A stretch of 64,000 bases of DNA, from IMG/VR virus record IMGVR_UViG_3300028048_000113, positions 1 through 64,000 of that record. One strand, 5' to 3'. A program made the position numbers and the translations under genes. Under the pieces are notes generated by a model, which had not been told where the DNA came from, searched no databases, and worked only from the letters and a program-made list of their open reading frames with translations. How positions within the stretch are numbered: the first letter of the stretch is position 1; each line of letters begins with the position of its first letter. Below are positions 1-64,000 of this stretch, piece after piece. The DNA comes from a virus (lineage: Duplodnaviria; Caudoviricetes).

Positions 1-2
1 AG

Positions 3-749
3 GAGCTTACACCTGATAACACACTTGATGGATTCTTTGATTATGTAAAGTCTCTTGATCCTGCAAAGTTTTCTGACACTCCTAACCTTGTAATTTTTGG
101 TGAGTGGCTGAGAAAGAACAAGATTATTTATGAGGCTGATAACATGCATAAGTGGTATGTATATGATATTTTTGATCTTACCACAGAGCAGTGGATGCCT
201 CAGGATTTTGTAAAGAATTTCTGCAAGAAGCATGATCTTATTTATGTTCATGTTCTCTATGAGGGACCTTTCATTTCTTGGGATCATTGCAAGACTTTCA
301 TGCACTCTCCAATGTATGGAGACAGACAGGAGGGTATTGTAATTAAGAACCAGACAAAGCTCAATGAGCCAATTATTAGAGATCCTGTATACCTTAAGAT
401 TGTAAATGATGATTTTAAGGAGACTCAGAAGCAGAAGGCACCTAAGTCTGCTGAGCAGATTGCTGCTGGTAATGAGGCTATGGCTCTTGCTCTCACAATT
501 ATTACTGAGAGAAGAGTTGAGAAGATGATCTATGCACTCAGAGATGATGGTATTTTCCCTGAGACTTTTGAGGCAAAGGACATGAAGCTTGTTGCTCAGC
601 ACCTTCCTAGAAGAGTCTATGAGGATTGTCTTAAGGAGGAGCCTGAGACTGTTGCTGCAGTTGATGCACTTGGAGCACAGCCTTTTGGCAAGATTTGTGG
701 TTCTATTGTAATGAAGATTGCTAGGAACCTCATTATTGGTGGAAAGTAA
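3..749 (+). CDS. RNA ligase, Rnl2-like nucleotidyltransferase (5' truncated by window edge)
   Basis: Frame is open from position 3; nucleotidyltransferase motifs IFGEW (III), YVYDI (IIIa), EGIVIK (IV), YLKIV (V). Confidence 0.75.
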   Translation, partial: ELTPDNTLDGFFDYVKSLDPAKFSDTPNLVIFGEWLRKNKIIYEADNMHKWYVYDIFDLTTEQWMPQDFVKNFCKKHDLIYVHVLYEGPFISWDHCKTFMHSPMYGDRQEGIVIKNQTKLNEPIIRDPVYLKIVNDDFKETQKQKAPKSAEQIAAGNEAMALALTIITERRVEKMIYALRDDGIFPETFEAKDMKLVAQHLPRRVYEDCLKEEPETVAAVDALGAQPFGKICGSIVMKIARNLIIGGK

Positions 750-754
750 GAAAC

Positions 755-785
755 AAGGGGCAGCATGAGAAATCATGCTGTCCTT
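755..785 (+). terminator. Hairpin after ligase gene
   Basis: GGGCAGCATGA-gaaa-TCATGCTGTCC inverted repeat. Confidence 0.6.
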
Positions 786-801
786 AACAAAAGGTGAAAG
801 T

Positions 802-945
802 ATGAAAAGAGATGCAATTTTAGCCAAAGTGCTTGAAAGAATGATTATTAAAGCATTAAAGCAAGAGGATAAAGAACCTACGACTGAAAATATTGAGGCC
901 TTTATTGATAATGCTCTAAAGGAAATTGAAGAGGAAAATAAGTAA
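802..945 (+). CDS. Small hypothetical protein (47 aa)
   Basis: AAGGTG RBS-like site, ATG 802, TAA 943-945; fills the gap between terminator and next gene. Confidence 0.55.
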   Translation: MKRDAILAKVLERMIIKALKQEDKEPTTENIEAFIDNALKEIEEENK

Positions 946-953
946 GGTAAAGT

Positions 954-1445
954 ATGAAAATTTATTTTGACATGGATGATGTAATTGCAAATTTCAGCAA
1001 GGGTATGCTGGAGTTGTGTAATATTAGACCATTTGGTCAGAATAATTTTAAGATGGTTAATCTTCTTTATTCAAGAATGAGAGAAATTGACCATTATTAC
1101 AGCAAACTTGAACCTATTCAGGAGGCAGTTGATCTCATGATGGAACTTTATGAGAAGTATGGTGATGATGTTCAAATTCTTACTGCTATTCCTAAGCCTC
1201 ACAGAAAGATACCAGATGCAGCTGAAGATAAGATTGACTGGGTCAAGAGGTTGATTTCTGAAGACATTAAGGTAAATACTTGCTATAGAGCAGAAAAGAT
1301 TAATTTCTGTACTGGTGAGGATTGCATCTTAATTGATGACTTCTTTATGAATGTAGATGAATGGGAAGCTGCTGGTGGAACAGGAATTCTATATAAAGAT
1401 ATTAATGAAGTAAGAAAAATTTTAAAAGACAAAGGTATTTTATAA
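954..1445 (+). CDS. 5'(3')-deoxyribonucleotidase, HAD family (NT5C-like)
   Basis: N-terminal IYFDMDDV (DxD) motif, ILTA motif II, LIDD motif IV. Confidence 0.85.
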   Translation: MKIYFDMDDVIANFSKGMLELCNIRPFGQNNFKMVNLLYSRMREIDHYYSKLEPIQEAVDLMMELYEKYGDDVQILTAIPKPHRKIPDAAEDKIDWVKRLISEDIKVNTCYRAEKINFCTGEDCILIDDFFMNVDEWEAAGGTGILYKDINEVRKILKDKGIL

Positions 1446-1464
1446 AAGAAAGGAAACTAGAACT

Positions 1465-1767
1465 ATGAGAATTGGTTTTATGGATTCAGATGGCAACAAA
1501 ACAATTGTTGACGCTACGATTTTTTCAAAGGAATTAACAAGTGCAGAAACTCCAATAGTTTGGATTATTACAGATGACGCTGGTGATTCTTATTTCTCAA
1601 AAGATCCTGATCTTCTTGATAATTTTGATACTCTTTTCAATAATTTACTTAGGAATGGTTATGTTGATCTTACTCAGTATGATGTATATTGTGATGTCGG
1701 CATTGATGAAGATGAAGATGATGACGACGAAGATGATGACAGTGACGACGGCGATTGGGACTGGTAA
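1465..1767 (+). CDS. Hypothetical protein with acidic C-terminal tail
   Basis: AAGGA RBS; poly-Asp/Glu tail. Confidence 0.6.
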   Translation: MRIGFMDSDGNKTIVDATIFSKELTSAETPIVWIITDDAGDSYFSKDPDLLDNFDTLFNNLLRNGYVDLTQYDVYCDVGIDEDEDDDDEDDDSDDGDWDW

Positions 1768-1810
1768 ATCATTAATTACAATTTAAAACTAAAAAGGAGT
1801 TAAAAAATAA

Positions 1811-3653
1811 ATGGATTTCTGGTTATTTAAAGGAATAACGGAATTCGTTTATTGGTACCCAGCAATCATGGCAATGATGTGGGTACTTGGCTCCCTTATT
1901 TTTTTATTTTTCAAATGAAAGAAAGGGAGCATTGCCAATAGACGATCTTCCTTTTGTTTCTATTTTGATGCCTGCACATAATGAAGGTGACATCCTTTAT
2001 AATGTTGTAGAAGAAATGACAAAATTAAACTATCCTAATTATGAGATTATTCTTATTAATGATGGTAGTTCAGATAATACTGCAGAAGTATTGAAAAATA
2101 TTGTAAAAGCATATGATATTGTAAGAGTTATTGACTTGCATCCAAATTGTGGTAAAGCAAATGCTTTATATCTTGGAACTATTGCTGCAAAAGGAGAAAT
2201 TCTTGTAGGAGTAGATTCTGATTCTTATTTGGATAAAAATGCTCTTAGATACTTAGTTTCACATTTTACAAATAAACATAATGGTGAAAGAGTTGGTGCT
2301 GTAACTGGTAATCCTCGTGTAAGAAATAGAGGTACATTACTTAGTAAGTTACAGCTTTGTGAATATGCATCTATTATTTCACTTATTAAAAGAACTCAGA
2401 GAGTCTTAGGTAAAGTTATGACAGTCTCTGGAGTTTGTGTTGCATATAGAAAAAGAGCTCTTATGGAATGTGGTTTCTGGGATAGAGACATGATGACAGA
2501 AGACATTGCTGTTACATGGAAACTAGAGAAAAACTTCTGGGATGTAAGATATGAACCAAGAGCACTTTGTTGGATGCTTGTTCCTGAAACAGTGAAAGGT
2601 CTTTGGAAGCAGAGAAAAAGATGGGCTGAAGGTGGTCTTGAAGTTATTTTTAGACATTATGATATTTGGGGTTCTTGGAAAAGAAGAAGAATGACTCCAA
2701 TATATCTTGAACAAGTTTGTTCTTTCTTCTGGTCAGTTTGTTGGTTAATTCTTACTATTATTCTTTTAATAATGGAATTTAATAATCAGCATGTTTTTAC
2801 TGAGTACTTATGGAAGAGTCAATTCTTGTCCTTTGTATGTTTACTCCAGTTTGGAGTAGCAATGTGGCTTGAACAGCATTATGATAAGAATATTCTTAAA
2901 TCAACTTGGTCAGTTATTTGGTACCCTCTTGTTTATTGGTATGTTAATGTATTTATTACATTAGCAGCACTTTTGAAAGCTATACTTCCTAAAAAGAAAC
3001 TTGCTACTTGGAAGTCTCCTGATAGAGGCATAACTCAAATGAACAAAGAAGAAGAGGAATTTGTAATAAAAGATAATAAGCCTGAAATTACTTATGATGA
3101 TATTAAGGTAAGTAGACTTATTCAATCTATTGATGCTGATGGTACAAAGGATCTTTCATCTCCATTGATTGATGGTACAATTGAAAATCCTGCAGTTGAT
3201 CCTCATTCTACAAAACACATTGAAACTGACACAAAACAAAAGAAATGGAAAAGAGTTCTTGAAGTTATCTTAACTGTAATAGCTTGGGTTTACATGATTG
3301 TTTACTGGGCTTTTATGATTTATGGTATTATTTGTGATAAGTTAGGTAAGCCTATTAAGGAATGGTGGATCTATACAGCAGATACTATACATCAAACAGA
3401 ACATTACTTCTATATTTTATTTATTGCAATTTTAATTGAAATCTTAGTTCTTATTTTCTGGAAAGAATATAATAGATTAAGATTTGGTAAAAAAGATAGA
3501 AGAAAGTTCAAGCCTCTTGTTACTGAAGAAGAGCTTGATGAATATTTCAAATTAGATGAGGCACTAGCTTATTCTTTACACAATGATAAGTATATTGAAT
3601 TACTAGAAAATCCTATACCTCAAGGAATGGGTCAAGGAAAAAAGTCTAGTTAA
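1811..3653 (+). CDS. pgaC: Poly-beta-1,6-GlcNAc synthase PgaC/IcaA fused to PgaD-like domain; frameshifted at T7 run 1899-1905
   Basis: AAGGAG RBS then ATG 1811 encodes the typical PgaC first TM segment (FVYWYPAIMAMMWVLGSL) but stops at 1918; removing one T joins it to ORF 1887-3653, which has GT2 motifs NDGS, DSD, TED, QRKRW and a PgaD-like C-terminus (LTVIAW...WKEYNRLRF...EEL). Confidence 0.85.
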
Positions 3654-3659
3654 TGCTTA

Positions 3660-3689
3660 TTTACAAGATATATTATTTTAGTTTATAAT
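3660..3689 (+). promoter_or_regulatory. SigmaA-like promoter
   Basis: TTTACA-N18-TATAAT upstream of AAGGAG RBS. Confidence 0.65.
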
Positions 3690-3721
3690 AATAATATCTT
3701 AAATTAAGGAGTCCTATTTTT

Positions 3722-4777
3722 ATGTGGAAAACTGCTGATAAGGTAAAGATTGTATATAGTGCTAGTAAGTACACTTATAAAGGTTCAAAATATCCACAAG
3801 CTTATGTTGTAACAAATAAGTCTCAGCTTGATACAGCTATTAGATGGGCAGGTTCTAGCATTTATGATCCTGTAGCAAAGAAATACATATCAGTTACACC
3901 TAAAATTATAGAAACAGACAATAAAGGCTTTACACTTACATTAGGATATGCACCTGGTGGTGCATGTTGTGGTGGAAAGCTTTCTTTTTGTAATTGTGTT
4001 ATTGAAAAGGAAGGCATTGATACTTTTATTGTAGGCATTAATACAGAATTCTTGATTGATATGTTGTTGGATGCTACAATGACAAAGGGAACAGTACAGG
4101 AAGAAATTATCTTTGCAAAAGATAATGGAAATCTTGGTGCTATTGCAATTGGTTCAAAACAGTATCAGGAACTCATGGCAGATGAAGCTAAAAGAGCTGA
4201 AGTAGCTTCTAGTAAGAAGACAAAGAACTGGATTCCAGGTTCTGTATATTCTACACTTACTCAGCATGACTTGTATATTGGAGACTTTAGAGATGTAGTA
4301 AAGATAGATACTTCTGATTGGAGATTAAATTCATTAAGGTTTACTTTTAATGAAGAAGGTCCTAAAAAGCCTTTTACAAAGGGTATATATCCTGATGTAA
4401 CTTCACCTCTTGAGGAAAGAATTTATGAGGGATTGGGTTGGACTAATTTACAGTCTTGTCCATCTAGAATGTTTACAGAAGAAATTATTCCTTATGATGC
4501 TAACTATAATGAAAAAATCAAAGAGTTAGTACTTAAGTATATTAGTGATTACAAAAATAATTATTTAAGTGCTACAACACTTATAGAAGTTGCTTTTAGA
4601 TTTTATGATAATGATCCTGAATTTACAAAGAAGTGTCTTCCTTATGTTATAAAATTAGTTAATGAACCTTCTAAGTATATATCTACTTATAAGTATTATG
4701 AAATAAACTGGGGAAGCACTCATGTAACACTTAATACTTGGGAAGAATTTATCAATAAGTTGATTGAATTGTGCTAA
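3722..4777 (+). CDS. Hypothetical protein, tandem paralog 1
   Basis: 351 aa; N-terminal ~200 aa and last ~13 aa clearly similar to 4790-5830. Confidence 0.75.
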   Translation: MWKTADKVKIVYSASKYTYKGSKYPQAYVVTNKSQLDTAIRWAGSSIYDPVAKKYISVTPKIIETDNKGFTLTLGYAPGGACCGGKLSFCNCVIEKEGIDTFIVGINTEFLIDMLLDATMTKGTVQEEIIFAKDNGNLGAIAIGSKQYQELMADEAKRAEVASSKKTKNWIPGSVYSTLTQHDLYIGDFRDVVKIDTSDWRLNSLRFTFNEEGPKKPFTKGIYPDVTSPLEERIYEGLGWTNLQSCPSRMFTEEIIPYDANYNEKIKELVLKYISDYKNNYLSATTLIEVAFRFYDNDPEFTKKCLPYVIKLVNEPSKYISTYKYYEINWGSTHVTLNTWEEFINKLIELC

Positions 4778-4789
4778 GGAGAATAATCT

Positions 4790-5830
4790 ATGTGGAAAAC
4801 AGCAGAAAAGGTTAAGATTGTCTACAGTGTTCATGACAAGATAGAATATAAAGGTAAGAAATATCCACAGGCCTTTGTTGTTACAAAGGATACTCAGTTG
4901 AATGGAGCTATTTCTTGGGCTGATTGGAGTGGAAAGAAGAAGCCTATCATTGTAGAAACTGATAATAAAGATTTTACTCTTACAATTGGTTATGCTCCTG
5001 AAGATTCCTACAATGGTGGTAAGAGATCATTCTGTAACTGTATCATTGAGAAGGATGGAATTGATACATTTGTAGTTGGTATCAACTCAGAATATCTTTT
5101 TAATGAATTAATAGAAACAACTGTAGTTAATGGTGTTTTCCAAAGCAAGATTATTTTTGCAAAGAATAATAATAATCTTGGTGCAATAATTGAAGGTTCA
5201 ACTCTTTATAAGGAACTTATGAAGGATGAGGGAACTAGAGATAAGATTGCAACAAGCAAGAAGACTAAGAATTGGGTTCCTGGATCAGTTTATTCTACTC
5301 TTACACTGTCAGATCTTTATCTTGGTGAATATAGAGATGTAATTGATTTAGAATGTATTTCTACTATTACATATGGTGATACATATAAGCTTACTTACAA
5401 TAAAGAAGGTCCCAAGAGGCCTTTCATGTATACTTATAATAATGAAAGAAATTGTGGTGAACTTATTTTTAGAGGTTTAAGTAGATCTTATATTGATAAA
5501 GTATCTGCAAGAGTCTTCACAAAAGAACTTATCCCCTTTGATGCTAATTATAAAACAACAATAGAAAATAAGATATATGATTATCTTAAGAAGAATTTCA
5601 AGGATAGATGGATAAAAGTTTCTGACATTATTGGAATAGGCTTTAGGTTCTATGATGAAGATCCTGAATACACAAAGAAGATGCTTTATTTAGCATTAGA
5701 TTATCTCAAGAGTGGTACTGATCTTTGGTATTTGGATAGAGTAAAATATTATCATATCTACTGGGAATCTGATCACTATCAGTTCAAGACATGTGAAGAG
5801 TTTATTAATAAGTTAATTGAAATAATTTAA
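4790..5830 (+). CDS. Hypothetical protein, tandem paralog 2
   Basis: 346 aa; shares MWKTA.KVKIVYS, SFCNC.IEK.GIDTF, SKKTKNW.PGSVYSTLT, EEFINKLIE with paralog 1. Confidence 0.75.
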   Translation: MWKTAEKVKIVYSVHDKIEYKGKKYPQAFVVTKDTQLNGAISWADWSGKKKPIIVETDNKDFTLTIGYAPEDSYNGGKRSFCNCIIEKDGIDTFVVGINSEYLFNELIETTVVNGVFQSKIIFAKNNNNLGAIIEGSTLYKELMKDEGTRDKIATSKKTKNWVPGSVYSTLTLSDLYLGEYRDVIDLECISTITYGDTYKLTYNKEGPKRPFMYTYNNERNCGELIFRGLSRSYIDKVSARVFTKELIPFDANYKTTIENKIYDYLKKNFKDRWIKVSDIIGIGFRFYDEDPEYTKKMLYLALDYLKSGTDLWYLDRVKYYHIYWESDHYQFKTCEEFINKLIEII

Positions 5831-5840
5831 GGAGTAATAT

Positions 5841-6320
5841 ATGATAGTTAATTTTTCAAATGAGCCTGTGAATTATGATAATTTTGAATCTATCTTTTTA
5901 GCAGGACCAACACTTAGAAATTCTAACTATGCAACAGATAGTTGGAGAGTAGAGGCTGTTAAGATTCTTGAAGAACTTGGCTTTGATGGCACAGTCTATA
6001 TTCCTGAGTTTACTGATCTTGAATCAATGAAAGATTTTGATGAAGAAAGACAGACAAGATGGGAATGGGAAGCACTTGCAAATTCAAGTCTTATTGTTTT
6101 CTGGGTTCCTAGAAATAATACAGATCTTCCTGGTTTTACTACAAATGTTGAATTTGGTAGATATGTTACAATGTGTCCTGAAAAGGTATTTTTAGGAAAT
6201 CCTCCTGATGCAACAAAAATGAAGTACTTACAGATGCTTTATACACAGTGCACAGGAAGAACAGAAAAGTCTACAATGAGAGATACATTAAAAGAAGCAC
6301 TTAATAGTTTGTGGGGTTAA
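5841..6320 (+). CDS. Nucleoside 2-deoxyribosyltransferase-like protein
   Basis: SIFLAGPT...WR, QTRWEWEAL, LPGFTTNVEFG pattern. Confidence 0.7.
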   Translation: MIVNFSNEPVNYDNFESIFLAGPTLRNSNYATDSWRVEAVKILEELGFDGTVYIPEFTDLESMKDFDEERQTRWEWEALANSSLIVFWVPRNNTDLPGFTTNVEFGRYVTMCPEKVFLGNPPDATKMKYLQMLYTQCTGRTEKSTMRDTLKEALNSLWG

Positions 6321-6323
6321 GAT

Positions 6324-6668
6324 ATGAAGAATATTGCTTATGAATTTGGAAAGCTAATTATTTGTTTAACTATTGCAATTTTTATTTCTGTAGGTATTGG
6401 GGCTGCATTTAGATATGCAATCAATAAGAATCTTGAACCTGAACAATCAGAGAAGATTGAACAAATTGTTAATACTCCAGTAATGGCAGATGAAACATCA
6501 AATTTAACAAAAATTGAAAATAGTGCTCCATATACAGGTATTTATGATTTTAGAGATCCTGAAACTGGTATACATTATTTAATTGTTGCAAGAACTAGTA
6601 GTGGTACTTATACTACATGTTCTATTACTCCTAGATTAGACAAAGATGGAAATATAATGAAAGATTAA
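6324..6668 (+). CDS. Membrane-anchored protein, DUF6440-like C-terminus
   Basis: N-terminal TM helix; DPETGIHYL...ITPRLDKDG. Confidence 0.5.
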   Translation: MKNIAYEFGKLIICLTIAIFISVGIGAAFRYAINKNLEPEQSEKIEQIVNTPVMADETSNLTKIENSAPYTGIYDFRDPETGIHYLIVARTSSGTYTTCSITPRLDKDGNIMKD

Positions 6669-6679
6669 GGTGATAAATT

Positions 6680-7216
6680 ATGGATTTAATATCAGTGTCA
6701 AAATTTATTAGTTTGATTCTTCGACATAAGCCGGAGACTATTAACATTACTCTTGATGAGCATGGATGGGCTAATGTAGATGAGCTCATTGATGGGGTTG
6801 CTAAGCAATATCCTGGCTTTGATATGACAGAACTTGAGGCAATTGTAAGAACTGACAATAAGCAGAGATATTCCTTTAATGGAGATAAAACTTTAATAAG
6901 AGCAAATCAAGGTCATTCTATTCCTGTAGATGTAGAACTTAAAGAAGTAGAACCTCCTCAGTATTTATATCATGGAACAGCTACTAGATTTGTTACTATA
7001 ATTAGTAAAGAAGGATTAAAGCCTATGTCAAGACTTTATGTTCATCTTTCTAAAGATTTTGATACTGCAATTAAAGTAGGTTCTAGACATGGTAAGCCAT
7101 TTGTTTATACAATTGATTCAGGTAAAATGTATCAAGATGGTTACAAATTTTATTTATCTGAAAATGGTGTATGGCTAACTAAAGAAGTTCCTACAAAGTA
7201 TTTAATAAAAATCTAA
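6680..7216 (+). CDS. kptA: RNA 2'-phosphotransferase Tpt1/KptA
   Basis: SKFISLILRHKP, IRANQGHS, LYHGT, RLYVHLS motifs. Confidence 0.95.
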   Translation: MDLISVSKFISLILRHKPETINITLDEHGWANVDELIDGVAKQYPGFDMTELEAIVRTDNKQRYSFNGDKTLIRANQGHSIPVDVELKEVEPPQYLYHGTATRFVTIISKEGLKPMSRLYVHLSKDFDTAIKVGSRHGKPFVYTIDSGKMYQDGYKFYLSENGVWLTKEVPTKYLIKI

Positions 7217-7233
7217 AAGAAGAGGAATACATA

Positions 7234-7464
7234 ATGTTTAATTATTGTATGAGATATACATATTGTCCACATTGTGGAACTGATCTTGAAACAAAACAAG
7301 ACATGAATGAAACTTATTATAAGTATAAAAAGCACCATGTTTATCTTGAAAACTGTGAAGTATGTGGTACTTATTTTGTAACTGATTTTAATGGTTTTTG
7401 TGAAATAGTAGATAAAAACTTTGCAAATGGGCATAAACGCCAAAATCAAATATGGTGGAACTAG
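7234..7464 (+). CDS. Zinc-ribbon protein
   Basis: CPHCG ... CEVCG. Confidence 0.6.
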   Translation: MFNYCMRYTYCPHCGTDLETKQDMNETYYKYKKHHVYLENCEVCGTYFVTDFNGFCEIVDKNFANGHKRQNQIWWN

Positions 7465-7540
7465 TAAAAAAAACTATTTATGTACTTTAATTAGTATGTT
7501 ATAATAAGCTTTATTAAACCTTAAGGAGAAAACAACAACT

Positions 7541-8053
7541 ATGTCAATTCAGAAATTTGATTCATTAATTGATGGTAACCTTTTCTATATCAATAAGGAT
7601 GTTATTGAGCAGTGTGTATACTCTGGTGTCTTTGATAGATACAAGAAAGAAGCTAAGATAAGATACAAGACAACTTGGGTTATTGTCAAGAAGAGAAATA
7701 GAATTGATTTAGATGAGTCTTTTAATCACTGTCATGATTGTGGCAAAGAAGTAGAAGTATGCAATAAGGATTGCTACAGAACTCTTAAGGAAGCCATTGA
7801 GGCTAGAATTAAGAGAAATGAGGAGCTTGCTGCTGATCTTGCAGCTAAGAAAGCTAGAGCTAGAATTATAATTAATCATCTTAAGACAATGATGCCTTCA
7901 TTAGAAGAGACACTTAAGTATATTCTTGAAAGAGCAGAACTTGATGAGAATGAGGCTGTGGCAATTGCAGAACAGCTTCAGGATTTTATTGGAGTTAATG
8001 TTTCAGGAATTGAGGTTGGTAGTCAATTAGATCATGAATTCTATTATGACTAA
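7541..8053 (+). CDS. Hypothetical protein
   Basis: AAGGAG RBS, 170 aa ORF. Confidence 0.65.
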   Translation: MSIQKFDSLIDGNLFYINKDVIEQCVYSGVFDRYKKEAKIRYKTTWVIVKKRNRIDLDESFNHCHDCGKEVEVCNKDCYRTLKEAIEARIKRNEELAADLAAKKARARIIINHLKTMMPSLEETLKYILERAELDENEAVAIAEQLQDFIGVNVSGIEVGSQLDHEFYYD

Positions 8054-8073
8054 TAAATTATTTATAATATTAT

Positions 8074-8099
8074 AAAGGAGATTTTATATCTCCTTTTTA
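8074..8099 (+). terminator. Rho-independent terminator
   Basis: AAAGGAGAT/ATCTCCTTT stem followed by T run. Confidence 0.6.
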
Positions 8100-8107
8100 T
8101 TTGCCTA

Positions 8108-8136
8108 TTTACAGCATCTATTATTTATATTATAAT
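8108..8136 (+). promoter_or_regulatory. SigmaA-like promoter
   Basis: TTTACA-N17-TATAAT. Confidence 0.7.
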
Positions 8137-8165
8137 TATAAATATATAAAGGAGATAACAACAAC

Positions 8166-8969
8166 ATGGATTTAAACAATGCTAATTACAAGATGTACAT
8201 GGAAAGAATGGACACTTCCTATACAAAGACCACAAAGGGTCTGATTCCTATGTTTGCAAAGGGAAAGACCTTAGATGTTGGCTGTGGCTCTGGAGTACTT
8301 CTTAGGCAATTAAAGGATGCAAAGGGAATTGATCTTAATCCCAAGGCAGTAGGGATTTGTAATGAACAGAACTTAAATGCTGAATGTATCTCTCTCCATG
8401 ATGTTGAAGGTACTTATGATACCATTATTTTCTCCTCTGTATTACATGAATTTAGTAGTTATGATGACCATCAGAGATACACAGAATGGCCCATTCTGGA
8501 AGCTCTTAAGGATGCAAATAGGAAATTAAATGAAGATGGTCAGATAATCATTAGAGATGGTATTAAGGGTAAGAAGATATATGCTACTCTTACTGCCAAG
8601 AATGTCAAAGTAGTTGAAGACTTTAAGAAGTATGTCATTGATGCACCTATGTGGGACAATGATACTTTTGTTGTATATGATGATCTTAAGATTACAGCTC
8701 CTATCTATCTCTTAAAGGAGTTCATGTTCACCTATACTTGGGGACCTGATAGTTATCCTAGAGAAGTACAGGAGCAGTATGGTATTCTTAGACCTGGAAA
8801 GTGGCTTGATCTTGTAAACAAGGCTGGCTTCAAGGTTACTTGCCTTAAGATCAAGGAAGAAGAGTATGCAGATTATCTCTCTGAGCATTTTGAAAGAGAT
8901 GATACTCTGGAGTACATTTTCAAGGATTCCACAATCTTTTTAGTAGCCAAAAAGTGTAAGGCTATTTAA
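8166..8969 (+). CDS. Class I SAM-dependent methyltransferase
   Basis: LDVGCGSG motif I, GIDLN motif II, YDTIIFSSVLHE motif IV. Confidence 0.85.
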   Translation: MDLNNANYKMYMERMDTSYTKTTKGLIPMFAKGKTLDVGCGSGVLLRQLKDAKGIDLNPKAVGICNEQNLNAECISLHDVEGTYDTIIFSSVLHEFSSYDDHQRYTEWPILEALKDANRKLNEDGQIIIRDGIKGKKIYATLTAKNVKVVEDFKKYVIDAPMWDNDTFVVYDDLKITAPIYLLKEFMFTYTWGPDSYPREVQEQYGILRPGKWLDLVNKAGFKVTCLKIKEEEYADYLSEHFERDDTLEYIFKDSTIFLVAKKCKAI

Positions 8970-9092
8970 CTAAGTAAGTTGTTTTACTAGAAGGTTACAG
9001 TTATATATTTATAATTGTAACAATGTCAAAAAGTGTTTACAATCTTTTGTAATGAGTGTACAATATATTTATTATAAAGGAGGGTAAAACTT

Positions 9093-9464
9093 ATGACAGC
9101 TAGTAGACAGAACTATCAGAGAAGAGTAAACTTTATCAAGAAGCTTACAATAGTTAGAAATGTTATTTTTGCTATTGGTTTGATTTGTAGCATCCCCTTA
9201 ATTGGTGAATACACTGGTGCAAATTTTGCATTATTTTATGGAATTCATTTGGCTATAGTATTAGTCAACTTAGCTTTAGTAGTAGGAATTGAATATTTCA
9301 TCATTAATGTAGTAATCTTTAATGGTGATATTGATTTTGAACCTATCTTTGACTGGTACATTAGAGATACTAGAATTTCATATGCTAAGTTTCTTAAAAA
9401 GAATAAGTTGAAAGACTCTGATGAAAATTTTAGAGCATATAGAAAGGAAATTTCATGTATTTAA
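9093..9464 (+). CDS. Membrane protein
   Basis: Two hydrophobic segments; AAGGAGG RBS; promoter TTTACA-N17-TACAAT at 9036-9064. Confidence 0.6.
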   Translation: MTASRQNYQRRVNFIKKLTIVRNVIFAIGLICSIPLIGEYTGANFALFYGIHLAIVLVNLALVVGIEYFIINVVIFNGDIDFEPIFDWYIRDTRISYAKFLKKNKLKDSDENFRAYRKEISCI

Positions 9465-10060
9465 AACTTAAAGCAATGACTATTGGAGCTGCAATACTTT
9501 GTGCAACTTTAATAAGCATCTACATTGCAGGTATGAAACCAGTCAATGCAGCTGAAGGTGAAAAAATCATTGAAACACAATTGATACCTGCTGAAACAGA
9601 AATGTGTACTCCAACTCCAACAAGTACACCTATTCCAACTCCTACAAATACACCCACACCTAGTCCTACTCCTAGTCCCACACCTATGCCTGAGACACCT
9701 GAAGAGTGGTATGAATTAGCACTTGAACAGGGTGAAGTAGAACCTGCTAGTGATGAGCATTTAACTGCTTATGGTGGTGTTTATTATGGTCCTAGTGGTA
9801 GAGAAACTTATTATAATCTTAAGATGGATCTTGTTGTTTATTACATGAGAGAGCTTGGTTATGATGAGGAGGATTATCCTTATTGGATTAGAGAAGATGG
9901 TTGCAAGATGTTAGGTAACTATATTATGGTAGCAGCTAATTGGAGTATTAGACCAAAGGGAACAATTCTTGAAACATCTCTTGGTACAGCTATTGTAGTT
10001 GATACAGGTTCATTTGTATCAGATTATCCAGAAGGAATTGACATAGCAGTTGATTGGTAA
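9455..10060 (+). CDS. Secreted/anchored protein, Pro-Thr linker plus 3D/RlpA-like C-terminal domain
   Basis: Signal-like N-terminus, TPTPTSTP repeat, C-terminal VAAN...GT...VVDTG...IDIAVDW resembling the 3D domain. Confidence 0.55.
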   Translation: MYLKLKAMTIGAAILCATLISIYIAGMKPVNAAEGEKIIETQLIPAETEMCTPTPTSTPIPTPTNTPTPSPTPSPTPMPETPEEWYELALEQGEVEPASDEHLTAYGGVYYGPSGRETYYNLKMDLVVYYMRELGYDEEDYPYWIREDGCKMLGNYIMVAANWSIRPKGTILETSLGTAIVVDTGSFVSDYPEGIDIAVDW

Positions 10061-10061
10061 T

Positions 10062-10661
10062 ATGAAAGAAAAGATAATTATTTCAATTCTTACTTTATCA
10101 ATTACTCTTCTTATTTGTAGTGCTGCATTGGCTGATAATTTAACATTAACCAATACAGTAGATGAACCTACAACAATAATTGAAATAACCACAGAAGAAA
10201 CTACAATAGCAACTGAAACCTCAATTATTGAAACAACCCAAGAAGAAACTGAAGTAACAACTGAAATCACAGAAGAAACTTCACCTTATGAATCAGAAGT
10301 TTTAGCAATGAACATTTGGTTTGGTATTGATATTAAAGGACCACAAAAGAAACATATTACAGTTCAAAGTGGAGTATTTAATGGACCATCAGGAAGAGAA
10401 ACATTTTATAATCTTCCTATGAAGGGTGTAATTTCTCATATGAGAAAGTTAGGCTATGATGCCGAAGAGTTTCCATACTGGGTTAGAGATGATGGATGTA
10501 AAATGCTTGGACCATACATAATGGTCGCAGCAAATCTTAAAACAAGACCTTATGGAACTATACTTGAAACCTCTATGGGAACTGCAATTGTTTGTGATAC
10601 AGGAACATTTGTAAAGAAATATCCTAATGGAGTTGACATTGCAGTAAATTGGAAAACTTAA
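10062..10661 (+). CDS. Paralog of 9455-10060 with Thr/Glu-rich linker
   Basis: Shared GPSGRET.YNL, YW.R.DGCKMLG.YIMVAAN, CDTG, VDIAVNW. Confidence 0.55.
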   Translation: MKEKIIISILTLSITLLICSAALADNLTLTNTVDEPTTIIEITTEETTIATETSIIETTQEETEVTTEITEETSPYESEVLAMNIWFGIDIKGPQKKHITVQSGVFNGPSGRETFYNLPMKGVISHMRKLGYDAEEFPYWVRDDGCKMLGPYIMVAANLKTRPYGTILETSMGTAIVCDTGTFVKKYPNGVDIAVNWKT

Positions 10662-10667
10662 AATAAG

Positions 10668-10725
10668 TAGCTAGTCATTAAGACTAGCTATTTTTTATTT
10701 ACAAATAAAATCTTTGTATTATAAT
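10668..10725 (+). promoter_or_regulatory. Terminator-promoter cassette
   Basis: TAGCTAGTC/GACTAGCTA stem and T run, then TTTACA-N16-TATAAT. Confidence 0.65.
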
Positions 10726-10747
10726 GAAAATACGGAGGTACTACGAC

Positions 10748-10909
10748 ATGTTAGATGAAACAAATAACGCTTTAATTGGTAAGAAAATTATCAATGCTGA
10801 TGTTAATGGTTATGGTATTAGATTAGAATTAGATAATGGTTCTATTTTTGAATATGATGCCACTGATGGCGGATATTCTAGTTGGGAAATCTTAAGTAAG
10901 GAGAAATAA
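10748..10909 (+). CDS. Small hypothetical protein
   Basis: GGAGGT RBS favours ATG 10748 over 10724, which overlaps the -10 box. Confidence 0.55.
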   Translation: MLDETNNALIGKKIINADVNGYGIRLELDNGSIFEYDATDGGYSSWEILSKEK

Positions 10910-10910
10910 T

Positions 10911-11111
10911 ATGATAAGTTATTTTGTGTTTCCAGAATCACCAGTTGCTACAATTGTTCATAAACTTGTTTTAACTGTATCTATAGCAATTATTATAGCA
11001 AGTTTCTTTCTAATCAATACTATCATGTTAATGATTGGATTATTAATATTAGCTATTGCTTTAGTACAAGAAATCCGCATAAGCAGAGTTAAAAAAGAAT
11101 ATAATATATAG
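10911..11111 (+). CDS. Small membrane protein
   Basis: AAGGAG RBS, two TM segments. Confidence 0.55.
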   Translation: MISYFVFPESPVATIVHKLVLTVSIAIIIASFFLINTIMLMIGLLILAIALVQEIRISRVKKEYNI

Positions 11112-11200
11112 TATTAACTATAAGTATAGGTTAGTCATTTCTTATTTACAAGATTTTATGTTTTATGGTATAATATAAAACATAAAGGAGTAAAAAGAAA

Positions 11201-11614
11201 ATGATTGGAAATACTTTATTATACATTATGTTTGGTGCAAGTATTCTTGCTATAATTGCTTTTGTTATTGCTTTAACTATTGTAGTAAAGGATAAATATT
11301 CACCTGTACCTGCAATGACTATTGGTATAGTTGGACTCTTAGTAATGGCTGGTTTGTTTATATTTTATATTGCAAATAATAAGGTAACTTCTTTCTATAG
11401 TGAAGGTAATAGAGAAGATAGTTATATGCAAAAGAATTATAACATAGAGCAAATGGCTAAGGATCATGAAGCAACCATCAAGAAAGGTGATTATGAAGAT
11501 TACAAATTGACTCATGAGGTATTTATTGATAGAGACATGTGGTTCTTATATATTCCTAATGACTATAATGAAACAGTCAATACAGAATATGATAAGTACA
11601 TAATTGAAGATTAA
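11201..11614 (+). CDS. Membrane protein
   Basis: Two TM segments; promoter TTTACA-N18-TATAAT (extended TG) at 11145-11174. Confidence 0.6.
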   Translation: MIGNTLLYIMFGASILAIIAFVIALTIVVKDKYSPVPAMTIGIVGLLVMAGLFIFYIANNKVTSFYSEGNREDSYMQKNYNIEQMAKDHEATIKKGDYEDYKLTHEVFIDRDMWFLYIPNDYNETVNTEYDKYIIED

Positions 11615-11730
11615 AATAATAAGTTAATATTACATTTTATAAGCAGCCTATAGAAATATAGGCTGTTTTATTTACAAGTTTAGAAATTTATGATACTATA
11701 ATAATAGTTCAACACAATGGAGGATCATTA

Positions 11731-12990
11731 ATGAGAGTTTGGTCTTATTGGAAATGTGATTATTGTAGCTCTATTGTAAGAGGTGATTTAAGAAATTGCC
11801 CTAATTGTGGTGGAGCTATTTCAAATGATGCAGAATATTTAATGCCTGATAATCCTGAAGTTATTGAAGCAATTAATAATGGAACTATTCTTACTTCAGG
11901 AAAAATTCATACTGATGAAAAAGGTATTAAGTCTGAGATAATTGATGAAAAAGACTATAAGACTGGACCTAATTGGAAGTGTCTTTCTTGTGGTTCTCAG
12001 AACTGGAATAACTTAGACAGGTGTGAGAGTTGTGGTGCTCCTAGATCAAACATTGATCATTTTTCTAATGAAAAGTCTGAAGAAACAAAGATTTCAGAAA
12101 ACTTAATTGCAAAATCATCTTATCCTAGAACAAATGATGAAAAGATTAAGCCTTCATTGACATATCCTAAGGCAAGTGATAGAGATTATATTAAAGAATC
12201 TATAGAAAAGAATACATCAAAGTTATCTATGTCAGATATACTTAGTGGTATTTGGATGTGGATTACAAATCATGTAAAGCCTATTGTTATTACTTTTATC
12301 TTCTTAACTTTAGTTGCTTTCTTTACTTGGTTATTTTGGCCTGTCACAAGAGAAGCTTCAGTAAGATCTTTTAGATGGCAATATGACATTTCAGTAGAGG
12401 AATTTAGAGAATGTCATGAAAGTGATTGGTCATTGCCTTCTGGAGCACAACTTGAATATACTAGAAATGAAATTCATCATTATGACCATGTTTTAGATCA
12501 CTATGAAACAAGAACTAGACAGTGTTCTAGACAGGTACAGGATGGATATGATACTTCTTATAGAAATCTTGGAAATGGTCAGGTTGAAGTAGTTCAAACT
12601 CCTAGATACAGAACAGAATATTATACAGAAACATATCAGGAACCTGTATATGTAGATGTTCCTGTTTATAGAACAAAATATTATTATGAAATTGGCAGAT
12701 GGAAGTATAATTATTCTCTCACTACTAGTGGTAATGACAAGAACACATACTGGCATGAAACTGATCTTCCTACAACAGTAAATAATCCTGTTTATGGTGA
12801 TGATAAGCAGGGTCCCAGATATGAACATTATTATATTACTATCTTAAATGAAAATGAAGAATACAGTGAAATCACTGTTAATGGTTCTACTTGGTATTCT
12901 TTAGAGCCTTATCAGAAGATTACATATAAGTCATTTAGATTTAGTCATAACCCCATAACAAATATAGAAAATGTTGTTTCTAATGGATAA
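11731..12990 (+). CDS. RanBP2/NZF-type zinc-finger membrane protein
   Basis: WKCDYC...CPNCG and WKCLSCGSQNWNNLDRCESC (W-x-C-x2-C-x3-N-x6-C-x2-C), one TM, Tyr-rich C-terminal domain. Confidence 0.65.
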   Translation: MRVWSYWKCDYCSSIVRGDLRNCPNCGGAISNDAEYLMPDNPEVIEAINNGTILTSGKIHTDEKGIKSEIIDEKDYKTGPNWKCLSCGSQNWNNLDRCESCGAPRSNIDHFSNEKSEETKISENLIAKSSYPRTNDEKIKPSLTYPKASDRDYIKESIEKNTSKLSMSDILSGIWMWITNHVKPIVITFIFLTLVAFFTWLFWPVTREASVRSFRWQYDISVEEFRECHESDWSLPSGAQLEYTRNEIHHYDHVLDHYETRTRQCSRQVQDGYDTSYRNLGNGQVEVVQTPRYRTEYYTETYQEPVYVDVPVYRTKYYYEIGRWKYNYSLTTSGNDKNTYWHETDLPTTVNNPVYGDDKQGPRYEHYYITILNENEEYSEITVNGSTWYSLEPYQKITYKSFRFSHNPITNIENVVSNG

Positions 12991-13096
12991 TTTAGGCATA
13001 TCCTAAAGGACCATTTAATAATAATGGAAATCTTATTTTCCATAATGGTTGTTATAAGTTTATAACTTATAAAACCAAGAATAGGAGTGAAACAAT

Positions 13097-14593
13097 ATGG
13101 TAAAGAATTTTGTTTTGGACACTAATGTTTTCATGTCAAATGCTAATGCATTATTTGGATATGATGACAATGTAATTATTCTTTGTGGAACAGTTTTACA
13201 AGAACTCGATAAGCATAAGAATGATGAGGGTGAAAGAGGTTATAATGCTAGAGAGGCTATTAGAAGTATAAGACAAGTAGTCAGAGATGCTCTAGATGGA
13301 AAAAATGAAATCCTCAATGCAGAAATTGCTCAGGTACAAAAAGCTAAAGAATGGGATTCAATCCCAAATATTTATATTTTGACCAAGCATGGAATTCCAC
13401 TTAATGAAAAGGGTGGTAGACTGCTATTTGAGCCTGATGGTGTAAAACAAGAGTATTTACCAAAAGGTTACGAACTTGATAGAGCAGACAACAAAATAAT
13501 TTCTTCATGCATTCATATGAACAAATCATATTGCAAAGATAATCCTGCTATCCTATTAACTGAGGATGCATCAATGCAACTGAATGCTGAAGTATGCGGA
13601 ATTAGAGCAGAAAATGTAAAGAATGAGCAAATAGAGTATACAGGTTATTCTGGTCATGTTAACCTTCCTATTGCTGATTCAAAGATTATTGACAAACTTA
13701 ATAAAGACCAATGTATAGAAGCAGACTTGATTCCTGAAATTGCACAACTAGACTATCCGCTTTATCAGAATCAGTTTGTTACTATCACGGCTCAAACCAT
13801 GAAAGGAAAACAGTCAGTATTGACAGTATTCCAAGGTGATCATATTCTTAAAATCCCTGAAGATTTAACTCTTAATGATTATAAGATTAAGCCACTTAAT
13901 AAAATGCAAAGATATGCAATGTGGGCACTTACAAATCCTGCAATTCCTCTTGTAATTCTTGAAGGTCCTGCAGGTACCGCTAAAACATTCTTATCATTAG
14001 CATGTGGTTTGTCAATGGTTGATACTGCTAGTTATTATGGTAAAGATTTAAGCTATGATGACAGAGAAGCCAACAAGTACTATAATAAACTTATCATAGC
14101 AAAACCTAATCATGGTGGAGCTGATAAAGATTATGGTTATTTACCTGGTTCTCTTGAAGAAAAAATGGGACCTGTTAATGCATCTTATAATGACAACCTT
14201 GAAGTAATTCTTTCTGGTGGTGATAAAAGATCATTGAGAGATACAAAAGAACTCATTGCTGATTTTATGGAGACTGGAATTATTGAATCTTGTCCTCTTT
14301 ATGCAATTAGAGGTAGAACAATTCATGACTCTTTCTTCATTTGCGATGAAGCTCAAAATGCCAATAAACAACTCATTAAAGATATTATCACAAGACCTGC
14401 ATTTAATACAAAAATTGTAGTTGCAGGTGATCCTACACAGATTGATAACACATCACTCAATGAGCATAATAATGGTCTTATTTATGCAAAGGATAGTATG
14501 AAAGGTGATCCTCTCTGTGCTATAATCAGATTTGAGGAAGAGCACAATGTAAGAAGTCCACTTTCTGCAGCAGCTCTTAAGAGAATGAAGTAA
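13097..14593 (+). CDS. phoH: PIN-PhoH family protein (YlaK/PhoH2-like)
   Basis: N-terminal PIN (FVLDTNV, ELDKHK, ADNKI, LLTED) plus PhoH ATPase (GPAGTAKT, IRGRT, DEAQN, GDPTQID). Confidence 0.9.
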   Translation: MVKNFVLDTNVFMSNANALFGYDDNVIILCGTVLQELDKHKNDEGERGYNAREAIRSIRQVVRDALDGKNEILNAEIAQVQKAKEWDSIPNIYILTKHGIPLNEKGGRLLFEPDGVKQEYLPKGYELDRADNKIISSCIHMNKSYCKDNPAILLTEDASMQLNAEVCGIRAENVKNEQIEYTGYSGHVNLPIADSKIIDKLNKDQCIEADLIPEIAQLDYPLYQNQFVTITAQTMKGKQSVLTVFQGDHILKIPEDLTLNDYKIKPLNKMQRYAMWALTNPAIPLVILEGPAGTAKTFLSLACGLSMVDTASYYGKDLSYDDREANKYYNKLIIAKPNHGGADKDYGYLPGSLEEKMGPVNASYNDNLEVILSGGDKRSLRDTKELIADFMETGIIESCPLYAIRGRTIHDSFFICDEAQNANKQLIKDIITRPAFNTKIVVAGDPTQIDNTSLNEHNNGLIYAKDSMKGDPLCAIIRFEEEHNVRSPLSAAALKRMK

Positions 14594-14693
14594 CAAAAAC
14601 ATCAAAAAGTAATAAAAAGAAGTGGCCTATATTTGATGTATAGGTCACTTTTTATTTTACTTGGAAAGGAAATTATATTATAATATATTTATT

Positions 14694-15506
14694 ATGAAAA
14701 AGATATTGTTAATTGCCCTAGTACTTTTAATCCCCTTTGAATGTGGTGCAACTGTATTACTTAAGAAGGATAAAACTGAAAACTTAAAAGACACTACAGC
14801 AAATATTGCACTTCTTAGTATTGAAAGTACTCCAACAACTAGTGATACCTCAACTGAAGGTACTTCTGGCACAACTGAATCAGAAACCTCTGAAACAGAG
14901 GAAACAGAAGAGACTAATAATGATTTAGATAATGTAGAAACTTATGAAGATCTTCATGAAATTCCTAAGGAAAAGAAAACAATTTATAACATGACCACAA
15001 AAGAGCTCAATGCTTTATCTATTAAGCAAAAGGCAAAGTTAGTTGGTATTTCTGTTAAAGAATTTAAAATGATGGCTGAGGTTATTAGCCATGAGGCTGG
15101 ACTCAAAATGAATGATAAAATTTGTGTTGCAGCTATAATTTGGAACAGAAAATACTGTAAACAATTCAATAACTCTATCAAAGGTGTAATCACAGAGCCT
15201 GGTCAATTCTATGATTTAAGCAGAGATAAATCTGGAAATCATAAAGATAAAAAGGCTCAATTGGCAATTTTACTTGCTTACAGAAAAGTACATAAATTTG
15301 AGATACCTCATAATGTACTATATTTTAATAGTATAGGTTTTGGTTCTAAAAATAGAAACAGATATAAGAAATATAAACATTATAACAACTATTTCTTAAA
15401 AGACACTTATTGTCATTGTAAATGGTGTTCAGCAAAGAAACCTACACCAAAGCCAACTGCTCCTACAGATAATGTCTTAAATATTTTAGATCATATAGAA
15501 TATTAA
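14694..15506 (+). CDS. Cell wall hydrolase, SleB/Hydrolase_2 family, secreted
   Basis: Signal peptide, T/E linker, MAEVISHEA...VAAIIWNR...VITEPGQF. Confidence 0.75.
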   Translation: MKKILLIALVLLIPFECGATVLLKKDKTENLKDTTANIALLSIESTPTTSDTSTEGTSGTTESETSETEETEETNNDLDNVETYEDLHEIPKEKKTIYNMTTKELNALSIKQKAKLVGISVKEFKMMAEVISHEAGLKMNDKICVAAIIWNRKYCKQFNNSIKGVITEPGQFYDLSRDKSGNHKDKKAQLAILLAYRKVHKFEIPHNVLYFNSIGFGSKNRNRYKKYKHYNNYFLKDTYCHCKWCSAKKPTPKPTAPTDNVLNILDHIEY

Positions 15507-15703
15507 TCTATACAATTAAAAATAAAAGTCTACTGGTTTAATGCCAGTAGATTTTTTGTGCAAAAGTGAGTTTACAAGACTTCTAAAATTTGATAATATA
15601 ATTATATTAGATGGTGTGATGACATTTAGCGTATAAAAAAATAGTTTACAAGTTAATGTCATTATTATATGATTATATAAAAGTAAAATAAAGGAAAAAT
15701 GAT

Positions 15704-16615
15704 ATGAGATATTCTTCGTCTAATGATAAATATGGATATGAAGAGTCAAATTATGACAAGTATAAGGCTCATTTGGATGAAGAAAAAATAAAAAGAAGTG
15801 CTGAAGTAGAAAAGGCTATTCAGGAACAAGGTAAGGCTGCCATAATGAAATATGAGGAAAAGTCTTTACAAGTAACTAATGAAAAGAAGAAAATTGCTAA
15901 GTATGCAGGAACAGCTTTAGCTGTTGGTGCAGCAGCTGTTTTTGCTTATTCACCTGGATTATTAGCATTAAGACTTTCAGATGCTTCTATTGTTAGAGCA
16001 ACCTTGTCAATTATGGTAGGATTATTTCTTGTTGGTGTATTTGGATATGCCACATATAAATTCTTTGCTCCAGAGAAAAAGCATATTAAGACAATAAATT
16101 CTAGTATTGATGTCACTGAGCTTTCAAATAAGCTCAAGGAACATACTAGTGATGCATATATTGGTAAGCTAGCCTCACAAGCACTAGCTCAAATTGATAG
16201 ACTTAATAGATCAATTAAGAGAGTTGAATTTGAAATTGCAAATAAGTTTGAATCATCATCAATGACATATCAGAATTTCTATGCTTCAGTTGATGATGCA
16301 GGTAATTGTGCTTTTAAGAATTTGGCTAGTTTCTTAAATAGAATTCAGCTTTATAATCATGAAGACTATAATAGCCTTAAGAATTATAAAGATGATGATA
16401 TTCCTGATGAAATTCAGGAGAAGCAAATTGAACTTATGCAAAAGAATTTTGAATTAGCAAAAGACGCACTGACTGCAAATGAAAATTTGATCTTAGGTCT
16501 TGAATCTCTTGCAATTGAAATTGCTGATGCTAATTTCAATGAGGACAGTGATAAAAATCAAGTTATGCTTGATGAAATCAATAAATTAACCAATACAATA
16601 AAGTATTATATATAA
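15704..16615 (+). CDS. Membrane protein, probable XpaC-like partner of TelA
   Basis: Two TM helices plus helical/coiled-coil cytosolic domain; first gene of the vWA-telA operon (inferred from context). Confidence 0.45.
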   Translation: MRYSSSNDKYGYEESNYDKYKAHLDEEKIKRSAEVEKAIQEQGKAAIMKYEEKSLQVTNEKKKIAKYAGTALAVGAAAVFAYSPGLLALRLSDASIVRATLSIMVGLFLVGVFGYATYKFFAPEKKHIKTINSSIDVTELSNKLKEHTSDAYIGKLASQALAQIDRLNRSIKRVEFEIANKFESSSMTYQNFYASVDDAGNCAFKNLASFLNRIQLYNHEDYNSLKNYKDDDIPDEIQEKQIELMQKNFELAKDALTANENLILGLESLAIEIADANFNEDSDKNQVMLDEINKLTNTIKYYI

Positions 16616-16630
16616 AGGAGTAAAGAAAAC

Positions 16631-18322
16631 ATGAAGACTTGGCAGAAAGGTTTAATTGCTGCTGGTATATTTGTACTTGTAGGAGTTATTGTTGCCTTGG
16701 GAATTGGTCTCTCAAGAAATGCTAACAAGAGTGCAAGAACAGTATCACAGGAAAGCAATGAAGCACAGTTGGCAAAGATGTATCAGAGGGTAGATCCTAT
16801 TATTGGTACACCTACAAAGGGAATGGTTACCTATTCAGATGACACAACCTACAGAGAGTTACCTGATCTTGATGATAGCTCAATTGCAGTAAAGGCTACT
16901 ACATCATTTTATGTAGAAATCTTTGCTTCATCAGAGAAGACAAGTTCTGGACAGGATGGATATTTGAGAGAAATGGTTACTGCATTTAATGCAACAAAGC
17001 CTACACTTTCAAATGGTACACCTTTCTCAGTACAGCTTAGAACAGTATCATCTGGACAGCAGGTAGATTATGTAACATCTGGTAAGTATGTACCTGATGC
17101 TATTTCACCTTCTAGCACCATGCAGATTAGAATGGTAAATGCTAGAGGTGTTGATACAGAATATATTGATGAGTCTCTTGTAATGAATTATGCAGGTATT
17201 GTTGTATCACCTGAAACATATTCAACATTGATTGAGACTTATGGTGAAGTTTCAGTTAAGTCACTTGCACAGGCAACAGCTGAAAATAAGGTAATCATGG
17301 GTTATACAGACCCCTTTACATCAGCTACAGGACTTAACTTCCTTGTAACATTACTTGATAGTTATGATAGTGGTAACATTAGTTCTCCTAATGCAATAGC
17401 TGGATTTACATCATTCCAGGCTAATGTACCTTTTGTTGCTATGACAACAGGCCAGATGAAGAAGTCAGCTATTGAAAGAGGAACATTTGGAGCATTTGTT
17501 TCTGAGTATCAGGCATTTGTAAATGATGCTAACCTTAGTAAGAATTATAAGTTCATTCCTTTTGGATATGAGCATGAAAATCCTTTAGCAGCAATCAGCT
17601 CTATCTCTCAGGAAAAGAAAGATGCTCTTAAGTTGTTTGCTGACTACTGTGATAAGAATGGTCAGTCACTTGCAAAGCAGGATGGTTTCAATCAGATGCC
17701 TCAGGGTTATACACCTATGAAGACAACATATTCTGGTCTTGAAATTATTACAGCTCAGAAGTTATTTAAGGAAAATAAGGATACAAAGCCTGTTATCTGT
17801 GTATTTGTAGCAGATGTTTCTGGATCAATGGATGGTGAGCCTCTTAGTGCTCTTAAGGACTCCTTGATTAACTCAATGCAGTACATCAATGAAGATAACT
17901 ATGTAGGACTTGTATCTTATTCAGATAATGTAAAGATTGAACTTCCTATTGGACAGTTTAATTTGGAACAGCAGTCACTTTTCAAGGGTACAGTTGAATC
18001 ACTTTCTGCAGGTGGTAGAACAGCCACATGTGATGGTGTAATTGTAGCCATGAATATGATTAATGAATATAAGAAGACTGTACCTGATGCAAGAGCAATT
18101 ATCTTTGTTCTTAGTGATGGTTTGCAGAATGAGGGTTATTCCATCAGAGATGTAGAGCCTGTTGTAAAGGGACTTAATATTCCTATCTATACAATTTGCT
18201 ACAATGATGGTGATAAGCAGAACCTTCAGACACTTAGTGACATCAATGAAGGTGTTATGATTAATGCATCCTCTGATGATGTTATCTATCAGTTGAAGAA
18301 GTTGTTCAATGTAAATGTATAA
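16631..18322 (+). CDS. Membrane-anchored solute-binding-like domain plus vWA domain protein
   Basis: N-terminal TM; C-terminal MIDAS motifs VFVADVSGSM, GGRTAT, VLSDG. Confidence 0.8.
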   Translation: MKTWQKGLIAAGIFVLVGVIVALGIGLSRNANKSARTVSQESNEAQLAKMYQRVDPIIGTPTKGMVTYSDDTTYRELPDLDDSSIAVKATTSFYVEIFASSEKTSSGQDGYLREMVTAFNATKPTLSNGTPFSVQLRTVSSGQQVDYVTSGKYVPDAISPSSTMQIRMVNARGVDTEYIDESLVMNYAGIVVSPETYSTLIETYGEVSVKSLAQATAENKVIMGYTDPFTSATGLNFLVTLLDSYDSGNISSPNAIAGFTSFQANVPFVAMTTGQMKKSAIERGTFGAFVSEYQAFVNDANLSKNYKFIPFGYEHENPLAAISSISQEKKDALKLFADYCDKNGQSLAKQDGFNQMPQGYTPMKTTYSGLEIITAQKLFKENKDTKPVICVFVADVSGSMDGEPLSALKDSLINSMQYINEDNYVGLVSYSDNVKIELPIGQFNLEQQSLFKGTVESLSAGGRTATCDGVIVAMNMINEYKKTVPDARAIIFVLSDGLQNEGYSIRDVEPVVKGLNIPIYTICYNDGDKQNLQTLSDINEGVMINASSDDVIYQLKKLFNVNV

Positions 18323-18418
18323 TATTTGAAAATGACTCCCAGAGGATTTTACTTCTGGGAGCCTCAAATATATAATGTAACCAAGTATTAAGTTATTATT
18401 CTAAAAGGAGTAATTAAA

Positions 18419-19648
18419 ATGGCAGAAAACAAGAATGATGATCAGCTCTTTTCATTGGAAATTCCTAATGCAGAAGAGGTAAAGGAAGAAGTAACAAAGG
18501 AACTTGCTATAACTGAGGCAGAGAAGACAGCCATTGCAACTACATCAAATAATGCTGTAGATAAGATTATGGCAGTTGATATTAACAACCTTGAAAATAG
18601 AAAGCAGGTTGCAAATATCATTAATGACTTTGGTCTTGATGATCTCAAGAAGAGTAAGTCAAACAATAGCATTCTTCAGAAGAGATTGATGACTTTTGAT
18701 AAGGCTGGACAGATGACTGGTATTGGTGAAGTTCAGCATGTTACACAGGGACTTGAGGATCTTACAATCAAGATGAAGGACTTGGATCCTTCTGGAATTG
18801 ATTTTGTAAAGACTGGTCCTCTTAGTAAGATTTTCAATCCAGTAAGAAGATATTTTGAAAAGTATAAGACAGCAGACCAGGAAATTGGTACCATTGTTGA
18901 AAGCTTGAATAAGGGTAAGAAGTCACTTCAGCAGGACAATACAACTCTTGAAATTGAAGAAGTTCAGATGAGAGAGACAACAAGAAAGATGCTTCAGAAT
19001 GTTGAAATGGGTCAGCAGCTTGATGCAGCTCTTGAAGCAGCAATTGAGAAGGCTAGACTTGATGGTACTGATCCTGATAAGATTAGATTTGTTGAGGAAG
19101 AGGTACTTTATCCTCTTAGACAGAGAATTGAAGACTTCCAGCAGGTTGCACTTGTTTCACAGCAGGGTGTAATTGCAATGGAAATCATTAGAAGAAATAA
19201 TAAGGAACTTGTTAGATCTGTTGAAAGAGCAGAAAATGTAACAGTTACAGCTCTTAGAACTGCAGTCACAGTTGCTGGTGCTCTTTATAATCAGAAGATT
19301 GTACTTGAAAAGGTTCAGTCTCTTAATGAAACAACTAATAAGATGATGGAAACAACTGCTACAATGCTCCACACTCAGGGTGTAGAGATTCAGAAGCAGG
19401 CATCTTCAACAGCAATTGATGTTCAGACACTCCAGACAGTATTCTCTGAAACACTCCAGGCTCTTGAGGATATTAGTAATTATAAGCAGGAAGCATTGCC
19501 TCAGATGAAGTCCACAATTGAGACATTCAGACAGATGGCAGATCAGGGTGAAGCTGAAATTACCAAGATGGAGAAGACATTTACAGACATTGACCTTCTC
19601 CCTGGTAATGATGCAAAGAAGCTTGATGATGGTAACAAGGAGGCTTAA
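18419..19648 (+). CDS. telA: Toxic anion resistance protein TelA/KlaB family
   Basis: Coiled coil; RYFEKY, L..DN..LE, LRQRIEDFQQ, IRRNNKEL, T..ALRTAVTVA. Confidence 0.85.
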   Translation: MAENKNDDQLFSLEIPNAEEVKEEVTKELAITEAEKTAIATTSNNAVDKIMAVDINNLENRKQVANIINDFGLDDLKKSKSNNSILQKRLMTFDKAGQMTGIGEVQHVTQGLEDLTIKMKDLDPSGIDFVKTGPLSKIFNPVRRYFEKYKTADQEIGTIVESLNKGKKSLQQDNTTLEIEEVQMRETTRKMLQNVEMGQQLDAALEAAIEKARLDGTDPDKIRFVEEEVLYPLRQRIEDFQQVALVSQQGVIAMEIIRRNNKELVRSVERAENVTVTALRTAVTVAGALYNQKIVLEKVQSLNETTNKMMETTATMLHTQGVEIQKQASSTAIDVQTLQTVFSETLQALEDISNYKQEALPQMKSTIETFRQMADQGEAEITKMEKTFTDIDLLPGNDAKKLDDGNKEA

Positions 19649-19651
19649 TAA

Positions 19652-19951
19652 ATGGGAAGAGTAATTGAAAATAAGCCTGTAATTAACATTTGGCTTTCAA
19701 AGTATGGTTTTGAATATGACAGCAATTGTCATGTAGGAAATTGTAGAGGTTTTGAAAGATTTTATGAGTCAAGTGATAATGATGAAATCACTTGGGTTGT
19801 AATCAGCCTTGCAAGAAAGAAAGTTTATGTAAGCACAGAGTTGAAGCATTATGATGGTGTTATTTCAACAAAGGATTTTGATATTCCTTCTAATATCAAT
19901 CCTAATATTGAAGCAGAATTCATTCCTTGGCTTGACTCAGTTGTAGGATAA
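19652..19951 (+). CDS. Hypothetical protein
   Basis: AAGGAGG RBS, 99 aa. Confidence 0.55.
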   Translation: MGRVIENKPVINIWLSKYGFEYDSNCHVGNCRGFERFYESSDNDEITWVVISLARKKVYVSTELKHYDGVISTKDFDIPSNINPNIEAEFIPWLDSVVG

Positions 19952-20006
19952 GAAGTTATCTGAGGCTAGCCTAAAAACTAGCCTCAGTTTTATAAAGGTT
20001 ATAAAT

Positions 20007-20216
20007 ATGAATAAATTAATCTTAAATGGAAATTTTTATATTGACACAGATGCAACTATAGTTGATGATCCTGATGAAGACATGATTGCAATTGTTGAAG
20101 AAATTGAATCACTTATTGCCTCTAAATTTGATACTAAGCTTAATGTTAAGTTTGTTACTCATGAGGCAGAACTTATAGATGAACAAGAAAATACACTTGG
20201 CATTTATGAGACATAA
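20007..20216 (+). CDS. Hypothetical acidic protein
   Basis: 69 aa ORF in operon. Confidence 0.5.
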   Translation: MNKLILNGNFYIDTDATIVDDPDEDMIAIVEEIESLIASKFDTKLNVKFVTHEAELIDEQENTLGIYET

Positions 20217-20231
20217 TGAGGTATTATTATT

Positions 20232-20474
20232 ATGATTAAGCCTTGTCCTTTTTGTGGTAAAACAGTAAAGATTCAGCTCACTGATGCAGAAGGTAATTTT
20301 AGAGATGGAACATATCTAAAAAATCCTTGGAGTGGTGTAGGTTATGTTATTACACATAATGTAGAAGATTGTCTTATTGCAACTGAAGATGATGGCTATG
20401 ACACAGTTGGAAATGATGTCTATGCCTCTAGAGAAGATGCAATTGAAGCATGGAATGATAGATATGAAGAATAA
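20232..20474 (+). CDS. Lar-family restriction-alleviation-like zinc-ribbon protein
   Basis: MIKPCPFCG ... DAIEAWNDR pattern. Confidence 0.55.
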   Translation: MIKPCPFCGKTVKIQLTDAEGNFRDGTYLKNPWSGVGYVITHNVEDCLIATEDDGYDTVGNDVYASREDAIEAWNDRYEE

Positions 20475-20703
20475 TTTTATTTGCTTATTGTCTTTAATCT
20501 TAATTACTACTTTAGTTTCTATCTATAGTATGTCATTAAAAGAAACAGAACATAAAGGTGAATATTTTTATTATAAAGATACAGAAATTTATTGTAAAAA
20601 TCTTGAACCAGGAATACAGTATAGTATCACTACAAATATAGATACAAACACTTTATATTTTGGTATAGATTCTAATGGAGGAAAAATAATATATGATAAT
20701 TAA
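20464..20703 (+). CDS. Small secreted/membrane protein
   Basis: ATG 20464 gives a hydrophobic N-terminus. Confidence 0.45.
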   Translation: MKNNFICLLSLILITTLVSIYSMSLKETEHKGEYFYYKDTEIYCKNLEPGIQYSITTNIDTNTLYFGIDSNGGKIIYDN

Positions 20704-21016
20704 CACAGATGATGTTTTGAATTGGTTTGTTGATAAGACAAAGGATATTCCTGGTAAAGTAATTGATGGTGCTGAAAAGGCATATACCATCACAGAAGGA
20801 AAGCTTCGTGCAATTAAGAATGAATATCTTGATAAGGAAACAAAAATAAAGAATTTAGATGCTGCTCTTGATAAGGCTTGTTCTTATATTTGTGAGCATG
20901 GTTGTCCTTGCTATACTCCTTGTGAAGATATGATACAAAATAATAAGAATTGCAAGGATTGTCTCAAGGAAAGATTTATTAATGAGACAAAGAAAAATGA
21001 GGAAGAAAAATCATGA
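20693..21016 (+). CDS. Hypothetical Cys-rich protein
   Basis: GGAGG RBS; C-terminal Cys cluster. Confidence 0.55.
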   Translation: MIINTDDVLNWFVDKTKDIPGKVIDGAEKAYTITEGKLRAIKNEYLDKETKIKNLDAALDKACSYICEHGCPCYTPCEDMIQNNKNCKDCLKERFINETKKNEEEKS

Positions 21017-21552
21017 TACCAATTACAGTTGCTATTTTAGGTATAGTACTGACTATTATAGCTATTGTTGGACTTATTAGCGGTATCTCTAATTACCTGA
21101 ATGGATACGATTTCAGTGGAGTTGCAAAAAGTGTTTTATTAATCCTTGTAGCAATTCCAATGGTATATCTTGGTTTTAATTATAAAAGTCTTAAGCAAAG
21201 TTTAAATAAATCTTATGCAGAACCTCCAGATATGCCAATTGTTGAGTCAAGTACTGTACCAACAGGAATAGAGTGCACGACAAGAGAAACTACAGAAGCT
21301 ACAACAACTACAACAGTTGAAACTACAATTGAAACAACAGTTCCAACTACAATAGAAACTACTATATCACAACAAGAACTATCTGTTAAGGAACTTAAGA
21401 AGGCTTGGGATGCAGCAGACAAGGCAGAATATAAATTCTATTATGTACATAATGGCAAGAAAGATAGAATTCAAGCTAAATATTATGATTGTACAAAATA
21501 TAAGGTAGAATTTGACCACGAATCCCAGGTAGTTTATATTTCAGATAAGTAA
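21013..21552 (+). CDS. Membrane protein with Thr/Glu-rich linker
   Basis: Two TM segments, TTE-rich stretch. Confidence 0.55.
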   Translation: MIPITVAILGIVLTIIAIVGLISGISNYLNGYDFSGVAKSVLLILVAIPMVYLGFNYKSLKQSLNKSYAEPPDMPIVESSTVPTGIECTTRETTEATTTTTVETTIETTVPTTIETTISQQELSVKELKKAWDAADKAEYKFYYVHNGKKDRIQAKYYDCTKYKVEFDHESQVVYISDK

Positions 21553-21677
21553 TTACTTCTTTATATAACTTATATACTTGAAAAAGATGCTTTCTATTTT
21601 TATAGGGAGCATCTTTTTTGTTTACAAATTGTTCTGTATATGATAATATAGATATATAAAACCAAAGGAGAAACATT

Positions 21678-21740
21678 ATGATTTATGCTATCATGATAGT
21701 TTGCTTTTTCTTCATAGCAATTGGTAGTATTGTTAAGTAA
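21678..21740 (+). CDS. 20-aa hydrophobic micropeptide
   Basis: Promoter TTTACA-N17-TAATAT at 21621-21649, AAAGGAG RBS, MIYAIMIVCFFFIAIGSIVK*. Confidence 0.55.
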   Translation: MIYAIMIVCFFFIAIGSIVK

Positions 21741-21750
21741 AGGAAATCTT

Positions 21751-22104
21751 ATGAGAATTGAACAGTTTGTAATTGATTATTTTAGAACTAATGAAACTTT
21801 TGGTGTCAAAGAAGGTCACATTTATGATATTTCTAAAGGCACTTTAGATGAGATTGAGCCTAAAGATTTTATTGATCTTTGTATAAAGGATATTGAAGAA
21901 AAATTAGGAACAATAACTGAATCTGATAAGAAGCTTATAGCTGCATTTGTAATTCATTCAGTAGCTTCATGTACTATTTTTAAAGGTTTAATTTATGAAA
22001 ATATTGTTGAAATGTCAGATGAAGATATTTTGTTTAGTTGGGATTGTATGAAGCCTATGTTTCTTTCAAGACAGTTTCAGAAGGCAATGAAGGATTTTAT
22101 TTAA
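21751..22104 (+). CDS. Hypothetical protein
   Basis: AAGGA RBS favours ATG 21751. Confidence 0.55.
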   Translation: MRIEQFVIDYFRTNETFGVKEGHIYDISKGTLDEIEPKDFIDLCIKDIEEKLGTITESDKKLIAAFVIHSVASCTIFKGLIYENIVEMSDEDILFSWDCMKPMFLSRQFQKAMKDFI

Positions 22105-22115
22105 GGAGAAAATAA

Positions 22116-22361
22116 ATGACACAGGCAGAATATAGAGAAGTAAAAAGTGCAGAATCTGAAAAGTGGTTAGCTTGTATAAATTTCATAACAGCTTCTATTT
22201 TTATTATACAAATTATTGTTAAGATTATAGAACAAAAGTCTATAATAGCTTCTGTTATATGTGCATTTTGCTGGTTAATTGGTGGAATTATTAGAATTGT
22301 AAATTATAAACATAAGACAGATATTATAAAAATATTTTATATAAAGGAAGGAAGATCATGA
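22116..22361 (+). CDS. Small membrane protein
   Basis: AAGGAG RBS; two TM segments. Confidence 0.55.
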   Translation: MTQAEYREVKSAESEKWLACINFITASIFIIQIIVKIIEQKSIIASVICAFCWLIGGIIRIVNYKHKTDIIKIFYIKEGRS

Positions 22362-22681
22362 CATTTAATGAACTTAAAAAGTATTGTGAAGATCATGCTG
22401 GTGAAATAGACAGTATTTATGTCACAACAGCACCTGTAAAGGTAATTGGTGGTGGACCTGCTATTGGAGAAGTTGAATATGTTGATGGCTCAAAGGATAA
22501 GTTTACATCAAACATTCCTGATGTACTTCCTGAGGATAGTGAACTTCAGATTGGAGCAGATGATTTCCTTGGTGGAAATCAGCTTAGAGTATTTGATGGT
22601 TTGAATATTCTTACTATTGAAGTTGAGGATCCTGATGCTGAGTTTGCATATGACTTACTTGAAACTTTCCTGAATGGTTAA
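22358..22681 (+). CDS. Hypothetical acidic protein
   Basis: 107 aa, ATGA overlap with previous gene. Confidence 0.55.
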   Translation: MTFNELKKYCEDHAGEIDSIYVTTAPVKVIGGGPAIGEVEYVDGSKDKFTSNIPDVLPEDSELQIGADDFLGGNQLRVFDGLNILTIEVEDPDAEFAYDLLETFLNG

Positions 22682-22798
22682 ATAATTAAGAGCCTGTACC
22701 TAAAAAGTGCAGGTTTTATTTTGCCTATCTTTAGTTGCTTGTTTACCAGAATTAAGATAAATGATATAATTATAATATAATAATTAAAGGAGAATAAC

Positions 22799-23803
22799 AT
22801 GGCAAATTTTACTTGTATTAAAAATGCTGATAAAAATCCTGCAGTTGATGTTGATACAGAATTTATCTTTTCAGATGGTACAACAACTGTAACTCTTGTA
22901 CCTGATGATGTATTGAAAGATCTTGCTTATACAATAAAAGAAAATTTTAGATATGGTAATGTTATTAAGAATTTAACAAAGGATAATCAGGCAAAGGTTA
23001 TTGTTCTTTTGGCTACATGGACAATTGATGATATTTGTAAAATTCTTGATTGTCTTCCTAAGAAAGCTAATGGAAAAGTAAGAAGTACTGCAATTCCTAT
23101 TCTTATTACAGGTATTAAGATACTTGAAGGTGCTGGAGAGCCTTATGCTCATCTTAATTCAATTGATTTAGCAGTAATGCCTACTTATGGACCTGATCCT
23201 GATTCAACAGCTACTTTTACAAAGAAGAAAATTCTTAATCAGTTTCATATTGGAATTAATTCAGAAAGAGCATATAATATAGATGCAAATCCTATTATAG
23301 CTGATGATGGTAAGCTTCATGTTCTTTCTGCAGAAAAGCCTAAGGCAATTGCTACTCTTGTTCCTGGAACAATCTATAAGGATATTAAGGGTAGAGAATT
23401 TCTCTATATTGGTTCTGGTAAGATTGATACAGGAGTTTTGCATTATATAAAAGTTTATGAAACTAAGTTATCAAAGTGTACTTATCATGAAAAGAACTAT
23501 GTAGATAATCTTTACATTCAGGTAACAAAAGGTATTAAAGACAAGCTAGAGAAGGCAACATCTTTTGAAGAGTTTATAGTAGACTATATTGATACAAAGT
23601 CTAAAAAGATTCTGGAGCACTCTATGAGTGTTAGTACAGATGAACTTTTCTATACTAGTAAGAGTATTAAGTTTATTGAAGAAGTTGAAACAAGATTTGA
23701 GGCAAAGGATATTCCAAATACCTATACTATAAAAGTTGATGCTGTAGAAATTCCTAAGCCTGGTGACACAAAAGATATAGAATTAACAGTAAACATTAAA
23801 TAA
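22799..23803 (+). CDS. Hypothetical protein
   Basis: 334 aa; own promoter TTTACC-N17-TATAAT at 22742-22770; AAAGGAG RBS. Confidence 0.65.
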   Translation: MANFTCIKNADKNPAVDVDTEFIFSDGTTTVTLVPDDVLKDLAYTIKENFRYGNVIKNLTKDNQAKVIVLLATWTIDDICKILDCLPKKANGKVRSTAIPILITGIKILEGAGEPYAHLNSIDLAVMPTYGPDPDSTATFTKKKILNQFHIGINSERAYNIDANPIIADDGKLHVLSAEKPKAIATLVPGTIYKDIKGREFLYIGSGKIDTGVLHYIKVYETKLSKCTYHEKNYVDNLYIQVTKGIKDKLEKATSFEEFIVDYIDTKSKKILEHSMSVSTDELFYTSKSIKFIEEVETRFEAKDIPNTYTIKVDAVEIPKPGDTKDIELTVNIK

Positions 23804-23865
23804 AATATTTACAAAGTCCTTAGTTTTGGTATATAATAAATCATATTAAAACTAAGGATTTTTTT

Positions 23866-24405
23866 ATGAGCAAATTTTTTAAACATCTCAATAAGATTTT
23901 AACTCACAAAAGATGGGTTGCATATTATTGTTTTATGTGTGGACTTTATAGACAAGGTATCATGCATGACATGTCTAAGTTTAGTCCTACAGAATTTTGG
24001 GAATCTGTAAAGTATTATCAGGGAACAAGATCTCCTATTGATGCTTGTAAGGAAGATAAAGGTTACTCTATGGCATGGTTTCATCATAGAGGAAGAAATA
24101 AGCATCATTGGGAATTTTGGATGGATGATTTTGAAAAGGGTAGTATTCCTAAGAAGATGCCTTTTAAGTATGCTCTTGAAATGATTTGTGATTATCTTGG
24201 TGCTGGTAGAGCTTATGCTGGCAAAGGTTTTACAATGGAAACTGAATATAATTGGTGGTTAAAGAAGAAGACTACAGCAAAGATGCATGCTGATACATTT
24301 GCATTTGCTTGTGAAATTATGGACCACATGAAGGAAATTGGAATTGAGAAGACCTTAAAAGATAAAGCTTATATTAAGTACTTACAGGAAAAGTATGAGG
24401 GCTAA
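23866..24405 (+). CDS. DUF5662-family (HD-like) protein
   Basis: HDMSKFSPTEF, WFHHRGRNKHHWEFW, EMICD motifs. Confidence 0.7.
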   Translation: MSKFFKHLNKILTHKRWVAYYCFMCGLYRQGIMHDMSKFSPTEFWESVKYYQGTRSPIDACKEDKGYSMAWFHHRGRNKHHWEFWMDDFEKGSIPKKMPFKYALEMICDYLGAGRAYAGKGFTMETEYNWWLKKKTTAKMHADTFAFACEIMDHMKEIGIEKTLKDKAYIKYLQEKYEG

Positions 24406-24408
24406 AAT

Positions 24409-24951
24409 ATGGGAATGGTAGAAAAAATTAAAAAGATTAAAGCAGTATTTCTTGATGTAGACAATACTGCACTTTATCTTAAGATGTATGACTATAATGG
24501 TCTTAATGATAAAGAGAGAGGTGAACGTGTAGTAGGCATTCTTGATGATAAAGAATGGATGGCCTATAATATTAACAATAATGCATATCAATATTGTGAA
24601 GCACCTCTTCAGTTAGTTAACTTAGTTGACTTCTTAAGAAAAAGAGGTGTAAAAGTCTATGGATTGACTGAATGCACTAATTCATTTGAGTATAATTCAA
24701 AATATAATAGACTTAAGGAATGTTATCCAGGAAGTTTTGAACATCATGGTGATTTAATTTCAGTTCATACTAGACATAACAAGATAGCTGTAATGAAAAT
24801 CTTGGCTCAGAGAGATGGTTATGATCTTGATGAAATTTTATTCATTGATGATAGTTATCCTGAAGTAATGGAAGCTTATGAAGCAGGAATGCTTTCTATG
24901 CATACAATGGAAGCAATGATTAGATTTGAAAATATGGAAGATTATTTATAA
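24409..24951 (+). CDS. HAD-superfamily hydrolase
   Basis: VFLDVDNT motif I, LFIDD motif IV. Confidence 0.65.
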   Translation: MGMVEKIKKIKAVFLDVDNTALYLKMYDYNGLNDKERGERVVGILDDKEWMAYNINNNAYQYCEAPLQLVNLVDFLRKRGVKVYGLTECTNSFEYNSKYNRLKECYPGSFEHHGDLISVHTRHNKIAVMKILAQRDGYDLDEILFIDDSYPEVMEAYEAGMLSMHTMEAMIRFENMEDYL

Positions 24952-24963
24952 AGAGGAATAAAT

Positions 24964-25173
24964 ATGGCTTATTGGATTAGAAGAACCAAAATAGAAAAGA
25001 ATCAAAGATTTGAAACTCACTATTGTTCAGAATGTGGTTTTGAAGGATCTTATGATTATGAAACAGGAATTGGAGTAGAGGATTTTTCTTTTTGTCCTAA
25101 CTGTGGTGAAGCCATTGAAGGTCATAAAGCAAATAGTCTTCCTACTATCTATACAGAAATGGAGCTTAGATAA
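24964..25173 (+). CDS. Zinc-ribbon protein
   Basis: CSECG ... FCPNCG. Confidence 0.6.
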   Translation: MAYWIRRTKIEKNQRFETHYCSECGFEGSYDYETGIGVEDFSFCPNCGEAIEGHKANSLPTIYTEMELR

Positions 25174-25778
25174 TGGATTATGATATTATTAAAGGCATTG
25201 AAGATTTAGCAAAAGCCGAACAGGCTGTTAAAGATTATCAGAAAGCTGTCAATGAGTATTTTAAACTTACATTAAAAGAACTTATTTCATTTTTAGAAGC
25301 AAAAAAGCATCAAGATAATTTTGCTTTTGTTTATTATAATAAAATCTTCAGACTTAAAAAGTCTGTATGGTCTAGAAATCCTATAGGAGATGACTTAAAG
25401 TATAAATACTTAGATACTATGGAAATTTCAGACATAAAATTTTATAAGAAATCTGTTAGCTTAGAAATAAAATATGAGGCTAAAGTTAATGATAAGGAAA
25501 TAACACAAACAGGTTATATCTTTCTTCCTTATGATCATATTGATGATTTTTCTCTTATAAGATTTTGTAATGTATATGAAGCTGAAAAAGCATATCAGGT
25601 TGGTCTTAAAAGAAAAATTAATAAAGAAAATGAAGAAAAAGAAAAACAGGCTATTATAGACAAATATAAGAAAACTGTAAAAGAATATGAAGCAATGAAG
25701 AGAAATCTTGATTATTTAGAAAAGTTAGCTAAAGAAATGGGTTATAATCCTGAAGAGGAAAAGGAGGCTGAAAAATGA
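25173..25778 (+). CDS. Hypothetical protein
   Basis: 201 aa, overlapping start/stop with neighbours. Confidence 0.55.
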   Translation: MDYDIIKGIEDLAKAEQAVKDYQKAVNEYFKLTLKELISFLEAKKHQDNFAFVYYNKIFRLKKSVWSRNPIGDDLKYKYLDTMEISDIKFYKKSVSLEIKYEAKVNDKEITQTGYIFLPYDHIDDFSLIRFCNVYEAEKAYQVGLKRKINKENEEKEKQAIIDKYKKTVKEYEAMKRNLDYLEKLAKEMGYNPEEEKEAEK

Positions 25779-26314
25779 AGATTCTTGTATGTGTAACAGG
25801 TGGTATTGCTGCATATAAGGTTCCTGATCTTGTAAATGAATATTATAAGAGAGGAGACACTGTTAAAGTAATGATGACAGATAATGCTTGTAAGTTTGTC
25901 ACACCTCTTACTTTTCAGACTATGTCAAAGCAGTCAGTTATTACTGATACTTTTAATGAAGAAGATTCTGAAAAGATCAATCATATTTATTATGCACAGG
26001 AATATGATGCTATTATTGTAGCTCCTGCAACAGCAAATACAGTTGCAAAGATTGCACATGGAATTGCTGATAATGTAGTTACCTCAACCATTATTGCAGC
26101 AAATATTCCTGTTTTTGTTGTACCTTCTATGAATTCAGTAATGTATAATGATGAAGCATTTCAGGCAAATCTTGATATTCTTAAGAATAGATCTAAGTTT
26201 AAGATTATCTATCCTGATGAAGGACTTCTTGCTTGTGGTGTTACTGGTCCTGGTAAGTTTCCTCAGATTGATAGAATTATGGAAGAAGTAGATGCTTCTA
26301 TGGAGGGATTGTAA
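25775..26314 (+). CDS. coaC: Phosphopantothenoylcysteine decarboxylase (HFCD flavoprotein)
   Basis: VTGGIAAYK, FVTPLTF, HI, APATANTVAKIAHGIADN, PSMN, LACG...G.GK. Confidence 0.9.
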   Translation: MKILVCVTGGIAAYKVPDLVNEYYKRGDTVKVMMTDNACKFVTPLTFQTMSKQSVITDTFNEEDSEKINHIYYAQEYDAIIVAPATANTVAKIAHGIADNVVTSTIIAANIPVFVVPSMNSVMYNDEAFQANLDILKNRSKFKIIYPDEGLLACGVTGPGKFPQIDRIMEEVDASMEGL

Positions 26315-26315
26315 T

Positions 26316-26705
26316 ATGGATGATGGTTGCTCTGTTCCTGTAATGATTATAGTAATTATTGCTGCCCTTATATTTTTAGTTATGTGTTCAAGCAATACTA
26401 ATGCAAAAGCTGATTATGTAAGTGACTATAATAATGGTATTTGTCAGGACTGTGGAGGTACTTTAATTTATCAGCAAGCAATTGGACATAAAGACTCTAC
26501 AGCTTATATATTTCAGTGTGATAAATGTAATATAATAGAAATTGATTCATCTGATGTAAAGGATAAGGTTATCTATTTTACTAATGGAGAAACTAGACCT
26601 GCTACTACATATGCAACTGAAGAAGAATTTTCTGATGAATATAAGCAAAAGCATCAAGATAATAATTATGATGTTTGCAATGGTTCATTTGATTATGAGG
26701 GTTAA
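26316..26705 (+). CDS. TM-anchored zinc-ribbon protein
   Basis: TM then NNGICQDC...QAIGH...YIFQCDKC; paralog of 51803-52099. Confidence 0.55.
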   Translation: MDDGCSVPVMIIVIIAALIFLVMCSSNTNAKADYVSDYNNGICQDCGGTLIYQQAIGHKDSTAYIFQCDKCNIIEIDSSDVKDKVIYFTNGETRPATTYATEEEFSDEYKQKHQDNNYDVCNGSFDYEG

Positions 26706-26708
26706 AAT

Positions 26709-27782
26709 ATGAATATTTTATTTGTAGCTGGAACATGGAATAAGGAAGGTGGAAAACCTTCAGGACTTATTGAAAAAATGTATAATAGTCTTTTGTCTAA
26801 AATGAAGACAGAGGACCATATTGATTATTTTAATGGTGGTAATTATGATAATTTAGAGTCAATTATCAATACTGCTACTAATTATGATGTAATTTTTTGG
26901 ATGGCCAATGTTCCTAATGATCTTCCTAAAGTTAGAGATGTAAAGAAAGCCAATCCTTATGCTATTCTTATTGGCTCAAAAAGAAACATTGATAATGAAT
27001 ATTCTTTTGTTGATGTACTCAACAGAACACTTTTGCAGAGACATAATCTTAGTATCATGTTTTCTAAATCAAATTCTGAAAAGGAATATACAATGACTCT
27101 GTTTGATCCTCTTGGAACTGCTTGGTATGAGGGTAAGAGTACAGATGAATTAATGACTGCTCTTGTCAAAAGAGTAAGATTCTTGCTCACTACAACAAGA
27201 AAAAGAACATATCAGGTACCTGGAGATGTACTTATTCCTAACAATGAAGAGTTTATTAAATATGTTAGAGAAGTTGCTGAAATCTTTCATGAAACAATTC
27301 AACACTCAGATGGTGTTACAAGATTTTTAGGTAATTCTTCATTTAGAGGTGAAGGTAATATTATTTATGTATCTGAAAGAGATGTAGATAAGTCAACAAT
27401 TGACATTGACCATTTTGTTGCTGCATTTACTGAGGATAATACAACATATTATTATGGAGATAAGAAGCCTTCAAAGGACACAATTGTTCAGACATATCTT
27501 TATAAAGCATTTCCTAATATCAACTATATTGTACATTCTCATTGTTATACAGAAGGTGGAGCTTGGACAATGACACCTGTTCCTTGTGGCTCACTTGATG
27601 AGTTGACTGAGATTACTTATGCAATGAAAGACTATAATGATGATTATAGTGGTACATATTATAAGTTTAATCTTAAGGGTCATGGATGCTTGATTCTTGG
27701 TTCTACTCTTGAGGAAATGAAGCAAACTAAATATATTACTAGAGAATTGCCTGAAAGAATTTATTTACAAGAAAATATCTAA
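26709..27782 (+). CDS. CoaB-like N-terminal domain fused to class II aldolase/adducin domain
   Basis: C-terminal LGNSSFR, IVHSHC and GHG Zn ligands; N-terminal DVIFWMANV...PKV..VKKANP..ILIGSK aligns by eye with coaB at 29744. Confidence 0.6.
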   Translation: MNILFVAGTWNKEGGKPSGLIEKMYNSLLSKMKTEDHIDYFNGGNYDNLESIINTATNYDVIFWMANVPNDLPKVRDVKKANPYAILIGSKRNIDNEYSFVDVLNRTLLQRHNLSIMFSKSNSEKEYTMTLFDPLGTAWYEGKSTDELMTALVKRVRFLLTTTRKRTYQVPGDVLIPNNEEFIKYVREVAEIFHETIQHSDGVTRFLGNSSFRGEGNIIYVSERDVDKSTIDIDHFVAAFTEDNTTYYYGDKKPSKDTIVQTYLYKAFPNINYIVHSHCYTEGGAWTMTPVPCGSLDELTEITYAMKDYNDDYSGTYYKFNLKGHGCLILGSTLEEMKQTKYITRELPERIYLQENI

Positions 27783-27816
27783 TAGTGTATAATAGTAATA
27801 TAGAGGTATAGCAAAC

Positions 27817-28272
27817 ATGATTGATGGAGAAATTAAAAGAGCTTTTGATTATCTGATGGATTCAGCTTGTGCTACATGCAAGTATATTCCTAAGAGTGAA
27901 GAATGCAAGAAAGTAAAAAGTAGTTGTGGTAATTATAATGCCTTGGCTGCAATTGCAAAAGCTGTATCTGAAAGAGATGGCTATAAGGAAAAAGCAGAAA
28001 TACTTGAAAAAGATCTTGATACCCTTATGGCCTCAGAAAATTTCTTTAACCATCTTGAAAATGTTGACACTGAACTCTATTGGAGAAAATACAAATCAGA
28101 GTGGCCTAAGAAGAATGGTGAAAAAGTATTTGTAGTTTCTAAAAATGGCACAATAGGTGATGGTATTTATTGTGACAAAACAGTTACTAGATATATTAAG
28201 ACTATGATTTGTGATGAAGATGACATTGAGGCATGGATGCCAATGCCTAAATATAAACAGGAGAATAACTAA
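27817..28272 (+). CDS. Hypothetical protein (DUF551-like C-terminus)
   Basis: WRKY..EWP...V.V...G...AWMPMP; promoter at 27764-27793. Confidence 0.5.
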   Translation: MIDGEIKRAFDYLMDSACATCKYIPKSEECKKVKSSCGNYNALAAIAKAVSERDGYKEKAEILEKDLDTLMASENFFNHLENVDTELYWRKYKSEWPKKNGEKVFVVSKNGTIGDGIYCDKTVTRYIKTMICDEDDIEAWMPMPKYKQENN

Positions 28273-28274
28273 AC

Positions 28275-28709
28275 ATGAAGTATGAATTTGAAGTTGATGG
28301 TAAGAAGTTTAATGTAATTTTTGACATTGATGAACTTCTTAAGGATTTTAGTAAGAGTGACTTTATCACTTTTTATGAGCCTGAGTCATTTGTTAAGTAT
28401 GGAAATATTCCTGAATATGGTGATCCATATATGACAGAAACAGAATATCTGATTGCAATCAATGATTATGTTGAGAGTATTAAGGCTCTTGATAATAAAG
28501 ATAAGCTCAAGTCAATGGTTGAAAAGTGGCCTAAGAAGAAGAATGGTTATCTTAATGGTAGAAATGTTGACTATCTCTGTGAATCAGATGTATGTGAATA
28601 TATTTGTGAATGGCACAATACCTGGATTTATGATACAGTAAAGGCTGTTGCAAGGGATGAAAAGACCATTGAGATTATTAGCTATAAGAAGACAGACACA
28701 CCTGGTTAA
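28275..28709 (+). CDS. Hypothetical protein
   Basis: AGGAG RBS, 144 aa. Confidence 0.55.
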   Translation: MKYEFEVDGKKFNVIFDIDELLKDFSKSDFITFYEPESFVKYGNIPEYGDPYMTETEYLIAINDYVESIKALDNKDKLKSMVEKWPKKKNGYLNGRNVDYLCESDVCEYICEWHNTWIYDTVKAVARDEKTIEIISYKKTDTPG

Positions 28710-28720
28710 GGAGAAATGGT

Positions 28721-29140
28721 ATGGGAGTATCAGTATATGCTAATCATTCAACTTTAAGTTTTGATATGGGTGGTGGAGGCTTTTTCAATATTAGAAAAAA
28801 TATTGCTTATGCCCTCAATGAAGACTTAGGTGAAGTTTATGAATCTCTTCTTAGATGTCATTATAAGGCAGATTTTGAAGAGCATGATAGAAAAGCAAAT
28901 AAGATTATAGCTGATAATAATCTTGAGGAGTATGCAGATGTCTTAGATTTTCTTTATGCATCTGATATTGAAGGTAAGATTTCTCATAAGACTTGTAAAA
29001 GAATTTATGATCTTATTAAAGATATAGATTTTGGAGATAAGTGTTTTAGATATGCTGCTCAAGCTCATAATGACTATGAGGAATTTAAGCAGTTCTTACT
29101 AGAATGTTATTCACATCATAGAAAAATGAGGTGGTCATAA
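28721..29140 (+). CDS. Hypothetical protein
   Basis: AAGGAG RBS, 139 aa. Confidence 0.55.
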   Translation: MGVSVYANHSTLSFDMGGGGFFNIRKNIAYALNEDLGEVYESLLRCHYKADFEEHDRKANKIIADNNLEEYADVLDFLYASDIEGKISHKTCKRIYDLIKDIDFGDKCFRYAAQAHNDYEEFKQFLLECYSHHRKMRWS

Positions 29141-29508
29141 TGGATATGTATAATCAGTTAAAAAAGACTGAAAAGGTACTTAGAGATTATGATAATCTAC
29201 GTTTTAAAGTAGATTTGATTATTCATAAGTATTTTGATAAGGACTTTAAAATAGATAGAATTTATTATGATGAAGGTTTTGGAACAATAGAGGTTCTTGG
29301 CTTTAATGATTATAAGCCAACTTATACTTTTCCTGCTGAGTGTTTATTTTTACCAAATGATGAGGTAGAAGAGGTAATACTAAAACATAAGAAAAAGGTA
29401 GAAGAATTTGATAAGCTTTTAAATGAAGCAGCTGATCTTATAGCAAAAACAGAAAAGCTATTAAAAGAAATGGATAATGAAGATGGAGAAGATGAGGTAA
29501 TAAAATGA
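29140..29508 (+). CDS. Hypothetical protein
   Basis: GAGGTG RBS, stop/start overlap. Confidence 0.55.
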   Translation: MDMYNQLKKTEKVLRDYDNLRFKVDLIIHKYFDKDFKIDRIYYDEGFGTIEVLGFNDYKPTYTFPAECLFLPNDEVEEVILKHKKKVEEFDKLLNEAADLIAKTEKLLKEMDNEDGEDEVIK

Positions 29509-29732
29509 CAGTTCAGGAATTAATTGATGAATTAGAAAAGATACCTAATAAACAACTCAAAGTAAAACTTGAGAATGGTATGTTGACTAAGATTGAACTT
29601 AAAGATATTAAGACTATGGATTCTTATGAAAAGATGGTAGTTTTATCTGATAGTAAAAATCCTAATGACTGGGCTGAACATATTAAGAATGGTACATTTA
29701 CTAAAGATTTCTTTGGTGGATTAAATTTATAA
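29505..29732 (+). CDS. Hypothetical phage protein
   Basis: MTVQELIDELEK start common in small phage proteins. Confidence 0.5.
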   Translation: MTVQELIDELEKIPNKQLKVKLENGMLTKIELKDIKTMDSYEKMVVLSDSKNPNDWAEHIKNGTFTKDFFGGLNL

Positions 29733-29743
29733 GGGGAAATAAA

Positions 29744-30490
29744 ATGAATATTGTAATTACAGCTGGTGGAACAACAGAACATATTGATGCAGTTAGAGGT
29801 ATTACTAATACAGGTACAGGAACCCTTGCTTCAATTATTGCTTCTGGTCTTCAGGAACAGGCTGAAGTAGAAAATATTTTTTACATTCATACTGCAAAGG
29901 CAAAGAAACCTGCTTCAGATGAAAAGATTATCTATATTGAGGCAGATGATACTAATTCAGTTGCAACTGCAGTTGAAAAGGTACTTAAGGAAAATAAGAT
30001 TGATTGGTTCATTCATGCAATGGCCATTTCTGATTACTATGTAGATTATGTAACTACAGCTCAAAAGATTACTGATTCTATTTCTCAGTTTGAGAATACT
30101 GGAATTACTAATATTATTCTTGAAGGAAAGAATAGATTGGATAATTCTAGAAAGCTTTCTTCTGATGAGGATAATCTTGTTGTAGTACTTAAGAAGACAC
30201 CTAAGATTATTGGCATGATTAAGAGACTTTCTCCTAATACAAAACTTATTGGTTTTAAGCTTCTCAATAATGTAACTGATGAAGAGCTTAGAAATGTAGC
30301 ATATAAGCTTCTTCTTAAGAATAACTGTGATTATGTTGTAGCCAATGACTCTTCTAAGATTACAGCTGACAAGCATGAGGCTATTTTTGTTAATAAGTCT
30401 GGTGATATTATTGGTAAGGTTTATGATAATAATCAGATTGCTGGAAGTATTGCCAATATTGTTATCTGGAATGAAAGAAAGACATATTAA
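29744..30490 (+). CDS. coaB: Phosphopantothenate-cysteine ligase (stand-alone CoaB)
   Basis: VITAGGTTEHIDAVRGITN.GTG, IHAMAISDY, PKII, LIGFKL, DYVVAN. Confidence 0.9.
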   Translation: MNIVITAGGTTEHIDAVRGITNTGTGTLASIIASGLQEQAEVENIFYIHTAKAKKPASDEKIIYIEADDTNSVATAVEKVLKENKIDWFIHAMAISDYYVDYVTTAQKITDSISQFENTGITNIILEGKNRLDNSRKLSSDEDNLVVVLKKTPKIIGMIKRLSPNTKLIGFKLLNNVTDEELRNVAYKLLLKNNCDYVVANDSSKITADKHEAIFVNKSGDIIGKVYDNNQIAGSIANIVIWNERKTY

Positions 30491-30595
30491 CATTAAATAA
30501 CAAAAGTTTTTCTTAATTAACTAAAAATCAGTTTACACACATATATTTAATATGATAAAATAACTTTAATCAAATAATAAAGGAGTCTACACCTG

Positions 30596-30655
30596 ATGTA
30601 TAATAATAGAATTCCACTTGATTGTCCAGCAGATGAAGATCCATTTGATTATTAA
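30596..30655 (+). CDS. 19-aa micropeptide
   Basis: Promoter TTTACA-N17-TAAAAT at 30532-30560, AAAGGAG RBS, MYNNRIPLDCPADEDPFDY*. Confidence 0.4.
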   Translation: MYNNRIPLDCPADEDPFDY

Positions 30656-30680
30656 GAAAGAAAGACTGAGGAAATTTTAA

Positions 30681-30926
30681 ATGTTGTATGGTGTTGAAAA
30701 GCTTAATTTGATCTATGATGACAATGAGGAGTATACAGTAGCTGGTGAAGTAGTTTGTATAGCAGATCTTGAACCTGATAATAGTTATGATATATTCAGA
30801 ATTATTAGTAGACTTACTAATGAACCACTTATTATCTTTAGCCCCTTGCTTGCAAAGACTGTCACAAAGGTCAAGAATAATCAAAAATATGTTACTCAAT
30901 ATAGGTTGACACCAATGACATGTTAA
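30681..30926 (+). CDS. Hypothetical protein
   Basis: GAGG RBS, 81 aa. Confidence 0.5.
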   Translation: MLYGVEKLNLIYDDNEEYTVAGEVVCIADLEPDNSYDIFRIISRLTNEPLIIFSPLLAKTVTKVKNNQKYVTQYRLTPMTC

Positions 30927-31079
30927 TGAAATAACCTAAAAATTGTAGTTATACATATATAACTTTTAATTATACTATTATAAAGGAGAGATGAAAAAAG
31001 TCTCTCCTTTTTTATTATTTAGTTTACTTAAAAAGTATAATAAATATAATAAATATAAGAAAAATGAAAGGAGCAGATC

Positions 31080-31259
31080 ATGATAAAATCATTTAAGTGT
31101 GATAGATGCGGAAAAGAATACAGCCCTTATGATAAAAGTGCTGCTAGTTCATCATTTGATCTATTAGAACTTAGTTGTATTTTTGAAACAGGAAAAGCCA
31201 CTCAGGATCTCTGTTATGATTGTTACAGAGAATTACAGGAGTGGTTTAATAATGATTGA
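31080..31259 (+). CDS. Small zinc-binding protein (59 aa)
   Basis: AAAGGAG RBS; CDRCG ... DLCYDC. Confidence 0.6.
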   Translation: MIKSFKCDRCGKEYSPYDKSAASSSFDLLELSCIFETGKATQDLCYDCYRELQEWFNND

Positions 31260-31273
31260 GATAAGGAGTTATA

Positions 31274-31777
31274 ATGATTAGTATAGACGATTCATTAAAA
31301 GACGTAAATGATATTTACAAGCAGTTAATGCCTTTAGTAGATGATGTAGTGTCAAAGAATACTAAAGAAGTCGACGCTATTTTCAAAAATATCAAAAAAG
31401 ATCTTACTAATCTTACTAATAAGGAGTTGCAAGATTACATGTTGCAACTAACGGTCGAAGCATATTATCTGACCAGTATTAAAGATTCAAGTACACTTAA
31501 GCAAGAGTGTGCTTTAACTTTGTTAAAAACAGGTCAAGCGAATATATTTAATGGAACAGCCGGAACGCAGAACGCTAGAAACAATCAGGCAATAGTAGAC
31601 ACGTTAGATAAGCAAGTTGTTAATGTATTATACAATGCAATAACAAATAGATTTAAGTCAAAACTGGATGAAATTCATAGAATGATAAATGTACTCAGTA
31701 ATGTCCTCATTAGTAAGAATGCGGAAGCAAAATTACGAGGGGGAATTAAAGATGATACACACAGTGACGACATTTGA
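31274..31777 (+). CDS. Hypothetical helical protein upstream of recA
   Basis: AAGGAG RBS, 167 aa. Confidence 0.6.
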   Translation: MISIDDSLKDVNDIYKQLMPLVDDVVSKNTKEVDAIFKNIKKDLTNLTNKELQDYMLQLTVEAYYLTSIKDSSTLKQECALTLLKTGQANIFNGTAGTQNARNNQAIVDTLDKQVVNVLYNAITNRFKSKLDEIHRMINVLSNVLISKNAEAKLRGGIKDDTHSDDI

Positions 31778-32075
31778 GAAGATTACAAAGATCGAACGAG
31801 ATAGTAAAGGCATTTATATTCTACCTTTTCCAGAATTTGGAAAAATACATTGTGCGGGATATTATACATCGGTAGAAGACGCAATCAATTTTATGAATGC
31901 CAATTCAGAAATATTACATGATACAACCAATGATTATTGTATTATAGAAGAATATGATGAAGGCCTCTTTTCAACCACAAAGAACCGTTATCTTTATAAA
32001 TGGAATAATGATCGGTTTGAACAGATTGATGAACCCATTTCATTAAATAAAGTTACAAATTTTGCAATGGGTTAA
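31752..32075 (+). CDS. Hypothetical phage protein
   Basis: GAGGGG RBS favours ATG 31752. Confidence 0.55.
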   Translation: MIHTVTTFEKITKIERDSKGIYILPFPEFGKIHCAGYYTSVEDAINFMNANSEILHDTTNDYCIIEEYDEGLFSTTKNRYLYKWNNDRFEQIDEPISLNKVTNFAMG

Positions 32076-32095
32076 GTGAAAGGCTATTTAATTAT
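32076..32095 (+). promoter_or_regulatory. Conserved 20-bp motif, copy 1 (before recA)
   Basis: GTGAAAGGCTATTTAATTAT, identical to 45027-45046. Confidence 0.7.
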
Positions 32096-32157
32096 ATATG
32101 TAATGTTTAGTGTTTTTTATTATGTTTATTAAATTAGAAAGGAATATATTTTAAATT

Positions 32158-33378
32158 ATGAGTAGTGTACTAGACATTGCCAAGTCAATCAATAAGGCTT
32201 GGAAATCAGATGTTTTAACATCTGCAGACCTCATTCCTGAGTGTCAAAGATTTTCAATGGGAACCCTTTCAGCAGATTATGCTTTGTACGGTGGTCTCCC
32301 TGAAGGTAAGTTAATTGTTTATGCTGGTGAATCCGGATCCTGTAAGTCACTTTTGGCTACATTGGCTATGGCACAGTATCAGAAGGAACATCCAGACAGA
32401 ACTTGTATCTACGTTGATGCAGAGGAAACACTTAGAGGTCAGCTTGATTGGTTTGTAAAGATGACCGGTCTCAATACCTCACCTGAGCAATTTGTAAGAT
32501 ATGACTGTGCTGGTAAGTCAGCGGAGGAAATCTTCAAGGATCTTATTGCAATTCAGGAAGCAGACAATATTGGTATGATTATTATTGACTCAGCACCAAT
32601 GCTTCTTTCTCAGGCGGATATTGATAATGATATTGACAAGGATAATGGTCAGAGAGCTTCAATTGCTAAGTCAATGGGTAAGTTCCTTAAGTTCATGATC
32701 CCTGCAATTGCAAAGAAGGGAAATCCTCTTCTTGTTATTAACCATACCAGAGTTGCTGGTAAGACATTTACAGGTGCTACAATTTATACTGAGCCTTGTG
32801 GATATGCTCTTAACTACTACCCTACAATCAAGGTAAGATTTGGTAGTAGAAAGTTCACCAAGGGTGATAAGATTGATGTATCTGCTTCTCAGACAGATGC
32901 TGATACAGATGGACTTTGTGCAACATTCTCAGTTACAAAGAACAGACTTGGACCTCTTAATAGAAATGGTGCAAAGATTATTTTTAGATATGATACAGGT
33001 CTTGATACTTTAACTGACCTTATTGAAATTATCACAAAGTATGAGATTGCAAAGAGACTTTCTACAGTTTCTTGGCAGTTAGTAATTCCTGGAACTGATA
33101 CACCTTATACAGATGAGACAGGTGCTCCTCTTACTTTTGCTGGTAAGGCTAAGATGATTGACTATATTAAGGAAAATCCAGAGTTTAGAGCAGAGTATGA
33201 AAAGGCAGTTTCAGACTTTATTAACAAGGCTGGAAAAGACATTTCTCTTATTGATGAAGATGACCTTGCTGAAATCATGGCAGCTGAAAAGGGTGTCGAG
33301 GAAACTATCAAGAAGGGTATTGAAGAGGAGCAGGAATCTGCTTCAAAGGAAAAGTCAGATAAGGCTGATGAAGAGTAA
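32158..33378 (+). CDS. recA: RecA-family recombinase
   Basis: SMGTLSADYALYGGLPEG, GESGSCKS, YVDAEE, IIIDS, INH, TKNRLGP. Confidence 0.9.
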   Translation: MSSVLDIAKSINKAWKSDVLTSADLIPECQRFSMGTLSADYALYGGLPEGKLIVYAGESGSCKSLLATLAMAQYQKEHPDRTCIYVDAEETLRGQLDWFVKMTGLNTSPEQFVRYDCAGKSAEEIFKDLIAIQEADNIGMIIIDSAPMLLSQADIDNDIDKDNGQRASIAKSMGKFLKFMIPAIAKKGNPLLVINHTRVAGKTFTGATIYTEPCGYALNYYPTIKVRFGSRKFTKGDKIDVSASQTDADTDGLCATFSVTKNRLGPLNRNGAKIIFRYDTGLDTLTDLIEIITKYEIAKRLSTVSWQLVIPGTDTPYTDETGAPLTFAGKAKMIDYIKENPEFRAEYEKAVSDFINKAGKDISLIDEDDLAEIMAAEKGVEETIKKGIEEEQESASKEKSDKADEE

Positions 33379-33424
33379 TTAAATGTGGGCTAGGTGTAAT
33401 AGCCTAGCCCATTTATTAAAACTT

Positions 33425-33844
33425 ATGAGACTAAAAAGAGACAGTTTAAACACAGAAAATTCAATGAGAATGCATCGAGATGATGGCACAAAGAAACCAA
33501 CTCGATACTATTCTGACAAACAAGAAAAGTCAATTGCAAAAGCAATTGGTGCCAAGCAAACCAAAAATTCTGGAGCAACTGCATATCAAAAAGGTGATGT
33601 TCTAGATGATAATTGGTTGATAGAGGCAAAGACTTGTACTAAAGATCAAAAATCTTTTAGTATGCAAGAAGAGTGGTTCGATAAAAATAGGTCTGAATCT
33701 ATTTTTATGAAGAAAGACTACACTGCAGTAGTATTTAACTTTGGACCGGGAAAAAGGAATTATTATTGTGTAGATGAAAGCACTTTCTTAGAAATGAAAG
33801 AGGCTTTGGAGGAAAAGAGACGAAATGACATGCAAGATATGTAA
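33425..33844 (+). CDS. Holliday-junction-resolvase-like PD-(D/E)xK nuclease
   Basis: QEK.IAK, NSGA...KGDV...LIEAKT; start uncertain (33425 or 33464). Confidence 0.65.
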   Translation: MRLKRDSLNTENSMRMHRDDGTKKPTRYYSDKQEKSIAKAIGAKQTKNSGATAYQKGDVLDDNWLIEAKTCTKDQKSFSMQEEWFDKNRSESIFMKKDYTAVVFNFGPGKRNYYCVDESTFLEMKEALEEKRRNDMQDM

Positions 33845-34097
33845 TGAAAACTTTACCACAATGCAAGGTATAAGTGCTCATATAAAAAGAGTGCATAAAA
33901 TTGAATCTCAAACTTATTATGATAAGTATTTTAAAGCTCCTGCTGAAGGAGTTTGTTCTATTTGTGGGAAACCTACAAGGTATATTGGTTTGTCTCAGGG
34001 TTACATGAGATGTTGTAATGATTGTAAGACTATAAAAGGATTACAGACGAGACAAAGGGTATGCACAAAATATACTACAGGGGAGAACAAAAAATGA
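33825..34097 (+). CDS. Zinc-finger protein (C2H2 plus CxxC)
   Basis: CKIC...HIKRVH and CSICGK...CCNDC. Confidence 0.6.
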   Translation: MTCKICNENFTTMQGISAHIKRVHKIESQTYYDKYFKAPAEGVCSICGKPTRYIGLSQGYMRCCNDCKTIKGLQTRQRVCTKYTTGENKK

Positions 34098-34142
34098 TTA
34101 AAAAGGATATTTATACAGCTTATGTTTTAGAATACAGAGAGT

Positions 34143-34703
34143 ATGAAAACTAAGGAACTTGTTGAAGGAATTTTATATATGAACCCAACTCTAGAATTAT
34201 TATTCAGAGCGGCACATATAACAAATAATGAAGATAGAAACTGGAAGCCTGTTGAACACAATGAGATCGGGTTTATTCATAAGTTTACTGATCCTAAGTT
34301 TGTAGTAATAGTGGAGACACAAATACATGTATTTATATTTGGAGATCCTTATACAGATGAATTTGGTAATGAAAGAGGCTTTCACGTTTACATTATAGAA
34401 GGACCTAATTGTAAACATACAGCTGTAGACAAAAAGAAACTAATAGATGAAGTAAAATTATTAACAAGTCAAGAAAGATTTTTACCTGAAGGTTATATGA
34501 ATCGTATAATATATATGGATGCTCATGGTTTATTATACATATTCAATAAGTCAGATGGTAAAAGTAACTTCTTTAGTAAGTCAACTTGGACGTATGGAAC
34601 TGATATTTATAAAGTAGAACCTAATAATCAAGAACCAATGAGTGCTGAAAAGATTTTAAAGGAATGTTATACACAAGTTGAGGATTATTACAGAACAGAA
34701 TGA
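34143..34703 (+). CDS. Hypothetical protein
   Basis: 186 aa ORF. Confidence 0.5.
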   Translation: MKTKELVEGILYMNPTLELLFRAAHITNNEDRNWKPVEHNEIGFIHKFTDPKFVVIVETQIHVFIFGDPYTDEFGNERGFHVYIIEGPNCKHTAVDKKKLIDEVKLLTSQERFLPEGYMNRIIYMDAHGLLYIFNKSDGKSNFFSKSTWTYGTDIYKVEPNNQEPMSAEKILKECYTQVEDYYRTE

Positions 34704-34739
34704 AAACATACATACATATAGAGAATAAGGAGACTAAAG

Positions 34740-35084
34740 ATGAGTAAAAGAGGTACTAATGACCAGCAACATATAATGGATGCTTTAGATAGAGGCGATT
34801 ATGAGTACGTTTGGGAAAAAGTAAAGTATGTTGGCTACAAAAAAGTAGTGAGCATCAATGAAAGATACTTAATCTTCTATGACATTGTAGCTGATTTTGA
34901 AACAGAAAAGAATAATAACTTCATTAAATATTATTTGAATCATATTGGTTATGCATCAAATAATAGCAGAAATTCAAAGATTACACAGTCAAGAGGAGTA
35001 CTTGACAGATGCAAAAGAGAATACATTTCTCCTACTGAATGCAATGGTTATCCAATTGCAAAAGATATGAGAAAGTGGCATTAA
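34740..35084 (+). CDS. Hypothetical protein
   Basis: AAGGAG RBS, 114 aa. Confidence 0.55.
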   Translation: MSKRGTNDQQHIMDALDRGDYEYVWEKVKYVGYKKVVSINERYLIFYDIVADFETEKNNNFIKYYLNHIGYASNNSRNSKITQSRGVLDRCKREYISPTECNGYPIAKDMRKWH

Positions 35085-35109
35085 TCTTTTTGTGAAGGGA
35101 AATTAAACA

Positions 35110-35652
35110 ATGAAAAATATAGTAAGATTAGCTGGTAAAAAAATTGATCTCTGTGTTTTTAGAACAGATCCAGAGGCAATTGAATTATATACCAAATGGA
35201 TAAATGACAAATCTATCAATATGTGGGTTGGTCATAATGTTGTGTGTCAAAGTTTTAGTGAAACTGAAGATTGGGCAAAAAGTGATAAGAGTAAGATAAG
35301 ATTTAATATAGTCAACAAGGAAGGTAAACTTGTTGGTAATTGTGATTGTGGAAGAAGACATTATGCTTCATTTAATACTGTTGGTTTAGGTATTTATATT
35401 GGTGAAGCTGATGGTAGAAATAAGGGTTATGGAACTGAAGCTATCAAAATGTTAGTCAAGTTTGCTTTTACTGAATTAAATGCTCATAGAGTTACACTTA
35501 ATGTAGTTGCTGATAATGTTAGAGCAATTAAGTGTTATACTAAAGCTGGTTTTACTCAAAATGGTGTAGCACATGATGAAGTCTACTATAATGGAAAATT
35601 TCATGATTTAATTTCAATGGAAATTTTAAGAGATAACTGGGAGGAAGAGTAA
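35110..35652 (+). CDS. GNAT acetyltransferase, RimJ/RimL family
   Basis: LGIYIGE...NKGYGTEA, LNAHRVTLNV..DNVRAIKCY.KAGF. Confidence 0.85.
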   Translation: MKNIVRLAGKKIDLCVFRTDPEAIELYTKWINDKSINMWVGHNVVCQSFSETEDWAKSDKSKIRFNIVNKEGKLVGNCDCGRRHYASFNTVGLGIYIGEADGRNKGYGTEAIKMLVKFAFTELNAHRVTLNVVADNVRAIKCYTKAGFTQNGVAHDEVYYNGKFHDLISMEILRDNWEEE

Positions 35653-35653
35653 C

Positions 35654-36379
35654 ATGTTATTAAAGACTCAAGGCATAAGAAAAATGTTCACAATGCCAGT
35701 GGATGTTTTGAATGATAATAGACTCTCAATTGGAGCAAAAGGTCTTTACACTCAGATATTATATAGTAATGATGATATTTGCAGTCTTGAAGATTTAACT
35801 AAACTCTCAACAACTCCTATTGAAGAATTAAAGTCATATTTTGAAGAACTCACAACTGTTGGTTATATTGAAATGAATAACAAGCAGGCTAAACTTAAAA
35901 ATACTGCTCCTAAGACAGTTGAAAATGTAGAGGAAAAAGTAAAGGAAGCTAAAGAGTATGCAGAAACAACTCAAGCTCCTAAACTTAGTATATACGATAA
36001 GATTAAGATGATAATTGAAAGTTATACAGATCTTAGTACTAGTGTACAAAATCTTTTACTTGTTTATTTCACAAAGAGATTGAACAAGGAAGGTAGATTT
36101 GCAACCTCAGATGATCTTCATGCCAATCAGGTTAGAGCAATGATTGGAGAATTGGTTAGCTTCCATCTTAGTGAGGAAGATGAACTTAAATGCATCCAGC
36201 AAAGTATTGATAAGCAATGGTTTAAGTTTGTACCTAATATTCCAGTTGCTACTGATAATAAAGCACCTAGATTTGATAAGTCTAAGTTGGTTAGTGGATC
36301 TTATACTTTAGATGATATTGCAGAAATTAAAAAGAAAGCAGAGGCTTTAGAGGCTTCTGGAGAGCAAGGAGTATTCTAA
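35654..36379 (+). CDS. Replication initiator / replisome organiser with N-terminal wHTH
   Basis: FT.P..VLND.RLSIGAKGLY...EL...GYI; directly upstream of dnaC-dnaB-primase. Confidence 0.6.
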   Translation: MLLKTQGIRKMFTMPVDVLNDNRLSIGAKGLYTQILYSNDDICSLEDLTKLSTTPIEELKSYFEELTTVGYIEMNNKQAKLKNTAPKTVENVEEKVKEAKEYAETTQAPKLSIYDKIKMIIESYTDLSTSVQNLLLVYFTKRLNKEGRFATSDDLHANQVRAMIGELVSFHLSEEDELKCIQQSIDKQWFKFVPNIPVATDNKAPRFDKSKLVSGSYTLDDIAEIKKKAEALEASGEQGVF

Positions 36380-36380
36380 T

Positions 36381-37043
36381 ATGAAAGTAAAAGATTGTAT
36401 TTATAGAGACAAGTGTACACACAAACCTTGTTCTGAATCTTGCATAAGATATATTCAAATGCAGAGATTACTTGAACTTAGTAATCTTCCTGTAAAATAT
36501 CAAAAGCCTATCAAGATCATAAGTGTTGATGAAGATAGAGCAGAATATATCAAGTTGGCAAATATCAAAGATGATATTGTTAACTGGGTAGGAAAAGGTA
36601 AGAACTTATATATTTGTTCTTCAACTTGTGGTAATGCAAAGACAAGTTGGGGAGTAAAGTTAATGTTAAATTATTTTGATAAAACATGGCATAATAGTTA
36701 TGATATAACTAGAGGCCTTTATATACATGTTCCTACACTTCTTTTGGATATTAAGAATTTTGGAAGCATTCCTGAATATGTTAATAGAATTAAAGAAGCT
36801 GATTTGGTTATTTGGGACGACATTGCATTTTCAAAGTTAACTGAATATGAACATGAACAATTATTACAGTTTATTGATAATAGAATGGCAAATGGTTTAA
36901 GTAATATCTACACAAGTAATATTACAAACTCAGAAGAACTTGCTGGTTATATTGGAAATAGATTGTCAAGTAGAATTTATAGTAATTCAGAAGTTATAGA
37001 ATTCAAAGCAGGTGACTGGAGAGTTGGAGGTAAATTAGAATGA
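36381..37043 (+). CDS. DnaC/IstB-like helicase loader ATPase
   Basis: N-terminal Cys cluster, variant Walker A CGNAKTS, Walker B LVIWDD, YTSN, RLSSRI. Confidence 0.8.
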   Translation: MKVKDCIYRDKCTHKPCSESCIRYIQMQRLLELSNLPVKYQKPIKIISVDEDRAEYIKLANIKDDIVNWVGKGKNLYICSSTCGNAKTSWGVKLMLNYFDKTWHNSYDITRGLYIHVPTLLLDIKNFGSIPEYVNRIKEADLVIWDDIAFSKLTEYEHEQLLQFIDNRMANGLSNIYTSNITNSEELAGYIGNRLSSRIYSNSEVIEFKAGDWRVGGKLE

Positions 37044-38326
37044 TACAATTACAAGCTTTAAACTATATTTTGAAAAATCACGACTCTGACTTATTAATGA
37101 CTTATGGTCCTGAGTATTTCTTTAATTATACAAAAGAATATGATGCCATAAAGCAACATTATCTTAAGTACAAGACAGTACCTGATGCAGTTTCAGTTCT
37201 CGAAAAAGTTCCTGATTTTCAGATTATTGATACGAACGAATCTAAAAAGTATATCGAAGAGAAGCTTTTTGAAGAGTTTGTTTATAAAAGAACAAGAGAA
37301 ATCATGAGCGACAAGAAAGACTTATTCAAGTCTGATGCAGTTAGAGCAAAAAATGAAATGATTGCTGAGTTACAGAACATGCATCCACCTAGAAGCAGTT
37401 ATGGTACAAACATTGTCGCTAATGCTCAGGAAAGATATGAGAAACTCATTAGTACCTTAGCATCTCCTAATGCAGACAAGTTTAGTACAGGACTTCCTGA
37501 ATTGGATATGAAACTTGGTGGAGGAATGCATAGAGGTGAAGAAGTAATTGTTGTATTTGCTAGAACCAACAATGCTAAAACCTGGATTGCAGAAAAGTTT
37601 GCAGTATCAGTTTGGGCAGAAGGAAACAATGTTGGATTCTTCTCACCTGAGATGACAGCTACCTCAATTGGTTATAGATTTGATACCTTGTTTAAGAATT
37701 TCAATAATAAAGGAATTCAGGGTAGTGATATAACATACAATACAGATAAGTATAAGACATATATTGGTCAGTTATCTAAGAACAAAACAGTCTTTAGTGT
37801 AACATCACCTCTTGACTTTGATAGAGAAGTTACTGTAACTAAGTTGAAAAAGTGGGTTACAGATTTGGACCTTAAAATGTTAGTTATTGATGGTTTAACA
37901 TATCTCCATGATGAAAAGGGCAATGGCCATCAGAATGAAACACAGAGACTTACAGATATATCAGAAGACCTTATGACATTGTCAAATGAACTTAGCATCC
38001 CTGTTGTTGTAGTTGTACAGGCAAACAGAGAAGGTGCTAGAGATGCAAATGGTGAAGTCAATAATGATACACCTGAAATTGATACAATTCGTGGTTCTGA
38101 TGGTATTTCTCACAATGCATCAAGAGTTATCTCAGTAAGATGCAAAGATAATATCTTAACACTTTACCTTAATAAGAACCGTTATGGTGAAGTAAATGTC
38201 AAGTTAATCTATAAGTATGACATCAATGAAGGTAAGTTTACCTACATAGCAAATCCTAAAGATGGCTTAAATATTGATGCTGATGCAATAAGAGATGAAT
38301 TTAAAGATAATACAGAGAATTTCTAA
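37040..38326 (+). CDS. dnaB: Replicative DNA helicase, DnaB family
   Basis: TGLPELD...GG, ARTNNAKT, FFSPEM, VIDGLTYL, QANR, SDGISHNA, NKNRYG. Confidence 0.85.
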   Translation: MIQLQALNYILKNHDSDLLMTYGPEYFFNYTKEYDAIKQHYLKYKTVPDAVSVLEKVPDFQIIDTNESKKYIEEKLFEEFVYKRTREIMSDKKDLFKSDAVRAKNEMIAELQNMHPPRSSYGTNIVANAQERYEKLISTLASPNADKFSTGLPELDMKLGGGMHRGEEVIVVFARTNNAKTWIAEKFAVSVWAEGNNVGFFSPEMTATSIGYRFDTLFKNFNNKGIQGSDITYNTDKYKTYIGQLSKNKTVFSVTSPLDFDREVTVTKLKKWVTDLDLKMLVIDGLTYLHDEKGNGHQNETQRLTDISEDLMTLSNELSIPVVVVVQANREGARDANGEVNNDTPEIDTIRGSDGISHNASRVISVRCKDNILTLYLNKNRYGEVNVKLIYKYDINEGKFTYIANPKDGLNIDADAIRDEFKDNTENF

Positions 38327-39279
38327 TGGATATTCAAAATATAGAATTACAGACTGATATTTATAAGATTTTAGACAGATTATTTTCTGAACTGAATAGA
38401 AGAGGTTCCTCTTTATTTAGTCAGGGTTATAAAGAATCTGGTGACTATCTTATGGTTCAGTGTCCATATCATAAATTTGGACAGGAAAAACACCCATCTG
38501 CTGAGTTTAGAAAAGCAGATGGCTTTTTCTACTGTTTTAATTGTAAAGCATCTCATCCTCTTCCTTCTGTTATCTCAGATTTATTAGATACAAATGGTAG
38601 AGCTTGGTTACTTGAAAATTTTGATGGTGTTGATACCTCAAATAGAGAAGTAGACAAGTTAGACTTACCTGAAAGAAAAGTAAAAGAGAAAGTTTATATA
38701 GATCCTAAGGAACTAGATAAATATAGAGTAAGACATCCTTATATGTATCAGAGAAAGATGACAGATGAGATAATAGATAAATTTGACATTGGATATGATG
38801 AAGAAACTCAATGCATTACTTTTCCTATTAAAGATGAATTTGGAAATATTCTTTTTATAGCACGAAGAAGTGTTAATACAAAATACTTTCACTATCCTAA
38901 TAATGTTGACAAACCTCTTTATGGTCTCTATGAAATTTATAGAGAAATGAAAGCAGGTAAGAATATTGATACTATTTATGTATGTGAAAGTATGATTAAT
39001 GCTCTTACTCTTTGGAGTTGGGGAAAGTATGCAATAGCATTGAATGGAACAGGTTCTTATAAGCAACATGAAATGCTAAAGAAAACACCTTTTAAAGAAT
39101 TGATATTAGCCCTCGATCCAGATCCTGCAGGAAGAAAAGGAACTGAAAAGATAAAAGCTGCTCTAGAAAGCACTAAAATAATTAGTGAACTGAATATTCC
39201 TGAAGGTAAGGATGTTAATGATCTTACTTATGACGAATTCACTAGATTGACTGTAAAAGATGATTTTTGGTTTTTATAA
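38326..39279 (+). CDS. DNA primase, DnaG-type (CHC2 Zn finger plus TOPRIM)
   Basis: CPYH...E.HPS...CFNC; CESMINAL, LALDPDPAG, KDVND. Confidence 0.85.
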   Translation: MDIQNIELQTDIYKILDRLFSELNRRGSSLFSQGYKESGDYLMVQCPYHKFGQEKHPSAEFRKADGFFYCFNCKASHPLPSVISDLLDTNGRAWLLENFDGVDTSNREVDKLDLPERKVKEKVYIDPKELDKYRVRHPYMYQRKMTDEIIDKFDIGYDEETQCITFPIKDEFGNILFIARRSVNTKYFHYPNNVDKPLYGLYEIYREMKAGKNIDTIYVCESMINALTLWSWGKYAIALNGTGSYKQHEMLKKTPFKELILALDPDPAGRKGTEKIKAALESTKIISELNIPEGKDVNDLTYDEFTRLTVKDDFWFL

Positions 39280-39358
39280 AAAAAATAGTTTACAAATATC
39301 ATTTTTTAGTGTTATAATAAATTTATCAAAAAACCTAATCTAAAAAGGAGAATAATAT

Positions 39359-39667
39359 ATGAGTCAGTTTAAGTGGTGTTATGAAAAGTCTTGCAAGGGC
39401 AAGTGTGAAGACTATGATAATAATCATTGTGATGGATGCTATTTCTTTGAAGCATACATTCTTGGTATGATGGAAATGGCAGAGAGTGCAAAGTGGGTAG
39501 ATATTACTAAGGTAAATAGTTGTACAGCTGAGAAGTTATATTCAGGAAAGTGCAGCAAGTGTAACAACACAGTGAGAGTTTGCCTCACTAATGAAGACAC
39601 AAAGGAATTTGCTAAGGCACTTCCATTCTGCCCCAAGTGTGCAGCATCCATGTTGGAGAAAAAGTAA
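39359..39667 (+). CDS. Zinc-ribbon protein
   Basis: Cys clusters; promoter TTTACA-N18-TATAAT at 39289-39318. Confidence 0.55.
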   Translation: MSQFKWCYEKSCKGKCEDYDNNHCDGCYFFEAYILGMMEMAESAKWVDITKVNSCTAEKLYSGKCSKCNNTVRVCLTNEDTKEFAKALPFCPKCAASMLEKK

Positions 39668-39856
39668 ATGGATAAAGAAGTAAAAAAGATAGCTGAATAT
39701 ATGGGTCAAACAAACCCTATAGCTATTGAAGTTCTTGAAAGTACCTGGTGTACTTTCTCAAAGGAAATCTTAAATAAAGACTGGGCTCCAGTTGAAGACA
39801 TTACTCTTAAAGCCTATGCAGAATGGCTTAAAAGAGAAAGTGAAATCTGGAGATAA
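39668..39856 (+). CDS. Hypothetical protein
   Basis: GGAG RBS, 62 aa. Confidence 0.5.
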   Translation: MDKEVKKIAEYMGQTNPIAIEVLESTWCTFSKEILNKDWAPVEDITLKAYAEWLKRESEIWR

Positions 39857-39979
39857 AATCACTTAAAGACTTTTAAAATAAAGAGCTGATCTAAATGGTC
39901 AGCTCTTTTAATTTACTATTTACAAAAATATTATTTTTAGTATATAATAAATTTAACAAAATCTTAAAGGAATAGAACT

Positions 39980-40372
39980 ATGTATCTAGAAATTACAGAA
40001 GAAGAGCTTAATAATAGAATAAGACACATGGATTACTTGTTCTATTTCAAGAGTCAAGGTGGACATTTTGGATCAACTGAAGAGGTCTTAATGATCTTTG
40101 CTGTCCAGAATAAATTTGCTATCTACAATGGAAAGATGGATTATCTTTCTTTGATGTCATCTTGGCAATATGAAAAGTTTGTTAAGAAAATTACAAGATA
40201 TACAAAGAACTGGAAAGTTCATGACAATAAAAACTGGGCTGGAGATAACTATAACATAGTTATTAACTTTGATGGTGCTCCAAGGTCTTACTGTGGAAAT
40301 ATTTTATGTAAGAATTGGAAAAAGTTTTATAGATTAGTAGATTGTATTAGAAAAGGAATGACAATTGTATGA
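39980..40372 (+). CDS. Hypothetical protein
   Basis: Promoter TTTACA at 39919; AAGGA RBS. Confidence 0.55.
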   Translation: MYLEITEEELNNRIRHMDYLFYFKSQGGHFGSTEEVLMIFAVQNKFAIYNGKMDYLSLMSSWQYEKFVKKITRYTKNWKVHDNKNWAGDNYNIVINFDGAPRSYCGNILCKNWKKFYRLVDCIRKGMTIV

Positions 40373-41166
40373 GTGCATTAGATAAGAGAATGAAGGAATT
40401 TTATGAGTTTATCCCAAAAACAAAACTCATGAGAAGATGTCCAGTTGCTATTAGAATTGATGGTAAGGCATTCCACACATTTACTAGAGGTTTTAAGAAG
40501 CCTTTTGATAAAATTATGATTGAAACTATGCAGGAAACAACCAAGTATCTTTGTGAGAATATTCAGGGTTGTGTTCTTGGTTATACACAGTCAGATGAGA
40601 TTACCTTGATCCTTATTGATTATAAGAATCTTGAGAGTTCAGCTTGGTTTGACTATGAAGTTCAGAAGATTTGTAGTGTTGCTGCATCTATGGCAACCAT
40701 GCAATTTAATAGATTGTTTGCTAAAAAGGTTGCTATGTATAAGGATAAGTTAGATGATCTCAGAGCAATGAGAATTATTACTGATACAGATATTGCATTA
40801 GGTCTTGCTTATGAGAAGTCACTTGAGAATGGTGCAATGTTTGATGCTAGATGTTTTAATATTCCTAAGGATGAGGTTTGTAATCTTATCTATTGGAGAC
40901 AGCAGGATGCTTCAAGAAATAGTATTCAGATGCTGGCTAGAACATATTATTCATCTAAGCAGCTTCAGGGTAAGAAAAATACTATGATTCAGGATATGCT
41001 CTTTAAAGACTTTGGTATCAATTGGAATGATTGTCCAGTAGTTGAGAAGAGAGGTACAGCTTGCATTAAGGATGAAGATGGCAAGTGGTTTATTGATGAG
41101 AATATGCCTATTCTTAGAGCCAAAGACAGACAGTATGTTGAGAAACTCATCTATCTAGACAAATGA
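40369..41166 (+). CDS. tRNA(His) guanylyltransferase Thg1 / TLP
   Basis: IRIDGKAFHTFT, YTQSDEI, FDAR, WRQQDASRNS. Confidence 0.92.
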   Translation: MSALDKRMKEFYEFIPKTKLMRRCPVAIRIDGKAFHTFTRGFKKPFDKIMIETMQETTKYLCENIQGCVLGYTQSDEITLILIDYKNLESSAWFDYEVQKICSVAASMATMQFNRLFAKKVAMYKDKLDDLRAMRIITDTDIALGLAYEKSLENGAMFDARCFNIPKDEVCNLIYWRQQDASRNSIQMLARTYYSSKQLQGKKNTMIQDMLFKDFGINWNDCPVVEKRGTACIKDEDGKWFIDENMPILRAKDRQYVEKLIYLDK

Positions 41167-41558
41167 ATAAAGAACAACTAAAAGAAGCAATAAAATATAT
41201 TGAATTTGAAAATAAACTGTATGAGGCTGCTCAGGCAGTTAAAAAAGAATGTAAAATAAATTGTTATTGTGAAAAAATTATATTAAATAGTAAAGATCAT
41301 ATTATCTACACTATTGTTTTTATTGAACCAATTCAATATAATGCTGTTGCAAAAGCTAGTGTTAAGTTTGAATTTGATAAGCTTACCTATGGATTATCTT
41401 CAGGTGGACCTTATATTAATAATACTGATAATGTATTAGTAGATGATACAAAATATAATGAAGCCTTATTTAGAATTGGTATGGCTATAGGATATTTTTC
41501 AAGAGAATTTCAAAATGAATTAGTACAAATGCAACATGATATTTGTGAGGGCACATAA
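41163..41558 (+). CDS. Hypothetical protein
   Basis: 131 aa ORF in operon. Confidence 0.5.
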   Translation: MNKEQLKEAIKYIEFENKLYEAAQAVKKECKINCYCEKIILNSKDHIIYTIVFIEPIQYNAVAKASVKFEFDKLTYGLSSGGPYINNTDNVLVDDTKYNEALFRIGMAIGYFSREFQNELVQMQHDICEGT

Positions 41559-41993
41559 ATGGCTTCATATAAAAATGCTCTAGACAGATTAATGAAAGAA
41601 GCTTATTTAGAAGAAGAGCTTAGAAAACTTGTAGATGATGCTAATATAGATTTGGCATCAGATAAGAGTATTGCCTGTTCTCTTAGGAAAATTTATAAAA
41701 ATGGCATATCTTATTATCATATTATTTTTACTGGTTATGGAATTGATATAGGTTTAGGACCTAAAATAGAAACTCCTATATCATTTAGAGTTGAATCAAA
41801 TAAAATTGTTTTAGGTAGTACAACTGGAAATATAATAGTAAAAATTCCATCAGTATTAAATAATATTAAAGAATCAGCAATTAATAATGAAAAACATAGA
41901 TTAGAAATAATCAAACATGAATTTTTTACTAAATATGGTGATAGAATTGATAAAATAATAGAAGAATATAATAAAACTTTAAAGGAGAGTTAA
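41559..41993 (+). CDS. Hypothetical protein
   Basis: 144 aa ORF in operon. Confidence 0.5.
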   Translation: MASYKNALDRLMKEAYLEEELRKLVDDANIDLASDKSIACSLRKIYKNGISYYHIIFTGYGIDIGLGPKIETPISFRVESNKIVLGSTTGNIIVKIPSVLNNIKESAINNEKHRLEIIKHEFFTKYGDRIDKIIEEYNKTLKES

Positions 41994-41994
41994 A

Positions 41995-42171
41995 ATGCTA
42001 AAAAATATAGAAAAGTACATACCAGTAGATTACAAGTTAACTTGGATAGATAAGTGTATTACTCCTATGGATGCTCCAGCATTTCAAGATAGTGATCCTG
42101 AAGTAAAGAAATTAAGTGATGCTCTTTGGCATATTGCATTGAGAGAATTATTTCTTCCTACTGAAGACTAA
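41995..42171 (+). CDS. Small hypothetical protein (58 aa)
   Basis: AAGGAG RBS, ATG 41995, TAA 42169-42171. Confidence 0.5.
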   Translation: MLKNIEKYIPVDYKLTWIDKCITPMDAPAFQDSDPEVKKLSDALWHIALRELFLPTED

Positions 42172-42205
42172 TTTAATTATATATAGTATGTTAGGAGGAT
42201 AATAT

Positions 42206-43018
42206 ATGAGACTTAATCAAGATGGCTGTAATGATTTATGTCCAAAAGACAAAAATCTAGCCATAAACGTTGTAAATTATCTAAAAGCAGGAAATAGAGT
42301 TATTGGAGATCCTGGAGAAGGATTAAAACAAACTCTAGCGAAACTTGAAGAACAAAAAGCAAATAGAGATTTTGGTATTCTCGACTGGAAAACTGTAGAT
42401 GCCGATCTTGAAGAACAAATTTCCAAAACAAAAGCAGGAATAAAAGGTGAGGAGCAGTTATGTGAATACTTAGCTACTCTTATTAAATATGATGATAAGT
42501 TAGATGGTTTAATTGCATTTGCCTCACTTGCTTATGATTTTGGTGAAGAGAATGATAAGGATTATATTCCTGATACTGATACTTTATTGGTATACGGTAA
42601 TCATATTTTAGTAGTTGATGCTAAAAATCTTAAAACAAAACCAGGCAATCCTCTTATTCTAGTTGATGATATGGTTATGGATGCTGAAAAAATGAGAGAA
42701 TTGATTACTGTACATCCATCTACTCATATTTGGGAAAAAGTAATGGCTGATGCAGGAATTCCTTTAGAGTCAATTGATGGTTATGTATGTATCGTTAATG
42801 ACCAAGAAGTTGAAATCATAAGAGATGAACATTGGGAAGAATGTAATACTAAACTTATTCATATTGCAGAACTTAGAGATGTTCTTGAACAGTGGGTTGA
42901 AGGCAAAGATAATACAGCATCACTTAGAATGTTAACTGAGATTGCTAAAGCACAGATTAGAAAAGAAAAAGATTTGTCTTTTGATATAGACACTATCAAA
43001 CGTAAGTTTGGTATATAA
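42206..43018 (+). CDS. NERD-like PD-(D/E)xK nuclease domain protein
   Basis: KAGIKGEE...DTDTLLV....LVVDAKN. Confidence 0.55.
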   Translation: MRLNQDGCNDLCPKDKNLAINVVNYLKAGNRVIGDPGEGLKQTLAKLEEQKANRDFGILDWKTVDADLEEQISKTKAGIKGEEQLCEYLATLIKYDDKLDGLIAFASLAYDFGEENDKDYIPDTDTLLVYGNHILVVDAKNLKTKPGNPLILVDDMVMDAEKMRELITVHPSTHIWEKVMADAGIPLESIDGYVCIVNDQEVEIIRDEHWEECNTKLIHIAELRDVLEQWVEGKDNTASLRMLTEIAKAQIRKEKDLSFDIDTIKRKFGI

Positions 43019-43114
43019 AAAAATATTTACTTCATTTCAGTCATAAATATAATATGAATTGTAACTAATTTCAGTAATGAAATTGCGGCTTTTTATAAAT
43101 GAAAGGAAAAAGAA

Positions 43115-44092
43115 ATGACTGATCAAGATTTGGTCAAGAAAATCTCCAAGATAGTTATTGGAGCATTAGCAGGTATAGTAGCAATCATACTTGTATGTAA
43201 TTGCTTCTATAAAGTAGATGAGCAACATAATGCTGTACTTACTCAGTTTGGTACAGTACTTAAGGTTGACACAGCTGGTTTTTACTTTAAAGCACCTTGG
43301 CAGGTTGCAAGAAAAGTAGATATGACCACTCATGGTACACCTATTGGTTATTCAATTGAGAATGGTCAAAATATTCCAAATACAGATGATGGTATAATGA
43401 TTACAGAAGATTACAACTTCTTAAACATTGACTTCTATATGGAATATGCAGTAGTTGATCCAGTAGCTTATTTGTATAATACAGAAAATCCTGAACTTGT
43501 TTTGAGAAACATTGCACAAGCAAATATCAGAACAGTTGTTTCAAATTATACAGTTGATGAAGCTATGACAACTGCAAAGGGACAGATTCAGGCAGATATT
43601 AAGCAAGCCATTATGGATGAGCTTGATAAGAATAATATTGGTCTTAAGATTATCAATATTACAATTCAGGACTCAGAACCACCTACAGATACAATTAAGG
43701 CTGCATTCCAGTCAGTAGAAAATGCTAAGCAGGGTGCAGACACAGCAATGAATAAGGCTAAGGAATATCAGAATAGCCAGCTTCCTGCAGCACAGGCTGA
43801 AGCAGATAATATTATTCAGCAGGCTGAGGCTGATAAACAGGCAAGAATTGCAGAGGCTCAAGGTCAGGTAGAAAGATTTAATAAAATCTATGAGGAATAT
43901 AAGTTATTCCCTACTGTAACAAAAGCAAGATTATTCTATGAAAGAATGGAAAATGTACTTCCTGGTTGTAAGATTATTATTACAGATGGTACTACATCCA
44001 CAGTATATCCTGTAGATTCTTTTACAAAGAATACTCCACCTTATAAGCCAGTTGAAACAACAACTACCACAACTGATGGAGGTAATGGCTAA
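43115..44092 (+). CDS. hflK: FtsH protease modulator HflK (SPFH)
   Basis: TM, AVLTQFG, MITEDYN, IQD.EPP, AF..V..AKQ, AQGQVERF, RL.YE.ME.VL. Confidence 0.85.
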   Translation: MTDQDLVKKISKIVIGALAGIVAIILVCNCFYKVDEQHNAVLTQFGTVLKVDTAGFYFKAPWQVARKVDMTTHGTPIGYSIENGQNIPNTDDGIMITEDYNFLNIDFYMEYAVVDPVAYLYNTENPELVLRNIAQANIRTVVSNYTVDEAMTTAKGQIQADIKQAIMDELDKNNIGLKIINITIQDSEPPTDTIKAAFQSVENAKQGADTAMNKAKEYQNSQLPAAQAEADNIIQQAEADKQARIAEAQGQVERFNKIYEEYKLFPTVTKARLFYERMENVLPGCKIIITDGTTSTVYPVDSFTKNTPPYKPVETTTTTTDGGNG

Positions 44093-44093
44093 T

Positions 44094-44975
44094 ATGAGAA
44101 AGAATAAAATTTTAATTGGTGTATTTGCAGGTGTGGCAGTACTTATTGGATTGATTGTATTCTTTGCATCAGTCTATACAGTACATACAAAGGAATCTGC
44201 AATTGTAGTTAGACTTGGTAAGGCACAAGCAACAGTTACAGAAACTGGAATGCATGCACATGCTCCATTCATTGAATCTACAGTAAAGGTTTATATGGGT
44301 GAGAACTTGTATGATATGCCTAAGTCAGATGTAATTACTTCAGACAAGAAATCAATGATTGCTGATAATTATGTTATTTGGGAAGTAACAGATGCTCTCA
44401 AATATTACCAAACACTTGGTGGTGTTAAGAATAGAGCTGAGGAAAGAGTTGAGGCTGCAGTATACAATGCAACCAAGAATACAATTTCTTCAATGACTCA
44501 GGAAGAAATTATTGCTGCAAGAGGTATGACTCTTACAAATGCAATTACATCAGCATCTAACTCAGATATTGCACAGTATGGTATTAATATTAAGATTGCT
44601 GAAATTAAGGCACTTGACCTTCCTGATAACAACAAGGAAGCTGTCTATAACAGAATGATCTCTGAGAGACAGAATATTGCAGCTGGTTACACAGCTCAGG
44701 GTAATAAGGATGCTCAGATTGTCATTAATGATACTGACAAGCAAGCTTCTATTATTAGGGCTGATGCTGAGGCAAAAGCAGCAATTATTAGAGCTGAAGG
44801 TGAAGCAGAGTACATGAAGATCCTTTCAGCAGCATATAATGATCCTGACAAGGCAGCATTCTATAACTATCTTAGAGGATTAGATGCACTTGAAGCTCTT
44901 GCAAAAGCAGACTCCACAATTATCCTTGATAAGGACTCTGATTATGCAAAGATCCTTTATGGTTATTACACATAA
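44094..44975 (+). CDS. hflC: FtsH protease modulator HflC (SPFH)
   Basis: TM, IVVRLG, ITSDKK, VYNRMISERQ, DP...FYNYLRGL. Confidence 0.85.
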   Translation: MRKNKILIGVFAGVAVLIGLIVFFASVYTVHTKESAIVVRLGKAQATVTETGMHAHAPFIESTVKVYMGENLYDMPKSDVITSDKKSMIADNYVIWEVTDALKYYQTLGGVKNRAEERVEAAVYNATKNTISSMTQEEIIAARGMTLTNAITSASNSDIAQYGINIKIAEIKALDLPDNNKEAVYNRMISERQNIAAGYTAQGNKDAQIVINDTDKQASIIRADAEAKAAIIRAEGEAEYMKILSAAYNDPDKAAFYNYLRGLDALEALAKADSTIILDKDSDYAKILYGYYT

Positions 44976-44984
44976 TTAAATAAA

Positions 44985-45021
44985 GAGGAGTAGATCTTTT
45001 AGGAGGTCTACTCCTTTATTT
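44985..45021 (+). terminator. Rho-independent terminator
   Basis: AGGAGTAGAT(C)/GGTCTACTCCT stem plus T-rich tail. Confidence 0.65.
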
Positions 45022-45026
45022 TGTGT

Positions 45027-45046
45027 GTGAAAGGCTATTTAATTAT
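45027..45046 (+). promoter_or_regulatory. Conserved 20-bp motif, copy 2 (before RNAP operon)
   Basis: GTGAAAGGCTATTTAATTAT. Confidence 0.7.
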
Positions 45047-45127
45047 TATATCGTTTATAGTAATTGGTTTACTTTTTAACAATGTTAAATATAATAAATT
45101 TATATATATTTTAAAGGAGGTACTGCT

Positions 45128-45706
45128 ATGAAGCGTACTGAAAATGATTTCGAGAAGATTAAGATTACGAAAGCCTCCACTAATAAAGTTGCTTGCAACC
45201 TTTATTACGACTCATTTGGAATTGAAAAGATCAAAATTCAAAACTTTGACTATGCATCAAAGCAAAGCATAGACAGTTATATTGATTTTGAAGACGTTAT
45301 TAGAATTGCAGCTGACTGTATGTCAGGCAAGATTATTAAGGACATTGAAAAGGCTCAGGCAGAAAACAAGCAGTACAGCCTTGGATATAAGGGTTCAAAG
45401 TCCTCCTCTATTTATGATGGAAAGCCTGAATCAAGACAGATTACATTTGGTTTGTCTGGTGGTAAGGTTTACATCAATATGACAAGATGTGAAGGTGTAG
45501 TTGACCCTGAAAATGGAACCATTAAGCCTAATGCTACTAGAGATAAGTCAAAGGATCTCAAGCTCTCAGTTGGTGTAGATGTGGATAAGTTTAGAGCAAT
45601 GTTCTTGTATGCAGATGCTTGGATTAAGGCATATCTTTCTAGAGAAGTACCTCTCCTTTATGATGAGGTAGACCAGAAGAGAAAGGAAAATTCTAAGACA
45701 AACTAA
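45128..45706 (+). CDS. Hypothetical protein, first gene of RNAP operon
   Basis: AAAGGAGGT RBS, 192 aa. Confidence 0.65.
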   Translation: MKRTENDFEKIKITKASTNKVACNLYYDSFGIEKIKIQNFDYASKQSIDSYIDFEDVIRIAADCMSGKIIKDIEKAQAENKQYSLGYKGSKSSSIYDGKPESRQITFGLSGGKVYINMTRCEGVVDPENGTIKPNATRDKSKDLKLSVGVDVDKFRAMFLYADAWIKAYLSREVPLLYDEVDQKRKENSKTN

Positions 45707-45727
45707 TCCAAATTTGGAGGTACCAAA

Positions 45728-47989
45728 ATGACAATTCCTGAATTATTTGAGAAAGAATTGAAGTTTTGGATTGAAGCAAATGAAAAGTTCCTGGGTGTCA
45801 CTCCTATCGATGACACCTGGGACTATGCTGATATTCAAGCTTCAATTGACGAATCATGTAAGAAGTTCTGGAACGTTGAAAAACCTTGTAAGTTAGCAAC
45901 TAACTTAAACAAAGGACTTCTTAATAAAGACGCTAGTCTCCAGGTAAAAAATTCATATATGCTTAAGTTAAACTTCTATAACATGTGTATAGATGTTTTT
46001 GGCGATTATGGACCTGAATATGGACTCAAAAAGATCTGCGCAATACCTACTCCTTGCAATGATCTTTGCTGGATTATCAATAGAACACATTACGTCACAA
46101 GAGTAGCTGCAACTAAAGATATTTATGGTTGCGTAAGTAAGGAAAGTTACAACCTCATTAAGGGAGAGGGTTGGAATTATACTATTGATACTGATACTTT
46201 TGATTGTGTTGTTACAAAAGATGAATATAAGTTCAATCCTACATTGGATGAAATCTTCGATAATCACCTTTCAAGACGTTCAAAGTATTTGTTAGAAGCA
46301 GTTCTTGGTGAACCTGTTACAAAGGAAAACTTCAAGGCAGGTTTAAGAAAGCTTCCTACTTTCGACAAATCTTCTATTTTTAATTATAAATTTACGCGTA
46401 TGGAATATTTTGAGGATGTTGTACTCAATTCTAAGAAGTATGCACAGCCTACAAAAGATATTCTTCTTGGCGTTAATACAATCATTTCTTCAAAGACAAG
46501 ACAGTGGACAAGTACTAAGGAGCATATTGATGGTTGTTTAGTACGTTCAGAGTCTAAGATCTTTGCACTTGAAAACTTTAGAACATGTGCAAACTTCTTC
46601 AATATTGAAAGAAAAGATAACCCTAATATTAATGCTGCAGCTGCAAGCAGTGTACACTCTAAGTTTACCTATAATGATGCTAATGGTTTCTTTGATTCAT
46701 TCAAGACCGTCACATCAAAATCAGCTGGTAGACAGAGATTATTGCTTGATAATGTAGTTACAAAACATGGTCTTCTTTGGATTGTTGATGAAGATGGCAC
46801 TATGCATAATATGTTTGAATATTTGGATATGCCTCAGGATGAGAGACTTTCTTGTTTGTCAAAGGCTCCTTTCTGCAATAACGATAAGCCTAAGAGAATC
46901 ATGATGAATGCTAAGATGACTTCACAGGCAGTTCCTCTTGCTGAAGAAATTGATGAACTTACTCATAGAATTACTGCAAGGGTTGGATTTACTGATATTG
47001 AAGGTTATACAGCAGCTGACTCAATCATTATTTCAGAGTCATTTGCAAAGAGACTTAGAACATACGATCAGGAAATTCTCTACTTAGATAAGAATTCAAA
47101 CCTTTATAAGGCTCTTACAGAAACTGAACCTGTAGTATTTGATCTCACATTACTTAAGGCGGTTTTCCCTAGAAAGAATGATGCAATTCTTCTTTCATTT
47201 GAGAATGTCAAGATTGATCACATTGATCACGTTGATGACTATAGAGCAAGAGTATTTATTACTTGGGAAATTCCTTTCAGACTTGGCGATAAGATTACAA
47301 ATCTTCATGGTGCTAAGGGTACAGTTGGTTTAATCTTACCTGATGATAAGATGCCTAGACTTACCAAGAAAGTTGGTAATATGAAGGCTGGTCCTTTGGA
47401 AATAATTATTTCAGGTTATTCAGCTATGAGACGTGGATCTCTTGGTCAGATCTTTGAGGCATGGTCTCTTGCTACTGGAAATACCGATGTTGACTTTGCT
47501 GCAGATGCTATTGCAAAACATGGCAAAGCAATGGAAACATATAGTAAGAATTCAATAGTTGAATATAATGGTGAAACACAAGTCATTCCTGTAGGTATTA
47601 ACTACATTATGAGATTGTATCACCATGCATCAACCAAAGTTTCTTGTTCCTCTGCTGATTTTGCATATAAGAGAACATTAAGATTTGGTGAGATGGAAAA
47701 ACTTAATCTTGTAGCTAATGATTGTCCTAATATCCTTAAGGAACTTGGTATTAGATCAGTTACTAAGTATATTGGTTCTCATAAGCTTATTAACCAGATT
47801 GAAGAGACAAGAGAGCTTCCTAAGAATGCTCATATGTCACTCCAGTTTGTAGAAATTCTTAAATCAATGGGATATAAGTTAACTGTAAGTAAGCTTTCAG
47901 ATAATTATAGTGGAACAGATGAGAAAGATGATGATAACTTGAATGCTATCATCAAGAAGGAGGTCAAGTCAAATGAAGATGACAATTGA
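45728..47989 (+). CDS. Divergent RNA polymerase beta-subunit homolog (753 aa)
   Basis: PFCNNDKPKRIMMNAKMTSQAVPL, GYTAADSIIISE, GDKITNLHGAKGTVG, GQIFE, VG..YIMRLYH, RFGEME match the ordered beta motifs. Confidence 0.9.
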   Translation: MTIPELFEKELKFWIEANEKFLGVTPIDDTWDYADIQASIDESCKKFWNVEKPCKLATNLNKGLLNKDASLQVKNSYMLKLNFYNMCIDVFGDYGPEYGLKKICAIPTPCNDLCWIINRTHYVTRVAATKDIYGCVSKESYNLIKGEGWNYTIDTDTFDCVVTKDEYKFNPTLDEIFDNHLSRRSKYLLEAVLGEPVTKENFKAGLRKLPTFDKSSIFNYKFTRMEYFEDVVLNSKKYAQPTKDILLGVNTIISSKTRQWTSTKEHIDGCLVRSESKIFALENFRTCANFFNIERKDNPNINAAAASSVHSKFTYNDANGFFDSFKTVTSKSAGRQRLLLDNVVTKHGLLWIVDEDGTMHNMFEYLDMPQDERLSCLSKAPFCNNDKPKRIMMNAKMTSQAVPLAEEIDELTHRITARVGFTDIEGYTAADSIIISESFAKRLRTYDQEILYLDKNSNLYKALTETEPVVFDLTLLKAVFPRKNDAILLSFENVKIDHIDHVDDYRARVFITWEIPFRLGDKITNLHGAKGTVGLILPDDKMPRLTKKVGNMKAGPLEIIISGYSAMRRGSLGQIFEAWSLATGNTDVDFAADAIAKHGKAMETYSKNSIVEYNGETQVIPVGINYIMRLYHHASTKVSCSSADFAYKRTLRFGEMEKLNLVANDCPNILKELGIRSVTKYIGSHKLINQIEETRELPKNAHMSLQFVEILKSMGYKLTVSKLSDNYSGTDEKDDDNLNAIIKKEVKSNEDDN

Positions 47990-49199
47990 GCCTATTAACA
48001 TTATTGATGATCCTGCAAATCAGGTTACGTCAGATAAGATCTTTCCTCCTAGAAAGATCAAGGATAAAGATGGTAACTATCTTTTCAATGATGAAGGTAT
48101 CTTCTCAGAAAAAATTTTCGGTAAGTTTGGTCACTGTAGATGTGGTAAGTTAAGAAAGCCTGGCTACTGTGAAGAATGTGGATGCAGAGTTCTCAATAAG
48201 AGAAAGATGCCTGACTTCTTTATTAAGTTTAGTTTTGACCTTCCTAATAGAGTTATTAACTACGGAAAGTTCTCAAACAAGAAGCTTTTAGAGGATCTTC
48301 TCTACTATAGAGGATTCATGTATGAAGGAAAGTACATTGAATTTGATCTTAAGAATGATATGTCAGTGTATGAACAGGATAAGATCCTTTTTGGTAAGGA
48401 AGCAATCCTTTCAATAGGAGTACCTGAGGAATGGTATAATGGTGCAGTTCATAGACTTATTTCTATTCCTCATACCTCATTCAGAAAGATTACTTTCCAG
48501 AATGATAACTATTTCATTGGTGACCTCAATAACCTTTATATTGATATGATCCGTCTTAATAATAAGTATGATAAGCTTAAGAAGAATTCAAAGCTTAACA
48601 TTCTTAATGAACTCAATATCAGATTTACAATCTGCAATGATCTCACTGTTCTTTATGAACAGCTCTTCCAGATCCTTGCTAGAAATCATAGAAATGTTAT
48701 TGATAATGAGCTTAAGGGTCAGCCTGAAACAGGTATGATTAGAGCAGTTATGACAAATAACTTCAGTCTTGATGAGGACACAATTCTTATTGGTAAGTAT
48801 TTTATTGAGACACTCTATCCTAAATTCTTTAGAGAATATATGATAGACGGTGAACTTGATATTAAGGCAATTAACAAGAAACTTAAAGATGAAAAGTATT
48901 TAGTACTCTTTAATAGACAGCCTACCATTGGTGCTAAGTCAATTATTGCAATGCACCCTGTATTCTCTGAATTAGATACAGAACAGTTTGTTATTCAGGC
49001 AAATCCTATTGTATATGATGGACTTGCTGCAGACGTTGATGGTGACTCATTGAATGTAATTGCTCTCTATTCTAAGGAAGCTTGTGAAGAAGCTGAAAAG
49101 CTCTTACCTAGCAAGAATTATATTGAGGGTTCAAATGGTTCTATCAGAAATGGTATACTTGATGAGTTTAAGTATGTAGAAACATTATTAGGAGAATAA
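47973..49199 (+). CDS. Divergent RNA polymerase beta' N-terminal/catalytic half (408 aa)
   Basis: AAGGAGGT RBS; GIFSEKIFG..CRCG..CEECG Zn site, DLNNLY, FNRQPT, catalytic AADVDGD (canonical NADFDGD). Confidence 0.9.
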   Translation: MKMTIEPINIIDDPANQVTSDKIFPPRKIKDKDGNYLFNDEGIFSEKIFGKFGHCRCGKLRKPGYCEECGCRVLNKRKMPDFFIKFSFDLPNRVINYGKFSNKKLLEDLLYYRGFMYEGKYIEFDLKNDMSVYEQDKILFGKEAILSIGVPEEWYNGAVHRLISIPHTSFRKITFQNDNYFIGDLNNLYIDMIRLNNKYDKLKKNSKLNILNELNIRFTICNDLTVLYEQLFQILARNHRNVIDNELKGQPETGMIRAVMTNNFSLDEDTILIGKYFIETLYPKFFREYMIDGELDIKAINKKLKDEKYLVLFNRQPTIGAKSIIAMHPVFSELDTEQFVIQANPIVYDGLAADVDGDSLNVIALYSKEACEEAEKLLPSKNYIEGSNGSIRNGILDEFKYVETLLGE

Positions 49200-49203
49200 T
49201 ACT

Positions 49204-49659
49204 ATGTCAGAGGTAACAAAAAAGAAGCCAGCAACAAAATCTACTGGCAAGAAAAAAGTAGATGACAAAAAGTTGTCTTATATCTTTTTTGGTATTCTTG
49301 TTGTAGCAATTATTGGTTTCTCAATATTGTTGTTATTACCTAAGTCTCCTAAGTATGTAAAGAACTTTGGTGATGATATTGTAACAACAATTGAAATCAA
49401 GGAAAAAGATGAAACAATTAGAATGCTTGTAAAGATTAAAGATAATGATGTTATTGAACAAAAAGGAACTTTAACTTTTATAGCAGATGGAACATCTCAA
49501 GATGCTGAAGGAAAAGAAGTAGCATATAAAATTTATGAAGCTTCTTTTGAACCTTTAGATTCAGAAGAAGAGCCTGAAGTAGTTCAAATTAAGGTATATG
49601 AGAAATCATTAATCTTAGCATATGACTCAGGTGAAATTATTGAATATGAGAGGAAATAA
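49204..49659 (+). CDS. Single-TM membrane protein between the two beta' halves
   Basis: Basic N-terminus, one TM helix, acidic C-domain. Confidence 0.6.
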   Translation: MSEVTKKKPATKSTGKKKVDDKKLSYIFFGILVVAIIGFSILLLLPKSPKYVKNFGDDIVTTIEIKEKDETIRMLVKIKDNDVIEQKGTLTFIADGTSQDAEGKEVAYKIYEASFEPLDSEEEPEVVQIKVYEKSLILAYDSGEIIEYERK

Positions 49660-49664
49660 GATAT

Positions 49665-50639
49665 ATGGCAACACTTAAGAACAGAAAGAAATATGTAGAA
49701 CACTATCATGATCTTGGTGAAGCAATGTTCACAAACTGTACAATTCCTACAGTTGGTGACTTTGCAAAAGCCTATAGCAAAAAAGATGCTGATTCAATAA
49801 AGAAGATTGAAACTATTACTGAGTTTACTGGTAATAAGAAGGATATTGATGAATCAATTGAAAGAAGAAACTCAATTTATTCAGATGCTGAATCTAAGAA
49901 GTTCATGAATTCAGTTATTGCGGCAAATATCACAGATATTACAGAATCTGGTTGGTTCTATAAGAAACTTATCAGTTCTTGTGATGATATGACAATTGTT
50001 GCAGATGACTGTGGTTCAGTTGGTGAAGAGTATGCTTGTCCTATCAGTGAAAAAGTATTCAATTATAAGATCAAGAATAGATATGTAGTTGAATGCAGAG
50101 ACTATATTGAGGATATTAAAAAGCTTCCTAGAAATGGTAAAATCCATGTAAGAACATTCCTCACTTGTAAAAAAGGACCTAGACATTTCTGTGCTAAATG
50201 TGCAGGATTGTTTAGAAGATCCTATGATACAACATTCATTCCTAAGAATATTGGTATCTATTCAACCCTTATGATTACAGAGCACGCTACACAGGCTTCA
50301 TTAGACTCAATGAATAAAGGTGTTACAGAAAAGTTGAATGTACTTTTGGAAAAGAGAATTCCTAAGCCTGCTGATCTTAATGAGGCAAAGGAAAAAATTA
50401 GAGAAATCATTGATGAAATCGGTGATGTTGGTGTTGACTCAAGATTCTATGAAGTAGCTCTTCTTTCTAGATATAGAAATGGTGAGTTTGTATCACTTCA
50501 AAATTCATTTATCAAACAGGAAGATGTTTTTGGTGCATTTGTATATTCAAATACCAAGAAACTTTTTGATAAGATGATTGAAACTGGTGAGTTCAATGCT
50601 AACTCAATGAAGACTAAGATAGCCTTTGATGCATACTAA
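49665..50639 (+). CDS. Divergent RNA polymerase beta' C-terminal half (324 aa)
   Basis: Bridge helix ESGWFYKKL...DDCG, VRTFLTC...CAKCAG Zn site, IG...ITEHATQASL trigger-loop region. Confidence 0.85.
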   Translation: MATLKNRKKYVEHYHDLGEAMFTNCTIPTVGDFAKAYSKKDADSIKKIETITEFTGNKKDIDESIERRNSIYSDAESKKFMNSVIAANITDITESGWFYKKLISSCDDMTIVADDCGSVGEEYACPISEKVFNYKIKNRYVVECRDYIEDIKKLPRNGKIHVRTFLTCKKGPRHFCAKCAGLFRRSYDTTFIPKNIGIYSTLMITEHATQASLDSMNKGVTEKLNVLLEKRIPKPADLNEAKEKIREIIDEIGDVGVDSRFYEVALLSRYRNGEFVSLQNSFIKQEDVFGAFVYSNTKKLFDKMIETGEFNANSMKTKIAFDAY

Positions 50640-50757
50640 TTTAATGTACCAATAATAGTACTGAGGCCTCCCCAACCCGGAGGCCTTTTAAAAAAGTATT
50701 TACTTTAAAGCGCTATTGTGATATAATATTTTTAGAAAAGATTTAAGGAGATTTTTG

Positions 50758-51792
50758 ATGGAAATTATAACAGAAAATGGTAAAGATTATTTAGTCTCCT
50801 ATATTGCTAAGATTGATAACTCAACCATTGATGCTAATGCATTTTTTGCTGATGCAAAGGAAACAGTGAACAATATACTTAAGAAGTATAATTCAATTCA
50901 CAAGACAAAGAATACCTATATTGCAAAGGGTTATGGTGCTCCTCTCCAGTCAATGCTTTCAAGATTTAGTGGTGATTATTTCTCACCCTCATTTATGAAA
51001 TCATATGTTGAGGATCCTGCTCTTAACCTTATGGCTAATTTCTTTACAGAGCAGGCAAATGATGCTACAGCTATTGGTACAACCTTCCACTCCTGTATGG
51101 AAAATTATTATAATCTTCCTGGTGAGGAAAGAGTTAGATCTAAGTTATGGGAAATTGAAAAGAGTATATTACCTCCTGACCAGGATAAGGAAAAGGTGGA
51201 TGAATATATTGCTGGTTATATAGATGTAAAAGATTATTTACATCCTAGATCAGCTCTTGATGACACAAAACTTAACTGTGTTACAGAGCATAGAGGTAGA
51301 GCCAATAACCTTTATGTAAAGTCAATTGGATATACCATTCCTTGTGCAGTATCCTATGTTGCAGATAGAGTTGACTATAGAGACTCTGATGTAATTATTT
51401 TGGACTATAAGACAGGCCACCCTAAGCCTGAGGCAGCAACATTTAATGGTTATCTTGGTTCAATGCTCCTTTATAAGTGGGCTATGGAACAGGAACTTAA
51501 TACTACTATCAATAAGGGATTCCTCATTTGTCCTGGTAATGCTCCTTCTCAGAAGTATATGGAGTTGGACTATTCCAAGGAAAATGAAGAGAAAATGGCT
51601 GAAAATATTGATAGATTCTATAAGAACTTTATGAGAGACAATAGGTCTAGAGAATATGTCTTCACAGGTGAGGGTTACTTCACCACAGATGATGCAAAAC
51701 AATATAAAGCTATCATGATGGATAATACTATTTGGATGAGTAAGATCCCTGTTAAGATTTATATTGGTGAACATGATGAGTCAGTTCTTTAA
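50758..51792 (+). CDS. PD-(D/E)xK nuclease (RecB/Cas4-like)
   Basis: IGTTFHS.ME, ADRVD, ILDYKTG, LLYKWA; promoter TTTACT-N17-TATAAT at 50699-50727. Confidence 0.75.
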   Translation: MEIITENGKDYLVSYIAKIDNSTIDANAFFADAKETVNNILKKYNSIHKTKNTYIAKGYGAPLQSMLSRFSGDYFSPSFMKSYVEDPALNLMANFFTEQANDATAIGTTFHSCMENYYNLPGEERVRSKLWEIEKSILPPDQDKEKVDEYIAGYIDVKDYLHPRSALDDTKLNCVTEHRGRANNLYVKSIGYTIPCAVSYVADRVDYRDSDVIILDYKTGHPKPEAATFNGYLGSMLLYKWAMEQELNTTINKGFLICPGNAPSQKYMELDYSKENEEKMAENIDRFYKNFMRDNRSREYVFTGEGYFTTDDAKQYKAIMMDNTIWMSKIPVKIYIGEHDESVL

Positions 51793-51802
51793 GGAGTGTT
51801 AA

Positions 51803-52099
51803 ATGAGAAAGCTTACTAAAAAAGGTAGCATTGATGTTCAGACTTTTATGTTATTATGTTTCATGTTAATTATTATTTCATGTCTAATAATGATATTTGT
51901 AGTTTCTGGATCAAAAAATCATTGGAATGATGGACGCTGTCCTAAATGTAATACAGAATGGAGATATGTTCAGGCAGTTGGTCATCAATATACTACAGGA
52001 TATATTTATGTTTGTGATACTTGTGGTGATAAGATAGAAACAAATCATGAACCTGATTGGAAAACAGTAAAGACAGGTGAATTAAATGAGAGCAATTAA
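51803..52099 (+). CDS. TM-anchored zinc-ribbon protein
   Basis: TM then WNDGRCPKC...QAVGH...YIYVCDTC. Confidence 0.55.
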   Translation: MRKLTKKGSIDVQTFMLLCFMLIIISCLIMIFVVSGSKNHWNDGRCPKCNTEWRYVQAVGHQYTTGYIYVCDTCGDKIETNHEPDWKTVKTGELNESN

Positions 52100-53324
52100 A
52101 GACATAACTGGACAGAAATTTGGTAAGCTTACAGCACTTTATCCACTAGAAAAAAGAAATTCTAGTGGTAATGCTATTTGGCACTGCAAATGTGAATGTG
52201 GTGGAACTAGAGATGCTATAGCTAGCTATTTAATAAATGGTTCTACCACAGGATGTAAAGATTGTCAAACAGCAAGAGGAAAATTTAAAGATATAACTGG
52301 TCAACAGTTTAATTATCTAACTGTACTTTACAAAACAAACAAAAAAGACAATAGAAACAGTAGAATTTGGCACTGTAGATGTGTCTGTGGTAAAGAAGTT
52401 GATATTCCTGGAGATAGACTCAGAAGTGGTCAAGCTAAATCTTGTGGATGTAAAAATCTTAGAAAAAGCTGTAGTATGGGAAGTACTCATGCTATTAAGA
52501 ATTCTACTGATTTGACAGGTCAGAAATTTGGTAAGTTAACAGTAATGAGTAGATCAGCTAATAAACATAGAAAGGGTAGATACTGGACTTGTAAGTGTGA
52601 GTGTGGTAAAATAAAAGTATATGATACCAATACTCTTATACATAAGACTTCTTGTGGTTGTGATAGAAAGAGAAAGTCTTATAAGATGAGAACTTTTGAT
52701 TCAGTTTCAGTTGGTGATAGATTTGGAAAACTCACAACTGTCTATTATTTACCTAGTAAACCGGGTCATTGGATCTGTAAATGTGACTGTGGTAATTTAG
52801 CTATAATTAGAACTAATGATCTTAAAAAGGGTGTTACTCAGAGCTGTGGTTGTAGAAAAATAAAAAATCCTGATAAATTACCTTATTATAAAAAATTGCT
52901 TGATGCCAAAACAGATTTAACTGGAATGAGATTTGGTAAACTCACAGTTGTTAAAGATACTGGTAAATCAAATGGAAAGGGTAAACTATGGCTTTGCAAG
53001 TGTGATTGTGGTAACACTAAAGAAGTAACAGATTCAGCTCTTAGATTTAATATGACTAAAACCTGTGGTTGTACAAAATATAATGGAAAAGACTTAACAG
53101 GTCAAAGATTTGGCAGACTCACAGTACTTGAGAAAACAAACAAGAGATGTCATGGTTATATTGTTTGGAAGTGTAAGTGTGATTGTGGAAACATAGTAGA
53201 AATACCTATGCATAATCTTTCATACAATAATTCAACTAGATCTTGTGGATGTCTATTAAAAGAAACTAAAGCCACATGGGGACAAAGAGTAAAAGATAAT
53301 TATAAAGAGTGGAAAAAGTTATGA
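52086..53324 (+). CDS. Protein of 6 tandem DLTG-FGxLT-W-CxCxCG-SCGC Zn-binding repeats, no nuclease domain
   Basis: Repeats counted in the translation; this module normally sits N-terminal to HNH/AP2 homing endonucleases. Confidence 0.75.
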   Translation: MRAIKDITGQKFGKLTALYPLEKRNSSGNAIWHCKCECGGTRDAIASYLINGSTTGCKDCQTARGKFKDITGQQFNYLTVLYKTNKKDNRNSRIWHCRCVCGKEVDIPGDRLRSGQAKSCGCKNLRKSCSMGSTHAIKNSTDLTGQKFGKLTVMSRSANKHRKGRYWTCKCECGKIKVYDTNTLIHKTSCGCDRKRKSYKMRTFDSVSVGDRFGKLTTVYYLPSKPGHWICKCDCGNLAIIRTNDLKKGVTQSCGCRKIKNPDKLPYYKKLLDAKTDLTGMRFGKLTVVKDTGKSNGKGKLWLCKCDCGNTKEVTDSALRFNMTKTCGCTKYNGKDLTGQRFGRLTVLEKTNKRCHGYIVWKCKCDCGNIVEIPMHNLSYNNSTRSCGCLLKETKATWGQRVKDNYKEWKKL

Positions 53325-54295
53325 GATTTATAGATTTAACTGGTAAACAGTTTGGAAGACTCACTGCTTTATATACTAATAGAAGAAATGGAAAAGGCAA
53401 TATTATTTGGCATTGTAAATGCCAATGCGGAAATGAAACTGATGTTTTAGGAATTAACCTCAGAAATGGAGCTACAAGATCTTGTGGTTGTTTATTTAAA
53501 GAAACTCATAAGGTTATTAAAAAACCAAATGATTTAACAAATCAAAAATTTGGTAAATTAACTGCACTTGAAATGGTGGGTAAGAATTCTATTGGTGCTA
53601 TTAAGTGGCGCTGTAGATGTGATTGTGGAAATTATAGAGACGTAGTAAATAGTTTATTGCTTAATGGTAAAGTTACAGCTTGCCTTGAATGTTCTAAATT
53701 AGGTCGTCAAAAAGACATAACTGGGCAGCAATTTGGTAATCTAACTGCATTATATTCTCTTAATAAAACTGATGAGCATCATTCTATAATATGGCATTGT
53801 AAATGTATTTGTGGTAAAGAATTAGATATATCTTTAATGAAATTAAAAAATGGTTCTGTATTTTCTTGTGGATGCTCAAAGAAACCTAAAAATCCTACAC
53901 CATTGACAGATAAACGTGTTCATAATTTAATTGGTCAGAGATTTGGTAAGTTAACTGTAATTGCTGATACAGGTAAGTCAAATCGTTGGGGTAAAATTTG
54001 GCTATGTCAATGTGACTGTGGTAATACTAAAGAAGTAGATAGTAATAAACTTCATATGAAAAGTGTTACATCTTGTGGTTGTGTAAGAAAAGATCTAACT
54101 GAATATAAAAGTAGACATTTAGAGGGCCAACAGTTTGGTCAATTAACTGTTCTTGAATATGCTGGAAAAAACAAATATAGTCAATCCATTTGGAAATGTA
54201 AATGTAGTTGTGGCAATATTAGATATGCAGTTGGTAGTTATCTTGTAAGAGGAATGGTAAAATCTTGCGGTTGTTTAAGAAATAAAAACAAATAA
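53321..54295 (+). CDS. Protein of 5 tandem Zn-binding repeats, no nuclease domain
   Basis: Same repeat as 52086-53324. Confidence 0.75.
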   Translation: MRFIDLTGKQFGRLTALYTNRRNGKGNIIWHCKCQCGNETDVLGINLRNGATRSCGCLFKETHKVIKKPNDLTNQKFGKLTALEMVGKNSIGAIKWRCRCDCGNYRDVVNSLLLNGKVTACLECSKLGRQKDITGQQFGNLTALYSLNKTDEHHSIIWHCKCICGKELDISLMKLKNGSVFSCGCSKKPKNPTPLTDKRVHNLIGQRFGKLTVIADTGKSNRWGKIWLCQCDCGNTKEVDSNKLHMKSVTSCGCVRKDLTEYKSRHLEGQQFGQLTVLEYAGKNKYSQSIWKCKCSCGNIRYAVGSYLVRGMVKSCGCLRNKNK

Positions 54296-54296
54296 C

Positions 54297-55196
54297 ATGA
54301 ATAAAGAAAAATATTTTATAGATTTACAAGATATGAAATTTGGGCGGTTAACTGCCCTTTTTCCAGTAGAAGAGAAAGCTAAGAATGGTGAAACTCAATG
54401 GATGTGCCAATGTGAATGTGGCGGCACAAAAGTTGTAAAAGGCAGTCATCTTAGAGGTGGAAATACTCAATCTTGTGGATGTATTAGAAATAAGAAAATA
54501 GAAGGTCAGAAGTTTAACAAATTAACTGCTATCAAGTCAAGACGAAGAGATGATGGTAGAGTAGTTTGGTTATGTAAGTGTGACTGCGGAAATGAAATCG
54601 AAGTTCTTACTGCTGATCTTCTAAATGGTTTATATGTTTCTTGTGGTTGTACAGGAAGTAGAAGAACTAAATTTAGAACAGTTGAGTCATTTAATACAAA
54701 AGCAATCTCTAATTTTGTGGGTAAGAGATTTAATGAATTTGTTATTCTTGCTCCTACTCATAAGAGATATTTTGAGGATGTGCTTTGGAAATGTAGATGT
54801 GACTGTGGTAAGATTTTCTTTGCACCCACAGCATTTATTTTGAATGGTAAAATAAAATCATGTGGTCATTTACATGAAGCTTTCAATAAGAATTTTGGTA
54901 AAGACATAAGACGAAAATCGAATAGATATGTATTCAATAAGATAGGAATAGGTTTTACTATCAAAGGTGAAAAGTTCTATTTTGATAAAGAGGACTATGA
55001 CAAAATAAAAAACTATTGTTGGCGTTTTAATGAATATGGAACTCTTATTGCTCATGATCCTGAGTCATGGCCAGAAAAGAAATCAGTCATACCGGCATGG
55101 AGAGTTATATTTAATGAGAAAGATAAGTCAAAGAAAATAGTATATAAAAATAAGAATAAATGGGATCTTAGAAAGAGGAATTTGGAGGTGATCTAA
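54297..55196 (+). CDS. 3 Zn-binding repeats plus degenerate HNH-like C-terminus
   Basis: FYFDKEDY.KI..YCW then IVYKNKNKWDLRKRNL in place of DHxNxNxLDNRxxNL. Confidence 0.65.
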   Translation: MNKEKYFIDLQDMKFGRLTALFPVEEKAKNGETQWMCQCECGGTKVVKGSHLRGGNTQSCGCIRNKKIEGQKFNKLTAIKSRRRDDGRVVWLCKCDCGNEIEVLTADLLNGLYVSCGCTGSRRTKFRTVESFNTKAISNFVGKRFNEFVILAPTHKRYFEDVLWKCRCDCGKIFFAPTAFILNGKIKSCGHLHEAFNKNFGKDIRRKSNRYVFNKIGIGFTIKGEKFYFDKEDYDKIKNYCWRFNEYGTLIAHDPESWPEKKSVIPAWRVIFNEKDKSKKIVYKNKNKWDLRKRNLEVI

Positions 55197-55552
55197 TGAT
55201 ACTCTATGGAGTAATACTCGTTACTTGCCTGATTATTGCCTTTTTTGATTATAAATATCAATCAGTTCCATTAGCTACTTTGATTATTAATTATATTGCT
55301 ATATGTTATCTCATTGGTAATCCCGGATTATATTTAGGAGTATTTATTATATTTTATGCTCTAGCAAAAGAACTTCCAATAGACCTTTTGTACGTCTCTT
55401 TAATAGTCTATTTAATAATAATAGGAAGCGTCTCTACAATACATATAGCAGTGACTTTAATATTTAGTCTATTCTATATAGTATTTTCTAAAAAGAAGAA
55501 AATTAGCTTTTTGCTTCCATTAGAGGTTATATTAATGTCAGCTTTAATTTAA
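55196..55552 (+). CDS. Polytopic membrane protein resembling prepilin peptidase A24 (degenerate)
   Basis: LIIAFFDYKYQSVP resembles the first Asp motif; no GxGD motif. Confidence 0.4.
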   Translation: MILYGVILVTCLIIAFFDYKYQSVPLATLIINYIAICYLIGNPGLYLGVFIIFYALAKELPIDLLYVSLIVYLIIIGSVSTIHIAVTLIFSLFYIVFSKKKKISFLLPLEVILMSALI

Positions 55553-55563
55553 AGGAGGATGTA

Positions 55564-56040
55564 ATGGAAAAATCTTTATTGATTAAACGTTTAGTTGAAT
55601 GTAAGGATGTGAATAATAAATTAACTGAGGCATATAATCTTTCAATGCAAAAGGATCTTGAAGCATCTGAACTCTTCACTAAATGCACAGCATTAATCAA
55701 AGAGCTTTCAGATCTTTCTTTAGACTTTGAATATTTGAGAGAAAATGCACCTAAGTATGATCTTAAGAGAAATGAATTTAGTAGTCTTCTCGATGCAATA
55801 TGTGAATACTTAGGAGATGCCGTTGAATATAGTGTATATCAAGGACCAGTCTTTGCAAAAGCATCTCATCTAGAAGGATGTCCTATCTCAACTGATGATT
55901 TAGTGATGTATACAGCAAAACCTTTTGATGTAATAGTTCGTCCTGTAGTTGAATTTGATAAAGAAAAGTATAAGACTTGTAAGTGCTATCGTGAAAGTAC
56001 TGGTTACTATGATGTATATTTGACAACACTTGAGAAGTGA
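55564..56040 (+). CDS. Hypothetical protein
   Basis: AAGGAGG RBS, 158 aa. Confidence 0.55.
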   Translation: MEKSLLIKRLVECKDVNNKLTEAYNLSMQKDLEASELFTKCTALIKELSDLSLDFEYLRENAPKYDLKRNEFSSLLDAICEYLGDAVEYSVYQGPVFAKASHLEGCPISTDDLVMYTAKPFDVIVRPVVEFDKEKYKTCKCYRESTGYYDVYLTTLEK

Positions 56041-56050
56041 GGAATTTAAT

Positions 56051-56305
56051 ATGTTAAGTACAATTTTACAGAATTTATGGGCTTTTGCAATTTCAATGCC
56101 TACTAACTTAATAATTATTTTCATCATTTGTATTATCATGAAAGTAGTTTTTAAGAAGAAGACAAAGGATTGCATTTATTTCGTCCTTGGTTATTTAGCA
56201 ATTGGTCTCCTTTTAGGAATCTTTGGTATCACAATGCCAAGCTTCTTACAAATTGGTAGATGGATTGCAAATGGAGTTAAGACCGTTTGGAACGGTATTT
56301 GGTAA
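56051..56305 (+). CDS. Small membrane protein
   Basis: GAGG RBS favours ATG 56051; two TM segments. Confidence 0.55.
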   Translation: MLSTILQNLWAFAISMPTNLIIIFIICIIMKVVFKKKTKDCIYFVLGYLAIGLLLGIFGITMPSFLQIGRWIANGVKTVWNGIW

Positions 56306-56447
56306 GTTTTCTTTTTTCTCCGGAGGTCAACTCCACTTATATTGAATAGGTCTAGGCAAAAAGTCTAGGCCTATTCCTTGCCTTTTTGTTTACAAGACAT
56401 TATTTATAGATTATAATGAATTATATTAAGTAAAAAGGAGCAAATGC

Positions 56448-56723
56448 ATGAGAGTAAAATATTTATATGCAGAAGTTGATAGAAGAGGAGAACTTACTAT
56501 AGATAAGTATCCTTATGTTGAAGAACTTGAAAATCTTACAATGACAGAAGATGGAAGATTTGAAATCTGTTTAATGGATGAGTGTGATTTTTTATCATAT
56601 AAGACTTTTTCTTATGAAACATATAAATCACTTTGGGATGAGTTACTTAGAAGTGGTTATATTGATCTTACAAAATTTGGATATTTTATTCCATGTCAAG
56701 ATTTAAGAAATATTAAGGAGTAA
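56448..56723 (+). CDS. Hypothetical protein
   Basis: Promoter TTTACA-N17-TATAAT at 56389-56417; AAGGAG RBS. Confidence 0.55.
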   Translation: MRVKYLYAEVDRRGELTIDKYPYVEELENLTMTEDGRFEICLMDECDFLSYKTFSYETYKSLWDELLRSGYIDLTKFGYFIPCQDLRNIKE

Positions 56724-56725
56724 TT

Positions 56726-56905
56726 ATGAGCTTTATTAAAATTGGTGAGAATTTGGTAAATGTAAAGAATATTGCATATATTTCAGAGGATGAGCTTAAT
56801 GAAAATCAATCAGTAATTTATTTTATTGGTGGTAGTAAGTTGAGACTTCCTAAGACATTGGTAGCTAGTGTTTCTTATGAACTTGAAAAGGGGTTAGTAC
56901 AGTGA
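56726..56905 (+). CDS. Small hypothetical protein (59 aa)
   Basis: AAGGAG RBS; GTGA overlap with coaD start. Confidence 0.55.
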   Translation: MSFIKIGENLVNVKNIAYISEDELNENQSVIYFIGGSKLRLPKTLVASVSYELEKGLVQ

Positions 56906-57375
56906 AAGTAGGATTTTATGCAGGATCATTTGATCCTTTTACAAATGGACATCTTCAGGTAGTAAAGAAAGCATGTGAGCTTTTTGATGTAGTAATAATT
57001 GGAATTGGTACAAATTCTGCAAAAGCTAGAAGATTTGATAAGCTTAAGATGGTCACTGCTATTAAGGAAGTAATGGAAAAAGAAGGCCTTGATGAAAAGG
57101 TAATGGTTATTACTTATGAAGGAATGACAACAAGTATTGCTAAAAAGTATAATGCAAATTATCTCATTAGAGGCATTAGAAATGGCATTGACTATCAGTA
57201 TGAAGAGAACATTGCCTCTATGAATCAAGAAGTTGATGGACTTGATACTATTTACTTTAGAGCTGGAGAGCTTGGTAATGTAAGTTCAAGTATGGTTATG
57301 GAACTTCTTAAAAATGATAGAGATGTCTCTAAGTATCTTCCTGAGCCAATCTACAATCTTGTTAAAACTAACTAA
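56902..57375 (+). CDS. coaD: Phosphopantetheine adenylyltransferase
   Basis: YAGSFDPFTNGH, LIRGIR...DYQYE..IA.MN, VSSSMV.EL. Confidence 0.93.
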   Translation: MKVGFYAGSFDPFTNGHLQVVKKACELFDVVIIGIGTNSAKARRFDKLKMVTAIKEVMEKEGLDEKVMVITYEGMTTSIAKKYNANYLIRGIRNGIDYQYEENIASMNQEVDGLDTIYFRAGELGNVSSSMVMELLKNDRDVSKYLPEPIYNLVKTN

Positions 57376-57469
57376 ATATTTTAGCAAAAAGTATCAAAAA
57401 ATTTACAAAAAATTGTTTAATTTTTCAAAAAATAATATATAATATCAATACACAAAAGGTATAGATTAT

Positions 57470-57619
57470 ATGTATTCAAAAACAAAAATAGTAAATTTTT
57501 TATCCAAACAATTAAATATTAGTAAGCAAGATCTACAAAAATGTTGTATTACAGAACTTTTTGATATTCTTGATAAATGTGGACTTACTCAGCAGTTTGA
57601 ACAACTTTTAGCGCATTAA
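57470..57619 (+). CDS. Small hypothetical protein (49 aa)
   Basis: AAGGT RBS, followed by terminator 57620-57645. Confidence 0.45.
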   Translation: MYSKTKIVNFLSKQLNISKQDLQKCCITELFDILDKCGLTQQFEQLLAH

Positions 57620-57759
57620 AGGTAGCATATTAGTGCTATCTTTTTGTGTGCATAAAAGTACCTTTAATAGTACTATTAAAAAATCAGCTAAAATATAAGT
57701 TTACATACATAAACCAATATGATAGAATAGCACTATAAAATAATAAAGGAAGTTACAGA

Positions 57760-58590
57760 ATGAAGTTAGTTGTTATTGGAAGCTCATCTTTTTCAGACAA
57801 GGAATTATTTGATTCAACAATCAAGGACTATTCAGCTGATGAATATATTGTAAAGGCAAAGAGTGACTTTGCAACATGGATCCCTGGAGCCACAACATTC
57901 ACAAAATACAATGACTTGGTAATTGAAGATGACATGCAGATCCTGGCATTCTGGGATGGTGAGTCTCTCAATGTAAAGAGGATTGTAGAAGCATATCCTG
58001 AAAAGTCAACCATTGTTACCTTTGAAAATAAGGCAGTCAAGTCTTTCTATGACATGGTAGAACAGATCAAGAATGAAAAGTGGAAGGAAGGATGCAGAAC
58101 CCTTATTAAGAAGCTTCCTAATTACTTCTGGGTGGTTGCAGCATCATCCTCTGGGAAGTACCACCCTAAATGTGACTTGGGCTCTGGAGGGCTTGTAAGA
58201 CACTCTGTGATGGTAGCTGTTACAGCTGTTGATTTGGTAAGAGCTGAGATTTTTGTAGAGGACAATGACCTCAATGCTGATATGGCCCTTATTGCTGGCC
58301 TTTTCCATGATTGCCTCAAACAGGGCAAGGATTGTACAGGTCACACAGTATTTGAGCATCCTGAATTGGCAGCTGAATTCCTTAATGAGGAACTTAAAGA
58401 TTATATTGAGGAACCCTACCTCTCAATTATTTGTGGTGGTATAAAGACACACATGGGAAAGTGGACCACATCAGATTATGCACCTGATGTAGTATTGGAG
58501 AAGCCCTCCACAGCTTTCCAGAAGTTAGTCCATACAGCTGACTATGTAGCAGCTAGAAAATATATTTCAGGTCTTGAGGAATGGCAGTAA
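57760..58590 (+). CDS. SLOG/DUF2493-like domain fused to HD phosphohydrolase
   Basis: MKLVVIGS..F.D, AFWDGES; C-terminal GKYHP...GGLVRHS...LFHD...HPE...HMGKW...VHTADY. Confidence 0.7.
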   Translation: MKLVVIGSSSFSDKELFDSTIKDYSADEYIVKAKSDFATWIPGATTFTKYNDLVIEDDMQILAFWDGESLNVKRIVEAYPEKSTIVTFENKAVKSFYDMVEQIKNEKWKEGCRTLIKKLPNYFWVVAASSSGKYHPKCDLGSGGLVRHSVMVAVTAVDLVRAEIFVEDNDLNADMALIAGLFHDCLKQGKDCTGHTVFEHPELAAEFLNEELKDYIEEPYLSIICGGIKTHMGKWTTSDYAPDVVLEKPSTAFQKLVHTADYVAARKYISGLEEWQ

Positions 58591-58604
58591 AGGAGAAGAA
58601 CTAA

Positions 58605-58793
58605 ATGGAAATTACAAAGAATTCATTTTATGACACAATGGAAGAGGTTCTCTATGGGGATTGTGTTGCTGACTATATTACAAAGTCAGAAATGAAGGAT
58701 TATCTTAAGGACATTAAGAAGTTTATAAAGCATGCCAAGGATGGAGATGAATATTGGTATGCAGGTAGTAAGTATATTATCACCAATTGTTAA
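58605..58793 (+). CDS. Hypothetical protein
   Basis: AAGGAG RBS, 62 aa. Confidence 0.5.
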   Translation: MEITKNSFYDTMEEVLYGDCVADYITKSEMKDYLKDIKKFIKHAKDGDEYWYAGSKYIITNC

Positions 58794-58941
58794 AATAAAC
58801 AAAAACCACTTTAAATTTATATAAATTTTTTGACAAAAGTTCTTTAAGTTTTTAGTTTACAAACTATAAAAAATGACCCATAACTATATATGGGAACGTT
58901 AATAAAGGAGGTAATCAATGAAGCTTAAATAACTCAAGCGG

Positions 58942-58970
58942 TTTACAGGAGTAAGGATTTGTGGTATAAT
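58942..58970 (+). promoter_or_regulatory. SigmaA-like promoter of the sigma-factor gene
   Basis: TTTACA-N17-TATAAT with extended TG. Confidence 0.7.
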
Positions 58971-59005
58971 AATACTACACAAGAATAATGAGGTGAACAA
59001 GTATA

Positions 59006-60028
59006 ATGAAAATTACTAATGCTGTAGAAAAAATTATCAATAAGGAAACCAAGGATAAGGAAATAGATCTGGATAAGTATTCAGAGATTATGGCTGATCT
59101 CACAGGTGATGAATATGTTGAACTTATCAACAAGCTTAGTGAGTTGGGTTATACAGTAAGTAGTAAGGAAGAGGAAGAGGATGAAGAGGCTGATGCCCTT
59201 ATCAATAGTAATGACATTAAGTCAATTATCTCAAGATTCCCTCTTCTCACAAAGGAACAGGAACTTGACTTAGCTAATAAGAAGCTTGAGGGTGATTTGG
59301 ATGCTAAAGAGCTTCTTATCAATTCAAATCTGAGATTGGTTGTCTCAATTGTAAAGAAGTACCTCAATAGAGGTGTTGAATTCCCTGACCTGTTTAGTGC
59401 TGGCTGCACTGGACTTACAATGGCAGTTGATAAGTTTGACCCTTCCAAGGGCTACAAGCTCTCAACATTTGCCACATGGTGGATTAGACAGCAGATTACA
59501 AGTGAAATCTCAACTATGGGTAGAATGATTAGAATACCTGTAAATACTGCTCAGAAGGTAAATGAGGTTAAGAAGGCTAAGAGAGCCCTTGAAATTGATC
59601 TTAATAGAGAGCCTTCCCTTGAGGAAGTTGCAGAAAGACTTGGTATTACTGAGGAAAAGGTAATTGAACTCCTTAGTTATGATATTCAGCCTATCTCCTA
59701 TGATCAGGCCATATCCAGTGACTCAGATGATACCCTTCTGGACTTCATAAGCACAGAATTGGTTGATGAGGATGAAACCTCAGACATTATTAAGGCCCTT
59801 GATGAGATTGAACTCAAGAAGGAAGTCAGAACCCTTATGAGAACTCTGACCCCTAGAGAGAAGCAGGTTATCCTTCTCAGAAAGGGATTTATCAATAATA
59901 AAGTTTATAAGCTCCAGGAAATTGGTGAAATCTTGGGTGTAACTAAGCAGATGGTTAAGTCCATTGAAGAAAAGGCCACCCATAAGATGAAGATTGAATC
60001 AGTTGTCATCCAGATGAGTGAAAACTAA
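59006..60028 (+). CDS. Sigma70-family (RpoD/SigA-like) sigma factor
   Basis: PLLTKEQE (1.2), NLRLVVSI.KKY, DL, FDPSKGYKLST.ATWWIRQ (2), IRIPV (3), LTPREKQVI.LR.G HTH (4). Confidence 0.92.
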   Translation: MKITNAVEKIINKETKDKEIDLDKYSEIMADLTGDEYVELINKLSELGYTVSSKEEEEDEEADALINSNDIKSIISRFPLLTKEQELDLANKKLEGDLDAKELLINSNLRLVVSIVKKYLNRGVEFPDLFSAGCTGLTMAVDKFDPSKGYKLSTFATWWIRQQITSEISTMGRMIRIPVNTAQKVNEVKKAKRALEIDLNREPSLEEVAERLGITEEKVIELLSYDIQPISYDQAISSDSDDTLLDFISTELVDEDETSDIIKALDEIELKKEVRTLMRTLTPREKQVILLRKGFINNKVYKLQEIGEILGVTKQMVKSIEEKATHKMKIESVVIQMSEN

Positions 60029-60080
60029 TTGATACAAAAAATTGGTTTACTATTTAAGATAGGGGACATATAATATCATT

Positions 60081-60165
60081 ATCAAACATAAAAATAATGT
60101 TTGTACTACAGACGTAGTTGTTCTCCTTTTTCAAAAAGCTATCATCGAAAGGTGGTAGCTTTTTT
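60081..60165 (+). ncRNA. Candidate ~85-nt sRNA
   Basis: Promoter TTTACT-N17-TATAAT at 60046-60074; two hairpins, anti-SD TTCTCCTTTT, intrinsic terminator 60133-60165; no ORF with RBS. Confidence 0.5.
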
Positions 60166-60172
60166 AATGCAT

Positions 60173-60192
60173 GTGAAGGGCTATTTAATTAT
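60173..60192 (+). promoter_or_regulatory. Conserved 20-bp motif, copy 3 (before gyrB)
   Basis: GTGAAGGGCTATTTAATTAT (19/20 match). Confidence 0.7.
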
Positions 60193-60266
60193 ATAAGTTA
60201 AATTATAGTTTACTTATAAGGAAAAAGACATATAATACAATTATCATTTATGAAAGGAAATTAAAC

Positions 60267-62363
60267 ATGGCAGCAAAGAAAAATCTGTATGACGAGTATA
60301 GTATCGTAACAGAAACGCCAAGAGAGTTTACACGAAGAGTTCCAAGTACATATCTTGGAAGTTCGCGTACAAATACAAACTTGGTAAAAGAAGTGTTTGC
60401 TAATGCAGTTGATGAACATGCTATTGGACACGGTGATACTATTAACGTTACTATTGACACTGCTAAGAACATTTACTCCATTGAGGATAATGGACAAGGC
60501 TTCTTAGTTAATGCCGGTATTGATGAAGAAGGAGAAACAATTCTCCAAAGATCCTTTGACAAACTTAATACCTCAGGTAAGACCTCAGCAGACGGTGTTT
60601 ATGAAGGTACTGCACTTGGTCTTAACGGTATTGGTGCTAAACTTACCAACTGGTTGTCACTAAAATTGAATGTTATTACTTATAGAGATGGTAAGTTTGA
60701 GGAACTTGATTTTAAGGATGGAATTTTCCAGAAAAGAAAAGTCGGTGAAACAAAGAGAGCTTCAGGTACAAAGGTTACTTGGTCACCTGATCCTAAATTC
60801 TTCGCTCAAAACATTCCTGATATTGCAATGTTAAAGAGCCACTTTGAGGTAATTGCAGCTCTTTGTCCTAATCTCACTATAAACCTTGTTTATAATGGTG
60901 AAGAGTCAAGTTATTCAGAACCTGGTGGTCTTAATTCCTATGTAGATAGGAAAGTAAAGAGTAAAGAATTATTCTCAAATAGATTCGCCACAGAAAGAAC
61001 AGTTGATGTAACTTACTTCAAGCCTAAGAAGTACCCGGGACTCACACTTAAAGACACAGACTTTAAGGATGGAGTCTATAATTATGATAGAACTAATGAA
61101 ATTGGTTGGGATCATATACCTCACAAGGCTGAAGACATGGTGGTTACTATCAAGAAATCAGAATGTGAACAGTTCACAAGACAAGAAAAACTTAATATTT
61201 GTATGACATATACTTCAGATTATTCTGAGAATATTGATGCATATGTTAATCTTGGTCACACTGATGCTGGTGCACATATTCAAGCATTCCATACCGCATT
61301 TGTTAGAGCAATCAATAAATATGCCACAGATGCCGGATGGTTAAAGAAGAATGACAAGAATTTCAATAGTAATGAAATTTCAGAAGGTCTTTATGTAGCA
61401 TTTAATATGACTACCACAACAGCAAAATATGATGCTCAGAATAAATCAAGAATTGATGATATTGATGCAAAAGTAATCAATGTTGTAGTTGGTGGTGACT
61501 TTGCTACTTGGTTAATGAATAATCCTGGTGACGCTAAGATTATTGTTGACAGAGCTTTAACTGCTAGAAAGGCAAGAGAAGCTGCACAGAAAGCAAAGGA
61601 AAAGATTAGAGATGCTTCAAATGGTAAAGGCGCAAAGTCTATCTTTACAGACCTTCCTACAAAGCTTTCAGATGCTTATCCTAAGAACAAGAAAGATAGA
61701 AGTAAGTGTGAATTATACATCTGTGAGGGTGACTCAGCTGCTTCATCTATCAAGGGTTGTAAGAATGCTGAATTCCAAGCAACATTCCCTATTAGAGGTA
61801 AGATCTTGAATTGTCAAAAAGCTACAGCTGCTCAGGTTTATGGCAATGCAGAGATTGCAGCTATTACAAAAGCACTTGGTCTTGATATTGACAAAACAAC
61901 AGGTAAGCTTATTTATGATACAAAGAAGCTTAGATACGATAAGATCATAATTGCTTCAGATGAAGACGTTGATGGTCTTGATATTGCTTCATTGTTATTG
62001 ACAGTATTTAACTGGGTATGTCCTGAACTTATTGAGAATGGTCATATCTATCATGTACATGGTGCATTATTTAAGGCAACATTCAAAGATGATACTTATA
62101 AGTTATTCCAGACTGAAGCTGAACTTGAGGCTTGGAAAAAGACTAATAAGAAGCCTTATATACTTTCAAGAGCAAAAGGTCTTGGTGAGTTGACAAAGGA
62201 TGAGACTAAGGAACAGTTAGTAAATCCTGCAACTAGAAATCTTCATAGACTTGTAGTTGATAATATGGAAGAATTTAACAAGTACCTTGACATGGCTAAG
62301 GGACCTGATCCTGAGGCTCGTAAGGTTTATCTTGAAGAGCACTTCAATGATTATGAAGAATAA
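60267..62363 (+). CDS. gyrB: Type IIA topoisomerase subunit B (GyrB/ParE-like)
   Basis: EVFANAVDE, DNGQG, GLNGIGAK (GHKL); CEGDSA, PIRGKILN, DEDVDG (TOPRIM), KGLGE. Confidence 0.92.
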   Translation: MAAKKNLYDEYSIVTETPREFTRRVPSTYLGSSRTNTNLVKEVFANAVDEHAIGHGDTINVTIDTAKNIYSIEDNGQGFLVNAGIDEEGETILQRSFDKLNTSGKTSADGVYEGTALGLNGIGAKLTNWLSLKLNVITYRDGKFEELDFKDGIFQKRKVGETKRASGTKVTWSPDPKFFAQNIPDIAMLKSHFEVIAALCPNLTINLVYNGEESSYSEPGGLNSYVDRKVKSKELFSNRFATERTVDVTYFKPKKYPGLTLKDTDFKDGVYNYDRTNEIGWDHIPHKAEDMVVTIKKSECEQFTRQEKLNICMTYTSDYSENIDAYVNLGHTDAGAHIQAFHTAFVRAINKYATDAGWLKKNDKNFNSNEISEGLYVAFNMTTTTAKYDAQNKSRIDDIDAKVINVVVGGDFATWLMNNPGDAKIIVDRALTARKAREAAQKAKEKIRDASNGKGAKSIFTDLPTKLSDAYPKNKKDRSKCELYICEGDSAASSIKGCKNAEFQATFPIRGKILNCQKATAAQVYGNAEIAAITKALGLDIDKTTGKLIYDTKKLRYDKIIIASDEDVDGLDIASLLLTVFNWVCPELIENGHIYHVHGALFKATFKDDTYKLFQTEAELEAWKKTNKKPYILSRAKGLGELTKDETKEQLVNPATRNLHRLVVDNMEEFNKYLDMAKGPDPEARKVYLEEHFNDYEE

Positions 62364-62377
62364 GGAAGGAAATTAGT

Positions 62378-64000
62378 ATGACAAAAAGAACTCCAAAAAG
62401 TACAGGTGTTGAAATAGTGGAGCGTGAACCTGTCTCAATGCCTATTGTTGAGGAAATTACAAAGAACTTTGTTCTTTATGCTAAGGAAATCAACAAAAAC
62501 AGAGCATTCCCTCATTTGCTTCCTGGTATTAAACCTATTCATGGTCATGCCTTATGGGCAATGTGGGCAAATGGTAGAAAACATAACAAACCTTTTACCA
62601 AGTCAGCTAAAATTGCTGGTGAAGTAATGAGTTATTCACCTCACGCTGAGTGTTATGGCTCATTAGTATTGTTATGTCAGGACTTTACATATCATATTCC
62701 TTATATCACAGGTCGTGGTTCATTTGGATCTTTAACAGGTGGTCCTACTCCTGCTGCCTCAAGATATACAGAAATGAAGCTTAGTGAATTTATTGAAGAT
62801 GTACTCTTCTATAACACAAAGCTTCTAGATATGGGTATGAACTATTTGGAAGAAGAACCTGAGCCTATTCTTAACACTTGGGTTGCACTTTTACCTTTGT
62901 TATTTATGACAAATACCTCAGGTATGGGATATACAGTTTCAAACTCTTGGTCCTCTGGTAACCTTTTAGAGTTTAGAGAACAGTTACTTAATTATCTTAA
63001 GACAGGTAAAGTTGATTGTTCAAAGATTTATCCTGACTTCCCTAATGGTGGTATTATCATCAATAAGTCAGAGATGAAAGAACTCTATGAAACAGGTAAA
63101 GGTACCATAAAGCTTAGAGGTAAGACTGAAATTGAAGGTGATACAATTAAGATTTATTCACTTCCTTATCAGAAATATCCTGAGCAATTTATGGAAGATG
63201 TAAAGAAGCTTGTTACTACTTCACAAACAACTATCACTGACGTTGCAGATAGATGTGATGATGAAGGTTTCTTAATTGAAATTGAATGTGAAGCAGGTAC
63301 AGCTGAATATGTAAGAGAAGTTCTTTTTAGAAAAACTTGTCTTCAGGTAAATATTTCAGATGAGCATAAAGCAGTTACAGCTGCTGGTAAGCCTGAACTT
63401 ATCACATTCCCTGATTATATGAAGACTTTTGTTGATGCAAATATTGCTCTTGTTATTAAAGAAGCAGTTCTCAATCTTGAGGAAATCAATGAAAGAAAAG
63501 AATTAGTTGATGGTTTACTTAATGCTTTGGAAATTATTGATGAAATTATTAAGACAATTAAGAAGTCAAAGTCAATGGATGATGCAAAGACTGCTATCAT
63601 GAAGATGCCTAAGTATAAGTTTACTGAAAAGCAAGCTGACTACATTGTACATACACCTCTTGGTAGATTAGCAAATCTTGAGCAGGTTAAACTTCAGGAT
63701 GAGAAGAAGGATCTTGACAAGAGAAAAGCTGAGATGGAAGATCTTAGAGATAATCCTAAGTCTCAGAAAAAGTACTTCCTCAACAGATTTAACAAGTTAG
63801 TTGATAAGTATGGTTGGGAAAGAAAAACTGAAGTTATTGATGTTGAGATGCCAGATCTTAGAGTTGCAGTTGATAAGCCTGCTAAATTGGCTAGACCTAA
63901 GAAAGAATTTATGGTAGTTCTTACTGATACTGGTGCTCTTAAGAGAATTGAAGTCACTAAGTTCAGAGCAACTGGTGAAGACAATAAGAACATCAAGGTT
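62378..64000 (+). CDS. gyrA: Type IIA topoisomerase subunit A (GyrA/ParC-like), runs off the window
   Basis: Not in the ORF track (no stop in window). AGGAAGGA RBS; RAFP...GIKP, KSAKIAGEVMSYSPH, GRGSFG, AASRYTE catalytic Tyr, PDFPNGG. Confidence 0.9.
   Translation, partial: MTKRTPKSTGVEIVEREPVSMPIVEEITKNFVLYAKEINKNRAFPHLLPGIKPIHGHALWAMWANGRKHNKPFTKSAKIAGEVMSYSPHAECYGSLVLLCQDFTYHIPYITGRGSFGSLTGGPTPAASRYTEMKLSEFIEDVLFYNTKLLDMGMNYLEEEPEPILNTWVALLPLLFMTNTSGMGYTVSNSWSSGNLLEFREQLLNYLKTGKVDCSKIYPDFPNGGIIINKSEMKELYETGKGTIKLRGKTEIEGDTIKIYSLPYQKYPEQFMEDVKKLVTTSQTTITDVADRCDDEGFLIEIECEAGTAEYVREVLFRKTCLQVNISDEHKAVTAAGKPELITFPDYMKTFVDANIALVIKEAVLNLEEINERKELVDGLLNALEIIDEIIKTIKKSKSMDDAKTAIMKMPKYKFTEKQADYIVHTPLGRLANLEQVKLQDEKKDLDKRKAEMEDLRDNPKSQKKYFLNRFNKLVDKYGWERKTEVIDVEMPDLRVAVDKPAKLARPKKEFMVVLTDTGALKRIEVTKFRATGEDNKNIKV

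Follow-up and report, generated by a model that had tools for sequence, protein, structure and literature searches.

The non-virion RNA polymerases of jumbo phages of the AR9/PBS2 and phiKZ types (PDB codes 7S00 and 7OGP) are phage-encoded two-barrel enzymes of the β/β′ type that have neither α nor ω (PMC7598289, PMC9209446). Their β consists of two chains, the polymerase genes come with an additional linked gene outside the core, and these phages have both a virion and a non-virion set; the phiKZ-like group lacks σ70 genes (PMC7824862, PMC7598289). The virion polymerase of Salmonella phage Arash (gp206, gp216 and the sigma factor gp10) occurs in large amounts in virions, and its genes lie next to the portal gene (PMC10585845): gp206 is a compact 1525-aa chain with both the β and the β′ barrel, β and β′-N being fused, while the β′-C part is a separate gene. 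The mReC phages of Weinheimer and Aylward (2020) are uncultured tailed phages whose adjacent β and β′ genes branch separately from the cellular enzymes; the criteria of that study were at least 800 aa for each subunit and an NADxDGD motif (PMC7481178). Cyanobacteria and plastids provide a working precedent for a β′ made of two polypeptides (γ/β′, RpoC1/RpoC2).

We analysed a window of 64,000 nucleotides (positions 1 to 64,000 of IMG/VR virus record IMGVR_UViG_3300028048_000113). The best explanation of positions 45128-50639 as a whole, to which we give a probability of roughly 75%, is a single huge-phage operon whose product is a compact two-barrel RNA polymerase core of bacterial type, lacking α and ω. 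The core is in three pieces, an unsplit β of 753 aa and a β′ from two genes (408 and 324 aa).

Source genome and relatives

The source contig is 88.5 kb long (IMG/VR virus record, 37% complete) and is a piece of a huge tailed phage genome, as identified through its relatives and IMG/VR; the 88.5-kb contig itself has no structural genes. Five complete relatives have genomes of 250-467 kb, with terminal repeats in four and the fifth (G004) classed as linear, and one of them (G005) carries large-terminase and tail families. In each of the five, Rpb1_2 is found at one place and Rpb2_6 in one gene, so that there is a single polymerase set. The polymerase family comprises more than 149 protein clusters, none of them named, and originates from the ruminant gut (cattle, sheep and goat); a search of 185,579 bacterial species genomes returned no members. 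This clade is also rich in homing endonucleases and split genes.

Organization of the operon

The features discussed below are as follows.
44984..45017, + strand: intrinsic-terminator-like hairpin, 15-pair stem followed by a T run
45027..45046, + strand: 20-bp motif GTGAAAGGCTATTTAATTAT, three copies in the 88.5-kb contig
45068..45095, + strand: σ70/σA-type promoter, TTTACT-16-TATAAT, 10/12 consensus matches
45128..45706, + strand: Whirly-fold protein, 192 aa, operon gene 1, two β4-α repeats and a long C-terminal helix
45728..47989, + strand: β, 753 aa, unsplit, YTAADS at 47006-47023 and LHGAKG at 47303-47320
47973..49199, + strand: β′-N, 408 aa, Zn ribbon at 48135-48179, clamp-helix region, Mg-binding barrel with AADVDGD at 49026-49046
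49204..49659, + strand: 151-aa ORF inside the β′ split, basic N-tail, one transmembrane helix, small β-rich domain
49665..50639, + strand: β′-C, 324 aa, bridge helix at about 49920-50000, trigger loop QASLDSMNKG at 50292-50321, C-terminal conserved block
59006..60028, + strand: group-1-like σ70 factor, 340 aa, Pfam regions 1.2, 2, 3 and 4

The five genes at 45128-50639 (Whirly-fold protein, β, β′-N, membrane protein and β′-C) are separated by 21, −17, 4 and 5 nt, and a Shine-Dalgarno box precedes each of them. The same gene order is kept at the loci of relatives, and the neighbourhood consists of replication genes. A preliminary description had the unit start at 45728 and consist of three pieces: the operon in fact begins at 45128 with the Whirly-fold gene, and the three polymerase genes are as described (1485 aa in total) but have the additional 151-aa ORF between the two β′ genes. 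The same description saw no adjacent α gene, and indeed α, a subunit of the bacterial enzyme, was found neither adjoining the operon nor in any of the five complete relatives.

A predicted terminator hairpin (44984..45017) closes the upstream SPFH gene and sets the 5′ boundary of the operon. Copies of GTGAAAGGCTATTTAATTAT occur only at 32076, 45027 and 60173 of the contig, each preceding a block of core genes, and in seven relatives the motif was not found ahead of the operon. The σ70-type promoter recurs: with a strict pattern (TTTACA or TTGACA, 17 nt, TATAAT) it is found upstream of operon gene 1 in five further relatives, and thus at no fewer than 6 of 8 loci, the window and the σ-less G005 included, so the host RNA polymerase probably switches on the operon. 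RNA-library contigs start at 45118 and 45123, where DNA contigs continue past, which is a weak hint in favor of the promoter, the RNA evidence being assembled contigs from one sample whose libraries may contain DNA.

β and β′ proteins

The β protein matches Pfam Rpb2_6 above the curated cut-off (E 3.7e-9) and solved β chains (E 5e-7). Its AlphaFold2 model (pLDDT 83, pTM 0.81) superposes on full-length cellular β/Rpb2 (Foldseek E 8e-22; VIA Z 21-22 with 480-546 residues aligned), and aligns end to end with E. coli β, model residues 1-640 on 23-1245. Residues H527, G528, A529, K530, G531, D431, K396 and Q400, as well as the RFGEME-type block, are invariant across 44 relatives of 45-85% identity. 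The flap is small, with short helices at 458-490 of the model; YTAADS and LHGAKG are 94 residues apart, close to the flap region of about 100 aa estimated beforehand.

The β′-N gene overlaps the end of β by 17 nt. Its frame opens at 47943 (418 aa). The start is placed at the ATG at 47973, for a length of 408 aa: the alignment of relatives begins at Met11 of this frame, and there is an AGGAGG box 9 nt upstream of that ATG. The protein matches Rpb1_2 above the curated cut-off (E 3.1e-9) and solved β′ chains (E 4e-7), and C55, C57, C66, C69, D354, D356, G357 and D358 are invariant in eight lineages. The β′-C profile matches β′ chains only, from the bridge helix to the trigger loop (E 5.6e-4), and orthologues from three relatives weakly match Rpb1_5 (best E 4.5e-5). 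Its trigger loop is short, with no His and no insertion, and lies in a 21-residue block that is invariant in seven lineages.

β′ is cut in the linker that joins the Mg-binding barrel to the bridge helix. Sister lineages have a single unsplit β′ of 765-797 aa: in the fused protein P0295, residues 1-402 correspond to β′-N (49% identity) and 436-768 to β′-C (52%). The tree places split forms among unsplit ones, and the genes inserted in the gap vary between lineages. With β′ unsplit in sister lineages the split is secondary, at a site where mobile genes land. The basic design is thus two genes, and the three-piece layout is derived. The 151-aa ORF in the gap is weakly conserved (28-54% identity), is missing wherever β′ is unsplit, and is replaced in the L011/G005 lineage by a C2H2/DUF7487 protein and an RRXRR-HNH endonuclease; it is probably an inserted passenger gene rather than a polymerase subunit.

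Whirly-fold protein and sigma factor

The 192-aa protein has no sequence match in Pfam, PHROG or PDB. Its AlphaFold2 model (pLDDT 87.7) matches StWhy2 (PDB code 3N1H; VIA Z 12.4, 140 residues aligned, rmsd 3.8), PBF-2 (1L3A; Z 11.4) and MRP1/2 (2GIA; Z 9.9), with the next match only at Z 7.5, and Foldseek returns PUR-α and Whirly proteins. The repeats and helix are shared with these proteins over 128-144 residues at merely 8-10% sequence identity; unlike them, the wider family of the 192-aa protein resides in bacterial mobile elements. We regard it as a candidate single-strand nucleic-acid binder on the basis of this fold. A homologue lies upstream of β at all 8 distinct relative loci of the clade (10 loci fetched), directly before β in all split-form loci and in L034, and with two small ORFs between in L032. 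A link between this protein and the polymerase is suggested by gene position only. That a Whirly-fold gene heads the operon throughout the clade is, together with the derived nature of the three-piece layout, new relative to the preliminary description.

The σ70 gene lies 8.4 kb downstream of the operon. Two to four such genes are present in each of 4 of the 5 complete relatives, and in G005, which is complete and has the polymerase, no σ70 region 2 or region 4 is detectable. The σ factor at 59006-60028 is a candidate partner of the polymerase, or may redirect the host enzyme instead. The phage σ70 homologues, the host σ and the Whirly-fold protein are all candidates for conferring promoter specificity.

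Comparison with known polymerases

The best matches in both sequence and fold are bacterial RpoB/RpoC (e.g. PDB codes 5TW1, 6WVJ, 8X6F and 7L7B), with which the phage proteins share the order of Zn ribbon, clamp-helix block, DxDxD, bridge helix, trigger loop and RFGEME-type block. However, structural alignments to the bacterial core give just 12-18% identity, the hallmark residues differ, and the phage core is about 55% as long as E. coli β plus β′ (about 2750 aa, a figure from the preliminary description). The top sequence match of β′-N is cyanobacterial γ (624 aa, barrel at 424-498), whose cut lies about 125 residues further downstream than that of the phage, and the C-terminal β′ piece of cyanobacteria is very large, unlike β′-C.

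Among cultured phages Arash matches best: its two barrel motifs are 40-41% identical to those here, with similarity limited to about 80 residues in each barrel. As is the case here, it has a separate β′-C gene and encodes its own sigma factor, but β and β′-N are separate genes in our phage, and the operon lies among replication genes behind a σ70-type promoter rather than beside the portal. The mReC phages differ in that the present family falls short of their subunit length and lacks the NADxDGD motif, and six IMG sample numbers from the present family are all absent from the supplements of that study (PMC7481178). Searches of 50,697 phage records, the PHROGs families and viral UniProt models found no counterpart: any one of the phage records covers only 14-26% of β′-N, and identity to viral structure matches does not exceed 18%. 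We conclude that this is a variant of the phage multisubunit RNA polymerases that has not been described before. The proposal of a distinct, near-minimal two-barrel lineage stands in that the lineage is real, conserved and very compact, but three pieces do not define it, and near-minimal is fair for a β/β′ enzyme, although the Arash fusion is of similar scale.

Alternative explanations

The changes in near-universal residues (trigger-loop His to Asn, Arg to Asp) and motifs (RHGNKG to LHGAKG, NADFDGD to AADVDGD, YNFEDS to YTAADS) could be read as decay or repurposing with loss of RNA polymerization, since several hallmark residues are replaced, the trigger-loop His included. This is very improbable: frames are intact in all of the more than 149 clusters, the metal triad and barrel lysine are retained, and the replaced motifs, all four of which translation confirms (AADVDGD, LHGAKG, YTAADS and QASLDSMNKG), are themselves invariant over 45-85% identity. 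The DxDxD triad, Zn-ribbon cysteines, HGAKG and trigger-loop block are unchanged in lineages down to 45-55% identity, suggesting that the core is enzymatically active. It is barely credible that the β′ halves are joined by an intron, intein or read-through to give a two-piece enzyme here too, even if relatives possess one β′ and homing endonucleases and split genes abound: β′-N has a variable tail closed by a stop codon, β′-C has its own ATG and Shine-Dalgarno box, an ordinary membrane-protein ORF occupies the gap, Rfam detects no group I or II intron, and an RNA-library contig runs unspliced through 49022-50356. We also consider it unlikely that the enzyme is a plain phiKZ/AR9-type (non-virion) member differing by a cosmetic gene fusion. 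Both lack α and ω (α being the one searched for here), both link a non-core gene to the polymerase, jumbo-phage β and β′ families are the best PHROG matches, and β′ is cut within a few residues of the AR9 β′-N C-terminus (7s00_d, 448 aa, residues 349-434 align to query 321-407). However, the cut is secondary within this family, so the common site need not be inherited; similarity is confined to barrel cores (70-90 residues in PHROG matches); and bacterial chains score as well or better (β, 32 bits against 23 and 18 for AR9/phiKZ chains; β′-N, 33 and 29 against 27.5). The layout also differs: β is unsplit, as the preliminary description held, each complete genome has one set rather than two, σ70 genes are present in most genomes, and the core is much smaller.

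Two possible, if doubtful, proposals concern specificity. The core could be σ-dependent, using its own σ70 (59006-60028), or host σA in σ-less relatives, to read σ70-type promoters, its own included. Residues 183-214 of β′-N (418-aa-frame numbering) align with a conserved block of cellular β′, which presumably leads into the clamp helices, the docking site of σ region 2. The small flap of the β model and the σ genes downstream and in 4 of 5 complete relatives fit this, as do the σ-like fold and docking of AR9 gp226 and phiKZ gp68 (PMC9209446) and the presence of both polymerase and sigma in the Arash virion (PMC10585845). Against it, G005 has the polymerase without σ70 region 2 or 4, and phage σ factors normally redirect the host core (PMC7598289). 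The Whirly-fold protein could instead be a specificity or single-strand-handling subunit and so resemble in function AR9 gp226, the reader of the template strand; no homologue of gp68 or gp226 was recognized. It is the first operon gene and stays adjacent throughout the clade while genes further upstream vary, it is conserved about as well as β′-N (37-89% identity), and it shares its fold with proteins that bind single-stranded DNA or RNA, among them the plant transcription regulator PBF-2. Yet distant family members are found in settings that resemble conjugative elements and lack a neighbouring polymerase, no homologue lies upstream in the deeper polymerase lineage L030, and the fold would equally suit a replication or recombination single-strand binder.

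Proposed role

With the operon encoding a compact bacterial-type core, the host RNA polymerase would transcribe it after infection from the σ70-type promoter, and the phage enzyme would then transcribe later phage genes, an order taken from the promoter consensus alone. In the alignment, the part of the phage protein that corresponds to the rifampicin-binding stretch of β is much shortened, and the phage enzyme therefore probably escapes rifampicin. The family is large and unstudied, and would be a natural near-minimal model of the cell-type RNA polymerase, about half as large as the bacterial enzyme.

Organization and transcription of the polymerase operon

The preliminary description placed a miniaturized three-piece multisubunit RNA polymerase at 45728-50639. 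The three polymerase genes are present there, but the block to which they belong comprises five tightly packed genes on the plus strand, with a terminator and a promoter upstream.

Features of the polymerase operon and the region upstream of it (window coordinates)
44984-45017, strong hairpin terminator, upstream of the operon
45068-45095, promoter TTTACT-16-TATAAT, upstream of the operon
45128-45706, plus strand, Whirly-fold gene, 192 aa
45728-47989, plus strand, β, 753 aa
47973-49199, plus strand, β'-N, 408 aa
49204-49659, plus strand, 151-aa ORF, single-pass membrane protein
49665-50639, plus strand, β'-C, 324 aa

Spacings between successive genes are 21, -17, 4 and 5 nt, and every gene has its own Shine-Dalgarno box. 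The β'-N frame is open from 47943, and its start is the ATG at 47973 with AGGAGG 9 nt upstream: this is Met11 of the open frame, where the alignment of relatives begins.

No further promoter of the TTTACT-16-TATAAT kind occurs until after β'-C. At least six of eight loci have a σ70-type promoter (TTTACT/TTTACA/TTGACA, 16-17 nt, TATAAT) 5' of the operon's first gene, among them the locus of G005, a complete 250,568-bp relative genome in which no σ70 gene was found. This distribution, the sigma-less genome included, suggests that the host holoenzyme would read the operon after infection from the σ70-type promoter; the phage enzyme would next transcribe later phage genes. Two RNA libraries from one sample yielded contigs over the operon at 99-100% identity that start at 45118 and 45123, whereas DNA contigs continue upstream of these positions, a weak hint that the RNA-contig ends mark the transcript start.

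Two other features border the operon. The 88.5-kb contig contains just three copies of a 20-bp motif, GTGAARGGCTATTTAATTAT, at 32076, 45027 and 60173, preceding recA, the polymerase operon and gyrB/gyrA, respectively. The two copies examined (45027 and 60173) lie ~20-25 bp 5' of a TTTACT...TATAAT promoter; the motif was not found upstream of the relatives' operons. Directly 5' of the operon are two tandem SPFH/Band 7 genes (43115-44975), a pair missing from the corresponding place in L001, a stretch from a relative.

Identity and conservation of the polymerase subunits

The four core motifs quoted in the preliminary description appear in the translation exactly as written, and HMM searches, which it had proposed as a check, agree with its assignment. 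β and β'-N both score above the Pfam cut-offs: β carries a double-psi barrel (Rpb2_6, E 3.7e-9) with LHGAKG and the basic residue K530, invariant in 44 sequences, and β'-N carries the second double-psi barrel (Rpb1_2, E 3.1e-9) with the DxDxD triad in AADVDGD (49026-49046), whose D354, D356 and D358 are invariant in eight lineages. In searches against solved structures, β and β'-N match bacterial β and β' chains at E about 5e-7, and the β'-N matches take in the Zn ribbon and a conserved block which presumably leads into the clamp helices. β'-C searched alone gave a weak match (E 0.003); a profile built from seven lineages matched 35 chains, all of them β' (best E 5.6e-4), and aligned residues 91-269 to the stretch from bridge helix to trigger loop. 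Orthologues of β'-C in three relatives also have weak Rpb1_5 matches.

An AlphaFold2 model of β, built from 44 relatives (pLDDT 83, pTM 0.81), aligns with cellular β/Rpb2 over its whole length (Foldseek E 8e-22; VIA Z 21-22, with 480-546 residues aligned), and model residues 1-640 superpose on E. coli β 23-1245 in VIA. Because the model follows the cellular subunit from end to end, β as modelled is a complete but trimmed subunit and not a fragment. The earlier view of β as intact is thus borne out: one 753-aa chain spans E. coli β 23-1245, and β is a single chain of 702-832 aa in all relatives.

At 90% identity the β family falls into more than 149 clusters; its members are 44-85% identical to the window β, and all of its entries are unnamed or called “hypothetical”. 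Invariant across the polymerase family are the metal triad, the four Zn-ribbon cysteines, HGAKG, D431 and a 21-residue trigger-loop block. The lack of the trigger-loop His, already noted from the sequence, is confirmed: the loop reads L-D-S-M-N where bacteria have M-R-T-F-H, so that the Arg is also replaced, and it is short and without insertion. Because they are invariant across the family, the rewritten motifs are, judging from sequence conservation, fixed features under selection and not signs of decay. Templated RNA synthesis by the core is a putative activity, on which conservation and presence in RNA libraries bear.

The split of β' is secondary

When longer proteins related to β'-C were sought, nine clusters of 765-797 aa came up; they represent unsplit β', encoded after β in gene order β to β'. 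In one of them, P0295, residues 1-402 correspond to β'-N (49% identity) and residues 436-768 to β'-C (52%), joined by a linker of ~33 residues. A maximum-likelihood tree was built on whole β', with split and unsplit forms together. One clade consists of seven unsplit forms; the other, supported at 100/100, unites two unsplit forms with the window-type split group and the split L011 lineage, to which G005 belongs, and its internal order is not resolved. Two changes of state are needed in all bootstrap trees; the strongly supported branches are also compatible with one.

The gene in the gap differs between lineages: it is a single-pass membrane protein in the window and six relatives, and in L011 the gap holds a C2H2/DUF7487 protein and an RRXRR-HNH endonuclease. 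No introns between the β' halves were detectable, Rfam finds no RNA family in the window or in L011 9000-18000, and an RNA-library contig spans 49022-50356 across the gap without a joint. Given the unsplit relatives, their placement in the tree and the lineage-varying gap genes, the three-piece design does not hold as a mark of the lineage: it is a secondary state, the basic design being two genes of ~750 and ~780 aa, and the three-piece form arose via gene insertion into the linker. The cut in β' and the end of AR9 β'-N lie no more than a few residues apart, as they would if the split had been inherited from a common ancestor. Since the split is secondary and not ancestral within the polymerase family, this match more likely reflects a weak point common to both enzymes than common ancestry.

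Comparison with known polymerases

The bacterial core, α2-β-β'-ω, is assembled on an α-dimer platform that the phage polymerase does not have. As the preliminary description had it, no α gene lies near the operon; moreover, PF01193 was found in none of the five complete relatives and in all 14 control genomes. The phiKZ/AR9 enzymes share with the window polymerase a β' cut after the Mg-binding barrel, but their β is made of at least two polypeptides where the window polymerase has a single chain, and their genomes carry two paralogous sets (virion and non-virion) where the window's relatives carry one. In each of the five complete genomes, Pfam locates Rpb1_2 in one place, Rpb2_6 in a single gene and Rpb1_5 in no more than one place; a second set that has diverged very far could go unseen by these models. 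The phiKZ/AR9 enzymes also have a fifth subunit, gp68/gp226; the extra genes of the window operon show other folds or features.

For phiKZ-like phages, a second polymerase gene has been reported, together with a partnering helicase. L030, a deeper-branching relative with unsplit β', has an extra ORF with a Pfam Rpb1_5 match (L030:1-533) ~5 kb 5' of its β/β' pair and a ResIII/DEAD helicase after the pair, which by analogy may be such a gene and partner.

Reviews describe multisubunit polymerases in jumbo phages as only phiKZ-like, with both subunits split, two sets and no sigma, and state that sigma factors are usual in jumbo phages that have no polymerase of their own (PMC7824862, PMC7598289). 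The mReC study required subunits of at least 800 aa and the motif NADxDGD (PMC7481178), a filter of size and motif that excluded the present family: the window polymerase has subunits of 753 aa and 408 + 324 aa (765-797 aa when unsplit) and AADVDGD. Among cultured phages the closest is Salmonella phage Arash, whose virion contains a 1525-aa β + β'-N fusion, a separate β'-C and a sigma (PMC10585845), and which resembles the window polymerase over only ~80 residues per barrel. In the Arash record (L029), gp206 (130093-134670, 1525 aa) is annotated “RNA polymerase subunit beta”; as both the β and the β' barrel lie within this one gene, it is a β + β'-N fusion, which the record name does not state. 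Only ~80-100 residues per barrel can be aligned with the phiKZ/AR9, Arash, mReC and cellular enzymes. Nothing similar beyond the barrel cores was found in 50,697 phage records, and nothing like the compact polymerase was found among viral UniProt models. We found no earlier description of the family in the literature, whose coverage here was incomplete, so that this is weak evidence of novelty.

The Whirly-fold protein and the specificity factor

The 192-aa product of the first gene has no sequence match to known families, and a profile search against solved structures gave nothing meaningful. Its predicted fold (pLDDT 87.7) consists of two β4-α repeats and a long helix: VIA matches it to StWhy2 (Z 12.4), PBF-2 (Z 11.4) and MRP1/2 (Z 9.9), the next match being at 7.5, and Foldseek gives probability 1.00 to PUR-alpha and Whirly. 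On this model it is a Whirly/PUR-fold protein and a candidate single-strand nucleic-acid binder.

A homologue lies 5' of β in every locus of the window's clade, including two with unsplit β', and the genes farther upstream vary between loci. The deeper L030 lineage has no Whirly-fold homologue upstream; a 271-aa gene 5' of its β was considered and rejected as not homologous. A profile search for the Whirly-fold protein returned 265 clusters. Two distant members, L025:7246-8112 (288 aa) and L028:6012-6935 (307 aa), are surrounded by RecD2 or UvrD helicases, topoisomerase III and M23 or 3D-domain wall enzymes, which looks like a conjugative-element context, with no polymerase nearby. The family has no Pfam model, and Pfam searches of ten distant members gave one sub-threshold TFIIA match only. 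Complex prediction for β with the Whirly-fold protein gave no answer (score 0.00, mark 0.32) and speaks neither for nor against a complex. The link to the polymerase is positional only, because the protein is absent in L030 and the two distant relatives looked up have no polymerase nearby.

Four of the five complete relatives encode σ70 homologues, and the window has one (59006-60028) 8.4 kb downstream of the operon. AR9 gp226 and phiKZ gp68 resemble sigma in their fold and in the way they dock (PMC9209446). Together, these homologues and the sigma-like subunits make it plausible, by analogy, that the phage core uses sigma. A joint reading, to which we give about one chance in five, is that the core would dock phage σ70 factors, or host σA in sigma-less relatives, as an extant link from the bacterial holoenzyme to the phiKZ/AR9 enzymes, in which gp68/gp226 are scarcely recognizable remnants of sigma, and that the Whirly-fold protein might be a further single-strand-handling subunit. 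We know of no such subunit of the Whirly kind in any polymerase of the β/β' class.

Carrier genomes

The contig is 88,560 bp long, is recorded as a virus in IMG/VR and is judged 37% complete. Among the relatives that carry the same block, five genomes of 250-467 kb are complete by CheckV, four of them with terminal repeats, and the exact 192-aa protein is present on contigs of up to 510 kb. The stretch was found in 13 studies, in gut runs of bovine, sheep and goat origin. No relatives of β were found in 185,579 species genomes, which therefore provide no prophage or host assignment; one database entry labels a 504-kb contig “Bacilli bacterium”. Pfam models for terminase (PF03237, PF17289), tail sheath (PF04984) and HK97 capsid (PF05065) find nothing in the five complete relatives. 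In G005, PHROGs detects large terminase (several ORFs), tail families and many homing endonucleases, which argues that the Pfam blanks reflect divergence and not absence: the carriers are very divergent tailed phages.

One-directional gene layout is unusual at the genome size of G005, where 73 of 74 ORFs of at least 300 aa (in pieces L012-L024) lie on one strand; the window is likewise one-directional. Large-terminase and DNA-polymerase families in G005 are matched by multiple ORFs (up to three for one terminase family and two for one polymerase family) and homing-endonuclease families by at least five, which suggests that essential genes are widely split by mobile endonuclease genes. The window also encodes a Thg1-like tRNA-His guanylyltransferase among replication genes (40369-41166; Pfam Thg1 E 2.7e-31) and cargo unusual for a phage (1887-3653, 13097-14593 and 16631-19648): a PgaC/PgaD-type polysaccharide synthase, a PIN-PhoH fusion, a VWA protein and a TelA homologue.

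Implications

Cell-type RNA polymerases are large, and which of their parts can be removed has been learned mostly via deletion work. The compact polymerase is a natural answer to this question: a β + β' pair of ~1500 residues which keeps every core element and has lost the α platform, the large lobes and insertions and the trigger-loop His, under clear purifying selection. It is a ready subject for cryo-EM, for tests of the role of the trigger-loop His/Arg and for the construction of a compact orthogonal transcription system. In reviews, jumbo phages fall into two groups: one has a split phiKZ-type polymerase and lacks sigma, and the other encodes sigma factors and lacks a polymerase (PMC7598289, PMC7824862). 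Phages of the ruminant gut with genomes of 250-467 kb (contigs to ~510 kb) widen this picture of phage transcription, combining an unsplit-β polymerase with, mostly, a sigma factor, and the secondary splitting of their β' by inserted genes at the AR9 spot indicates how multi-piece phage enzymes may have arisen.
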